This document shows, piece by piece, positions 1 to 64,000 of a stretch of DNA of 64,000 nt; within the stretch, counting starts at the first letter, position 1; the number at the start of each line of letters is the position of its first letter. The DNA comes from Pseudomonadota bacterium. GTDB lineage: Bacteria > Pseudomonadota > Gammaproteobacteria > DASZBR01. The DNA lies in the NCBI GenBank assembly GCA_021777765.1, contig JAJYDF010000008.1:19022-83021 (forward strand), written 5' to 3'. The position numbers were made by a program, and so were the translations under genes. Below the pieces are notes generated by a model. The model saw nothing but the letters and a program-made list of their open reading frames with translations. It searched no databases and was not told where the DNA came from.

Positions 1-1
1 T

Positions 2-211
2 GAAGCGAAAGAGTTTATGGAAGCACTTGAAGATCCCGCGCATAAAAACAAAGTTCCTAACAAAATCTTAAAAGTGATAAATCAATTTATATCTCATGCT
101 CCTCAATTCGATAATGAGGGCGATAAAGATTTTTATTTCCGGCAATTTGATCGTCACTTAAATGAATGGAAAAATATTGATAAGGGTGCTAATGGTTGTG
201 TTCTGAGTTAA
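2..211 (+). CDS. 3' end of a hypothetical protein whose start lies upstream of the window
   Basis: Open frame runs from base 2 in the same frame as the 17..211 ORF. No recognisable motif. Confidence 0.4.
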   Translation, partial: EAKEFMEALEDPAHKNKVPNKILKVINQFISHAPQFDNEGDKDFYFRQFDRHLNEWKNIDKGANGCVLS

Positions 212-238
212 CTGGTTCTATTTCCTGTTGGAATTATC

Positions 239-3200
239 TTAATGCTTTAATCTGTGAATTATCTGTTGACTATTTTCAGTAGGATCTTTTTCTTTTTCTC
301 TTCCTTTTTCTTTTGCTCTTACTGGAATTATCAGAAGACCATTTTCAACAAGATATTTTTCTTTTCCTTTTTCTTTCCCTTTTGCTTGTCTTGGAATTAC
401 CCGATGACTATTTTCATAAATTTCATTTTCTTTTTTAGCTATATGCTGTTTGAAACGTAGTGTAGGTTGTCCCGTATTTTGTGGCTGTGGTGGTAATGTC
501 TTGTCCGTGATAGCGTGTTGTTTGCCTTTTTCATCACGACTTTTAGAATCGTTAATCACTTCAAGCGTAATTTCTCTTTCAGGTGCTGGCGAAGGAGTAT
601 GTGAAACGGATTCCTCCCTATGATTATATTGCCAAGAATTTTTAGCATGCCAGGGCACAGACGGATTCTTTAAATGATTAAGATGTTCATGCAGTGATAA
701 TCCAAATTGTTGATAATGTTGCCGTTCTGCGATCAATTTATCGATTAATTCATTTTTAGCGCCTTGATAAGTTTTTTCTTGTTCTGTTTTTTCAATTTCA
801 GAAATTAAAGAGGATAAGCGTTCATCAATTAATGCAAAATATATTGTAATGCGGTTTTGTTTCGACGTTATTGGCATATCAATCTCTGTTTTAGACAACA
901 TATTTTTTACACCCTCTCGTAATAATTGATTAATTTCAACAAATGTGAGAGCGACTTTGTCTGCCTTGTCATTGCTAATGACTAATTTTTGAAGTTGGTC
1001 CCTGATCATCGTGTAGTTACCGTTGGTCATTAAAAGCTGAGTATCTTTTTTGGGTTGAATATAGTCTGAAATTAAAGATGATATTGCAGAGAGTTGCTGG
1101 GGCGTTAAATTGCTTGGCATTTGCTCGGGTATCTCACCAGTTGATTTATGCGATGGGTTTTCTGTTTTAAGTTGAGAAATTATTTGCCACATCTCATTAT
1201 TTAATAAATCGTGTGTTGCTGAAATGGGGTTATTGGTGCTTTTTTTAATATTTTCACACAGCTCGGCTATGGGTAAAACACGATTAGCTTCTTCTGTAAG
1301 GGAATCTGTAATCCGTTTTAATAAATCAATCGTTAAGCTACGTGGATCCATTTTTTCTAAGGATGGAAGTAATTTTTTGCTATTCCATAATTCTATTACT
1401 ATTTGCCATGAGTCCTGTTGCGCTATAAATAAATGCTGTGATGTAGAATCTTTACTTTGAGATCGTATGACCTTATAAAATTCTTTATATTTAAGCAATT
1501 CGTCATATTTTTGTATTGCTAATTCTTTAATTTTTGCAAATTGCTCATTAGTTATAGAATTAGGTGGTGGTGTTGAAAATAAAAATGAAAAATCGTTAGC
1601 GGGTTGTGTAACTAATTTTTGTAATATTTCCAAGGAATTTTGTTGTAATATCAATTGGGAAGTCGATAGTTGAAAATTTGTATTTTGTATATATGTATCG
1701 TAAAAACGTTGCAATGGCGAATTTTTAATGGATTCAGCCAGTAAAATTTTATTAATACTTATAAATTCATCATGAGTGAGATTCGACGGCGCTGTATCCG
1801 ATAAATTGATTTTCGGTTTTACCACATTCTTGATCAAATTCCAGTGATACCTATTTAAATCATTCCGAATTATTGCTAAAGAATCATTAATATTAAGGTT
1901 AGATTTTCTCGTAGATTCAAAGTTGTTTAAAGCGATAGTCATATTATGGTTAACAGTAGATATAAAACTATCTAAATTGGATATAAACTGCTCATCAAGG
2001 CGGTCTTCGGCATGAGATCTAGATTTTAATAAATTACTATTTGTTAACGGTTGCGTATTTTGAGTGGACTGACTTGCTTTCGCGTTCTGCAAATAGGTTA
2101 TTAAAGGTATAGTGACTCTTTCAGGCAAATATGAATCATTATCAGTCCAATGCTTACCATAATGCGTGTGTGTATTACGTAATAATTCAAACGGCGCTAT
2201 CGGAGGTATAATATCTTTTTGTGTATCTTTATTTATTATATCAATCCATCCTTTGTAATCATATTCTGAGCTAACACTACTGTCTTTAATAAACCAAGTT
2301 TTCTTTTGATTTAAATTATCTTTATCCTGTGGGGATAATAGTTGTTTTGCAAGCTGATATCTTTGATGCGATTCAAGATCGAGCAATGTTTTATGAATAA
2401 TAAAAGAGGTTGCATAATCACCATTTTCCATAGATTTATTGGCGCATGATAGCCATTTAGCAATATGTATAGCCATGTCGTTGGTATTATTGAGTGAAGT
2501 AATGTCGCGTCGCAAAGAATTTGCTAACTGTTCATGATGTGTTTGGTTAAGCTGTTGTTCTTTATTTAAGAATTTACTTAAAGAGAATTGGGTGAATATA
2601 TTACGGCTTTGATGGGTTAATACATTGACGTAATTATCTGTTATTTTTTGTTCAGCTTGATGTAATAAGATATTAATCTGTTCTTGATCGGGTGATGATA
2701 TGTTTTTCAATGATTGTCTTAATAATTCAATATTTCGTAATTTTTGTAATGGCGATAATTTTTCATCCTGTGTAATTTTATTAATTTCTTGTGGAAAGGA
2801 GGATAATAATTTTCTGATGATATTAAGATATTCAGGATTGGAACTGATATTACTTTTAACAGTGGTTATAACATTAAACCGTTCAATTTTTTGCAATAAG
2901 CTAAAATCGTTAGTGGTTGGTTTGTTCGCAATATACTCACAAGTATGGAGAATTTTTTTATCAGATAATCGAGAGCTGTTTCGGGCAGTTTCACACTGAG
3001 CCACAAGACCGGGTGGGATATCATTGAGTAACAACGTAGTGACATCATGTATCGCTTTTATATTCCAATAACGAGAATGTTCTGTATCTGCTAATTCTTT
3101 TTTTAATTGTTCACTGATGGTATTAATTAATTGACTTTCTCTGTCTCTCAGATGTTTGAATATAAGAGGAAATTCTTTTTCTCTTTGTGCTAAAGTTGAG

Positions 3201-4621
3201 CTAGGGTCAAATTCTATTTTTCCAGCCGTAGTTATTTCATCACGTAATTTAGCCAATAGTTTCATATTTTTAGCTAATGATTGTACAGGCAATTTATCAT
3301 CATTTATTTTCAATTTCTCTTCTATGTTATTGATATACTCAACTTGCAATCCATCATGCAATGCATTGATATGTTTTTCTATAGTTAACTTGTTAATGAC
3401 GTCAGTGTTCAATAAACGAAGCATTTTTAATTGTTGAAATTTATCATCAATCCGATCTTTTGCTTCAAAGCTGGCGTCGAATAATGGTAAAACAGATCGA
3501 TTGATGAATTGAGATTTTAAATTGTCGTCAATAAAAATGTCAGGCAAATGATTGAACATATTTAAGATGGATGAAGCTTTTTCCAATGCACTATTATTAT
3601 TAGCTAAAGTTTGTTGTATGCTGTATTGTAATGCGCTAATAAATTTATCACGAAATTTTTCTTTAGATTGGACTATATAATTTCTAATATAATTATCACC
3701 TAAAATTAATTTATCTTTTTCTTTAAATATTCGATTGATATCGTTCATCGCTGAATCAAATTTACCTGGATTTTTTTGTAAGCTTTCTTCAATTTTTTGG
3801 TCGATATAATCTGAAAGTTCGGTTTGAAAGGATATTAAAAGTTCATGCCTTTTTGCAGGGCTTGTCAAGATAGATAAATAGCGTTCACCTGAATATGATC
3901 CTATTGCTTTAGGGATTGGCGCAATGGGCAAAACTTTCATTTTGGGTTGAGAAAATCCTAATTCATCATGGGCATCATAATTGCTGGCAGAATAACTGGA
4001 ATCACCATATCTTATCCGTTCGCAATATTTCCTCAATCCCTTGAGTTTATTTTCAACATCCAAACTTTTATCTAATGCAATGTTATTCATTTCTTTTTCT
4101 GCTAGCGTCAACTGATAATTGACTGGATCTAGCAAGTTAAATCTTTCATTAAAAAATTGTGACGGGAGTAATTTAAATTCTTGATTGAATTTATTGAAAT
4201 TATCTACAGTTTTTAATTTTTCATAGGGAGTATAAGAAATTTTATCCACATTTTTTTCAATAAATCGGGTCAGATAGTTAATGATCTCTTTAGGGTTGCC
4301 CACATTAATATTATTGTTATTATTTGCTTTATCATACTCAACCTCATATAGGTTTATTTGATAGGTCAATAATTCGTTGGATTCTTTTAGAGCCTTTATT
4401 TGATCGCGATCGCTGCGTGAAAGATCAGTCAATTGGGAAAGATGTTTAATTTGTTGTGTGTATAAATTATTTAATTCACAAATAAAACTGTAATTTTTGC
4501 TGCAAATTTCTTTATAAAAGTCAGGGTATTCTCTATAAAGCGCATAATTGACAGGTAAGGATTTTAAACCTGCTTCAATCAATCCGCGTGTCATTGCAGC
4601 TGCTTTTAATTTATCTTTCAT
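239..4621 (-). CDS. large hypothetical protein (1460 aa), candidate secreted effector with RasGEF-like central motifs
   Basis: Uninterrupted 4.4-kb ORF in AT-rich DNA with coiled-coil-like low-complexity composition. Central residues ~655-825 carry Cdc25-homology-like motifs (see findings). The C-terminus has a KGKEKGKEK tandem repeat. Confidence 0.8.
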   Translation of the reverse strand: MKDKLKAAAMTRGLIEAGLKSLPVNYALYREYPDFYKEICSKNYSFICELNNLYTQQIKHLSQLTDLSRSDRDQIKALKESNELLTYQINLYEVEYDKANNNNNINVGNPKEIINYLTRFIEKNVDKISYTPYEKLKTVDNFNKFNQEFKLLPSQFFNERFNLLDPVNYQLTLAEKEMNNIALDKSLDVENKLKGLRKYCERIRYGDSSYSASNYDAHDELGFSQPKMKVLPIAPIPKAIGSYSGERYLSILTSPAKRHELLISFQTELSDYIDQKIEESLQKNPGKFDSAMNDINRIFKEKDKLILGDNYIRNYIVQSKEKFRDKFISALQYSIQQTLANNNSALEKASSILNMFNHLPDIFIDDNLKSQFINRSVLPLFDASFEAKDRIDDKFQQLKMLRLLNTDVINKLTIEKHINALHDGLQVEYINNIEEKLKINDDKLPVQSLAKNMKLLAKLRDEITTAGKIEFDPSSTLAQREKEFPLIFKHLRDRESQLINTISEQLKKELADTEHSRYWNIKAIHDVTTLLLNDIPPGLVAQCETARNSSRLSDKKILHTCEYIANKPTTNDFSLLQKIERFNVITTVKSNISSNPEYLNIIRKLLSSFPQEINKITQDEKLSPLQKLRNIELLRQSLKNISSPDQEQINILLHQAEQKITDNYVNVLTHQSRNIFTQFSLSKFLNKEQQLNQTHHEQLANSLRRDITSLNNTNDMAIHIAKWLSCANKSMENGDYATSFIIHKTLLDLESHQRYQLAKQLLSPQDKDNLNQKKTWFIKDSSVSSEYDYKGWIDIINKDTQKDIIPPIAPFELLRNTHTHYGKHWTDNDSYLPERVTIPLITYLQNAKASQSTQNTQPLTNSNLLKSRSHAEDRLDEQFISNLDSFISTVNHNMTIALNNFESTRKSNLNINDSLAIIRNDLNRYHWNLIKNVVKPKINLSDTAPSNLTHDEFISINKILLAESIKNSPLQRFYDTYIQNTNFQLSTSQLILQQNSLEILQKLVTQPANDFSFLFSTPPPNSITNEQFAKIKELAIQKYDELLKYKEFYKVIRSQSKDSTSQHLFIAQQDSWQIVIELWNSKKLLPSLEKMDPRSLTIDLLKRITDSLTEEANRVLPIAELCENIKKSTNNPISATHDLLNNEMWQIISQLKTENPSHKSTGEIPEQMPSNLTPQQLSAISSLISDYIQPKKDTQLLMTNGNYTMIRDQLQKLVISNDKADKVALTFVEINQLLREGVKNMLSKTEIDMPITSKQNRITIYFALIDERLSSLISEIEKTEQEKTYQGAKNELIDKLIAERQHYQQFGLSLHEHLNHLKNPSVPWHAKNSWQYNHREESVSHTPSPAPEREITLEVINDSKSRDEKGKQHAITDKTLPPQPQNTGQPTLRFKQHIAKKENEIYENSHRVIPRQAKGKEKGKEKYLVENGLLIIPVRAKEKGREKEKDPTENSQQIIHRLKH
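291..432. repeat. imperfect ~70-bp tandem duplication inside the 3' end of the 1460-aa CDS
   Basis: Two consecutive ~70-bp units at ~75% identity (cttttt(c)tcttcctttttctt...ggaattatcagaagacc versus ...ggaattacccgatgac). They encode two IP(R/V)xAK(G/E)KEKG(K/R)EK peptide units. Confidence 0.6.
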
Positions 4622-4788
4622 ATTAATTTAACGACAGATTAAGCTCTCGTTACCTGCTTATATAATCTTATTGTCTTTATATTAAGTATATATGCAATTT
4701 CATTTAACAGAGCGAAGTAGGGCGTATCGAAGCGGAAGGTTTTTAATGCTACAATCCTCGTTTTTATATCATTATTCAGAGATCAACA

Positions 4789-6168
4789 ATGACATTTAGA
4801 ACACGTTTTGCTCCTAGCCCTACGGGTTATTTACATGTGGGTGGTGTACGTACCGCTTTATATGATTGGTTATTAGCGCGCAAACACAAAGGTGTATTTA
4901 TATTGCGTATTGAAGACACCGATTTAGAACGATCAACGCCCGAAGCAGTACAAGCCATTCTCGATGGTATGGCTTGGTTAGGCTTGAATTATGATGAAGG
5001 GCCTTTTTATCAAACAAAACGATTTGACCGTTATCGTGCAGTGGCTGATCAATTAGTAGCTCAAGGAAAAGCATATCGCTGTTTTTGTAGCAAAGAACGT
5101 TTAGAACAATTACGTGTACAACAATTAGAGGCAAAACAAAAACCGCGTTACGATGGTCATTGTCGTGATTTGCCTAACGGTGATTTTACGCAACCGCACG
5201 TTATACGATTTCGCAATCCACAAACCGGTGAAGTTGTTGTTAACGATGCTGTGCATGGAGAAACCATTTTTCAAAATACTGAATTAGATGATTTAATTAT
5301 TGCGCGTAGTGATGGCACACCAACTTATAATTTTACCGTGGTTGTTGATGACTATGATATGAAAATTACGCATGTTATCAGAGGCGATGATCATCTCAAT
5401 AATACCCCGAGACAAATTAATATTTTGCGCGCATTAGATGCAACTATTCCGCAATATGCACATATTCCGATGATTTTAGGTGACGATGGTAAGAAATTAT
5501 CGAAACGTCATGGCGCAGTCAGTGTTTTACAATTTCGTGAGGAAGGCTATTTACCAGAAGCATTATTAAATTATTTAGTACGCTTAGGTTGGTCGCACGG
5601 CGATCAAGAAATTTTTTCTATTGCAGAAATGATTGAATTATTTGATATCAACGATGTAAATAGTGCGCCAGCGGCATTTAATACCAGTAAATTGATTTGG
5701 TTGAATCAACATTATATTAAAAATAGTGATCCTTCTTATATTGCAAAACATTTGGTATGGCATATGCAAAAATTAAATATTAATTATCAGCATGGCCCGC
5801 AACTAGAAGATATTATTTTGATTCAACGTGAGCGTGCTAAAACACTGCTGGAAATGGCGGAAAAAAGTCGCTTTTTTTATGAGGGCGTTAATTTAACGGA
5901 TGAAATAAAAAAACAATATATTTCGCCGGAAATTGTGCCGGTTATTTTACAATTACAAAATAAATTATATGACTTAACGGAATGGACTGATGAAGCGATT
6001 CATCAAGTATTCTATGATATTGTAACAACACAGGAAATTTCGTTAGGCAAACTAGCCCAGCCGGTGCGGGTGTTATTAACGGGTGGGACGGTTTCGCCGC
6101 CGTTGAATAGTACTATTAGGGTTTTGGGGAAAAAATTGACTATTGATAGGTTGGCAAGAGTGGGGTGA
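4789..6168 (+). CDS. gltX: glutamyl-tRNA synthetase
   Basis: N-terminal PSPTGYLHVGG (class I HIGH motif) and KLSKR (KMSKS) motifs. 459 aa, typical for GltX. Confidence 0.93.
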   Translation: MTFRTRFAPSPTGYLHVGGVRTALYDWLLARKHKGVFILRIEDTDLERSTPEAVQAILDGMAWLGLNYDEGPFYQTKRFDRYRAVADQLVAQGKAYRCFCSKERLEQLRVQQLEAKQKPRYDGHCRDLPNGDFTQPHVIRFRNPQTGEVVVNDAVHGETIFQNTELDDLIIARSDGTPTYNFTVVVDDYDMKITHVIRGDDHLNNTPRQINILRALDATIPQYAHIPMILGDDGKKLSKRHGAVSVLQFREEGYLPEALLNYLVRLGWSHGDQEIFSIAEMIELFDINDVNSAPAAFNTSKLIWLNQHYIKNSDPSYIAKHLVWHMQKLNINYQHGPQLEDIILIQRERAKTLLEMAEKSRFFYEGVNLTDEIKKQYISPEIVPVILQLQNKLYDLTEWTDEAIHQVFYDIVTTQEISLGKLAQPVRVLLTGGTVSPPLNSTIRVLGKKLTIDRLARVG

Positions 6169-6170
6169 TA

Positions 6171-6308
6171 ACACACCCTTTTTTCCTTCTCCCCGAAGGG
6201 GAGAAGGTGCCGAAGGCGGATGAGGGGGTATTAGACAGAATTTATTTAACACACCCTCATCTACCGAAGGCACCTTCTCCCGCAAGCGGGAGAAGGAAAA
6301 AATGAGGT
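6171..6308. repeat. composite palindromic element: two inverted ~55-bp units of REP-like family 1
   Basis: Unit A is TTTTCCTTCTCCCCGAAGGGGAGAAGGTGCCGAAGGCGGATGAGGGGGT. Unit B lies ~20 bp away in inverted orientation (ACACCCTCATCTACCGAAGGCACCTTCTCCCGCAAGCGGGAGAAGGAAAAAA). Sits between the gltX stop and tRNA-Ala. Confidence 0.85.
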
Positions 6309-6392
6309 TGGAAAATTTATTTTATTCTTCTGCTAATCTCATTTGACAGCCCTTATTTAACTGGTAGAATGTTCAATCCTGAATTATTTCAG

Positions 6393-6468
<76 letters not shown>

Positions 6469-6493
6469 GCTGGGAACTCATATCAGCTTACTT

Positions 6494-6569
6494 GTCCCCA
6501 TCGTCTAGAGGCCTAGGACATTGCCCTTTCACGGCAGTAACAGGGGTTCGAATCCCCTTGGGGACGCCA
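6494..6569 (+). tRNA. tRNA-Glu (anticodon UUC)
   Basis: GTCCCCATCGTCTAGAGGCCTAGGACATTGCCCTTTCACGGCAG...GGGGACGCCA is near-identical to canonical tRNA-Glu. Anticodon loop CTTTCAC. Confidence 0.9.
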
Positions 6570-6624
6570 TTTTTTAATCATGGCGTCGTGGATTTCATTA
6601 ATAGTCATTTAGTTTTCACCTCAT

Positions 6625-9042
6625 TTACTTCATAGCGGGTTCATTTTTTCCTGACGCGTTTTGTTTGTTAGCTTGTTCCTTTTCTTTTGTTGGTTTGCTT
6701 GCTTTATCTTTTTCTTGTTTATTTGATCCAAAGAGACTTGATAGGAACGAGGGAAAAATTCCCTCTTTTTTTTCTTTATTTATTGGAGTGGATTGTTTAT
6801 CAACGAGAGGTTTGTCTGCATTGGCTGCATTTAGAACAGTTTTTGTAGATACCCCTGGTTCAGCAGATGAAGCTGTGCTTGAGGTTAATGGTAATGATGG
6901 GTTATTGGATGGCTGAGATGCTGTGGTTGATTTTAGTTGTGAACTCATGACAGGAGTTGATGAGGAAGATGATGTTGCCAAGGCCTGTTGCCCAGGGATT
7001 AGTGATGATATCTCGGGATTGGCTAGTGCGGCAGGTACTAAAGGCGGGGCTTTATCATTTTGATGAAGATTTGCGATCGGTAATACAGGAATGAGATAAC
7101 CGGATACTACTTTCGAACCTTTTTTTGGTTGAGTCTCACCGGAATGCGTTTTTGATATCGCTATCGGTGCTGAACTGGCATAAGGTTTTTTTTCTTGAAG
7201 TGCTGTTAAATTTTTACCCAGTTTTAATATTTCAAATTTTAAATCTTTCACAGGCAATTCATGAAGAATATTGCACATAATGAGATTTTCAATTTCATCA
7301 GCCTTAAATTCAGGCTGACATAATTGTTTGAGTTGCTCTTTTTTATTATCATCCGATAAGCTACTGTCCATAATATCCCCGGCTTTTTTATCGAATAATT
7401 CAACTGAGATACCCGTATTTTTACAATATTTTTTTAATATCGGTGTCAACTGGCGCACTATGAGGTCCGCAACACATAATTTGATCAGTTTATCATTAAA
7501 TTCTTCTTTTGATATGATTAAAAAAGTGAAAATAACTTCGTTTAATTCCTCTACTGTTAAATGCTCGCTGAGCATATTGAGTAAGTTATCAAAAATATTA
7601 GTCGGATTAAAATAGTTGATATTAAGGCCAACTAATGCTTTAGCAATATCTATAATTGGCATGATTTCTTTACAAAGATTTATTAAAGATCGAATAAAAT
7701 GGCTTATTTTTTGATAAGGACGTAATGCAAATTGTTTATAGGCTACATTAATCGCTCTATTGGGATTTGTGTGATATTCAATATGCTTCTCAATTTGATT
7801 TGATAGGAGTGTTAAATCATCGAATGTTTGTTTACTCAGGGTTATCTTTTGCGGATTTTTGTGTGTTAATTCGGTAATGATATTATTTATTGAATTTAAT
7901 ATTTGAAATGTGTCTTCTATTTCTTGCGGTGAATAAAAATCTTGTGGTGACATTTTTTTATAAAGTTCAGTAAACACATACCTAGATTGATTATAATAAA
8001 TATTGTGACTTTTAACTTGCTTTTGGAATTTTTCCAAGTTACTGGTTTCTTCTGCGCTAAGTGTAGTATCCGCAATCATTTTATCGAGCACTTGATTTAA
8101 CTTTAACAATAATGATTCAACATCTTCTTCGTCTAACCAAAAAGAATCCAATATTGCGGTATTATCAAGACGCACAACAGGTAAATTACTTTGATTTTTA
8201 TAGAGGTAAAAGTCTTCTCTATTAAGAAAATCTCCCACAAAGGCTAATATAATACAAGAAATTTGCGATAAAGCCTCATCTGCCGATAATTCAATAGGAT
8301 GATTAGTATCATCATTCGAGATGGGTACTAAATAGCTTCTTTTTCCTCTTGCAGTAAATAATTCTGAAGTTAAAAAGGAGACTTTGGGGGTGCCTACATT
8401 TTTGCGGAATGTAAATTTGAGATTCATTTTGTCAACAATTTGTTGATTTTCTTTTGCTAAAATATTAATTCGGGAAATAAGATGGCATAAGATTAATGTT
8501 AATAAAGTAGAATGATTAACCGATTCAGGATCTTTATTATATTTTTCTTTATGGTGGTCGTCAAACCATTTCCAACATTCTGCTTTGAATTCGTCCTGCC
8601 AACGTCTATTTTTCCCTCCCCGAATATAATCTCTACCGATAGAATAATCAGATATTGAGGAAGCATAATTATCGAAGGATTCTTTATCTGCTGGAAAATC
8701 TTTATCCATATGGCACATTTTTTTGAATCTATCAAAATATTGCTTATCATGATTATTTAAATAAGTTAAATAGTCGTTTGCCATCCTATTTTGATAAGGG
8801 CCAATGGGTCCATTGATGTAAATTTCAGTTGCAATATCTGTGCCAATATCAGCAGCTTGATTTTGTGATGAATTGTTTTGTTGTGCACCAGACAACTTTT
8901 GATAGGTTTCCTGATCATGTCCGTTCATAAATAAGTACAGGCAAAACCGTATTCGGCCTAAGGGATGTCTTTCGTTGTCATAATAGATCTTCTTGAATTT
9001 TTCAAACATCTCCTGGATTTGCGCTTCTTCTAAAGCCTGCAT
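6625..9042 (-). CDS. hypothetical protein (805 aa) with Ser/Thr/Pro-rich C-terminal tail; effector candidate
   Basis: Long ORF 55 bp downstream of tRNA-Glu. No recognisable catalytic motif. The C-terminal ~200 aa is a low-complexity S/T/P/K-rich region. Confidence 0.75.
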   Translation of the reverse strand: MQALEEAQIQEMFEKFKKIYYDNERHPLGRIRFCLYLFMNGHDQETYQKLSGAQQNNSSQNQAADIGTDIATEIYINGPIGPYQNRMANDYLTYLNNHDKQYFDRFKKMCHMDKDFPADKESFDNYASSISDYSIGRDYIRGGKNRRWQDEFKAECWKWFDDHHKEKYNKDPESVNHSTLLTLILCHLISRINILAKENQQIVDKMNLKFTFRKNVGTPKVSFLTSELFTARGKRSYLVPISNDDTNHPIELSADEALSQISCIILAFVGDFLNREDFYLYKNQSNLPVVRLDNTAILDSFWLDEEDVESLLLKLNQVLDKMIADTTLSAEETSNLEKFQKQVKSHNIYYNQSRYVFTELYKKMSPQDFYSPQEIEDTFQILNSINNIITELTHKNPQKITLSKQTFDDLTLLSNQIEKHIEYHTNPNRAINVAYKQFALRPYQKISHFIRSLINLCKEIMPIIDIAKALVGLNINYFNPTNIFDNLLNMLSEHLTVEELNEVIFTFLIISKEEFNDKLIKLCVADLIVRQLTPILKKYCKNTGISVELFDKKAGDIMDSSLSDDNKKEQLKQLCQPEFKADEIENLIMCNILHELPVKDLKFEILKLGKNLTALQEKKPYASSAPIAISKTHSGETQPKKGSKVVSGYLIPVLPIANLHQNDKAPPLVPAALANPEISSLIPGQQALATSSSSSTPVMSSQLKSTTASQPSNNPSLPLTSSTASSAEPGVSTKTVLNAANADKPLVDKQSTPINKEKKEGIFPSFLSSLFGSNKQEKDKASKPTKEKEQANKQNASGKNEPAMK

Positions 9043-9185
9043 ATAACTTCCTTATTTATTAGCGGGAAAAATAACTTAATATAAAGCAGTTCATTTGCTT
9101 GATCAAAATTATTAATTGTCATAGGATGATTTTTTTCAGGCAATAATTAAATGGCTAATAAGTGATTACATGGAGGTAAGCAAAA

Positions 9186-19754: not shown

Positions 19755-20193
19755 GTGTTTTATATTTCTTACGAATATCTTGAATTGCTTTTAATTGCGC
19801 TATAGCTTGTGCTAATTCAGCAGTGGCTTTAGAGAATTCAATTTCGGAAATTTGATGACTTAACATTTCTTCAGCACGTTCTTTAGCTTCTAAGGCAGCA
19901 GCTTCATCTAAATCATGGGCGCGAATAGCGGTGTCAGCCAAGATGGTTGCTACATGAGGTTGTACTTCTATCATACCACCTGAAATATAAATGAGTTCCT
20001 CCTCGCCATCTGCTCGGGATAAACGGACTTGACCGGGTTTTAAAGCCGTTAGCAAGGGGGCGTGTTGTGGCAATATCCCCATTTCACCCATGATGCCGGT
20101 GACTGAGATGCTGGCGACTTGACCAGAAAATAACAATTTTTCGGCGCTGACGATGACTGCTTGGATGGTTGATGTTGCCATAAGATTACTCAT
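19744..20193 (-). CDS. atpC: ATP synthase F1 epsilon subunit
   Basis: Similar to E. coli AtpC (VVSAE...LADTAIR...EA). Start may instead be the internal Met at 20181. Confidence 0.88.
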   Translation of the reverse strand: MSNLMATSTIQAVIVSAEKLLFSGQVASISVTGIMGEMGILPQHAPLLTALKPGQVRLSRADGEEELIYISGGMIEVQPHVATILADTAIRAHDLDEAAALEAKERAEEMLSHQISEIEFSKATAELAQAIAQLKAIQDIRKKYKTHAS

Positions 20194-20207
20194 TAATATT
20201 TTCTATT

Positions 20208-20387
20208 TGTCATTCCCGCTCGCTCTGATAAACAGCGAACATACTGTACTTGCAAGCGGGAATCCATTACTGAAACTGTAAATAAATCATTTATTAAACT
20301 AAAAATAATATTTCAAAATTAAATTCGCTATAGATTCCCGCTTGAAACTTCATAAATTTTAATTAATCTTTCCTGGCGAGAATGACA
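20208..20387. repeat. cluster of REP-like family 2 units inserted between atpD and atpC
   Basis: Unit at 20208-20265 in reverse orientation (TGTCATTCCCGCTCGC...GCAAGCGGGAATCC) and a degenerate unit at 20332-20387 (AGATTCCCGCTTGA...GGCGAGAATGACA). The atpD-atpC spacer is 202 bp here but only ~20 bp in E. coli. Confidence 0.75.
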
Positions 20388-20395
20388 ACAAATTT

Positions 20396-21775
<1,380 letters not shown>

Positions 21776-21810
21776 TTAAAAATCCTCAAAAAAAATATTT
21801 TAAAATAAAT

Positions 21811-22671
21811 TTATACTGCTGCCGCACCGCCAATAATTTCTGCTAATTCTTGAGTAATAGCAGATTGACGTGCTTTATTGTAAATTAATTGCAAATCATT
21901 AATTAATTCTTTGGCGTTATCGGTTGCATTTTTCATTGCTAACATTTGTGCAGCATGCTGACAGGCCAAATTTTCAATCACTGCTTGGTAAACTTGTGAC
22001 TCGATATATCTTTTTAATAAAATATCTAACACCATTTTTGCATCAGGTTCATAAATATAATCCCAATATTCACCCAACTGTTTATCCTCAGCGGGAACTA
22101 TGGGTAATAATTGCGCAACTTGTGGTTTTTGCGTCATGCTATTCACAAATTCGTTGTAAACAATAAATAAACCATCAAGTTGTTCTTGATCATAAGCATC
22201 TAACATCACTTTAACGATACCAATTAAATCGGTAATGCTAGGGCTGTCACCTAAATGACTTGCCTTAGCAACAACATGTCCACCATGACGTTTAAAAAAA
22301 TTTTCCGCTTTACTACCCACTAAACAAAGATCAATGGCAATATTTTTTTGATGCCATTCTTGCATTGATGTCACGGCAGTTTTTAATAAATTGACATTCA
22401 AGCCGCCGCATAAACCTCGATCAGAAGTGACGATGATATAACCAATTCGTTTAATAGGACGTGCATTTAAATAAGGATGTTTATATTCAGGATGGCTTCT
22501 TGCTAAATGCCCAACAACCGTACGAATTTTTTGTGCATAAGGACGGGAAGCAAACATGCGATCTTGCGCTTTACGCATTTTACTCGCAGCAACCATTTCC
22601 ATTGCATGAGTAATTTTTTGAGTATTTTTAATACTCTGAATTTTTGTGCGAATTTCTTTGGTTGCTGCCAT
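21811..22671 (-). CDS. atpG: ATP synthase F1 gamma subunit
   Basis: 286 aa, [11 protein letters not shown]... is a typical AtpG N-terminus. Position in operon is canonical. Confidence 0.92.
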
Positions 22672-22727
22672 TTATAAATACCTTACAATTTTTTCCATCT
22701 CTCTTTTCTGAGAGATGGAGATAAGTG

Positions 22728-24269
22728 TTACCAAGAATGCGTTGCTTTAAATTTAGTAATAATTTCTTTAAATGCTTTAGATACATCATCCGTCATTTCT
22801 GGTTTATGATTAATTTTTTCAATAATATCTGTATAGTTTTCTTTAAAATACGCTAATAATTCACGCTCAAAAGAAACCACTTTATTTAAATCCATATCAT
22901 CTAAAAACCCTTGATCAACAGCAAATAAACTTAATGCCATTTCAGCAATACTGAGTGGTTGATATTGTGGTTGTTTTAATACTTCTGTGACACGTTGACC
23001 ACGATCTAATTGTTTACGTGTTGTTTCATCTAAATCAGAAGCAAATTGTGCAAATGCAGCTAATTCGCGATATTGTGCTTGCGCTAATCGTATGCCCCCT
23101 GCCAATTTTTTAATGATTTTCGTTTGTGCAGCACCGCCCACACGAGATACAGAAAGACCCGCATTAATTGCAGGACGGATACCGGCATTAAATAAATTCG
23201 TTTCTAAGAATATTTGTCCGTCGGTAATGGAAATAACATTAGTGGGTACGAATGCAGAAACGTCACCCGCTTGCGTTTCAATAATCGGCAATGCGGTTAA
23301 TGAACCTGTTCGATCAGTGACAGCGCCTTTGGTCATTTTTTCAATAAACTTTTCATCAACACGCGCAGCACGTTCTAATAAACGTGAATGTAAATAAAAA
23401 ATATCGCCTGGATAAGCTTCCCGGCCTGGTGGGCGACGTAATAATAATGAAATCTGACGGTAAGCCCAGGCTTGCTTCGTTAAATCATCAAAAATAATTA
23501 AAGCGTCTTCACCTTTGTCGCGGAAATATTCACCCATTGAACAGCCAGAATAGGGAGCAATAAATTGCATTGAGGCAGCATCGGCTGCGGACGCCGCAAC
23601 GACGATGGTATGCGCCAACGCACCGTGTTCTTCTAATTTGTGTACCACGGCAGCTACAGAAGAGGCTTTTTGGCCAATAGCGACATAAATACATTTAACA
23701 CCAGTACCTTTTTGATTAATGATGGTATCAATCGCTACCGCTGTTTTCCCAGTTTGTCTATCGCCAATGATTAATTCACGTTGACCACGACCAATGGGAA
23801 CCATGGCATCAATCGATTTAATACCTGTTTGTAAAGGTTGTGATACCGATTTACGCGTAATAACACCCGGCGCAACTTTTTCAATAGGTGAACGACCTTG
23901 GGCTTGAATGGGACCTTTGCCATCAATGGGATTGCCTAAGGCATCGACTACGCGCCCTAGTAATGCTTCCCCCACAGGGACCTCTAAAATACGACCTGTA
24001 CATTTGGCAATTTGACCTTCAGCGAGAGAATCGTATGGGCCTAATACCACAGCACCGACAGAATTACGTTCTAGGTTTAATGCAACACCGAAAACGTTAC
24101 CGGGGAATTCGATCATTTCACCTTGCATTGCATCTGCAAGACCATGTATTCGAATAATACCGTCACGTATACTGACAATAATACCTTCTGTTCTGACTTC
24201 AGCAGAAATATCAAAATTTTCGATACGTTGTTTAATTAATTCGCTAATTTCAGCTGGACTTAATTCCAT
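22728..24269 (-). CDS. atpA: ATP synthase F1 alpha subunit
   Basis: Walker A GDRQTGKT. 513 aa. Confidence 0.95.
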
Positions 24270-24292
24270 ACTCGTTCCTCATGACAAAATAT

Positions 24293-24829
24293 TTATGATG
24301 CAAGTGAATGTGCCATACGTAATAATTTACTACGCACTGAGCCATCAATGACTAAATCACCTGCACGAATAATTGCACCACCGATGAGATCGGGATTCAA
24401 TTCAAACACTAAATTAATATTACATTGCAGTCGTATTTTTAATGCTTGTAATAAGTTATTTTTAATAGCTTTTGACAAAGGTAATGCAGAAGTCACAATG
24501 ACTGTGATTAATTTTTCGCGGTCCGCGCGATAGACTTCAAATAATTTAGCAATTTCCGGTAATGCCGCTAACCTTTTTTGCTCAGCCAAGGCGTTAAGTA
24601 AATTATTTGCTTGTTCATTTTTATCTTTACTGCAAATGGCAATTAGAATTTCGACAAGTTGTTGGTCTGTTACACGCGGGTCAGTGATTAATTTTTTTAA
24701 TTGAGGATCATCTGCAGCCAATGACAATATGCCAAGTATATTTGACCATTGCGTTAAAGTATTTTGCGCTAATGCCAAATCAAAAATGGCTTTGGCATAA
24801 GGTCGTGCAATTGTCGCTGAATCTGCCAT
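24293..24829 (-). CDS. atpH: ATP synthase F1 delta subunit
   Basis: 178 aa. N-terminal ATIARPYAKAIFD is OSCP/delta-like. Confidence 0.9.
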   Translation of the reverse strand: MADSATIARPYAKAIFDLALAQNTLTQWSNILGILSLAADDPQLKKLITDPRVTDQQLVEILIAICSKDKNEQANNLLNALAEQKRLAALPEIAKLFEVYRADREKLITVIVTSALPLSKAIKNNLLQALKIRLQCNINLVFELNPDLIGGAIIRAGDLVIDGSVRSKLLRMAHSLAS

Positions 24830-24833
24830 TAAA

Positions 24834-25304
24834 TTAGATCTCGGTAATTAATTGTTGTAACAAATCATGATCAGAGCTGGTATCAATATGACGTTGTAAT
24901 ATTTTTTCAGCGCCACTGATTGCAATGCCTGCTAATTGTTTACGTAATTCTTGCTTTGCCGCTTCTCTTTCTTGTTCGATTTCTGATTTTGAAAGGACCA
25001 ATAATCTATTACCTTCTTCACGAGCACGTTCTTTCGCTTCGTCAATAATGCGACCTGCGCGTTTATTCGCTTGATCGAGAATATCAGCGGCTTGAATTTT
25101 AGCATCACGTAATAATTCGGCGGATTTATGTTGCGATAGTTCTAATTCATAAACGCCTTTTTCTGCAGCAGCGAGACCCTCAGCAATTTTAGCTTTGCGT
25201 TCATCCATTACTTTCATAATGGGTGGCCAAATATATTTCATTGTGATCCACACTAATAATGTGAATGTAATGAATTGACCTATGATAGTTGCATTTATTT
25301 CCAT
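24834..25304 (-). CDS. atpF: ATP synthase F0 b subunit
   Basis: Single N-terminal TM helix followed by a long charged coiled coil. Start chosen at the internal Met (MEINATIIGQ...) to give ~156 aa. The ORF extends upstream to 25358. Confidence 0.85.
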   Translation of the reverse strand: MEINATIIGQFITFTLLVWITMKYIWPPIMKVMDERKAKIAEGLAAAEKGVYELELSQHKSAELLRDAKIQAADILDQANKRAGRIIDEAKERAREEGNRLLVLSKSEIEQEREAAKQELRKQLAGIAISGAEKILQRHIDTSSDHDLLQQLITEI

Positions 25305-25378
25305 TACTGTTAAACCTCTTTTACTGTGCTTGCTACTAAAACAAACAGCAATCGTCAAAATTCAAAATTGTATTTAAA

Positions 25379-26518
<1,140 letters not shown>

Positions 26519-26534
26519 TCACTTTATAAAAAGA

Positions 26535-26912
26535 TTATTTAAGAATAAAAGCTGCAGTCACCCAAAAAGTAATTAAAGCCACAAAATAACCAATAAAAAT
26601 TGCGCTCAGCATCACAGGTAGCCATTTAACGATGGCTAGAAATAAAAATGCGCTTAACGCTAATTTAAGTAATTCAGTGCGGTAAAAAACACTTACAAAT
26701 TTTTTTGCCTGTGTTTCTATTCGATGAAACAACATATAGGCAAAATAAAAATTGGGAAGTATCCATACACATCCACCCAATCCAATGGAATATGCGAATT
26801 TTGTGTCTGCAAATATCAGCACAATTAAGCTGATAATCATTATCACGCTAGCAGGTATGGCCACTAATCGGTAGGCTGCATTGCGCAGAGAATGCAACAC
26901 TATCTTGGACAC
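26535..26912 (-). CDS. atpI: ATP synthase protein I
   Basis: 125-aa hydrophobic protein at the head of the atp operon. Confidence 0.75.
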   Translation of the reverse strand: MSKIVLHSLRNAAYRLVAIPASVIMIISLIVLIFADTKFAYSIGLGGCVWILPNFYFAYMLFHRIETQAKKFVSVFYRTELLKLALSAFLFLAIVKWLPVMLSAIFIGYFVALITFWVTAAFILK

Positions 26913-27157
26913 ATGACTCCTTAAAATTTTTTAGCCAGCTAAAGATCGTCTGCTAGTATAGAGAACAAAATCTTTTTAGGCAACCGTTATTGTTGATGGA
27001 TGGGGATGTATTTGAAAAAATATCGCTAAGTAATTTAATGCAAGAAAAGCTGATAATTTATTGATCATTTTAAAATTCAATTTGTCAGTAATTGTGCTTA
27101 ATAATTCTGCATTGCAGAAATTACATATTGTATTTTGGAAGTTACCAATATCAAAAT

Positions 27158-27472
27158 TTATATGCCGGTTATTAAGAAATCTAATGACGCTATTATTTCA
27201 TTTCTTCTATTTTGTAGCGATCCTATTTTATGTGTTAGCAAACGGATAGATATCGAAGCTAATTCGGCAGTAGACATCATAACTGTCGTATTTTGAATGG
27301 TAAATTGTGGCATTAAATTATTGAGAGGTTTTTTTACTTTGCTTGATAATACCAGAGGGATAACTACACGGGTGGAAAGTTCGCTCAATAAATCTGATTG
27401 TACATCCAATAGAAATGGCATATTTTTTTTGCTTTCGGGATTAGTATTTGCATAAATATCAAATTGCGCCAT
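27158..27472 (-). CDS. ccdB: CcdB-family toxin (gyrase poison)
   Basis: Aligns with F-plasmid CcdB (LLDVQSD, VIPL, MMSTAEL/MMTTDMASV, C-terminal ...GI). 104 aa. Confidence 0.85.
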   Translation of the reverse strand: MAQFDIYANTNPESKKNMPFLLDVQSDLLSELSTRVVIPLVLSSKVKKPLNNLMPQFTIQNTTVMMSTAELASISIRLLTHKIGSLQNRRNEIIASLDFLITGI

Positions 27473-27720
27473 TAGAATTGTCGAACTCCATCACTAAATA
27501 ATCCATCTTTCTCCATACGTTTATTATATTCATCAATGGCGCTCTGATTTTCTTTTAACCATTGTGCTCTATGGGCTTTGCTTATTAATTCAACGAGCCG
27601 CTCTTCTAATGTCTGTGAAAGATTGATGTGAAGCGATTTAGCCTGTTTAAGCAAGTCATCACTAATGCTGAGATTTGTTGCTCTTTTGGGTGATTGGGCA
27701 TAATGGAAATGCGTGTTCAT
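27472..27720 (-). CDS. ccdA: CcdA-family antitoxin
   Basis: 82 aa. W(K/L)xENQ and NKRxEKDGLFSD motifs resemble F-plasmid CcdA. Overlaps the ccdB start by 1 nt (ATGA). Confidence 0.8.
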   Translation of the reverse strand: MNTHFHYAQSPKRATNLSISDDLLKQAKSLHINLSQTLEERLVELISKAHRAQWLKENQSAIDEYNKRMEKDGLFSDGVRQF

Positions 27721-27904
27721 AATGTGCCTCTTAAATGCGCATGATAATATATAAATTATATACGCATATTAGATGATTTGGAAGTATATCAATAGTGCAG
27801 TAATTCATTTTTTAAAACCGATTTTAAATTTCCATAGTTGCGGGGTTTATAATCTTATTGCAAGATGTTCTTCAACGTAATGAAATACACCCAAGGATCT
27901 CATA

Positions 27905-28300
27905 ATGGAAAAACCTAATCCAACCAGCGGTTTGCGACATATTGCGCTTTTTGTTAAAAACTTAGAGGCTTGTGTAGATTTTTATACAAAATTAATAGAT
28001 ATGAAAATTGAATGGCAACCTGATGCTGACAATTATTATTTAACATCGGGGCATGATAATTTGGCATTACACCGATTAAAATCGGATACCCCCTTTAATG
28101 GTCCGCAGCGCTTAGATCATGTGGGATTTATTTTGAATGAACTTGCTGATGTTGAACAATGGTGTGAATATTTGCGTGTTAATAATGTCATCATTAAAGC
28201 CGAACCCAGAACACATCGCGATGGTACGCGAAGTTTTTATTGCGCTGATCCGGATGGTAATTTGGTACAAATGATTTATCATCCAGCGCTGGTAAAATGA
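27905..28300 (+). CDS. VOC-family (glyoxalase/bleomycin-resistance-like) protein
   Basis: 131 aa. GLRHIALFVKNLEACVDFY and LDHVGF are typical of the VOC fold. Confidence 0.75.
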   Translation: MEKPNPTSGLRHIALFVKNLEACVDFYTKLIDMKIEWQPDADNYYLTSGHDNLALHRLKSDTPFNGPQRLDHVGFILNELADVEQWCEYLRVNNVIIKAEPRTHRDGTRSFYCADPDGNLVQMIYHPALVK

Positions 28301-28306
28301 TTAATT

Positions 28307-28410
28307 ATGTAGCCTGGGTGAAATCAAAAAATGTCTTTGGATAATATGATAATATAATTTATTAAGATGAACTTGATTAAAATTTCAGGCGTAGCCCAGG
28401 AGTAAATCTG
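28307..28410. repeat. small-repeat family 3 pair (GTAGCCTGGGTGAAATC ... GTAGCCCAGGAGTAAATC) flanking 65 bp
   Basis: ATGTAGCCTGGGTGAA at 28307-28322 also occurs inverted at 55741-55756. The second unit has its CCTGG/CCAGG core flipped. Confidence 0.6.
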
Positions 28411-28417
28411 CTCAAAA

Positions 28418-28469
28418 TTTTTTTCCTTCTCCCGCTTGCGGGAGAAGGTGCCGAAGGCGTATGAGGGTG
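28418..28469. repeat. REP-like family 1 unit
   Basis: TTTTTTCCTTCTCCCGCTTGCGGGAGAAGGTGCCGAAGGCGTATGAGGGTG. Internal stem CTTCTCCCGC/GCGGGAGAAG. Confidence 0.85.
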
Positions 28470-28524
28470 AATCAAACATATGACAAAATTTTATTTCTAT
28501 TCTGCAGATTAATTAATTCACATT

Positions 28525-29793
28525 TTAATTAACAAGTATACTGACAATCTCATCTTCGATATTGGTTTGCGATTTAACTTTTCCAACAAAATTATTCATA
28601 AAAATAACAAAAGCATAAACTTGATTATTATTAGTATATGCATAGCCTGAAAGTGAGCTGACGCCACCCATTGTACCTGTCTTCGCATGCACACGACCCA
28701 TAATATTTCGCGATAACATGCGATTTTTCAATGTTCCATCATATCCAGCGATGGGTAAAGCATTGATAAAATAAATTGCGATAGCTTGATCATGATAAAC
28801 ATAATTTAATAATTGTAATGTCTGTTGAGGTGTAATTAAATCATAACGAGAAAGGCCCGAACCGTCGACAATCTTCGCTTGTGAAAAATTGATATGATAA
28901 CGTTGATTAAGGATGGTTTGCATTGCCAATACACCATTATCCCAATTACCTGCTTGTTTAAAATAGGTACTACCTAAAGTTTTTAATAATGAATTTGCAA
29001 TAAGGTTATCTGAATTTTTTAGCATTTGCGTGACTAGCGCAGACAATGGTTGAGAAACTTGATCAGCAATTATTTTTGCTTGTCTATCAACGGTTCCTGA
29101 TAATATTTTTCCTTGAAGGAAAATATGATTTTGCTGTAATGATTGATAAATTAATGTTGTTGCTGTGTGATAAGGAAATTGAATGGCGGGATCATTATCA
29201 TCAATCGTTGAGTTTAATGGGACAATACAATTATGATTTATCATGACGGCGTCTACTGGCGCAGCATAACAATATTTTAAATCATCCCACATCCAGCCTG
29301 GTGCAATGTCGTAATTATCATACTGGCTATTATCAATATAAAAATTGCCTTTTATTCTGCTAATGCCACTCTGTTTAAGTTGCCGTATTAAATTTTTAAC
29401 TTGTTGTGCCGTTAAATCGGGGTCGCCCGTATATTTCATATAAATATCATTATTATTCCTATAAATTGTTGTGTGATATTGATACGCTGGCCCTAAATAA
29501 ATCAATGCTGCAGCGGCGGTAAATAATTTCATATTACTGGCAGGTACAAAGGGCAAATTAAAATTTTTTACATAAACAATTTGTCCTGTCTGTAATGATT
29601 GAATCGCAATGCCTCTTACTGCATGAGTGCCAGATGCGGCGGTAATAGTATCAATTTGATTTTGTAGAGTGGCTTGATTAAGTTGAGTAGTAACACAGGC
29701 TGTTAATGAGGAGCATACAATGATACAAAATAACGTGATATTTTTTTTAAATAGACTGTTTTTTATAATTGAATGAATAAGTCTAGATTGCAT
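28525..29793 (-). CDS. dacB: D-alanyl-D-alanine carboxypeptidase/endopeptidase (PBP4 family)
   Basis: Signal peptide, SNMK (SxxK) and KTGT motifs. 422 aa with PBP4-like architecture. Confidence 0.8.
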   Translation of the reverse strand: MQSRLIHSIIKNSLFKKNITLFCIIVCSSLTACVTTQLNQATLQNQIDTITAASGTHAVRGIAIQSLQTGQIVYVKNFNLPFVPASNMKLFTAAAALIYLGPAYQYHTTIYRNNNDIYMKYTGDPDLTAQQVKNLIRQLKQSGISRIKGNFYIDNSQYDNYDIAPGWMWDDLKYCYAAPVDAVMINHNCIVPLNSTIDDNDPAIQFPYHTATTLIYQSLQQNHIFLQGKILSGTVDRQAKIIADQVSQPLSALVTQMLKNSDNLIANSLLKTLGSTYFKQAGNWDNGVLAMQTILNQRYHINFSQAKIVDGSGLSRYDLITPQQTLQLLNYVYHDQAIAIYFINALPIAGYDGTLKNRMLSRNIMGRVHAKTGTMGGVSSLSGYAYTNNNQVYAFVIFMNNFVGKVKSQTNIEDEIVSILVN

Positions 29794-29914
29794 AAATGGC
29801 TGTCCTTAAATTATGCCTATAATCATTTCCGAATTTTATGCCAGATAGTATTTGTTGAATTACATAATTAATATATGGGGCATTAATATCAAATGTTTTT
29901 ATCTTATTCTTGCG

Positions 29915-29943
29915 AAAAGTCTAGCATTAATTGCTAGACTTTT
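29915..29943. terminator. perfect 12-bp stem / 5-nt loop hairpin, likely bidirectional intrinsic terminator
   Basis: AAAAGTCTAGCA-TTAAT-TGCTAGACTTTT followed by T. Lies 15 bp downstream of the LRR gene stop on the minus strand. Confidence 0.7.
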
Positions 29944-29957
29944 TGAAAATTTAAAAT

Positions 29958-30689
29958 CTAAATGCGCATACCTGCTAATTGTTCTCTCAGTGTCAAAATA
30001 TCTTTAAAATCATAACCAGCACCCGCATATGAAAATGTAAGAGACAAACGATTATTTGTAGACTGAATAGCGTCATTGATCGCTTTGATATTGTTATCAT
30101 CAAAATCATCAAATTGAATATTTTGTACTGACAAATCGACATTTTTAAGAGCAGGATGATTATTCATTGATTGAATTAATGCCAATACTCCAGCTTTACT
30201 AAAACAGTTATTTCCTAATTTTAATATTTCCAGTTTTGGATTTTGAAGAATTATTTTTATGATATGGAGAATGGCATTGTCGCCTAATAGATTATCATTC
30301 AATTTAAGTTCAGTTAATGAGCTATTGTTAAGCGCTGTTGCAATTTGTGCAATACTCTCAGTTGTTAATTCATTATTGGCTAAAGTGAGCGTTCTAATAT
30401 CGTTTCTCTTCATGACTAATTGCGCTAATGCCAACGCGCCTTGAGAGCCCAGTTTATTGGTCCAGCAGATAAGAGAAGTAACGGTTTTAGCTTTTTCTAA
30501 AGTTGCAATTATGGTTGATAATTGTGCTTGTGATAATGGGAAATATAATAGTTCAAGTGATTTGAAATTAGGATTGCCTGTAATACAAGTTGCACAGAAA
30601 TGATTAACTTCTTCAGTAGAATTAAATTCCAGGCTTTGTCGCACAATATCTTCACGTTGGCTTGCTGGTGAAACTTTGAATAAATTCAT
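29958..30689 (-). CDS. RNI-like leucine-rich-repeat protein, eukaryotic-like effector candidate
   Basis: Repeats such as LTELKLNDNLLGDNAILHIIKIILQNPKLEILKLGNNCFSKAGVLALIQSM match the ribonuclease-inhibitor-type LRR pattern. Confidence 0.75.
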   Translation of the reverse strand: MNLFKVSPASQREDIVRQSLEFNSTEEVNHFCATCITGNPNFKSLELLYFPLSQAQLSTIIATLEKAKTVTSLICWTNKLGSQGALALAQLVMKRNDIRTLTLANNELTTESIAQIATALNNSSLTELKLNDNLLGDNAILHIIKIILQNPKLEILKLGNNCFSKAGVLALIQSMNNHPALKNVDLSVQNIQFDDFDDNNIKAINDAIQSTNNRLSLTFSYAGAGYDFKDILTLREQLAGMRI

Positions 30690-30813
30690 TTACTTTTCTC
30701 CCATTTTGTTGTGAATTTAAAATTTGAAAATGATTTCATGGTGTATTCGAAAAAATATATTAACATATATAACCTTGGCTCTCTACTTAGAAAGTTTTTT
30801 GTATTGAAGACTT

Positions 30814-31431
30814 TTAATCCCAAGAAACTGATAATTCAGGTAAATTGAATAAATCGTATTTAGCATATACTAAAGTATCGCTAATCTCACCATTTACATT
30901 AAGTCGATTCGATTTAACAAAAGATTCTAATGTATAATTCAATCTCTCTGGAATTAATTTGCTCCGAATATTATTAACATCACAGGTAATTGAAATTCGT
31001 TTAATACCTAATTGTTTAAATGCATATTGTGTAATTGCATTAACTGCTTCGGTCATTAATCCTTGTTTGGCGCATGATGATCTAATCCAGTATCCTGTTT
31101 CAATCATTGGAATTTCCCAATCGTAATTATGATACCCAGTGGCACCAATAAATTGATAAGTATTTTTATCAAAAATAAATAACGGTAAATAAGGATCTTC
31201 ATTCTTTTTCAAAATCCAGTTAGCCACAGCTTGTCTGATAAAAATCTCAGTTTCTTCTATTGAGGGTTTATGTTGCGCCCAAGGCATAAATTGATATAGC
31301 TCATTAAATGATTCACTAACTGCTTCATTCACAGCGCTTCCGTCACCTATTTGTGGTGGTCTTAAGATGAGGTGTGGTGTAGTAATGGGCATTGGTAAAT
31401 CTATTAAAATTGGATTGATTATCTTTTTCAT
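30814..31431 (-). CDS. GNAT-family N-acetyltransferase (RimJ/RimL-like)
   Basis: 205 aa. IGATGYHNYDW...ETGYWI and CAKQGLMTEAVNAITQYAF fit the GNAT core. Confidence 0.7.
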   Translation of the reverse strand: MKKIINPILIDLPMPITTPHLILRPPQIGDGSAVNEAVSESFNELYQFMPWAQHKPSIEETEIFIRQAVANWILKKNEDPYLPLFIFDKNTYQFIGATGYHNYDWEIPMIETGYWIRSSCAKQGLMTEAVNAITQYAFKQLGIKRISITCDVNNIRSKLIPERLNYTLESFVKSNRLNVNGEISDTLVYAKYDLFNLPELSVSWD

Positions 31432-31838
31432 TAATGATGCCTCTCAGTAAAAAAAGGAGTTATTGTTTTTTATTCAAAACTATTTGTATTCTCTTAGGTT
31501 GTTATCAGGTAATAGAAGCTCAATGAGTTGTTGGTAATTACCGCAGTCAGCTGCTTGTAGTGCTTTTATATGATCATATATTTGTGGTCATTTTATGATT
31601 TAAGTAGGACAATGTGGCAAGATGCTCTCTAGTGAACATGCCAAATCGAGAGATAGGGCTTCAGGAACCATTAAATTTTGCGACGCATTTGCGTCGCAAA
31701 ATTTGTCATAATTTTATAAGTGCTACAGATTTTTTTATTATATTCTTCTAATAATAAAATGATACTGGTCGAGTTTTTCCTATCTCATATCCCATTTTAG
31801 GATAAAAATTTATCACTGATATTTACAATATTCTCATA

Positions 31839-32525
31839 CTAAGCTTCATAGAAAGTTGGTGCGAATACTAAATCACGTATGCAAATATTTTGAGGTTGTT
31901 CGTAAACCCATAATACTGCTTTAGCAAAATCTTCTGGTTTGATAGCATGATCATCGCTTAAATGTGACGTCATTAACATTGGTGTTTGAATTTTAGCTGG
32001 AGCAATATTGCTGATTCTTATGCCATATTTTGCATTATCTTGTCTTAGCGATTCGCTGAGACTTTTAACTGCTGCTTTGGATGCAGCATAACTCGCAAGA
32101 TTGGGTCTAGATTTTCTATCCGCTAATGAACTGATATTGATGATCGTTCCGGTTTTTCGTTCGCGCATTTTAGGCAGGGCTACTTCTATACCATGCATGA
32201 CACCGATCACATTTACATTAATTGTATTTTGGTGTTCTTCATGATTAATTTCTGTGAACTCTCCGCCTTTGGCGTACCCTGCATTATTAATTAAACAATC
32301 AACTGGTCCTAATTTACTTTCAATAAGATTAATGGCATTTGATAACTCGACATAATTTGTTACATCTGCTGATACACAAATTGTATCTGTTAAATTTAAG
32401 TCTTCCATTGCTTTAATGTTTCTAGCGATTAATCCTAATGAATATCCTGCATCAGAAAATGCGATTGCCAAATATTTTCCGATTCCTGAACTCGCGCCGG
32501 TAATTATTACAAGTGGTTTATTCAT
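31839..32525 (-). CDS. short-chain dehydrogenase/reductase (SDR)
   Basis: TGASSGIG Rossmann motif, NNAG motif, YAASK (YxxxK) catalytic motif. Confidence 0.88.
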   Translation of the reverse strand: MNKPLVIITGASSGIGKYLAIAFSDAGYSLGLIARNIKAMEDLNLTDTICVSADVTNYVELSNAINLIESKLGPVDCLINNAGYAKGGEFTEINHEEHQNTINVNVIGVMHGIEVALPKMRERKTGTIINISSLADRKSRPNLASYAASKAAVKSLSESLRQDNAKYGIRISNIAPAKIQTPMLMTSHLSDDHAIKPEDFAKAVLWVYEQPQNICIRDLVFAPTFYEA

Positions 32526-32547
32526 ATACTATCCTTTTAGATAATTT

Positions 32548-32595
32548 TAAGTAGCCCAGACACAACGCTGAGCTTCTTTGTCCGGGCTACTTTTA
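32548..32595. repeat. hairpin containing the family-3 core (AGTAGCCCAGACA...TGTCCGGGCTACT)
   Basis: 13-bp inverted arms with one mismatch, between the coq7 stop and the SDR start. Confidence 0.5.
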
Positions 32596-32612
32596 ATGAA
32601 TGAATGATTTAT

Positions 32613-33263
32613 TTAAACCCAATAACTACTATACGTCATTAATTTAGATGTCACTCTCATCGCCATTTGCACTGGTATTGGTAATATTGCGCCACCTGCT
32701 GACATCGCAGTATCGGCATGATGTTGTTCATCATCGCGCATTTGTTGCAATATCGTTTGGCTTTTTTGATCATGGGGCGGTAATTTATTTAGATGATTTG
32801 TTAAATGTTCTACGACTTGATTTTCAGTGGCTGCGATAAATCCTAAATTCCATTTATCACCGGCTATTCCTGCAATGATTCCTAAAGTAAATGATCCGGC
32901 ATACCAAAAAGGATTTAAATAACTGGTGTGACTGTCTAATTCATTAATTCGTGTATGACACCAGGCGAGGTGATCATATTCTTCTAATCCGGCTTGATCT
33001 AATTTAATGCGTATATCATGTGATTTTGCGGTTAATGCTTGGCCTTGATATAGCGCTTGCGCACATACTTCACCGCTATGATTAACGCGCATTAATCGTG
33101 CAGATTGTTTTTTTTCTTTTTCGTTAACGAGCGTTTCAGGCATATTTTGCGCAGGATTTGTGCGTGAACTTTTTGAATGATTATTTAATAAAGTGTGGAC
33201 GGCATTATCGATGCTGATAATAACACGATCGAGAAATGAATATTGGCGAGATTGTTGTGTCAA
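32613..33263 (-). CDS. coq7: demethoxyubiquinone hydroxylase (Coq7 family)
   Basis: Di-iron ferritin-like E...ExxH motifs (NHSGEVCAQALY, DDEQHHADTA). 216 aa. Confidence 0.85.
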   Translation of the reverse strand: MTQQSRQYSFLDRVIISIDNAVHTLLNNHSKSSRTNPAQNMPETLVNEKEKKQSARLMRVNHSGEVCAQALYQGQALTAKSHDIRIKLDQAGLEEYDHLAWCHTRINELDSHTSYLNPFWYAGSFTLGIIAGIAGDKWNLGFIAATENQVVEHLTNHLNKLPPHDQKSQTILQQMRDDEQHHADTAMSAGGAILPIPVQMAMRVTSKLMTYSSYWV

Positions 33264-33290
33264 ATATAATTCCCCTTAAGAAATCTTTAT

Positions 33291-33416
33291 ATTTTCCTTT
33301 CCCCCGAAGGGGAGAAGGTGCCGAAGAGGATCTACAAAAAAGAATTCATCATTAATTTTAAACCACCCTCATCCGCCTTCGGCACCTTCTCCCGCAAGCG
33401 GGAGAAGGAAAAAATG
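33291..33416. repeat. composite palindromic element of REP-like family 1 (one truncated unit plus one inverted full unit)
   Basis: ATTTTCCTTTCCCCCGAAGGGGAGAAGGTGCCGAAGAGGATC ... CACCCTCATCCGCCTTCGGCACCTTCTCCCGCAAGCGGGAGAAGGAAAAAATG. Lies between the queF stop and the coq7 start. Confidence 0.85.
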
Positions 33417-34241
33417 TTATTGTCTACTTAATCTTTCGTTACTAGGCGCATTCTCAAAATTTGATCTAAATGGGTTTATATCTAATCCACCACGCCGAGT
33501 ATAGCGTGCATAAACTGTTAATTTTTCTGGTTTGCAATAATTCATAATATCCATAAAAATATGTTCAGCACCTGGTTCTGCAAATTCATTACAATTACGA
33601 TATGAAATAATATATTTCAATAAACCCACATAATTAATTTTATTGCCTGAATATTTAATTAATATACTGCCCCAATCAGGTTGATTAGTCACAAGACAAT
33701 TAGATTTTAATAAATGAGAAAAAACAGTTTCTGTTGCTGGTGTATTTTCAGTGGTTAAAAATTCAGGATTGACCGTATAAGTATCAGTAATAATATCTAA
33801 ATGATCTAAACAAATACCTGACCATTCTTTAATGGGGAAAATTGAGGCATTTTCAGCGGAATATAAATTGACTTTAATTTTGCTATCAATCGCTTTACTA
33901 ATGTCATTGATAATTGTGTTAACAACATCTTGCTCAGAAGCAAATTTTGTTTGATTAAAAGAATTTAAATAGAGTTTCATCGATTTAGATTCAATTAGAA
34001 ATGTCGATTCGCAAGGAATAATAAATTCCGCCATGGCAATTATCGGTTTACCATTGGAGTTTAACCAAGAGAGTTCATAAGCAGTCCAAATATCAACGCC
34101 ATGAAATGGCAATTTGCCATGAATACCTATTTTATTGCGATTCTCAACGCGCGCTATTGGCCATAATAAGCTGGGGTCGTATTGATTAATATAGGCATTT
34201 TTTTTAACAAGAGGAGAGTGTAATAGTGTAGAATCTGACAT
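33417..34241 (-). CDS. queF: NADPH-dependent 7-cyano-7-deazaguanine reductase (type II QueF)
   Basis: LPFHGVDIW, ESKSMKLYLNSFNQTKF, SHLLKSNCLVTNQPDWGS and YTRRGGLDINP all match E. coli QueF. Start set at MSDSTLL. The ORF extends upstream to 34307. Confidence 0.9.
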   Translation of the reverse strand: MSDSTLLHSPLVKKNAYINQYDPSLLWPIARVENRNKIGIHGKLPFHGVDIWTAYELSWLNSNGKPIIAMAEFIIPCESTFLIESKSMKLYLNSFNQTKFASEQDVVNTIINDISKAIDSKIKVNLYSAENASIFPIKEWSGICLDHLDIITDTYTVNPEFLTTENTPATETVFSHLLKSNCLVTNQPDWGSILIKYSGNKINYVGLLKYIISYRNCNEFAEPGAEHIFMDIMNYCKPEKLTVYARYTRRGGLDINPFRSNFENAPSNERLSRQ

Positions 34242-34328
34242 GATTTGCAAACCTATTGTAGTGGCGGTAAATCGCGATAGTCTAATTGAGTTTTTGCAGT
34301 TCACCAAATTTTTTTATGAGAGGCAAAT

Positions 34329-35009
34329 ATGAGCACTAAAAAGAAAGCAGTCATTTGTGTATCTGGCGGTTTGGATTCCGCAACCTGTTTAGCGATAGCA
34401 AAATCACAAGGATTTGAGTGTTATGCATTAAGTTTCGATTATGGACAAAGACATACCAGTGAATTAAAAGCCGCCGCAAAAGTAGCAACCCTATTAGGTG
34501 CAGTTCAACATAAAACAATTCAATTAGGTGTTGGCGAATTAAAAAATTCAGCATTAACAGATGAGACATTAACTGTACCTGAATACACTGGCAGTTCAGA
34601 AATTCCTATAACTTATGTGCCTGCAAGAAATACACAATTTTTAGCGGTTGCTTTAGGTTGGGCAGAGGTTTTAAATGCTAATGATGTTTTTATTGGTGTC
34701 AGTTCCATTGATTATTCACATTATCCCGATTGTCGACCTGAATATATTGAAGCTTTTCAACGCATGGCAAGATTAGCCACAAAAGTTGGTGTGGAAGGAC
34801 AAGAATTAAATATTCATGCGCCATTATTATATTTAAGTAAGGCTGACACGATTAAAGTGGGATTAGAATTAGGCGTTGATTATGGTCAAACAATTTCTTG
34901 TTATCAGGCTGATGATTTAGGTCGCGCATGTGGTTTTTGTGATCCTTGTACTTTTCGTAAAAAAGGATTTGCTGAAGCAGGTGTTGTTGATCCAACACTC
35001 TATAAGTAG
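34329..35009 (+). CDS. queC: 7-cyano-7-deazaguanine synthase
   Basis: [18 protein letters not shown]-loop motif and a C-terminal Cys cluster (CGFCDPC). 226 aa. Confidence 0.92.
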
Positions 35010-35044
35010 ATTAAATAAATATTTTAATTTAAGGAAATATTAAA

Positions 35045-35779
35045 ATGACAATTCGTGTAATAGTAAATGGTGCTGAAGGAAAAATGGGTCGTGAAACAGT
35101 AAAAGCGGTTGAGCGTGATGACGATTTAATATTAGTAGGAAAAACAGGATTACACGATGATCTTGCTAAAAAGATTGAACAAACTAAAGCTGATGTTGTC
35201 ATTGATTTTACTGTAGCATCCTCAGGCTTTAATAACGCATCAATAATTATTGCATCCGGTGCGCATCCTGTTATCGGCACGACTGGATTTTTACCTGATC
35301 AAATTCAAGAATTACAAAAAAGATGCTCAAAACAAAAATTGGGCGGAATAATTGCACCGAATTTTTCAATTGGTGCTGTGTTAATGATGCGTTTTGCTAA
35401 ACAAGCAGCGCATTATTATTCACATGCGGAAATTATTGAAATGCATCACACCGGTAAAGAAGATTCACCTTCTGGCACTTCAATTAAAACTGCGCAAATG
35501 ATTGTAGAAGGCCGAAAAGAATTTGCACATATTAAAAAAACACGCGAAACCATTCCGCATGCACGTGGTGCAAATTATGAAGATGTTGCCATTCATTCAG
35601 TACGCTTACCAGGATTGGTTGCGCACCAAGCTGTTATGTTTGGAGGCCGGGGAGAAACATTAACCATGCGGCATGATTCAATTCACCGTGAATGTTATAT
35701 GCCTGGTGTGAGATTAGCCTGTAAAAAAGTCATTGAAATAGATCATTTGGTATATGGGTTGGATAATTTTTTGGAATGA
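35045..35779 (+). CDS. dapB: 4-hydroxy-tetrahydrodipicolinate reductase
   Basis: NGAEGKMGR NAD(P)-binding motif and EIIEMHHTGKEDSPSGT catalytic motif. 244 aa. Confidence 0.92.
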   Translation: MTIRVIVNGAEGKMGRETVKAVERDDDLILVGKTGLHDDLAKKIEQTKADVVIDFTVASSGFNNASIIIASGAHPVIGTTGFLPDQIQELQKRCSKQKLGGIIAPNFSIGAVLMMRFAKQAAHYYSHAEIIEMHHTGKEDSPSGTSIKTAQMIVEGRKEFAHIKKTRETIPHARGANYEDVAIHSVRLPGLVAHQAVMFGGRGETLTMRHDSIHRECYMPGVRLACKKVIEIDHLVYGLDNFLE

Positions 35780-35984
35780 GTAAAAATGAGTAAATTGAAT
35801 TGTATTTGTTTTTCTTTAACAGGTGATTCTCTATCAAGTTCATTATTGGTTTATTAACAATGTGGCATAGGAAGTGCACAAATTCGCATTTACGTTTTCA
35901 ACAAGCGAGATTGAGTTATTAATTGATTAAATAAATTATTAAAAGGATTTAATTGATTGTTTCATTCATTTTAACCAATTTATT

Positions 35985-36701
35985 ATGTTAAAGATTGGGC
36001 AAAGGCAACGCGTTAATACTAGCAAGGATGCCAAATCCGAAATAATTAATATACAAATCGCATTTTTTGGGTTGCTCGCATTATTATTAGCATTTAATTT
36101 TACGCTGGCATCCAATAGATTTGAAATGCGTAAACAAATTATGATGGAACAAAGTAATGCGATAGAAACTTCTTATTTAAGAATTAATTTATTACCACCA
36201 TCTGAACAATTACCATTACAAAATGCTTATAGAGTTTATGTGAATGATATGTTGGAATTCTTTCAAAGAGAACACACCATAACAAAATTGAAATATATTG
36301 ATCTGCAAATACGTCAAATACAAGATCAAATATGGTCACTCGCCATGGCGGCAATTGCAAAAAATCAACAGCCGATATATTCAGCCTTATATATTATTTC
36401 TTTGAATAATGTTTTTGATGAATATAATAGCTTTATTACCTCCACTTTTAATCATGTGCCAGATGCTTCAGTATATCTACTTTTTATCGTTTCATTATTT
36501 ACCATGGGTTTAATTGGGTATAGTAATGGATTAGATAATAAGCCAAATAAAATTACCATGATTTTGTGTTCTATTGTTATTGCATTGGTTATCACTATTA
36601 TTTTAGATTTGGACAGACCATTTAGAGGTTTAATTCAAATGAGTGATAAAAATTATATAGATTTACAACAGACTATGAATGCTGTTGAAAAAACTCAATG
36701 A
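35985..36701 (+). CDS. hypothetical membrane protein (DUF4239-like)
   Basis: 238 aa with an N-terminal and two C-terminal TM segments. No catalytic motif. Family assignment is from memory only. Confidence 0.55.
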   Translation: MLKIGQRQRVNTSKDAKSEIINIQIAFFGLLALLLAFNFTLASNRFEMRKQIMMEQSNAIETSYLRINLLPPSEQLPLQNAYRVYVNDMLEFFQREHTITKLKYIDLQIRQIQDQIWSLAMAAIAKNQQPIYSALYIISLNNVFDEYNSFITSTFNHVPDASVYLLFIVSLFTMGLIGYSNGLDNKPNKITMILCSIVIALVITIILDLDRPFRGLIQMSDKNYIDLQQTMNAVEKTQ

Positions 36702-36790
36702 ATTGAATTATAAATATGAGTGCATCTCTATTTTACGAAGCAATATTTTATCAATAGATCGATCTTTGTCCGGCTATCAGTTTAAGTCAT

Positions 36791-36809
36791 AACTCAATAG
36801 AGATAACTT
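36791..36809. repeat. left copy of the 19-bp direct repeat AACTCAATAGAGATAACTT flanking the hen1-pnkp cassette
   Basis: Identical 19-mer at 41005-41023. The next bases are similar (gtgataaaatg versus atgataagatg). Confidence 0.85.
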
Positions 36810-36862
36810 GAATCGTGTGATAAAATGGTTACTTTAAATGAATAATTGAAGGTAAGATTCAT

Positions 36863-38257
36863 ATGTTATTAACAATAACAACAACAAATCAACCCGCTAC
36901 TGATCTTGGATATTTATTACATAAACACCCTGATAAATTACACACTTTTGAATTGTCTTTTGGTAATGCTCATGTATTTTATCCTGTTGCAAACCAGGAT
37001 AAATGTACCGCGGCATTGTTATTGGATATTGATCCCATCTCGCTAGTTAGAAAATCGAAAGGCAATGAAAATTTTGCGCTTCAACAATATGTTAATGATC
37101 GGCCTTATGTAGCCTCATCATTTATGAGCGTTGCTTTAAATCGTGTATTCCGCTCGACCTTAGCTGGACAATGTAAAGATAAACCTGAATTGGTCAATCA
37201 ATCAATGCCACTGGAAGCAAAAATATCTGTCATATTTTGTGGGGTTGGTGAACAGATATTGAAAAATTTATTTGAACCACTGGGTTATACCATAACAATA
37301 CAGCAACATATATTAGATGAACATTTTCCAGAATGGGGCATTAGTAATTATTTTACGCTTATATTGAAAAATAATTGTACATTGCGAGATCTGTTAACGC
37401 ATCTTTATGTATTAATTCCCGTTTTAGATAACGAAAAACATTATTATATTGATGAGGCTGAAATTGATAAATTAATGCGAATGGGACAAGGTTGGCTTGA
37501 GTCCCATCCTGAAAAAGAATTTATCATCAAACGTTATCTTAAATTTAAGGATTTAGCCGACGAGGCATTAGAGCAATTAGCTATAAATGACGTTAATAAT
37601 TTAACGAATCAATATGCTCACGAAACTGTCACAGAAGAAGCGCTGGAACAATCTACCAATCTCAATGAAATTCGCATTAATACCATTTTATCAGTATTAA
37701 AAGAGTATAGAGTTAAATCCATTATGGATATTGGTTGCGGTGAAGGAAAATTATTAAAAGCATTAGCATCTGAAAAAATGGTTGAAAATATTGTTGGATG
37801 TGATGCTTCACCAACTGCGTTGGCGCGCGCACAAAAAAATCTGAATTTAGAACAGTCCGATTTTCTTAAACAAAGAATTTCATTAATACAAACAGCATTA
37901 ACTTATCGCGATAAGCGTTTACTGGGCTTTGATGCGGCAACCATTATTGAGGTAATAGAACATTTAGACCAATCACGATTGGATACTTTTAAAAGAATTA
38001 TTTTTGAGTTTTATCGACCAAAGTTGATAATTATTACTACGCCTAATCATGAGTATAATATTTTATTTGAAAAATTAGTTCATGGTGCATTTCGTCATCC
38101 TGATCATCGCTTTGAATGGACTCGTCAACAATTTGAACAATGGTCGAATTTAGTTGCTGATGAATTTGGTTATAAAGTTCATTTCCAGGGCATAGGATCG
38201 CAATCAGAAAAATTTGGTTCGCCGACGCAAATGGGAGTTTTTATCAGAAATGAATAA
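36863..38257 (+). CDS. hen1: bacterial Hen1 RNA 3'-terminal ribose 2'-O-methyltransferase
   Basis: C-terminal SAM methyltransferase motif IMDIGCGEGKLL...GCDAS...IIEVIEHLD and a Hen1-like N-terminal domain. 464 aa. Coupled to pnkp by an 8-bp overlap. Confidence 0.8.
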   Translation: MLLTITTTNQPATDLGYLLHKHPDKLHTFELSFGNAHVFYPVANQDKCTAALLLDIDPISLVRKSKGNENFALQQYVNDRPYVASSFMSVALNRVFRSTLAGQCKDKPELVNQSMPLEAKISVIFCGVGEQILKNLFEPLGYTITIQQHILDEHFPEWGISNYFTLILKNNCTLRDLLTHLYVLIPVLDNEKHYYIDEAEIDKLMRMGQGWLESHPEKEFIIKRYLKFKDLADEALEQLAINDVNNLTNQYAHETVTEEALEQSTNLNEIRINTILSVLKEYRVKSIMDIGCGEGKLLKALASEKMVENIVGCDASPTALARAQKNLNLEQSDFLKQRISLIQTALTYRDKRLLGFDAATIIEVIEHLDQSRLDTFKRIIFEFYRPKLIIITTPNHEYNILFEKLVHGAFRHPDHRFEWTRQQFEQWSNLVADEFGYKVHFQGIGSQSEKFGSPTQMGVFIRNE

Positions 38258-40799
38258 TCAAGTAATCAATTTACCGCAATTATCTTTAGTCTTATTAGTG
38301 GGCGTATCGGGGAGTGGTAAATCAACATTTGCGCGCAAACATTTTAAAGCAACAGAAGTAATTTCATCTGATTATTGTCGTGCCTTGGTAGCTGATGATG
38401 AAAATGATCAAACTGCAACCCGTGATGCTTTTGAGGTGCTTAATTTTATTGCTGGAAAACGATTAGCAGCAGGTAAATTAACTGTTATTGATGCTACAAA
38501 CGTGCAAGCTGAATCTCGAAAAAGTCTCATTGAATTGGCAAAGCGTAATCATGTATTAGCTGTTGCGATTGTATTTAATATCGATCCGACTATTTGCTCC
38601 GAACGCAATGTGCTTCGCGAAGATCGCGATTTTGAAGATCGAGTTATTCACGCGCAATATCATCAATTACAGCGATCATTAAATAAATTACGTAAAAGCG
38701 AAGGATTCACGCGTACCTATATATTGAATTCTGTTGATGAAATAAATTCTGTAATCATAGAGCGTCACCGCTTATATAATGACAAACTATTTGATCATGG
38801 ACCATTTGATATTATTGGTGATATTCATGGTTGTTTCGATGAATTGATTGATTTATTACAAAAATTAAATTATCAAATCACTATTAATGAACAGGGTTAT
38901 CAAATTATTCATCCCGAGAATAGAAAAATTGTGTTTGTTGGTGATTTGGTTGATCGAGGTCCTAAATCGCCTGATGTTTTAAAATTAGTGATGAGTGTGG
39001 TTACATCAGGTGTAGGATATTGTGTTAATGGAAATCATGATAATAAATTAAAACGTAAATTAATGGGCAACGATGTTCAAATTACGCATGGCCTAAAAGA
39101 AACATTAGCGCAACTTGAAAATGAATCGCACGATTTTAAATTAAAAGTAAAAGATTTTCTTGACGGTTTAATCAGTCATTATGTATTTGATGATGGCAAG
39201 CTTGCCGTAGCGCATGCAGGATTACGTGAAAAATATATAGGACGTGGTTCTGCTAGAATACGTGATTTTTGTATGTATGGTGATACCACTGGTGAGACTG
39301 ATGAATTTGGTTTACCAATTCGCTATGAATGGGCAAAGGATTATCGAGGTAATACGATTATTGTATATGGTCATACGCCAATCCTAGAACCAGAATGGTT
39401 AAATAATACGATTAATATTGATACGGGTTGTGTCTTTGGGGGCAAACTCACAGCATTACGTTATCCCGAAAAAGAAATCATTTCTGTGTCTGCTGCACAA
39501 ATGTATTACAAACCGATCAAACCGATAGGCCATAATGTCGTTGATAAAAACGATATCATTTTAGATATTGAAGATATTGCTGGAAAACGGATTATAAACA
39601 CGCAATTATTAAATAATATCACCATTCGGGAAGAAAATAGTATCGCCGCAATAGAAACAATGACACGATTTGCTATTGATCCGCGATGGTTAATTTATTT
39701 GCCACCCACCATGTCACCTTCAGAAACAAGTCATGAAGCTAATTATTTGGAACATCCAAGAGAAGCAATAAATTATTTTCATAAGAGATCAATTTATCAA
39801 TTAATTTGTCAAGAAAAACATATGGGTTCAAGAGCTATTGTCATTATTTGCAAAAATAATCAGGTAGCAAAAAATCGGTTTAAAGTAACACATGATGCAA
39901 TTGGTATTTGTTATACCCGTACAGGTCGTAATTTCTTTTCAGATAATGAGCATGAACAACAATTTTTAGAAAAAGTTCAAAATGCAGTTTCTAAAATAAA
40001 TTTATGGGAACAATTAAATACTGACTGGCTTTGTTTGGATTGTGAAATAATGCCATGGTCTGCAAAAGCGCAATCATTAATTGAGAAACAATATGCTGCT
40101 GTAGGTTGCGCAGCTGAAGCAACATTACATGAAATAAGTGAATTGCTATTGAAAACAAAAAACAGGGCTATTAATCAAGTCGGTGAGATTGAAGAGAAAT
40201 TTAATAAACGATTAACTATGATAAATGCTTATCGTGATGCATATCGGCGCTATTGTTGGAATATCAATTCAATAGAAGATTACAAATTGGCACCATTTCA
40301 TATTTTAGCATTTGAAAATCAGGTGAATTTAGATAAAAATCATTTATGGCATTTAAATATTATTAATCAATTATGTGATACAGATGCCAATTTTTTTAAA
40401 AAAACAAATTATAAAATTCTCGATACCAATAATGCTGAAAATTGTGATGAAGTTATTGCGTGGTGGCATGAATTAACTTCTTCGGGTGGTGAGGGTATGG
40501 TAGTAAAACCGCTAGATTTTACAATTAAAACTGCTAGGGAATTAATTCAACCTGGTATTAAATGCCGAGGCCAAGAATATTTGCGCATTATTTATGGCCC
40601 AGAATATTTAGAGCCAGCGAATTTAGAAAAATTAAGATCGCGTCATTTGGGGCTGAAAAGATCATTAGCGTTGAGAGAATTCGCTTTAGGCCACGAAGCG
40701 TTAAATCGTTTCATCAATTTTGCTCCATTATATAAAGTACATGAAGCAGTGTTTGGTATTCTCGCTCTTGAGAGCGAGCCAGTTGATCCGAGATTATAA
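38250..40799 (+). CDS. pnkp: polynucleotide kinase-phosphatase (Pnkp) with kinase, metallophosphoesterase and ligase-like domains
   Basis: P-loop GVSGSGKST kinase, calcineurin-like GDIHGC...GDLVDRG...GNHD phosphoesterase, and a C-terminal adenylyltransferase-like domain. Start set at the internal MNNQVINL. The ORF extends upstream to 38214. Confidence 0.82.
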   Translation: MNNQVINLPQLSLVLLVGVSGSGKSTFARKHFKATEVISSDYCRALVADDENDQTATRDAFEVLNFIAGKRLAAGKLTVIDATNVQAESRKSLIELAKRNHVLAVAIVFNIDPTICSERNVLREDRDFEDRVIHAQYHQLQRSLNKLRKSEGFTRTYILNSVDEINSVIIERHRLYNDKLFDHGPFDIIGDIHGCFDELIDLLQKLNYQITINEQGYQIIHPENRKIVFVGDLVDRGPKSPDVLKLVMSVVTSGVGYCVNGNHDNKLKRKLMGNDVQITHGLKETLAQLENESHDFKLKVKDFLDGLISHYVFDDGKLAVAHAGLREKYIGRGSARIRDFCMYGDTTGETDEFGLPIRYEWAKDYRGNTIIVYGHTPILEPEWLNNTINIDTGCVFGGKLTALRYPEKEIISVSAAQMYYKPIKPIGHNVVDKNDIILDIEDIAGKRIINTQLLNNITIREENSIAAIETMTRFAIDPRWLIYLPPTMSPSETSHEANYLEHPREAINYFHKRSIYQLICQEKHMGSRAIVIICKNNQVAKNRFKVTHDAIGICYTRTGRNFFSDNEHEQQFLEKVQNAVSKINLWEQLNTDWLCLDCEIMPWSAKAQSLIEKQYAAVGCAAEATLHEISELLLKTKNRAINQVGEIEEKFNKRLTMINAYRDAYRRYCWNINSIEDYKLAPFHILAFENQVNLDKNHLWHLNIINQLCDTDANFFKKTNYKILDTNNAENCDEVIAWWHELTSSGGEGMVVKPLDFTIKTARELIQPGIKCRGQEYLRIIYGPEYLEPANLEKLRSRHLGLKRSLALREFALGHEALNRFINFAPLYKVHEAVFGILALESEPVDPRL

Positions 40800-41004
40800 A
40801 CAGATAGTATTTACAATATGAGGAAGTATTTTTTTGATACTAAAATTTTTATTAAGCTGGCGGATGAATAAATGCTCATCTGAAATTCTTAACAAAATGT
40901 ATCTTTATTCAGTAATATCAAATAAGAATAAATATTTTTTACCAATTTTTATATATATTTAATCAATGTGCTTATTTTTAAAAAAAGGAAACGAAATGCC
41001 GCAA

Positions 41005-41023
41005 AACTCAATAGAGATAACTT
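41005..41023. repeat. right copy of the 19-bp direct repeat AACTCAATAGAGATAACTT
   Basis: Exact match to 36791-36809. Lies 206 bp after the pnkp stop and 54 bp before the ffh start. Confidence 0.85.
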
Positions 41024-41076
41024 ATAATATATGATAAGATGTCTGAATTTATTGATTTACCTAGGGTTTGTTGCAG

Positions 41077-42468
41077 ATGTTTAATACCTTAACTGAAGGC
41101 TTAACGCGCGTTTTCCAAAGCATTACCGGCCAAGGCCGTCTGACTGAAGAAAATCTCCAAGAACCATTACGCCAAATACGCATGGCTTTATTAGAAGCCG
41201 ATGTGGCATTACCTGTGATTAAAGAATTTCTCGCTGATATTCAGGCGAAAGCGATAAATCAACAGGCTGAAATCATTGATAAAGATGTATTGCGTAAACT
41301 CTCGCCGGGCCAAGCCTTTATCAAAATAGTGCATGATGAATTAGTCATGTTAATGGGCGCAGCCAATGAATCGTTGTCGCTCAATGTGCAACCGCCTGCG
41401 ATAGTGTTAATGGCGGGCCTGCAAGGTTCTGGTAAAACAACTACGGTTGCTAAATTAGCGCGTTGGTTGAAAGAATCTCAAAAGAAAAATGTCATGGTGG
41501 TGAGTTGCGATATTTATCGTCCTGCTGCTATTAAACAGCTTGAAACATTGGCCCATGATGTGAAAGTCGAATTTTTTCCTAGCGACGCATCCCAGTCTCC
41601 TGTTGCAATTGCTCAACAAGCAATTGCTGCCGCTAAACAAAAATTAATGGATGTAATAATCATCGATACCGCTGGTCGCTTGCATATCGATGCTGAAATG
41701 ATGCTAGAAATTAAAGATATTCATGCTGCTATAAAGCCCGTTGAAACGTTGTTTGTTGTCGATAGTATGACAGGTCAAGATGCGGCAAAAACCGCGCAAG
41801 AATTTAACCAAGCCCTGCCCCTGACCGGCGTAATATTAACTAAAACAGATGGTGATGCACGTGGCGGTGCTGCTTTATCGATTCGCAAAATCACAGGTAA
41901 ACCCATTAAATTTATGGGCGTTGGTGAAAAAACCGATGCATTACAACCTTTTTATCCCGACCGTATTGCTTCACGTATTTTGGGTATGGGCGATGTTTTA
42001 TCTTTAGTTGAACAAGTCGAGCAAAAAATTGATCGCGCTAAAGCAGAAAAAATGGCGCAAAAAATACAAAAAGGTAAACGTTTTACATTAGAAGATTATC
42101 GCGAACAAATATTACAAATGAATAATATGGGTGGAATTACCGGATTGCTCGATAAAATTCCTGGTATGGGGATGATTCCTTCAGCAGCGAAAGATAAAAT
42201 TAACGATAAAATGTTTAATCGCTCGATGGCAATAATTGATTCAATGACAGTAAAAGAACGTAACAAACCTGAAATTATTAATGGATCACGTAAACGACGC
42301 ATAGCCAATGGATCTGGTGCGACGATACAAGATGTGAATCGCTTATTAAAACAGCATGAACAAATGGAAAAGATGATGAAAAAAATGAGTGGTAAAGGTG
42401 GCATGTTAAAAATGATGCGCACTATGAAACATTTGTTACCACAAGGCGGAAATTTACCTTTTTCTTAA
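41077..42468 (+). CDS. ffh: signal recognition particle protein Ffh
   Basis: GLQGSGKTTT and DTAGR GTPase motifs, Met-rich M domain. Start at MFNTLTEGL. Confidence 0.93.
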   Translation: MFNTLTEGLTRVFQSITGQGRLTEENLQEPLRQIRMALLEADVALPVIKEFLADIQAKAINQQAEIIDKDVLRKLSPGQAFIKIVHDELVMLMGAANESLSLNVQPPAIVLMAGLQGSGKTTTVAKLARWLKESQKKNVMVVSCDIYRPAAIKQLETLAHDVKVEFFPSDASQSPVAIAQQAIAAAKQKLMDVIIIDTAGRLHIDAEMMLEIKDIHAAIKPVETLFVVDSMTGQDAAKTAQEFNQALPLTGVILTKTDGDARGGAALSIRKITGKPIKFMGVGEKTDALQPFYPDRIASRILGMGDVLSLVEQVEQKIDRAKAEKMAQKIQKGKRFTLEDYREQILQMNNMGGITGLLDKIPGMGMIPSAAKDKINDKMFNRSMAIIDSMTVKERNKPEIINGSRKRRIANGSGATIQDVNRLLKQHEQMEKMMKKMSGKGGMLKMMRTMKHLLPQGGNLPFS

Positions 42469-42497
42469 TTTTTAATTAACTAATAATAGGGGGCCTG

Positions 42498-53263: not shown

Positions 53264-55060
53264 ATGGATAGTAATCTTTTTGACCTCATAAGACACGCCG
53301 AGCTATTTAGCTATCTTAACGAAGATGAATTAAAAGAATTATTGAATATCGTTGGATTAATTAATTTACATCCGGGTCAAATTTTATTTGAGCAAAATGA
53401 AGATTCAGATAGCATGTATTTGCTATTAAAAGGAGATCTCGTCGCATCTATCATTACACACAATGACGAAGTTAAAATTCTAGGGTATGTGCGAGCGGGT
53501 GAAATCGTAGGAGAAATGGGATTAATTTCTGCTCAACCTAGAACATTAACTGTTACAGCATTAAATGAAGCAAGTTTGATTAAATTAACACGTAATGTTT
53601 TTGAACAATATTTTCAAGATCGTCCTCAACCGTTACTGCATATACTTTCTCTTGTTATTAATCGTGCACAACATACCATTCAATCAATTAGTACAATAAA
53701 ACGATGTACCGTTATCGCGATAGTTCCTGCAAATGAAAATAAAATAATTGATGTACTGTTTGATCAAATCAGTGAATTACTTAAAAATAATGTTAAAGTG
53801 AGTTTGTTATCTGAAAAAGACTTTCACAGTCATCCTACTTTAGATACCGCAAAAAGATTAATTGATAAATTAAGTCGATCATGTGATTTTATACTATTTA
53901 AAGTTGATTTAAATAATGAAATTACTAAACAATTAATCTATGAGAAGACACAGCGTGTATTAGTGATTGCCGAGCATGCTGAAAAACCTGATTTGCATGA
54001 TTTTGTAAAAAAATTAATTAATAATAAATCTTATGAATTTATTAAAAAAGAATTAGTATTGATCTATAACAAACCCAAAATGGTGCCTCAATTTACTAAA
54101 TTATGGTTAAATGAAGGACAGTTTTCTCAACACTATCATATAAAAATGCAACAAGATGATTATAATTATTTACTTCGTTTTTTAGTGGGTGAACCCATAG
54201 GTTTGGTTTTAAGTGGTGGTGGCATAAAAGGATGGGCCCACGTCGGTGCACTAAAAGCCTTATATGAAGCACAAATTCCTATTGATGCTGTTGGTGGAAC
54301 GAGTATAGGCGCTATTGTGGGCGCATCTTATTTACTAAATGAAGATTATTTAGGTTTAGTCGATGCGATGCATGAGTTTGCTAATTTTGCACAAAGCATG
54401 ATTCAAGTTAAAGAATTTACTTATCCCATAATTTCAGTATTAGATGGTAAAAAGAAATTTATTGGTTTATATAAATTGTTTAATGGTATGCATATCGAAG
54501 ATTTATGGCGACCCTTTTTCAGTATCTCAGCAAATCTCAGTGATAATATTGAAGTGGTTAATCGTCAAGACAGTTTATGGCTATGGACCAGCGCCAGTAG
54601 TTCGCTTCCTGGTCTTGTGCCGCCCATTACCCATGAAGGAAAAATTTATTTAGATGGTGGCGTGGTGAATAGTTTGCCAGTTGATGTGATGAAAAATATT
54701 TTAGGGGATAAAGGAAGAATTATTGCAATCGATTTAAGTTTATCGTTAAAAAGTGACTCAGGTTATTCATTTCCTCCAGTCATTACTTTTAAAGATGCAT
54801 TACTTTATAAATTGAAATTTAAAAAATATAAAGATTTCAAATTTCCCAATTTTACATCCACTTTATTGGAATCATTAATGATGGGTTCGCAAACCAAAAC
54901 AGAACAAAATTTATTACTAGCAGATATTGTTGTGCGTCCAGATTTATCCAAATATCGAATGATGAGTTCATTACCTTTAGCGGATGAATTAATGGAAATT
55001 GGTTACCGTGCAATGTCAGAGCAATTACAGTTAATTATGAAAGATTACCATCCAGTGTAA
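53264..55060 (+). CDS. cyclic-nucleotide-binding domain fused to patatin-like phospholipase (NTE-like)
   Basis: N-terminal cNMP-binding-like region (GQILFEQNEDSDSMYLLLKGDL...GEIVGEMGLI). Patatin motifs GLVLSGGGIKGWAHVG and GTSIGA (GxSxG), plus the DGG catalytic-Asp motif. Confidence 0.85.
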   Translation: MDSNLFDLIRHAELFSYLNEDELKELLNIVGLINLHPGQILFEQNEDSDSMYLLLKGDLVASIITHNDEVKILGYVRAGEIVGEMGLISAQPRTLTVTALNEASLIKLTRNVFEQYFQDRPQPLLHILSLVINRAQHTIQSISTIKRCTVIAIVPANENKIIDVLFDQISELLKNNVKVSLLSEKDFHSHPTLDTAKRLIDKLSRSCDFILFKVDLNNEITKQLIYEKTQRVLVIAEHAEKPDLHDFVKKLINNKSYEFIKKELVLIYNKPKMVPQFTKLWLNEGQFSQHYHIKMQQDDYNYLLRFLVGEPIGLVLSGGGIKGWAHVGALKALYEAQIPIDAVGGTSIGAIVGASYLLNEDYLGLVDAMHEFANFAQSMIQVKEFTYPIISVLDGKKKFIGLYKLFNGMHIEDLWRPFFSISANLSDNIEVVNRQDSLWLWTSASSSLPGLVPPITHEGKIYLDGGVVNSLPVDVMKNILGDKGRIIAIDLSLSLKSDSGYSFPPVITFKDALLYKLKFKKYKDFKFPNFTSTLLESLMMGSQTKTEQNLLLADIVVRPDLSKYRMMSSLPLADELMEIGYRAMSEQLQLIMKDYHPV

Positions 55061-55550
55061 CTACAGCATTATTTAATTTTTGATCACGCCAACGCCATAT
55101 TAACCATACGGCAATCACGCCAGTTAATTTGCCAAGATTCATTACAATAAATCCTGCTTCATTGAATTGATGGATCATATAAAGGAATAGTGCACTATCA
55201 ATAGGAGCGCTGAATGATGCAGACCATAATATGCGTTGTGATAGTGGTTTTTTAGTGAAAGTATATATTGACCAATCTATTAATTCTCCTACAGAAAAAG
55301 CGGTGACACTGGCAATTGCTACAGTTTTATCGGCTAAGATATAACTTAAAACACTGCCAATTAACATGGCAACAATCACGTAATGTTTAATTTCGCGTTG
55401 TGCAAGATCACGGAATACGTAAATAAATCCAACCACAATATCTGCTGAAGAATATGGTGCACCAAATAAAGTAAAATAAGGTGCAACGCTTATGTAATAA
55501 TTAATTAATACGATGAAAACGATGTAACTGATGGTAAACTGAAAACGCAT
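55035..55550 (-). CDS. VUT/DUF165-family membrane protein (YhhQ-like queuosine-precursor transporter)
   Basis: Aligns by eye with E. coli YhhQ (FRDLAQREIKHYVIVAMLIGSVLSYIL versus ATDLTVRIFGAPLARRIIFAVMIPALLISYV). Its 3' end overlaps the patatin gene by 26 bp. Confidence 0.55.
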   Translation of the reverse strand: MRFQFTISYIVFIVLINYYISVAPYFTLFGAPYSSADIVVGFIYVFRDLAQREIKHYVIVAMLIGSVLSYILADKTVAIASVTAFSVGELIDWSIYTFTKKPLSQRILWSASFSAPIDSALFLYMIHQFNEAGFIVMNLGKLTGVIAVWLIWRWRDQKLNNAVVTLDGNLS

Positions 55551-55576
55551 AATAACACCTCAATTTTATTTATTTT

Positions 55577-55756
55577 ATGTAGCCTCGGTGGAGTCAAGTG
55601 ATAACATAGTAAAATACTAATGAATTTAATTTGGCACATAAACATTTAATATGTTGACGTAACCCGGGTTGCGCCCTTTAATTAAAAGAATTTTTACATT
55701 AATTTTAAATTAATCAATATAAATATTTAACTCAAATGGCTTCACCCAGGCTACAT
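55577..55756. repeat. MITE-like element: ~17-bp imperfect terminal inverted repeats of family 3 flanking ~145 bp
   Basis: ATGTAGCCTCGGTGGAG at 55577-55593 versus the reverse complement of 55741-55756 (ATGTAGCCTGGGTGAA). Interior contains an AACCCGGGTT palindrome. Confidence 0.55.
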
Positions 55757-55766
55757 GTTTATAATA

Positions 55767-58022
55767 TTAATTTTCTACTTCTAATTTATCTACTCGCTGA
55801 TAACCGCGTGGTAAGTTACCCCCACGACGCGCACGTTCAGCAATATAATTTTTCAGATCAGCCGGTTTTAATGTGAATTTCCTATTGCCACAATGTAAAA
55901 TCAGCGATTTATCTTCGGGCACAACTACTGCATCAACAACAAATTCTGCACCTTTCGCAAATTTAGAGGTAGGGATGCCAATCATTTTATTGCCTTTACC
56001 TTTAGGCATAATGGGTAATTCTTTTGCAGGAAATAATAATAAATGGCCAACATTATCGACGCAGGCAATTAAATCTTTTTTAACATTGTTCACAATACTC
56101 GGTGTTAAAACTTTTGCATTTTGTGTCGGTTTCAACACGGTTTTACCTGCACGGTTTTTACCTTGTAATTCACTCAGCGGCACAATAAATCCATAACCAG
56201 CACTGGTGGATAATAAAATTAATTGCTCAGGCTCACCCATTAAAACACCTTCAAATGTAGCACCGGCTGGTGGATTAATACGGCCAGTTAATGGTTCACC
56301 TTGACCGCGTGCTGAAGGTAATTGATGTGCGGGTAATGAATAAGTGCGTCCTGTTGAATCAACAAATACGGCCAGTTGATTGCTTTTACCCAAAGCTGCC
56401 AATTTAAAACCATCACCTGCTTTGTAGCTTAAAGTATTAGGATCGATAGCATGACCTTTAGCGGCACGAACCCAACCCATCGTTGATAAAACAACCGTTA
56501 CTGGTTCGCTGGGAATTAATTCATCTTCTCGAATGGCTTGTGCTTCACTGCGAGTCACTAACGGTGATCGACGTGCATCACCATATTTTTCTGCGTCCGC
56601 AATTAATTCTTGTCTAATCAGTGTTTTTAATTTTTTATCAGAACCTAATATTTTTTCTAAATGATCACGTTCTTTTGCTAATTCATCTTGTTCACCACGA
56701 ATTTGCATTTCTTCTAATTTTGCTAAATGACGTAATTTTAATTCTAAAATTGCTTCAGCTTGTAAATCCGTCAAATTAAATCGTTTCATTAACACAGGTT
56801 TAGGGTGATCTTCACGACGAATAATAGCGATCACTTCATCGATATTTAAATAAGCAATTAATAAACCTTCTAAAATATGTAACCGGGCTAATACTTTTTC
56901 TAATCGAAATTGCAAACGACGGCGCACGGTAATGGTGCGAAATTCCAGCCATTCTTGCAAAATATCCACTAATCCTTTAACGCGCGGGCGGCCATCTAAT
57001 CCAATCATATTCATATTAATACGATAGGTGCGTTCTAAATCGGTGGTAGCAAATAAATGTGCCATTAATGCATCGATATCAATGCGATTTGATCGTGGAA
57101 TAATAACTAAACGTGTTGGATTTTCATGATCAGATTCATCGCGTAAATCTTCAATCATGGGTAATTTTTTATCACGCATTTGTGTGGCAATTTGTTCTAA
57201 GATTTTTGCGCCGGATACTTGATAAGGTAATGCGGTAATAACAATATCGCCTTCTTCTTTAGTATAAACGGCACGTTGTCGCACCATACCGTTACCTTGA
57301 CGATACATTTCAATAATATCTTGTCTGGGTGTAATAATTTCTGCTGCAGTTGGAAAATCGGGCCCTTGAATATGTTGGCAAAGTTCTTCTAAAGAGGCGC
57401 GTGGATTATCTAATAATGTGACACACCCTAATGCAATTTCCCGTAAATTATGGGGAGGGATATCGGTAGCCATACCCACCGCAATACCCGTCGTACCATT
57501 TAATAATACGTTAGGTAATCGTGCTGGTAATATTGCAGGTTCTGTTAATGTGCCATCAAAATTGGGTACCCAATCTACAGTTCCTTGTTCTAATTCGGAT
57601 AATAATAATTCAGCATAAAGTGTTAAACGTGATTCTGTATAACGCATCGCTGCGAATGATTTAGGATCATCAGACGAGCCCCAATTGCCTTGTCCATCCA
57701 CAAAGGGATAACGGTAGGAAAAAGGTTGTGCCATGAGTACCATCGCTTCATAACATGCTTGATCACTATGCGGATGGAATTTACCTAATACATCACCCAC
57801 CGTACGGGCGGATTTTTTAAATTTTGCCGTATTTTTTAAACCCAATTCAGACATGGCATAAATAATGCGACGTTGCACTGGTTTTAAGCCATCGCCAATA
57901 TGGGGCAATGCGCGATCCAGAATGACCGACATGGAATAATCTAAATAGGCTTTTTCTGTAAATTCTTTAAGAGGGCGACGTTCGACGCCTTCGAAATTTA
58001 TGGGTGTAACAGTATCGCTCAT
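55767..58022 (-). CDS. parC: DNA topoisomerase IV subunit A
   Basis: Near-colinear with E. coli ParC, including the DGLKPVQRR and active-site ...AAMRYTE... motifs. 751 aa, whereas GyrA is ~870 aa. Confidence 0.92.
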
Positions 58023-58387
58023 AAGTTATTGGTTACCTCTGGTCATTTTCCATTTCCTGCGTTTAGCCAAGGAATACATTTTTTATAAAAACCGACTATT
58101 ATTACACAGAATTGAAAAGAATTGAAAAAAATCATTAGGGTCTATTCCGCCTCATTAATTTGACCTTCTTTAAAAATACTTCTTAATTAACTTTAAGTGA
58201 AATCCATTTAAAAATTGAAAAAAATTTATGAGAGAATTTCATTTAATAATATCAAATTAACAGACAATGAAAATCTCTCTAAATAGACAAATAAATGAAA
58301 CTAAATTCATCGAAATAATCTTTTTATAAGATATCAAATCATATATCATTGCCTATTTTTTCAAATAAATTCCGAGGCATTATTGGT

Positions 58388-59032
58388 ATGTTAGAACTCA
58401 TTCAAGCGATCCCCTTTAGCTATGCAGCGATTTTTCCGGTATTGAATCCGTTAGGATCTGCCGTGATTTTTTTATCTTTGACACGGGGTGCTTCTGAGCA
58501 TGAATTACGAAAACTCGCATTCAAAGTTGCGATTAATACTTTCGTTTTGTTAATTGCTGTTTTGCTAGCAGGATATTGGATACTGAAATTTTTTGGTTTA
58601 ACTATGCCTATTGTAGAAGTGGGTGGAGGAATGGTTGTTGCCTATATCGGATGGTCGCAATTAAATGCAGCCCACGATAGTGAAAAACATGAAAATGAAA
58701 AAGTACGTGGCAAAAAAGATATTCAGAGCATGGCTTTTTTTCCATTAACCATGCCATTAACAGCAGGCCCCGGTTGCATTGCTGTCACATTAACCATTGG
58801 TGCACATTCTATTGCCACAGCCGTTTTATTAAAACAAATCGGTATCTGCTTAGGTATATTATTAGCCGCAATCACCGTTTATTTATGTTATGGCTACGCC
58901 GATAAAATAATGAAAACCTTAGGCACCTCCGGCACGCAAGTTATTCTGCGCTTATCATCATTTATATTATTATGCATTGGTTTGCAGATTGTGTGGAAAG
59001 GCGTGCATACGTTGATGGTTGGAGGTGTATAA
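58388..59032 (+). CDS. marC: MarC-family (UPF0056) membrane protein
   Basis: Aligns with E. coli MarC from MLELIQAI. Six TM helices. The ORF extends upstream to 58349. Confidence 0.8.
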   Translation: MLELIQAIPFSYAAIFPVLNPLGSAVIFLSLTRGASEHELRKLAFKVAINTFVLLIAVLLAGYWILKFFGLTMPIVEVGGGMVVAYIGWSQLNAAHDSEKHENEKVRGKKDIQSMAFFPLTMPLTAGPGCIAVTLTIGAHSIATAVLLKQIGICLGILLAAITVYLCYGYADKIMKTLGTSGTQVILRLSSFILLCIGLQIVWKGVHTLMVGGV

Positions 59033-59101
59033 TTTTTTTATACCAATAGAATGTCTAATATAAACATTATTAGTAGATGTTTTTTTTAAATGAGCCATCT
59101 C

Positions 59102-59773
59102 CTAAAAAGAGGATTTTAGTGCCATCGCATTTTTTTTCAATTGAGGTGGGGGAGGAGGTGGTGGTACATAGGGACCTGGTTTTGGGACGCCCCACTCATA
59201 TCTTCTTTTAGAATAATTTTCATCGTCTAAATCAGTTTGTTTAATTTCTTCAAGCGGTGCTTTATTAAATAATGTTGCGGGATTTTCCACTAATGTTTGT
59301 CCTGGATTTTCAACAACTACATTAGGATCTTCGAAAGAGCCATTACTTATTTTTTCTTCGAATGCTTCTTTTAATTCGGTTTTTTCATTGTGTAGTGCAG
59401 CTTCTTCTGGTTTAAGAGGTGTAATAGGTGATTCCATTGGGTTTTTATTAATTGGCTGTTCAGGTAATGGTAAATTACTGGCTGATTCTTCAGGCGAATC
59501 ATTATTTAAAGAAGATGCAATTTTTTGCTGATCAAAAGGTATCTGTGGCGATTTTTGCGAAATTAAAAATAAAAAATATCCTATAATTCCACCAAGCGCA
59601 CTTGCTAATATTAATTGAAGTAAATTAAAAATAATGGGCAACTGAAACAGTTTATTTTGGAAGACGCTTAGTGATAAAGAAGTAGTTGTTAGTAAAGGCG
59701 TCATTATTCTTAATAAAAACCAAGTTAGACAGCCAGTAAGCATACTATTTATAGTAAATTTAAGATGTGACAT
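59102..59773 (-). CDS. hypothetical membrane protein with poly-proline C-terminus
   Basis: Three N-terminal TM helices, an acidic linker and a PGPYVPPPPPPPQ tail. Confidence 0.6.
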   Translation of the reverse strand: MSHLKFTINSMLTGCLTWFLLRIMTPLLTTTSLSLSVFQNKLFQLPIIFNLLQLILASALGGIIGYFLFLISQKSPQIPFDQQKIASSLNNDSPEESASNLPLPEQPINKNPMESPITPLKPEEAALHNEKTELKEAFEEKISNGSFEDPNVVVENPGQTLVENPATLFNKAPLEEIKQTDLDDENYSKRRYEWGVPKPGPYVPPPPPPPQLKKNAMALKSSF

Positions 59774-59900
59774 GGCTCTATCCTCAGGTGATGTAATTAT
59801 TTATATTTAACACAATGGATGAACTATGAATTTTGATTAAAATCAATGAAACAAATTAATTATTTCATGGAGTATGAATACTCATTTAAAATTTTTGTTC

Positions 59901-60554
59901 TTATAAGCCTAATAATCCATATAATGTAGCTTGCAGCCAAGCTATTGCGGGGTTCAAAACAGCATTTAAAATGCCAAAAATTAATAAACCTACTAAAATA
60001 AAAAAACCGTAGGGTTCTAGTTTATTATAATAATAACCATGACGTGGTGATAAAAAGCTGGTAACAACACGACTTCCGTCTAATGGTGGCACTGGCAATA
60101 AATTCAAAACTAATAATACCAAATTAATCATGACACCGATTTGTCCCATATAGGCTAATAAGACGCCCCATACCATGCCATGTTGTTTTATTAAAAATCC
60201 CAATTTAATGATAAAGCCCCATAACACCGCCATGATTAAATTAGCAAAAGGTCCAGCAGCAGCGACTAATGCCATATCTCGTTTTGGATTTCTTAAATTA
60301 CGATAATCAACCGGTACTGGTTTCGCCCAACCAAAAATAAATCCGCCTAATGTGACGGCTAAAGCCGGTACAATAATAGTGCCAATTAAATCGATATGTT
60401 TAATGGGATTTAATGTTAATCGACCCATTAGGCGTGCAGTTGCATCCCCGCACAAATTTGCAATAAAACCATGTGCAACTTCATGGACTGTAATGGCAAA
60501 TATAATCGGGATGGTATAAACAACAATTTTTTGTAATAAAGTGAGGTCGACCAT
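59901..60554 (-). CDS. site-2-protease-family zinc metalloprotease (M50)
   Basis: HEVAHG (HExxH) inside the first TM helix. Polytopic, 217 aa. Confidence 0.8.
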   Translation of the reverse strand: MVDLTLLQKIVVYTIPIIFAITVHEVAHGFIANLCGDATARLMGRLTLNPIKHIDLIGTIIVPALAVTLGGFIFGWAKPVPVDYRNLRNPKRDMALVAAAGPFANLIMAVLWGFIIKLGFLIKQHGMVWGVLLAYMGQIGVMINLVLLVLNLLPVPPLDGSRVVTSFLSPRHGYYYNKLEPYGFFILVGLLIFGILNAVLNPAIAWLQATLYGLLGL

Positions 60555-60597
60555 TGCTTCATCCTAAAAAATTAAATCAATATTAATTGCCTCGTCA

Positions 60598-60654
60598 TTT
60601 GTGTTCCTTCTCCCGCTTGCGGGAGACGGTGCCTTCGGTAGATGAGGGGAGTTC
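60598..60654. repeat. REP-like family 1 unit
   Basis: TTCCTTCTCCCGCTTGCGGGAGACGGTGCCTTCGGTAGATGAGGGGAG. Confidence 0.85.
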
Positions 60655-60820
60655 TAATGCATAGCAAATTTGATTAAACGCTAACTACTAAGATAGTCCT
60701 GTAAAAATAATAAGATTTTAAAATGTTAACTATTATTATTAACTGCCGCAATGATATTTCACAAAAATGTCTATAATTATTAGAATCCTAAGATATGATT
60801 TAACACGGAAACAAATACTC

Positions 60821-61504
60821 ATGTGTGGACGATTCACTTTAGCATCACGTGCTGAAACAATTGCTGATTATTTTGGCATAGAAGAACCATTGCAATTAAA
60901 ACCCCGCTATAATATCGCGCCCAGCCAAGACATTTTGGTTTTGCGTCAATTATCTGAAAAACCGCCGCAATTTGTATGGATGCGTTGGGGATTAATTCCG
61001 GCGTGGCAAAAAGAAGAAGATATTGGTTCGCAGTGGATAAATGCACGTGCAGAAACGATAGACGAAAAACCTTTATTTAAAAAATTATTTCAAAAGAAAA
61101 GATGTTTAATTGTAGTGGATGGTTTTTATGAGTGGCATGTAATCAATAAACAAGTTAAGCAGCCTTATTATATTTGTAAAAAAGATCATGGCCCTTTTGT
61201 TTTTGCAGGATTGTGGGAGCATTGGGAAAATAAAGCAGGAAAAATAATAGAAAGTTGCACGCTTTTGACCACGGATGCAAATAATTTGTTAAAACCTATT
61301 CACCATAGAATGCCCGTAATTCTCCCAAAAACAGATTTTAATCATTGGTTAGACAGCGAACAACAAGATGTTAAAAAAATAAAAAATCTGTTAAAAAGTT
61401 ATAATTTATCGCAGTTTACCGCTTTTCCAGTGAGTAATTATGTCAATAGTCCTAGAAATGATAATATACAATGCATCACCCCTCTGGACGAGCAGCTTGA
61501 TTAA
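60821..61504 (+). CDS. yedK: SOS-response-associated peptidase (SRAP/YedK), abasic-site processing protein
   Basis: N-terminal MCGRF with catalytic Cys2, then NIAPSQ. The ORF extends upstream to 60767. Confidence 0.88.
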   Translation: MCGRFTLASRAETIADYFGIEEPLQLKPRYNIAPSQDILVLRQLSEKPPQFVWMRWGLIPAWQKEEDIGSQWINARAETIDEKPLFKKLFQKKRCLIVVDGFYEWHVINKQVKQPYYICKKDHGPFVFAGLWEHWENKAGKIIESCTLLTTDANNLLKPIHHRMPVILPKTDFNHWLDSEQQDVKKIKNLLKSYNLSQFTAFPVSNYVNSPRNDNIQCITPLDEQLD

Positions 61505-61518
61505 ATCATATTAATTAT

Positions 61519-62430
61519 TTATGGTGATATGATAATTCGACTCTCAGTCGAGGTTTGTTGTGTTACTGCATTTACTGATGGTTGCATTTCACTATCGTAT
61601 AAAGAATTATTATTTAATATAACATGGCTTAATTTTTCTTCATCAGGTATGCGTGCACCACGACATTTCATAGCGTCTGACGCTCTTTGAATAGAAGCTT
61701 TTTCATTTATAATTATTTTCACCAAAGAAGACGATCTATTATCTAATTCAGAGAGGTTTATAATCCGATTACAGTAGGCGTTAAATAATAATAGTGTACC
61801 AACTATTGTATATATGGATTGTGCTTTAGTGAGTGATTGAATGTCATTGATAGCTGAACGGGTATCTTGTGTGATATTCCATTTCTTATTGCCAAATAAT
61901 TTGTTTCTACAGAGAAAAAATTTAGCGAGGTCATATTCTTTTGCTGATTGCTCTAAATATATTTTTGCATTATTGGCATCACTATTATTGACACAAATAA
62001 AAGATAATAATAATTGAGCAACACTATTACCATTATTGGCATAATTTCTTATTTGTTGTGTTTCAGTGATGTGTAAGTTGCTTAGTATTGATAGAATTCG
62101 TTGATCTGAGCTATCTAAAAAAGATAGATATGTAAACTCATTCAAAATGATTTCGCCTACAACGCATGGTTCTTTTGGTATTTGTGGGTCTATTTTTGCT
62201 AATTCTTTATCAGTATCCTGTTCAATAAGATCGGATACTTTAAATGTTGGCCCAACCCAAAAAGGAAGAACGGCTGCACAAAATTGACTTAATAAACTGT
62301 CTGGTTGCCATTTTATGTTGTATTTTGTGAATATATTTAACATAAAGCGTTTTTCTTGCAGACTTTTACCATATTTTTTCGCAGGATTAAGATTAAGATC
62401 GGCTAATTCAATCTCTTCAGCTGGTTTCAT
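61519..62430 (-). CDS. hypothetical protein, paralog A of a tandem pair
   Basis: 303 aa. Shares the (K/E)(E/K)YDLAKF(F/I)L(C/L)RN(K/Q)LF...(K/Q)W block with the adjacent gene. Confidence 0.7.
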   Translation of the reverse strand: MKPAEEIELADLNLNPAKKYGKSLQEKRFMLNIFTKYNIKWQPDSLLSQFCAAVLPFWVGPTFKVSDLIEQDTDKELAKIDPQIPKEPCVVGEIILNEFTYLSFLDSSDQRILSILSNLHITETQQIRNYANNGNSVAQLLLSFICVNNSDANNAKIYLEQSAKEYDLAKFFLCRNKLFGNKKWNITQDTRSAINDIQSLTKAQSIYTIVGTLLLFNAYCNRIINLSELDNRSSSLVKIIINEKASIQRASDAMKCRGARIPDEEKLSHVILNNNSLYDSEMQPSVNAVTQQTSTESRIIISP

Positions 62431-62588
62431 AATGCCCTCTTCAATGATTTATAATAAAATTATTCAATTTAAAAGTTCATCACATCTCTGTGTTTTAGTC
62501 AGTTTCCATAAAATGCATGTGCGTATCCATTTATTTTTTTAAAGATATACTTACGTGCGCATCTTTAAAGATAATGAGAAAATTTTTA

Positions 62589-63497
62589 TTAACGAGAAAA
62601 TTTGTTTTTATAGCTGTGTTGATTATTATTTTGTTGTTGTTTATTAGCATTTAAAATCCGATATAGTGGAAATATACCACCACTCGGTCCACCATAAGGC
62701 AGAATCATTTGTTGCTTATTTTCAGAAGCATGATAAGACAAGAGCGGTTTAACACAGTTTTGTAAAGTGCTACTCAATTGCTCGAATCGAACACCACTAT
62801 TTTTTAAACATAATGTCTGATGAATTAACCCTGCACCGAGTAATTTATATATTTTGTCTTTATTTGATAAATTTTCTATGCCGTCAATGAGTTGTGTAAT
62901 ATCGGTTTGTTCCGTATCAAATCCCCATTGTTTTGATTTAAACAATTGATTTCTTAATAATATAAATTTTGCGAGATCATACTTTTCTGCTGCACGTTTT
63001 AAATAAGCTTTTGCGGAATGTTGATCATTTCTTTTTAGGCAAATGAATGCATATAACAATTGAAAACGGGAATGATCTTTATCAGCATAATGTTTTATTT
63101 TTTCTTCATAATGAGATGCGTCAGTGAGTTGATTTAACTTTTCTAAATGCTCAAATATATTTTTTTCTAAATAATGACCTGAATTAATTTTTGTGTATTT
63201 CCACAAGGGGATATCTTCATCTTCTTGGCAAAAACTATCTGGCAATTGGAGGTCTCTGTTTTTAATGGCGGTATCCAGTTCTTCTTTTGTTAAGTGAGTA
63301 ATATCATGATTTTTTAATTTATAGTTACTGGCGAAATGTGACCATATTTTTCTGCAAACTGAAAAGGTGGATCGGTTCCAATTTAATTCAGTAATACGAT
63401 ATATTTTTAATAGAAATTGATTTGCTTCTAAATTTTCATCGGAGGTAGGCATCTTATTTTTATTGGACATCTCTTGCATTTCAATAGCGGTAGGCAT
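62589..63497 (-). CDS. hypothetical protein, paralog B of a tandem pair
   Basis: 302 aa, divergent paralog of 61519-62430. Confidence 0.7.
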   Translation of the reverse strand: MPTAIEMQEMSNKNKMPTSDENLEANQFLLKIYRITELNWNRSTFSVCRKIWSHFASNYKLKNHDITHLTKEELDTAIKNRDLQLPDSFCQEDEDIPLWKYTKINSGHYLEKNIFEHLEKLNQLTDASHYEEKIKHYADKDHSRFQLLYAFICLKRNDQHSAKAYLKRAAEKYDLAKFILLRNQLFKSKQWGFDTEQTDITQLIDGIENLSNKDKIYKLLGAGLIHQTLCLKNSGVRFEQLSSTLQNCVKPLLSYHASENKQQMILPYGGPSGGIFPLYRILNANKQQQNNNQHSYKNKFSR

Positions 63498-63710
63498 CTA
63501 TATATCTCTTTAAATAGTTAATAATTGTAATGGCGCTAGTATAATTTGATATTGTTCATGATATAATAACTAAATTTTGAACATCATTTGTTCCAAAATG
63601 GCACAAATAGATTTTTGCTGAAGGATCCAACAAAATTTTATCTATCACGGTCCCTTTGATTATCAGCCAAGGAGGGAGAGTAAGGCACAGACAAATTTTA
63701 TAAGGTGTTT

Positions 63711-64000: not shown

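Follow-up and report, generated by a model that had tools for sequence, protein, structure and literature searches.

Residues of about 655 to 776 of a 1460-aa protein, possibly with an extension to about residue 850, are best read as a very diverged Cdc25-homology (RasGEF) domain within a large, all-helical protein. We hold this reading to be probable, though well short of certain, together with the view that a 676-aa protein encoded in the same window (the whole stretch of 64,000 nucleotides analysed here) probably contains a second such domain. For the N-terminal two-thirds of the domain in the 1460-aa protein, homology to RasGEF was shown by sequence comparison, by transitivity through a single bridging homologue, designated P0003. 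For the 676-aa protein the link to RasGEF, likewise drawn from the sequence, is suggestive only.

The 1460-aa Protein and Its Bridging Homologue

The region 2147..2659 on the reverse strand is in frame with the 1460-aa ORF and codes for its residues 655-825. All peptide strings quoted for this region in an initial annotation were found in the ORF, inside these residues (Table 1). The protein is predicted to be all-helical, and the same protein is present on 11 contigs. No Pfam domain was detected directly in the 1460-aa protein, including the rest of the protein outside the block, and no internal repeat was identified in a BLASTP self-comparison. By eye, the C-terminal third of the protein looks repeat-like.

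Table 1. Positions of the two proteins, their RasGEF-like regions and a neighbouring gene in the window.
Feature	Coordinates	Strand	Residues	Remarks
1460-aa ORF	239..4621	-		orphan save one distant homologue, P0003
Stretch conserved with P0003 (its residues 421-745)	2294..3277	-	449-776	upstream helical region and RasGEF-like block
N-terminal two-thirds of the diverged Cdc25-homology (RasGEF) domain	2294..2659	-	655-776	block 1, LTHQSRNIFTQFSLSKFL; block 2, IHIAKWLSCANKSMENGDYATSFIIHKTL; block 3, RYQLAKQLL
ITDNYVNVLTHQSRNIFTQFSLSKFL			660-685	1460-aa protein
IHIAKWLSCANKS			718-730	1460-aa protein
YATSFIIHKTL			736-746	1460-aa protein
NQKKTWF			771-777	1460-aa protein
IIPPIAPFELL			804-814	1460-aa protein
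Putative catalytic helical hairpin	2147..2293	-	777-825	IIPPIAPFELLRNTHTHYG; position uncertain, from alignments A3/A4
676-aa ORF	45003..47033	+		orphan
Sub-threshold RasGEF match (PF00617)	45384..45869	+	128-289	profile positions 1-135 of 181; blocks IADELYKMSSRIFREFNPTDML and IVFWAEVAKELQEKNDLFTLNIIYTKL
SRIFREF			138-144	676-aa protein
Candidate hairpin helix, 676-aa protein	45939..45995	+	313-331	NVIPLQTTIYNLYMQEIDL; from motif-level comparison, outside the Pfam match
328-aa ankyrin-repeat ORF	47070..48056	+		Pfam Ank_2, E 7.5e-14

In an exhaustive phmmer search of 1.84 billion representative proteins, a sole relative of the 1460-aa protein was identified (E 2.2e-10). This protein, P0003, consists of 1329 aa and is encoded on contig DAIAOF010000092 of the metagenome-assembled genome GCA_027437375.1. 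In BLASTP, residues 449-776 of the 1460-aa protein were aligned to P0003 with 24% identity over 338 columns (E 1e-19), and residues 655-776 alone to residues 623-745 of P0003 with 33% identity (E 2e-15). The conservation of the block in the only detectable homologue rules out low-complexity composition as its explanation. P0003 is similar to the 1460-aa protein in size, in being all-helical and in a genome GC content of about 34%, and both come from one series of ENA assemblies. The two proteins differ in genomic neighbourhood, they have unrelated regions at both the N- and the C-terminus, and only P0003 has a RasGEF signal canonical enough for the Pfam cut-off.

Residues 633-739 of P0003 match the Pfam RasGEF family PF00617 with 30.9 bits in the full-length search and 36.7 bits as a fragment, compared to a gathering score of 23.1 bits. 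The match covers profile positions 3-120 of 181, and the precomputed annotation of P0003 agrees with it. P0003 was also shown to match the catalytic domain of RasGRF1 (PDB 2ije_S; E 8e-4) and an HMM built only from the PDB fragments of SOS1, RasGRF1, Cdc25 and RalGPS1 (24.9 bits, E 7.5e-8).

Further relatives were sought by several routes. In word-indexed homologue searches, the full-length 1460-aa and 676-aa proteins retrieved only themselves, and profile A1 retrieved nothing, the query included. Relatives of the 1460-aa protein were found neither in genome contigs, nor by profiles A1 and A2 in metagenome contigs, nor by profile A4 in viral contigs, and tblastn of both window proteins against the fetched loci identified only the loci of P0003 itself.

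Taken by itself, the 1460-aa protein, in full or in fragments, gave no match to PF00617 at E<=10. The block scored 2.6 bits against a eukaryote-only HMM (p about 0.05), small home-made eukaryote-only RasGEF HMMs detected neither of the window proteins, and a direct sequence search of the PDB with the region gave no matches. By hhalign, neither single sequences nor two-sequence profiles reached significance against SOS1 alone (E 0.1-0.4). With profiles A1 and A4, which are alignments of the 1460-aa block and P0003, RasGRF1 (2ije_S) was identified in the PDB, as the sole match of A1 (E 0.0026) and as the best match of A4 (E 4.7e-4), where it was the only one with a long alignment. The matches to RasGRF1 extend over 110-117 residues and take in three colinear blocks, and these sequence blocks appear colinear with both SOS1 and RasGRF1 in alignment A3 and in the HMMER alignments. 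In these alignments GD[YF]A appears to stand in place of the N[FY]N motif in both the 1460-aa protein and P0003, and the KTW tryptophan of the window proteins lies off the aligned position. NQKKTWF, which had been compared to the KKTWE block of RalGDS, is probably not its counterpart, since HMMER pairs RLKKTW of RasGRF1 with RYQLAKQLL (residues 754-762), and NQKKTWF is located 12 residues beyond the latter.

An AlphaFold model of residues 441-960 is of low confidence, with a mean pLDDT of 52.5. The top Foldseek matches of this model in the PDB included RasGRP2, RasGRP4, Cdc25, Rlf, SOS1 and SOS2, with probabilities up to 0.98, E-values of only 0.05-0.4 and TM-scores of 0.2-0.36. The 676-aa protein was likewise modelled as all-helical and equally poorly, and no RasGEF was among the top 50 Foldseek matches of that model, which argues that RasGEFs are not the default result for a helical model of low quality. 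The RasGEF_N domain (REM, PF00618) was matched at E<=1 neither in residues 441-654 of the 1460-aa protein nor in the equivalent part of P0003. A REM domain is not obligatory in RasGEFs, and RalGPS is without one. Overall, the proposal of a RasGEF-like block in the 1460-aa protein is supported with respect to its derivation, which is indicated by P0003, the profiles and Foldseek.

The 676-aa Protein and Its Relation to the 1460-aa Protein

A second RasGEF-like domain, diverged independently, is probably present in the 676-aa protein at residues of about 128-330. Gene callers begin this ORF at Met4, which results in a protein of 673 aa. The RasGEF reading given to it in the initial annotation is retained in so far as PF00617 is the best Pfam match of every N-terminally trimmed fragment, with 17.4-18.4 bits (E 0.002-0.004), a score below the gathering score; the match is lost once the N-terminal 119 residues are included. 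Against a mixed six-sequence RasGEF HMM, the fragment reached 16.4 bits, a score obtained by none of 4000 shuffled sequences, and against eukaryotic RasGEFs alone it reached 2.2 bits. When the 676-aa protein was added to the profile (A5), Cdc25 (E 0.011) and RalGPS1 (E 0.15) were recruited, and the matches to TPR proteins considered below were gone. A PDB sequence search with the 676-aa protein gave only noise. In this protein, ND-LF appears to stand in place of N[FY]N, and if P316 corresponds to P928 of SOS1, M326 and D330 would fall at the positions of L938 and E942.

A paralogous domain common to both window proteins had also been claimed, and this was not borne out by pairwise alignment of the two regions. 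In BLASTP the best E-values were 1.6-5, with best alignments other than the motif pairs; hhalign gave E 0.19-0.25, which is not significant, with the KW..A blocks paired and colinear. The 676-aa fragment obtained 3.1 bits from an HMM of the 1460-aa block and P0003 (empirical p about 0.04), and the short motifs are not above chance in direct comparison. It is a rather doubtful view that the two proteins are direct paralogues, derived from one GEF module which was duplicated in the lineage and gave rise to a lineage-specific effector family. The motifs S[RS]xIF..F and W..(V/C)A......(N/G)D, common to both proteins, would be in accord with it, as would the colinear pairing of the right blocks by hhalign and the identification of the 676-aa ORF as the best non-self match of the 1460-aa-block profiles among 93 window ORFs (E 0.08 and 0.011). 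However, in addition to the insignificant direct comparisons, the 676-aa fragment scores no better against the pair of P0003 and the 1460-aa protein than against eukaryotic RasGEFs alone. Since only the combined profile is significant, independent acquisition or a very old divergence fits the data equally well.

The Putative Hairpin Region and the Proposed Function

In the favoured reading of a diverged RasGEF domain, the 1460-aa protein would most likely be eukaryote-like in type and enter a protist host by delivery from the bacterium; there the domain would dock on a GTPase of the Ras family, possibly of the Ras, Rap or Ral type. The helical core of the domain would hold switch 2 and a helical hairpin would open the nucleotide pocket, so that GDP release and GTP loading would be promoted at the bacterial vacuole.

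The RasGEF matches all end at about profile position 120-135 of 181, and past residue 776 the 1460-aa protein and P0003 do not show significant similarity even to each other. Since the catalytic hairpin could not be aligned significantly, exchange activity is putative, and the description of the module as catalytic is not supported. In RasGEFs the catalytic helix of the hairpin is marked by '(I/V)PF.G.YL.DL...EG', which in SOS1 comprises F929-N944. At the motif level, the equivalents of L938 and E942 of SOS1, the sequence of which was verified against the PDB, would be T817 and Y821.

One tentative view, which we regard as possible without favouring it, is that the 1460-aa protein and P0003 may form a tiny, unrecognised bacterial lineage of Cdc25-like domains, in which the docking core was kept, GD[YF]A was introduced and the hairpin was rebuilt, with the 676-aa protein as a second, independently diverged copy. 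If this is true, such a rebuilt lineage could have a new substrate range, such as an amoebal Ras, Rap or Rheb-like GTPase or a GTPase outside the Ras family, or it could have a function other than exchange, for example, GTPase sequestration.

Rather unlikely is a pseudo-GEF, in which the RasGEF-derived core acts as a scaffold that binds a GTPase or some other protein of the host, and the hairpin was lost or remodelled. This would be consistent with the end of the similarity to both RasGEFs and P0003 near the 'TW' block, at residue ~776, with the restriction of the Pfam matches to profile positions 3-120, with the putative T817/Y821 replacement, and with the model, in which the pLDDT is 30-37 across the putative hairpin and very low over residues 772-925. 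However, the 1460-aa protein appears to have retained the P-x14-G spacing of SOS1 (P928..G943, with G 15 residues after P), and helices are predicted at residues 808-821 and 832-852, at the place where the hairpin would lie. Since no part of a RasGEF varies more than the hairpin, a failed alignment is no proof of loss.

Very improbable is a chance likeness of a helix-turn-helix or TPR-like helical repeat to RasGEFs, with the Pfam match of P0003 as a false positive: profile A4 matches consensus TPR proteins over W..A......GDYA and P0003 matches an engineered CTPR (E 0.41), the 1460-aa block is without a direct RasGEF match and its structural model is poor, but the TPR matches comprise a single stretch as compared to the long, three-block alignment with RasGRF1, no Pfam TPR family was matched, P0003 lies above the curated RasGEF cut-off and is recognised by the independent four-sequence RasGEF HMM (E 7.5e-8), and the Foldseek top list is enriched in RasGEFs. 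An identity of the block as a TPR repeat was rejected, since it was based on one short local match (29 residues, E 0.01-0.06).

Genomic Context and Comparison with Known Systems

The DNA probably originates from an uncultured, amoeba-dwelling gammaproteobacterium similar to Coxiellales/Legionellales. The sole phylogenetic hint is GltX, which is nearest to that of uncultured Coxiellaceae genomes, with 67% identity; the GC content is 34%. Three ankyrin proteins, an LRR protein and an NTE-like patatin protein are also encoded in the window. The 328-aa ankyrin-repeat ORF, another eukaryote-like gene, begins 37 bases past the end of the 676-aa ORF, with which it is possibly cotranscribed. Among the window ORFs scanned no secretion-system gene was identified, and the PmrA-like site TTAAT-N6-TTAAT occurs three times in the window, compared to 2.3 expected, with none upstream of either gene. 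A role as effectors, suggested for the two proteins in the initial annotation, is an inference from context.

Bacteria that live inside amoebae control host GTPases with signalling domains borrowed from eukaryotes. Both proteins, if active, would be candidate means by which a bacterium switches on the Ras, Rap or Ral signalling of its host at the vacuole. The 1460-aa protein indicates that, in uncultured genomes of the Coxiellales/Legionellales-like kind, RasGEF modules can score well under the standard thresholds of domain detection. Since the module is recognisable only by a single bridging homologue, counts of eukaryote-like effectors based on Pfam alone would be underestimates. The practical value is modest and consists of the annotation of two domains in orphan proteins and of the P0003 bridge, which can be used to seed a better profile.

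The window proteins were compared to the eukaryotic PF00617 domains of RasGRF1 (2IJE), SOS1 (1BKD/3KSY), Cdc25 (7NZZ), RalGPS1 (3QXL) and RasGRP2/4 (6AXF/6AXG). Apparently shared with these are the helix A block 'LT..x..(I/L)F..(F/I)...(E/K)F', the helix D/E pair with 'W..vA..c....(N/D)(F/Y)' and the '(Y/F)(R/Q)L.K' block, in a domain which is predicted to be all-helical in the window proteins as well. RasGRF1 is the best PDB sequence match of the family profile, and the RasGRPs are the best Foldseek matches. In contrast to the eukaryotic proteins, those of the window are below Pfam detection and have no detected REM domain, and the module is found in a bacterial protein, the remainder of which has no relation to the GEF architectures known from eukaryotes.

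We know of no biochemical study of a RasGEF effector module from Legionella. A Ras guanine nucleotide exchange domain has been assigned by annotation to the Legionella Dot/Icm effector LegG2 (lpg0276 / llo0327; PMC2824747), PF00617 has been recorded among Legionella effectors (PMC8442362), and Legionella was shown to target Ras at its vacuole (PMC11141579). As judged by its annotation, LegG2 would be similar to the window proteins in being a protein of an amoeba-associated gammaproteobacterium with a eukaryote-like RasGEF module (PMC2824747, PMC8442362). LegG2-type proteins are recognised directly by Pfam, whereas the window proteins are not. Since RasGEF effectors of the LegG2 type are already known, the two proteins of the window would be very divergent additions to a known type.

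Probable RasGEF descent of the block in the 1460-aa protein

The RasGEF-like block of the initial annotation, at 2147..2659 (-), was found to correspond exactly to residues 655-825 of the 1460-aa protein, and all of the quoted strings are present in the two ORFs (table). The observation is real, and its RasGEF interpretation holds in part: there is good support for RasGEF descent of the 1460-aa block and suggestive evidence in the case of the 676-aa protein, and the direct paralogy claimed for the pair was not borne out. Pairwise similarity was not above chance, either by BLASTP (best E 1.6-5, away from the motif pairs) or by hhalign, where a profile of the block and its homologue P0003 aligned to the 676-aa region with E 0.19-0.25, the 'KW..A' blocks being paired and colinear.

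In a word-indexed search of 5.8 billion proteins, both proteins were orphans. For residues 501-1000 of the 1460-aa protein, exhaustive phmmer over 1.84 billion representatives identified one relative, P0003 (E 2.2e-10), a 1329-aa protein from the metagenome-assembled genome GCA_027437375.1, which has the same GC content as the window and belongs to the same assembly series. By BLASTP, residues 449-776 aligned to P0003 421-745 (E 1e-19), and the block alone (655-776) aligned to 623-745 with 33% identity (E 2e-15). Since the block is conserved in P0003, it is a conserved domain and not a low-complexity artefact of composition.

Neither full-length window protein matched the Pfam RasGEF family (PF00617, the Cdc25-homology domain), and the 1460-aa block gave no such match at E<=10 under any trimming. 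In contrast, P0003 residues 633-739 matched PF00617 above its gathering score of 23.1, with 30.9 bits for the full protein and 36.7 bits (E 5e-9) for the excised fragment, and the precomputed annotation of the protein collection also assigns RasGEF to P0003. It further matched the RasGRF1 Cdc25 domain (PDB 2IJE) in plain phmmer (E 8e-4) and a home-made HMM of PDB RasGEF fragments only (SOS1, RasGRF1, yeast Cdc25 and RalGPS1) with 24.9 bits (E 7.5e-8). For the alignment of the 1460-aa protein with P0003, RasGRF1 was the only PDB match over residues 441-960 (E 0.0026) and the first match for the domain alone (E 4.7e-4). On these sequence comparisons, P0003 is the bridge from the block to the RasGEF family; homology being transitive via P0003, the descent of residues 655-776 from the N-terminal two-thirds of the Cdc25-homology domain is well supported.

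Three colinear blocks were identified in the alignment and HMMER alignments to SOS1 and RasGRF1. In block 2, the N[FY]N motif of the RasGEF family is changed to GD[YF]A. In block 3, RasGRF1 FRLKKTWLK aligns to RYQLAKQLL, so that the initial match of NQKKTWF to 'KKTW' is probably misplaced by about 12 residues; K.W at the NQKKTWF site is common to the 1460-aa protein and P0003. Past residue 776, no significant alignment of the 1460-aa protein was obtained, P0003 included, and neither REM (RasGEF_N) nor any other Pfam domain was detectable elsewhere in it. The AlphaFold2 model of residues 441-960, with the two-sequence alignment as input, was poor (mean pLDDT 52.5, pTM 0.37), reaching pLDDT 70-83 only at residues ~591-660, ~701-730 and ~741-770. 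The top Foldseek matches of this poor model in the PDB include RasGRP2, RasGRP4, yeast Cdc25, Rlf, SOS1 and SOS2 with probabilities of 0.77-0.98, at E-values of only 0.05-0.4 and TM-scores of 0.2-0.36.

In the catalytic helix of SOS1 (P928..G943), G follows P by 15 residues, and this spacing is retained in the stretch IIPPIAPFELLRNTHTHYG. Judged from this motif, T817 and Y821 would occupy the positions of SOS1 L938 and E942; the putative hairpin stretch has a pLDDT of 30-37. A pseudo-GEF or scaffold without exchange is the main rival to a functional exchange factor. That the likeness is TPR-like and due to chance is unlikely.

By eye, the C-terminal third (residues ~940-1250) appears to contain helical repeats of ~75 residues with 'P.N(L/I)T..(E/Q)F..I'; self-BLASTP gave no significant internal repeat. 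The C-terminal tail (residues ~1405-1445; ~287..409, -) carries two K/E-rich near-repeats, VIPRQAKGKEKGKEK and IIPVRAKEKGREKEK.

The 676-aa protein

For every fragment of the 676-aa protein without the N-terminal ~119 residues, RasGEF was the top Pfam family, with 17.4-18.4 bits (E 0.002-0.004), below the gathering score; the match spans residues 128-289, equivalent to profile positions 1-135 of 181. With residues 120-345 included in the profile alongside the 1460-aa block and P0003, RasGRF1 was retained (E 7.4e-4), yeast Cdc25 was recruited at E 0.011 and RalGPS1 at E 0.15, and the TPR matches vanished. Against a six-sequence profile (the four PDB RasGEFs, P0003 and the 1460-aa block), the 676-aa protein scored 16.4 bits, a value reached by 0 of 4000 global or windowed shuffles (maximum 14.4), and its ORF was the best non-self match among 93 window ORFs (E 0.011). 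With the eukaryote-only profile its score was 2.2 bits (p about 0.07), and with only the bacterial pair in the profile it was 3.1 bits (p about 0.04). From these scores, the 676-aa protein is probably RasGEF-like, and its similarity to the 1460-aa protein does not specifically exceed that to eukaryotic RasGEFs. Residues 313-331, NVIPLQTTIYNLYMQEIDL, are a candidate for the hairpin helix, in which M326 and D330 would stand at the L938 and E942 positions.

In the public gene calls P0002 and P0004, the protein begins at Met4, giving 673 aa (45003..45011). Among the variants on other contigs, residue 263 is the only one that differs.

Genomic surroundings

The window has a GC content of 34%, and across 185,579 species representatives its GltX reaches at most 67% identity, the nearest relatives being from uncultured Coxiellaceae or unclassified Gammaproteobacteria. 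Both ORFs are surrounded by housekeeping genes (gltX, ffh, pckA, parC-like, proC, glmU-like, queC and queF), and, by the lengths and order of the ORFs alone, an ATP synthase operon seems to occupy 20396..26518. Interspersed are eukaryote-like genes, namely two giant ankyrins, a third ankyrin, an LRR protein and an NTE-like cNMP/patatin protein, the last with an architecture like neuropathy-target-esterase. The three ankyrin ORFs are a strong eukaryote-like signature of the genome, and the LRR protein is a possible host-interaction protein. Housekeeping genes mixed with eukaryote-like ones are the pattern of Legionellales effector repertoires. Among the window ORFs scanned, no secretion-system genes were identified, and the PmrA-type motif occurs at chance level only.

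Two genes beyond the 1460-aa gene, left of the window, locus L001 (contig k141_990281) contains at 7585..8383 a 357-aa ORF with a weak recorded Y_phosphatase match, which may be eukaryote-like. Hen1 and Pnkp, both with strong Pfam matches, form a bacterial RNA-repair pair. The 805-aa orphan is without a Pfam domain and has a long S/T/P/Q-rich C-terminal tail that is lysine-rich at the end.

Features of the two proteins and of the window
Feature	Position	Strand	Remark
1460-aa ORF	239..4621	-
ITDNYVNVLTHQSRNIFTQFSLSKFL	residues 660-685		1460-aa protein
IHIAKWLSCANKS	residues 718-730		1460-aa protein
YATSFIIHKTL	residues 736-746		1460-aa protein
NQKKTWF	residues 771-777		1460-aa protein
IIPPIAPFELL	residues 804-814		1460-aa protein
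Block 1 (helix A)			1460-aa LTHQSRNIFTQFSLSKFL; P0003 LISLSRNAFKSFSFYEFL; RasGRF1 LTLLDHLVFKSIPYEEFF; SOS1 LTLLESDLYRAVQPSELV
Block 2			1460-aa IHIAKWLSCANKSMENGDYATSFIIHKTL; RasGRF1 28-residue segment
Block 3			1460-aa RYQLAKQLL; RasGRF1 FRLKKTWLK
tRNA-Ala(GGC), tRNA-Glu(TTC)	6393..6468, 6494..6569	+	directly downstream of gltX
805-aa orphan ORF	6625..9042	-	between tRNA pair and ankyrin genes
Tandem ankyrin-repeat ORFs, 1041 and 1471 aa	9186..12311, 12343..16758	+	31 bases apart
243-aa ORF	29958..30689	-	LRR_6 leucine-rich-repeat match
Hen1 methyltransferase	36863..38257	+	Pfam Hen1_L, 370 bits
Pnkp (kinase-phosphatase-ligase)	38214..40799	+	Pfam PNKP_ligase, 573 bits
Rfam cspA thermoregulator	44278..44677	+	80.3 bits
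72-aa cold-shock protein gene	44400..44618		in 957-bp apparent gap 5' of 676-aa gene
676-aa ORF	45003..47033	+	SRIFREF at residues 138-144
Third ankyrin ORF	47070..48056		directly 3' of 676-aa gene
598-aa ORF	53264..55060	+	cyclic-nucleotide-binding, NTE P-loop-like and patatin phospholipase domains

Putative mechanism and known systems

By analogy to SOS-Ras, for which structural knowledge is established, the helical core would bind a nucleotide-free GTPase of the Ras family at switch 2, and the helical hairpin would push switch 1 away and block the Mg/phosphate site, so that GDP would leave and GTP would then bind. With a bacterium living in a vacuole, the effect would be local activation of a Ras, Rap or Ral GTPase of the host. 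Exchange activity and an effector role of the window proteins are putative and unproven.

In Legionella, legG2/lpg0276 is an effector annotated with a RasGEF domain (PMC2824747). PF00617 has been counted among pathogen-associated domains (PMC8442362), and NRas at the Legionella vacuole is manipulated via an effector other than legG2 (PMC11141579). Since RasGEF-domain effectors are thus already on record, the window proteins are, as judged from their sequences, new and very divergent RasGEF relatives of an already known kind.

Follow-up and report, generated by a model that had tools for sequence, protein, structure and literature searches.

A Hen1-Pnkp RNA-Repair Operon Located Directly Upstream of ffh, Probably Behind a Duplicate ffh Promoter, in a Gammaproteobacterial Lineage

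Introduction

The closest described systems to the locus analyzed here are the Pnkp-Hen1 pairs of Clostridium thermocellum and Anabaena variabilis, studied in the Shuman and Huang laboratories (PDB 4drf, 3ty5, 4j6o, 4gp6, and 3jwg). In the literature, hen1 and pnkp are described as always sharing one operon. The Pnkp1-Rnl-Hen1 system of Capnocytophaga gingivalis is made of three components, with a separate ligase protein and a hen1 gene that is unlinked from pnkp1/rnl (PMC4411300). Its overall chemistry is that predicted for the pair described below, in which ribotoxin-cut RNA is healed, 2'-O-methylated, and sealed.

The locus belongs to an AT-rich (34% GC) gammaproteobacterial MAG lineage with many ankyrin-repeat proteins, and was analyzed within a stretch of 64,000 nucleotides, hereafter the window. 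It is a canonical, intact two-gene bacterial Hen1-Pnkp RNA-repair operon, encoding the same two proteins as the C. thermocellum and A. variabilis pairs, with the same domain architecture, all catalytic motifs, and adjacent, co-oriented genes with hen1 first. It is a new member of an already known system, and no difference was found at the protein level. What differs is the host lineage, the site between a DUF4239 gene and ffh, and a probable duplication of the ffh promoter. The special feature of the locus is its chromosomal wiring, directly upstream of ffh and, in our preferred explanation, behind a duplicate of that gene's promoter.

Results

Gene Content and Gene Order

The genes and the spacer of the locus are as follows.

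35985–36701, + strand: gene for a bestrophin-like/DUF4239 membrane protein (PF14023, formerly DUF4239, E 1e-11)
36863–38257, + strand: hen1, ORF of 464 aa
38250–40799, + strand: pnkp, predicted polynucleotide 5'-kinase/2',3'-phosphatase/ligase, 849 aa counted from the ATG at 38250
40800–41004, + strand: AT-rich spacer of 205 bp located 3' of pnkp, without a recognizable terminator
41077–42468, + strand: ffh, signal recognition particle protein (TIGR00959, 572 bits), the downstream neighbor

The positions of the two ORFs agree with the 8-bp overlap (ATGAATAA) described in a previous reading made from the sequence alone (the sequence-only reading). The pnkp gene is adjacent to hen1 and co-oriented with it in one operon, and is translationally coupled to this upstream gene. 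The location of the pair between a DUF4239 gene and ffh was also confirmed, and the start of ffh was called at the ATG at 41077 in all assemblies. The DUF4239 gene is the upstream neighbor and lies outside the repair system: a homologue of its product (58%) was found in an unrelated context, and none of the 10 other cassettes compared showed linkage of such a gene to hen1-pnkp. Downstream, no terminator-like site was found by a scan after the pnkp stop codon. The 205-bp spacer had an RNA fold z-score of +0.85, and nothing homologous to it was present upstream of ffh in relatives.

The sequence-only reading had considered the gene order to be inverted. However, hen1 was located upstream of pnkp in all 10 of the other cassettes, which came from six phyla (L087, Gammaproteobacteria-like; Tisiphia; Asticcacaulis; Parachlamydiales; Leptospira; Nostoc; Methylobacterium; Deinococcus; Rhodococcus; and Skermanella). 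This claim fails because such cassettes normally have hen1 in first position and a short overlap, and the two closest cassettes, L087 and L088, share the same ATGAnTAR overlap.

The GC and GC3 contents of hen1 and pnkp were those of native genes nearby. The insert was present in 11 of 11 contigs of the species, and thus no presence/absence polymorphism was observed. No Pnkp with more than 69% identity was found outside the species in a collection of 5.8 billion proteins, despite the existence of relatives with Ffh proteins at 89–93% identity, which suggests a species-specific acquisition. Elsewhere, the cassette was found on plasmids and beside IS elements. Our best reading is that the operon is compositionally native yet horizontally acquired.

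Protein Domains and Motifs

Both protein identities proposed earlier were fully supported by full-length equivalog matches: residues 2–461 of Hen1 aligned with positions 1–461 of the 462 positions of TIGR04074 (666.9 bits, cut-off 340), and residues 6–849 of Pnkp with positions 3–851 of the 851 positions of TIGR04075 (1360.3 bits, cut-off 750). Very strong sequence matches were obtained to every solved domain of the C. thermocellum and A. variabilis system.

In Hen1, the N-terminal domain that binds the Pnkp ligase (Hen1_L, PF12623) covered residues 1–240 and the entire 242-position model (E 4e-111). This domain matched PDB 4dqz/4drf with an E-value of 1.5e-88, the matched chain being that of the Hen1 N-domain in the Pnkp-ligase/Hen1-N complex (4drf/4e6n). 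The methyltransferase domain matched PDB 3jwg–3jwj, and the motifs DIGCGEG (289), EVIEH (363), and HPDHRFEW (412) were aligned with identical motifs in 3jwi/3jwg. The EVIEH, HxDHRFEW, and SAM motifs presumably contain the metal-binding or catalytic residues, as in CthHen1. The hen1 product is thus predicted to be a 3'-terminal RNA 2'-O-methyltransferase.

The Pnkp protein contains a kinase domain (AAA_33, residues 13–142) with the motifs GVSGSGKST (18) and SSDYCR (39), which matched the CthPnk structures 4gp6/4jst (E 1.6e-56), followed by a metallophosphoesterase domain (Metallophos, residues 185–379) with the motifs GDIHG (190), GDLVDRG (231), GNHD (261), and GHT (374), which matched PDB 4j6o (E 2.5e-107). 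The ligase-like C-domain, whose absence would have counted against the sequence-only reading, is present: PNKP_ligase spans residues 466–844 and the entire 377-position model (E 5e-172), and the lysine nucleophile motif EKHMGS at 522 aligns with QKHMGS in the C. thermocellum ligase structures 3ty5/3ty8/4drf. The domain content indicates a putative trifunctional 5'-kinase/2',3'-phosphatase/ligase. In contrast to C. gingivalis, the ligase is fused within Pnkp and the two genes overlap, so that the cassette is of the classical two-component type.

The 19-bp Repeat and the ffh Promoter Region

The non-coding features that flank the operon are as follows.

36791–36809, + strand: 19-mer copy 1, core of the probable duplicated ffh-type promoter, with a −35-like TAGAGA at 36798–36803
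36810–36862, + strand: 53-nt leader that links 19-mer copy 1 to the hen1 ATG, with the −10 element, a predicted 5' UTR, and the RBS GAAGG at 36848–36852
36818–36826, + strand: TGaTAAAAT, predicted extended −10 for hen1-pnkp; its offset from the 19-mer equals that of TGaTAAGAT of ffh
41005–41023, + strand: 19-mer copy 2, at the upstream end of the native ffh promoter, with a −35-like TAGAGA at 41012–41017
41024–41076, + strand: ffh −10 TGaTAAGAT (41032–41040), leader, and RBS TAGGG (41062–41066)

The exact 19-mer AACTCAATAGAGATAACTT is found at 36791–36809 and 41005–41023. The first copy ends 53 nt ahead of the hen1 ATG, as previously described; the second begins 205 nt past the pnkp stop codon and ends exactly 53 nt ahead of the ffh ATG (41077), a relationship that had been missed. 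These were the only two matches in the 64-kb window, even when up to three mismatches were allowed, whereas 0.04 matches were expected from shuffled sequences at this stringency and none of 100 shuffles reached two. Relaxed core searches gave chance-level matches only, and scans of metagenomes and viruses returned unrelated chance matches only. No dyad symmetry was detected in the 19-mer, whose first ~7 nt precede the −35-like hexamer.

In four relatives that carry no cassette upstream of ffh, the 19-mer is conserved and marks the left end of the ffh promoter, and the upstream neighbor gene differs in each of them. It is exact (19/19) in L083 (Ffh 93%), and conserved at 15/19 positions in L153 (Ffh 91%) and 16/19 in L084/L085 (Ffh 89%), while L154 (Ffh 74%) has kept AACTCAATAGAG, that is, 12 nt of the 19-mer. 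Its distance to the ffh ATG is also 53 nt in L083 and L153, and the ffh leader (41024–41076) is identical to theirs at 44/53 and 41/53 positions, respectively. The blastn match of L083 begins at position 41002 of the window, three bases ahead of the 19-mer. The loci of the relatives (3.7–11.7 kb) each contained one copy, always at ffh. The sequence-only reading would have been refuted by a 19-mer that proved to be a common promoter or REP motif scattered through the genome. The promoter part of this outcome holds, but the motif is local to ffh and was seen nowhere else in the 64 kb scanned.

An extended −10 element follows each 19-mer in the same register (TGATAAAAT for hen1 and TGATAAGAT for ffh), after a variable spacer of 8 nt. 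The 10-nt stretches TGATAAAATG (36818–36827) and TGATAAGATG (41032–41041) are identical at 9/10 positions, and a match as good as this to the 10-mer occurs at 2e-4 of the window positions. In fixed register, the hen1 leader and the ffh leader share 28/53 positions (p ~4e-4), compared with 18/60 for the flanks on both sides of the aligned sites (30% background); when the −10 element is left out, the identity is 19/43, of marginal significance (p 0.03). From this similarity, the two leaders appear to be paralogues, of which that of hen1 has diverged.

Sigma-70-type promoters have −35 and −10 hexamers spaced by 16–18 nt. A promoter scan detected TAGAGA-17 nt-TAAAAT, together with an upstream TG, at 36798–36826; this site passes the consensus threshold of the scan (9/12), and only one other TG-extended site was listed in 5.5 kb. 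The ffh copy, TAGAGA-17-TAAGAT (8/12), was read straight from the sequence and is absent from the scan list; shuffled sequence yielded more sites in such scans than this region did. The −35-like and −10 elements are both conserved in ffh orthologues.

Surroundings of the Repeats

The 4.2-kb interval between the repeats contains only hen1 and pnkp. No transposase, integrase, or DDE/serine/tyrosine recombinase was found within 10 kb on either side, no terminal inverted repeats were detected inside the 19-mers, and no inverted-repeat pair joins the ends of the interval. A transposon insertion with target-site duplication was considered and is not supported, as neither a transposase nor terminal inverted repeats were found. 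None of nine other cassettes had flanking repeats above chance; in equivalent flanks, repeats that arise by chance reached 12–13 nt at most.

An empty site between dapB and ffh had been anticipated in relatives, and this was borne out in part. In L083, dapB lies next to ffh with a single exact copy of the 19-mer, as predicted. However, this interval also lacks the DUF4239 gene and contains about 115 bp of unrelated DNA, and is therefore not a clean, precise empty site.

Discussion

The 19-bp repeat probably reflects a duplication of the ffh promoter and leader, with the additional copy placed ahead of a canonical hen1-pnkp operon. This reading is based on the 19-mer with its TAGAGA, the extended −10 in register, and the equal 53-nt leaders, and it is favored because 19 identical bases equally far from two start codons are most simply explained by duplication. 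According to our best reading, the ffh copy is the original and the hen1 copy is derived. The operon is likely driven by this putative duplicated promoter, which would provide housekeeping-type, ffh-like transcription of the acquired genes. The arrangement resembles promoter duplication or capture by acquired genes, in which a short native promoter is repeated before an acquired operon, here with the −35, the −10, and the leader length kept. Against this, conservation is uneven: the hen1 and ffh leaders are 53% identical and orthologous ffh leaders 77–83%, while the 19-mer is identical at 19/19 positions. This may reflect an old duplication whose core has been strongly constrained; alternatively, only the core may have been duplicated or exchanged by crossover, and the remainder would have converged. 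In addition, a target duplication would likewise predict a single copy at the "empty" site of L083.

The repeat is probably not the footprint of an insertion or a transposon. The sequence-only reading saw in the two 19-mers a target-site duplication or an att-like scar. In such a view, they might be a target-site duplication or the attL/attR core of a circular hen1-pnkp cassette, which could have entered the ffh promoter in a site-specific manner or by a Campbell-type single crossover at the sole perfect identity between diverged homologous promoter regions. We consider this origin rather unlikely, although several observations agree with it. The perfect direct repeat brackets exactly two genes, and its identity drops abruptly to the left and steeply to the right, as in an att core; the relative L083 (Ffh 93%) has dapB beside ffh with one copy and no gene pair; and both the 69% limit of Pnkp identity outside the species and the plasmid-borne or IS-associated cassettes seen elsewhere fit an acquisition. 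An identity core, an unrelated left arm, and the single copy of L083 would suit an att element, but the two right arms resemble each other in register, no integrase was found, and L083 is not a clean empty site. The mobile reading is mostly unsupported because the 19-mer is a conserved native promoter edge in relatives, because the duplicated unit keeps the −10 and lies 53 nt from the start codon in both cases, and because transposase, integrase, terminal inverted repeats, repeats around other hen1-pnkp cassettes, and a clean site in L083, the sole "empty" dapB-ffh relative, are all lacking; only the single copy in L083 came out as predicted. The resemblance of the two sites continues in register past the 19-mer, through the −10 element, up to the start codons, which would be unexpected after a simple staggered-cut duplication. 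Transposon target duplications generally measure ~2–15 bp, and a repeat of 19 bp or more would thus be unusually long for one. The presence of the insert in every contig of the species and its fully native composition also argue against a footprint. In a variant that we regard as very unlikely, the 19-mer would be the crossover core of an integrase-less or trans-mobilized circular cassette that carries its own diverged ffh promoter and leader and, in related bacteria, enters the ffh promoter by Campbell-style integration. If true, the pair would form a small "promoter-homing" RNA-repair cassette: it would bring housekeeping-type expression signals with it, and its insertion would leave the target with a restored promoter.

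Selection for binding, instead of recent shared ancestry, could also have kept the 19-mer identical at the two sites, as a transcription factor operator or UP-like element that co-regulates ffh and hen1-pnkp. This is compatible with the duplicated-promoter explanation and does not exclude it; as an account of the repeat, we find it unlikely. The core is indeed much better conserved than the sequence around it, in the comparison of the two sites (19/19 versus 28/53) as well as among ffh orthologues (15–19/19 versus 41–44/53), and its reach upstream of the −35-like hexamer would suit such an element. However, it has no dyad symmetry, a third copy was not found in 64 kb with up to three mismatches or by relaxed core searches, and duplication is the simpler account of identical bases equidistant from two start codons. 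That the repeat arose by chance in AT-rich intergenic DNA, or belongs to a genome-wide REP-like family, is hardly credible. The scan covered about 64 kb of the genome, which leaves this idea some room, but the shuffled sequences, the 12–13 nt length of chance repeats in equivalent flanks, the single ffh-bound copy in each relative, and the unrelated nature of the matches across the collections all speak against it.

The operon would act as proposed for other RNA-repair pairs. The Hen1 N-domain would bind and activate the Pnkp ligase, and the break would be methylated at the 2'-OH and resealed, so that the repaired RNA would be proof against a second cut at the same site. As no terminator was found after pnkp, some read-through from pnkp into ffh may also occur.

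A Classical Pnkp-Hen1 RNA Repair Operon

The open reading frames, their overlap, the pair of 19-mers and the flanking genes described in the sequence-only reading are all real in the sequence, and the locus is arranged as follows:

35985-36701: bestrophin-like gene (PF14023, formerly DUF4239; called the DUF4239 gene below)
36791-36809: first exact copy of the 19-mer, AACTCAATAGAGATAACTT
36863-38257, plus strand: hen1, 464 aa (ORF map)
38250-40799, plus strand: pnkp, 849 aa, from the ATG at 38250 (ORF map)
41005-41023: second exact copy of the 19-mer
41077-42468: ffh

The hen1 and pnkp genes overlap by 8 bp (ATGAATAA). Hen1 scored 666.9 bits against TIGR04074 (bacterial Hen1, cut-off 340) and covered the full model. 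Its Hen1_L domain occupies residues 1-240 and precedes a methyltransferase domain that matches the C. thermocellum structures 3jwg-3jwj. Pnkp reached 1360.3 bits against TIGR04075 (bacterial Pnkp, cut-off 750), aligning with model positions 3-851, and contains a P-loop kinase (residues 13-142), a metallophosphoesterase (185-379) and PNKP_ligase (466-844). The ligase-like C-domain, on which the identity of the second gene had been made to depend, is thus present, as a match to the whole model (E 5e-172). Pnkp also matches solved C. thermocellum structures of the ligase (3ty5/3ty8), phosphatase (4j6o) and kinase (4gp6), and the solved ligase/Hen1-N complex (4drf) was likewise matched by the cassette proteins. 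The signature motifs are intact in Pnkp (GVSGSGKST, SSDYCR, GDIHG, GDLVDRG, GNHD, GHT, and EKHMGS, which aligns with QKHMGS of the Cth ligase) and in Hen1 (DIGCGEG, EVIEH, and HPDHRFEW). The locus is a classical, well-characterised Pnkp-Hen1 RNA repair system, another member and not a novel system; it extends such repair to a gammaproteobacterial lineage that is uncultured, rich in ankyrin proteins and probably host-associated, and leaves existing knowledge of RNA repair unchanged.

As in the rest of the family, Pnkp would phosphorylate the 5'-OH end and take off the 2',3'-cyclic phosphate, and Hen1, with its N-domain docked on the Pnkp ligase domain, would methylate the terminal 2'-OH. The ligase would then seal the break, and the junction would become resistant to re-cleavage, as described in the literature. 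Nothing in the window identifies which ribotoxin would be countered. Some 9 kb upstream, beside the ATP synthase genes atpI/atpB, is the toxin-antitoxin pair ccdA/ccdB (window 27158-27720; L144:1174-1736); it belongs to the CcdB family, which the literature describes as a gyrase poison and not an RNase.

The position of hen1 upstream of pnkp had been regarded as inverted, which proved mistaken. Ten other cassettes were compared: L087, which carries the closest homologues (Hen1 63%, Pnkp 69%), those of a Tisiphia endosymbiont chromosome, Asticcacaulis and a Parachlamydiales MAG, and six on plasmids of Leptospira, Nostoc, Methylobacterium, Deinococcus, Rhodococcus, and Skermanella. Since hen1 is upstream in 10/10 of them, and the two genes are described as always lying in one operon (PMC4411300), the order in the window is the normal one. 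In six of the ten the coding regions share a few bases, and the 8-bp ATGAnTAR overlap of the window also occurs in L087 and L088, the two closest cassettes. The DUF4239 gene was considered as a third component of the system and rejected, because no other cassette has it and its homologue is located elsewhere.

Some of these cassettes carry additional genes. An ankyrin-repeat protein gene lies between hen1 and pnkp in Asticcacaulis (L089:2492-7520), and two nucleotidyltransferase-domain genes do so on the Deinococcus gobiensis plasmid (L159:1-5035), whose products possibly belong to the RlaP family of PMC12776372. In L087 (688-7700), hen1-pnkp is clustered with a YbaK-like tRNA_edit gene, a hibernation-factor (S30AE) gene, archease and rtcB, which reads as an "RNA repair and ribosome rescue" group, and rtcB is found about 2 kb from the cassette on the Skermanella plasmid.

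A Predicted ffh Promoter with a Probable Second Copy before hen1

It had been considered that the 19-mer might be a motif scattered through the genome, but the ~64 kb scanned contained only the two copies, even when up to three mismatches were allowed. In shuffled sequences, 0.04 matches were expected and 0/100 shuffles reached two. A search of the window for further copies of the core motif returned only chance-level one-mismatch matches to a 12-mer. The degenerate 19-mer was found at 51 and 2 loci of metagenome and viral collections, respectively, none near ffh, hen1, pnkp, or dapB; these loci, in unrelated sequences of 23-72% GC, were judged to be chance matches.

The hen1 ATG lies 53 nt past the end of the first copy, and the ffh ATG lies 53 nt past the end of the second, at 41077, the start called in all assemblies (a TTG at 41068 is a mechanical ORF start only). 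Compared in fixed register, these two 53-nt leaders are identical at 28/53 positions, against a background of 18/60 both in the 60 nt leftward and in the first 60 nt of the ORFs (p ~4e-4, by shuffling and against all windows within the 64 kb alike). Nine of the 28 identities sit in one 10-nt block, TGATAAAATG before hen1 and TGATAAGATG before ffh, which is a predicted extended −10 element; an equally good match occurs at 2e-4 of window positions. Outside the block, 19/43 positions are identical (p 0.03). A promoter scan separately gave TAGAGA-17 nt-TAAAAT with an upstream TG at 36798-36826, so that the −35-like hexamer falls within the 19-mer. The ribosome-binding sites are purine-rich and in register (GAAGG for hen1, TAGGG for ffh). 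No terminator or structured RNA was found after pnkp, and no Rfam element in either leader.

An Ffh search of genome contigs yielded only relatives of at most 70% identity without shared synteny; closer ones were obtained by an Ffh protein search combined with contig look-ups.

Table. The ffh upstream region in the window and in relatives: Ffh identity; 19-mer; 53-nt leader; gene upstream of ffh; position of the rearrangement site.
Window: reference; reference; reference; pnkp; 41002
L083: 93%; 19/19; 44/53; dapB; L083:270
L153: 91%; 15/19; 41/53; 308-aa minus-strand ORF; L153:~1048
L084/L085: 89%; 16/19; not scored (indel); minus-strand acyl-carrier protein gene (L084); L084:~1130
L154: 74%; AACTCAATAGAG retained; not scored; 159-aa ORF; L154:~1145

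The 53-nt spacing between 19-mer and ATG is kept in L083 and L153, and in blastn L083 aligns with the window from 41002 onwards, three bases ahead of the 19-mer. Because it is kept upstream of ffh in relatives whose upstream genes differ, the 19-mer is best read as a conserved part of this lineage's native ffh promoter, forming its left edge, and the copy before hen1 as a putative paralogue of that promoter.

The five related genomes have five different neighbours upstream of ffh, and homology always restarts at the 19-mer; the stretch directly before the ffh promoter is a hotspot of rearrangement with a recurrent breakpoint. Another contig, the NCBI MAG contig DAIAOE010000020.1 (GCA_027437415.1; L086:1-835 compared with window 41599-52468), is 99.8% identical to the window from mid-ffh (41599) on. 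The 835 bases with which it opens, holding the end of fabF, a spacer of 65 bp and ~500 nt from the start of ffh, are unrelated to the window as DNA. The break reflects either chimeric assembly at the conserved GTPase region of ffh or genuine recombination within the gene.

Origin of the Repeat

The sequence-only reading took the repeat for the footprint of a mobile cassette. The 4.2-kb interval between the copies holds only hen1 and pnkp; no inverted repeat joining its ends was found, and no recombinase or transposase was called within 10 kb on either side. A recent acquisition judged by composition was rejected, as the two genes (GC 33.5-34%, GC3 0.22-0.23, and skew) are indistinguishable from native neighbour genes. 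When upstream and downstream flanks (400 bp each side) were compared in nine other cassettes, their longest exact repeat was 8-9 nt, less than the shuffled maximum of 10-13, and the same test gave 19 nt for the window cassette. The dapB-DUF4239-hen1-pnkp-ffh arrangement was present in 11/11 contigs of the species, from several samples. An empty site with one repeat copy, anticipated for a relative, was recovered in part: in L083, dapB and ffh are separated by 229 bp with one exact 19-mer inside, but the DUF4239 gene is also missing and the junctions do not match. The only match of this spacer above the null is 30 bp to window 35920-35951, in the dapB-DUF4239 spacer; a further ~115 bp have no window counterpart, and no match to the 3' flank of DUF4239 or of pnkp was found. 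The window and L083 thus differ by ~5 kb with non-matching junctions, which is not a clean repeat-bounded insertion.

Taken together, it is probable that a duplicated ffh promoter drives a canonical hen1-pnkp operon, judging from the sequence comparisons. Identity between the two sites is uneven, falling from 19/19 to 9/10 in the −10 element and to 44% beyond it, and no single simple history accounts for this well. Had a 77-bp duplication happened recently, near-identity would be expected along its whole length, and an old one needs strong constraint on the core. With L154 as outgroup, the core is ancestral in the form seen in the window and L083, which removes the need for gene conversion. 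The sharp edges would follow from an att-like or Campbell-type crossover restricted to the core, but the register of the −10 element and the matching leader lengths would then be due to coincidence or to a donor that already had an ffh-like leader; that the pair is the recombination footprint of an insertion event is, on balance, unlikely. The small remaining probability falls to a shared operator only, or to chance.

Under the favoured promoter duplication, the sole local curiosity would be a duplicated housekeeping promoter before an acquired operon. Outside this species, no Pnkp above 69% identity was present in the protein collection, and Ffh relatives at 89-93% exist; this hints at a species-specific acquisition, the relatives being seen only as 2.7-13-kb contigs. 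As a case of promoter duplication the locus would be neat and testable, and it offers one concrete way in which a horizontally acquired operon may join host transcription, behind a duplicate of the adjacent ffh promoter. A perfect direct repeat can surround a gene pair of mobile appearance without being the footprint of an insertion.

Lifestyle and Neighbouring Genes

Few of the top Pnkp matches (60-64%) are named; those that are include proteins of obligate intracellular or protist-associated bacteria, namely Candidatus Tisiphia, Rickettsiaceae, Parachlamydia, and Parachlamydiales (P0009, P0017, P0024, P0051, and P0059). These identities hint that Pnkp may have been exchanged within a shared host niche, those of free-living phyla being only slightly lower. 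The window also contains very large ORFs:

239-4621, 6625-9042, 9186-12311, 12343-16758, 45003-47033, and 47070-48056

The products of three of these carry ankyrin repeats (1041, 1471, and 328 aa), and those of the other three (1459, 804, and 676 aa) lack any Pfam match. The window also encodes an LRR protein and a patatin-like phospholipase with cNMP binding (53264-55060), and this gene content is consistent with a eukaryote-associated lifestyle.

A cspA thermoregulator (Rfam RF01766, window 44278-44677; 80.3 bits, gathering score 78) covers the 5' region and coding region of a 72-aa cold-shock-domain gene downstream of pckA. Downstream of cspA, window 45003-49466 (plus strand) encodes a 676-aa uncharacterised protein, an Ank protein and a 402-aa uncharacterised protein; L083:4072-10119 (minus strand) encodes an 834-aa protein with a weak AvrB_AvrC match, a 727-aa uncharacterised protein and an Ank protein. 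The comparison suggests a variable effector islet between the conserved cspA and Ala_racemase_N/SpoU-methylase genes.
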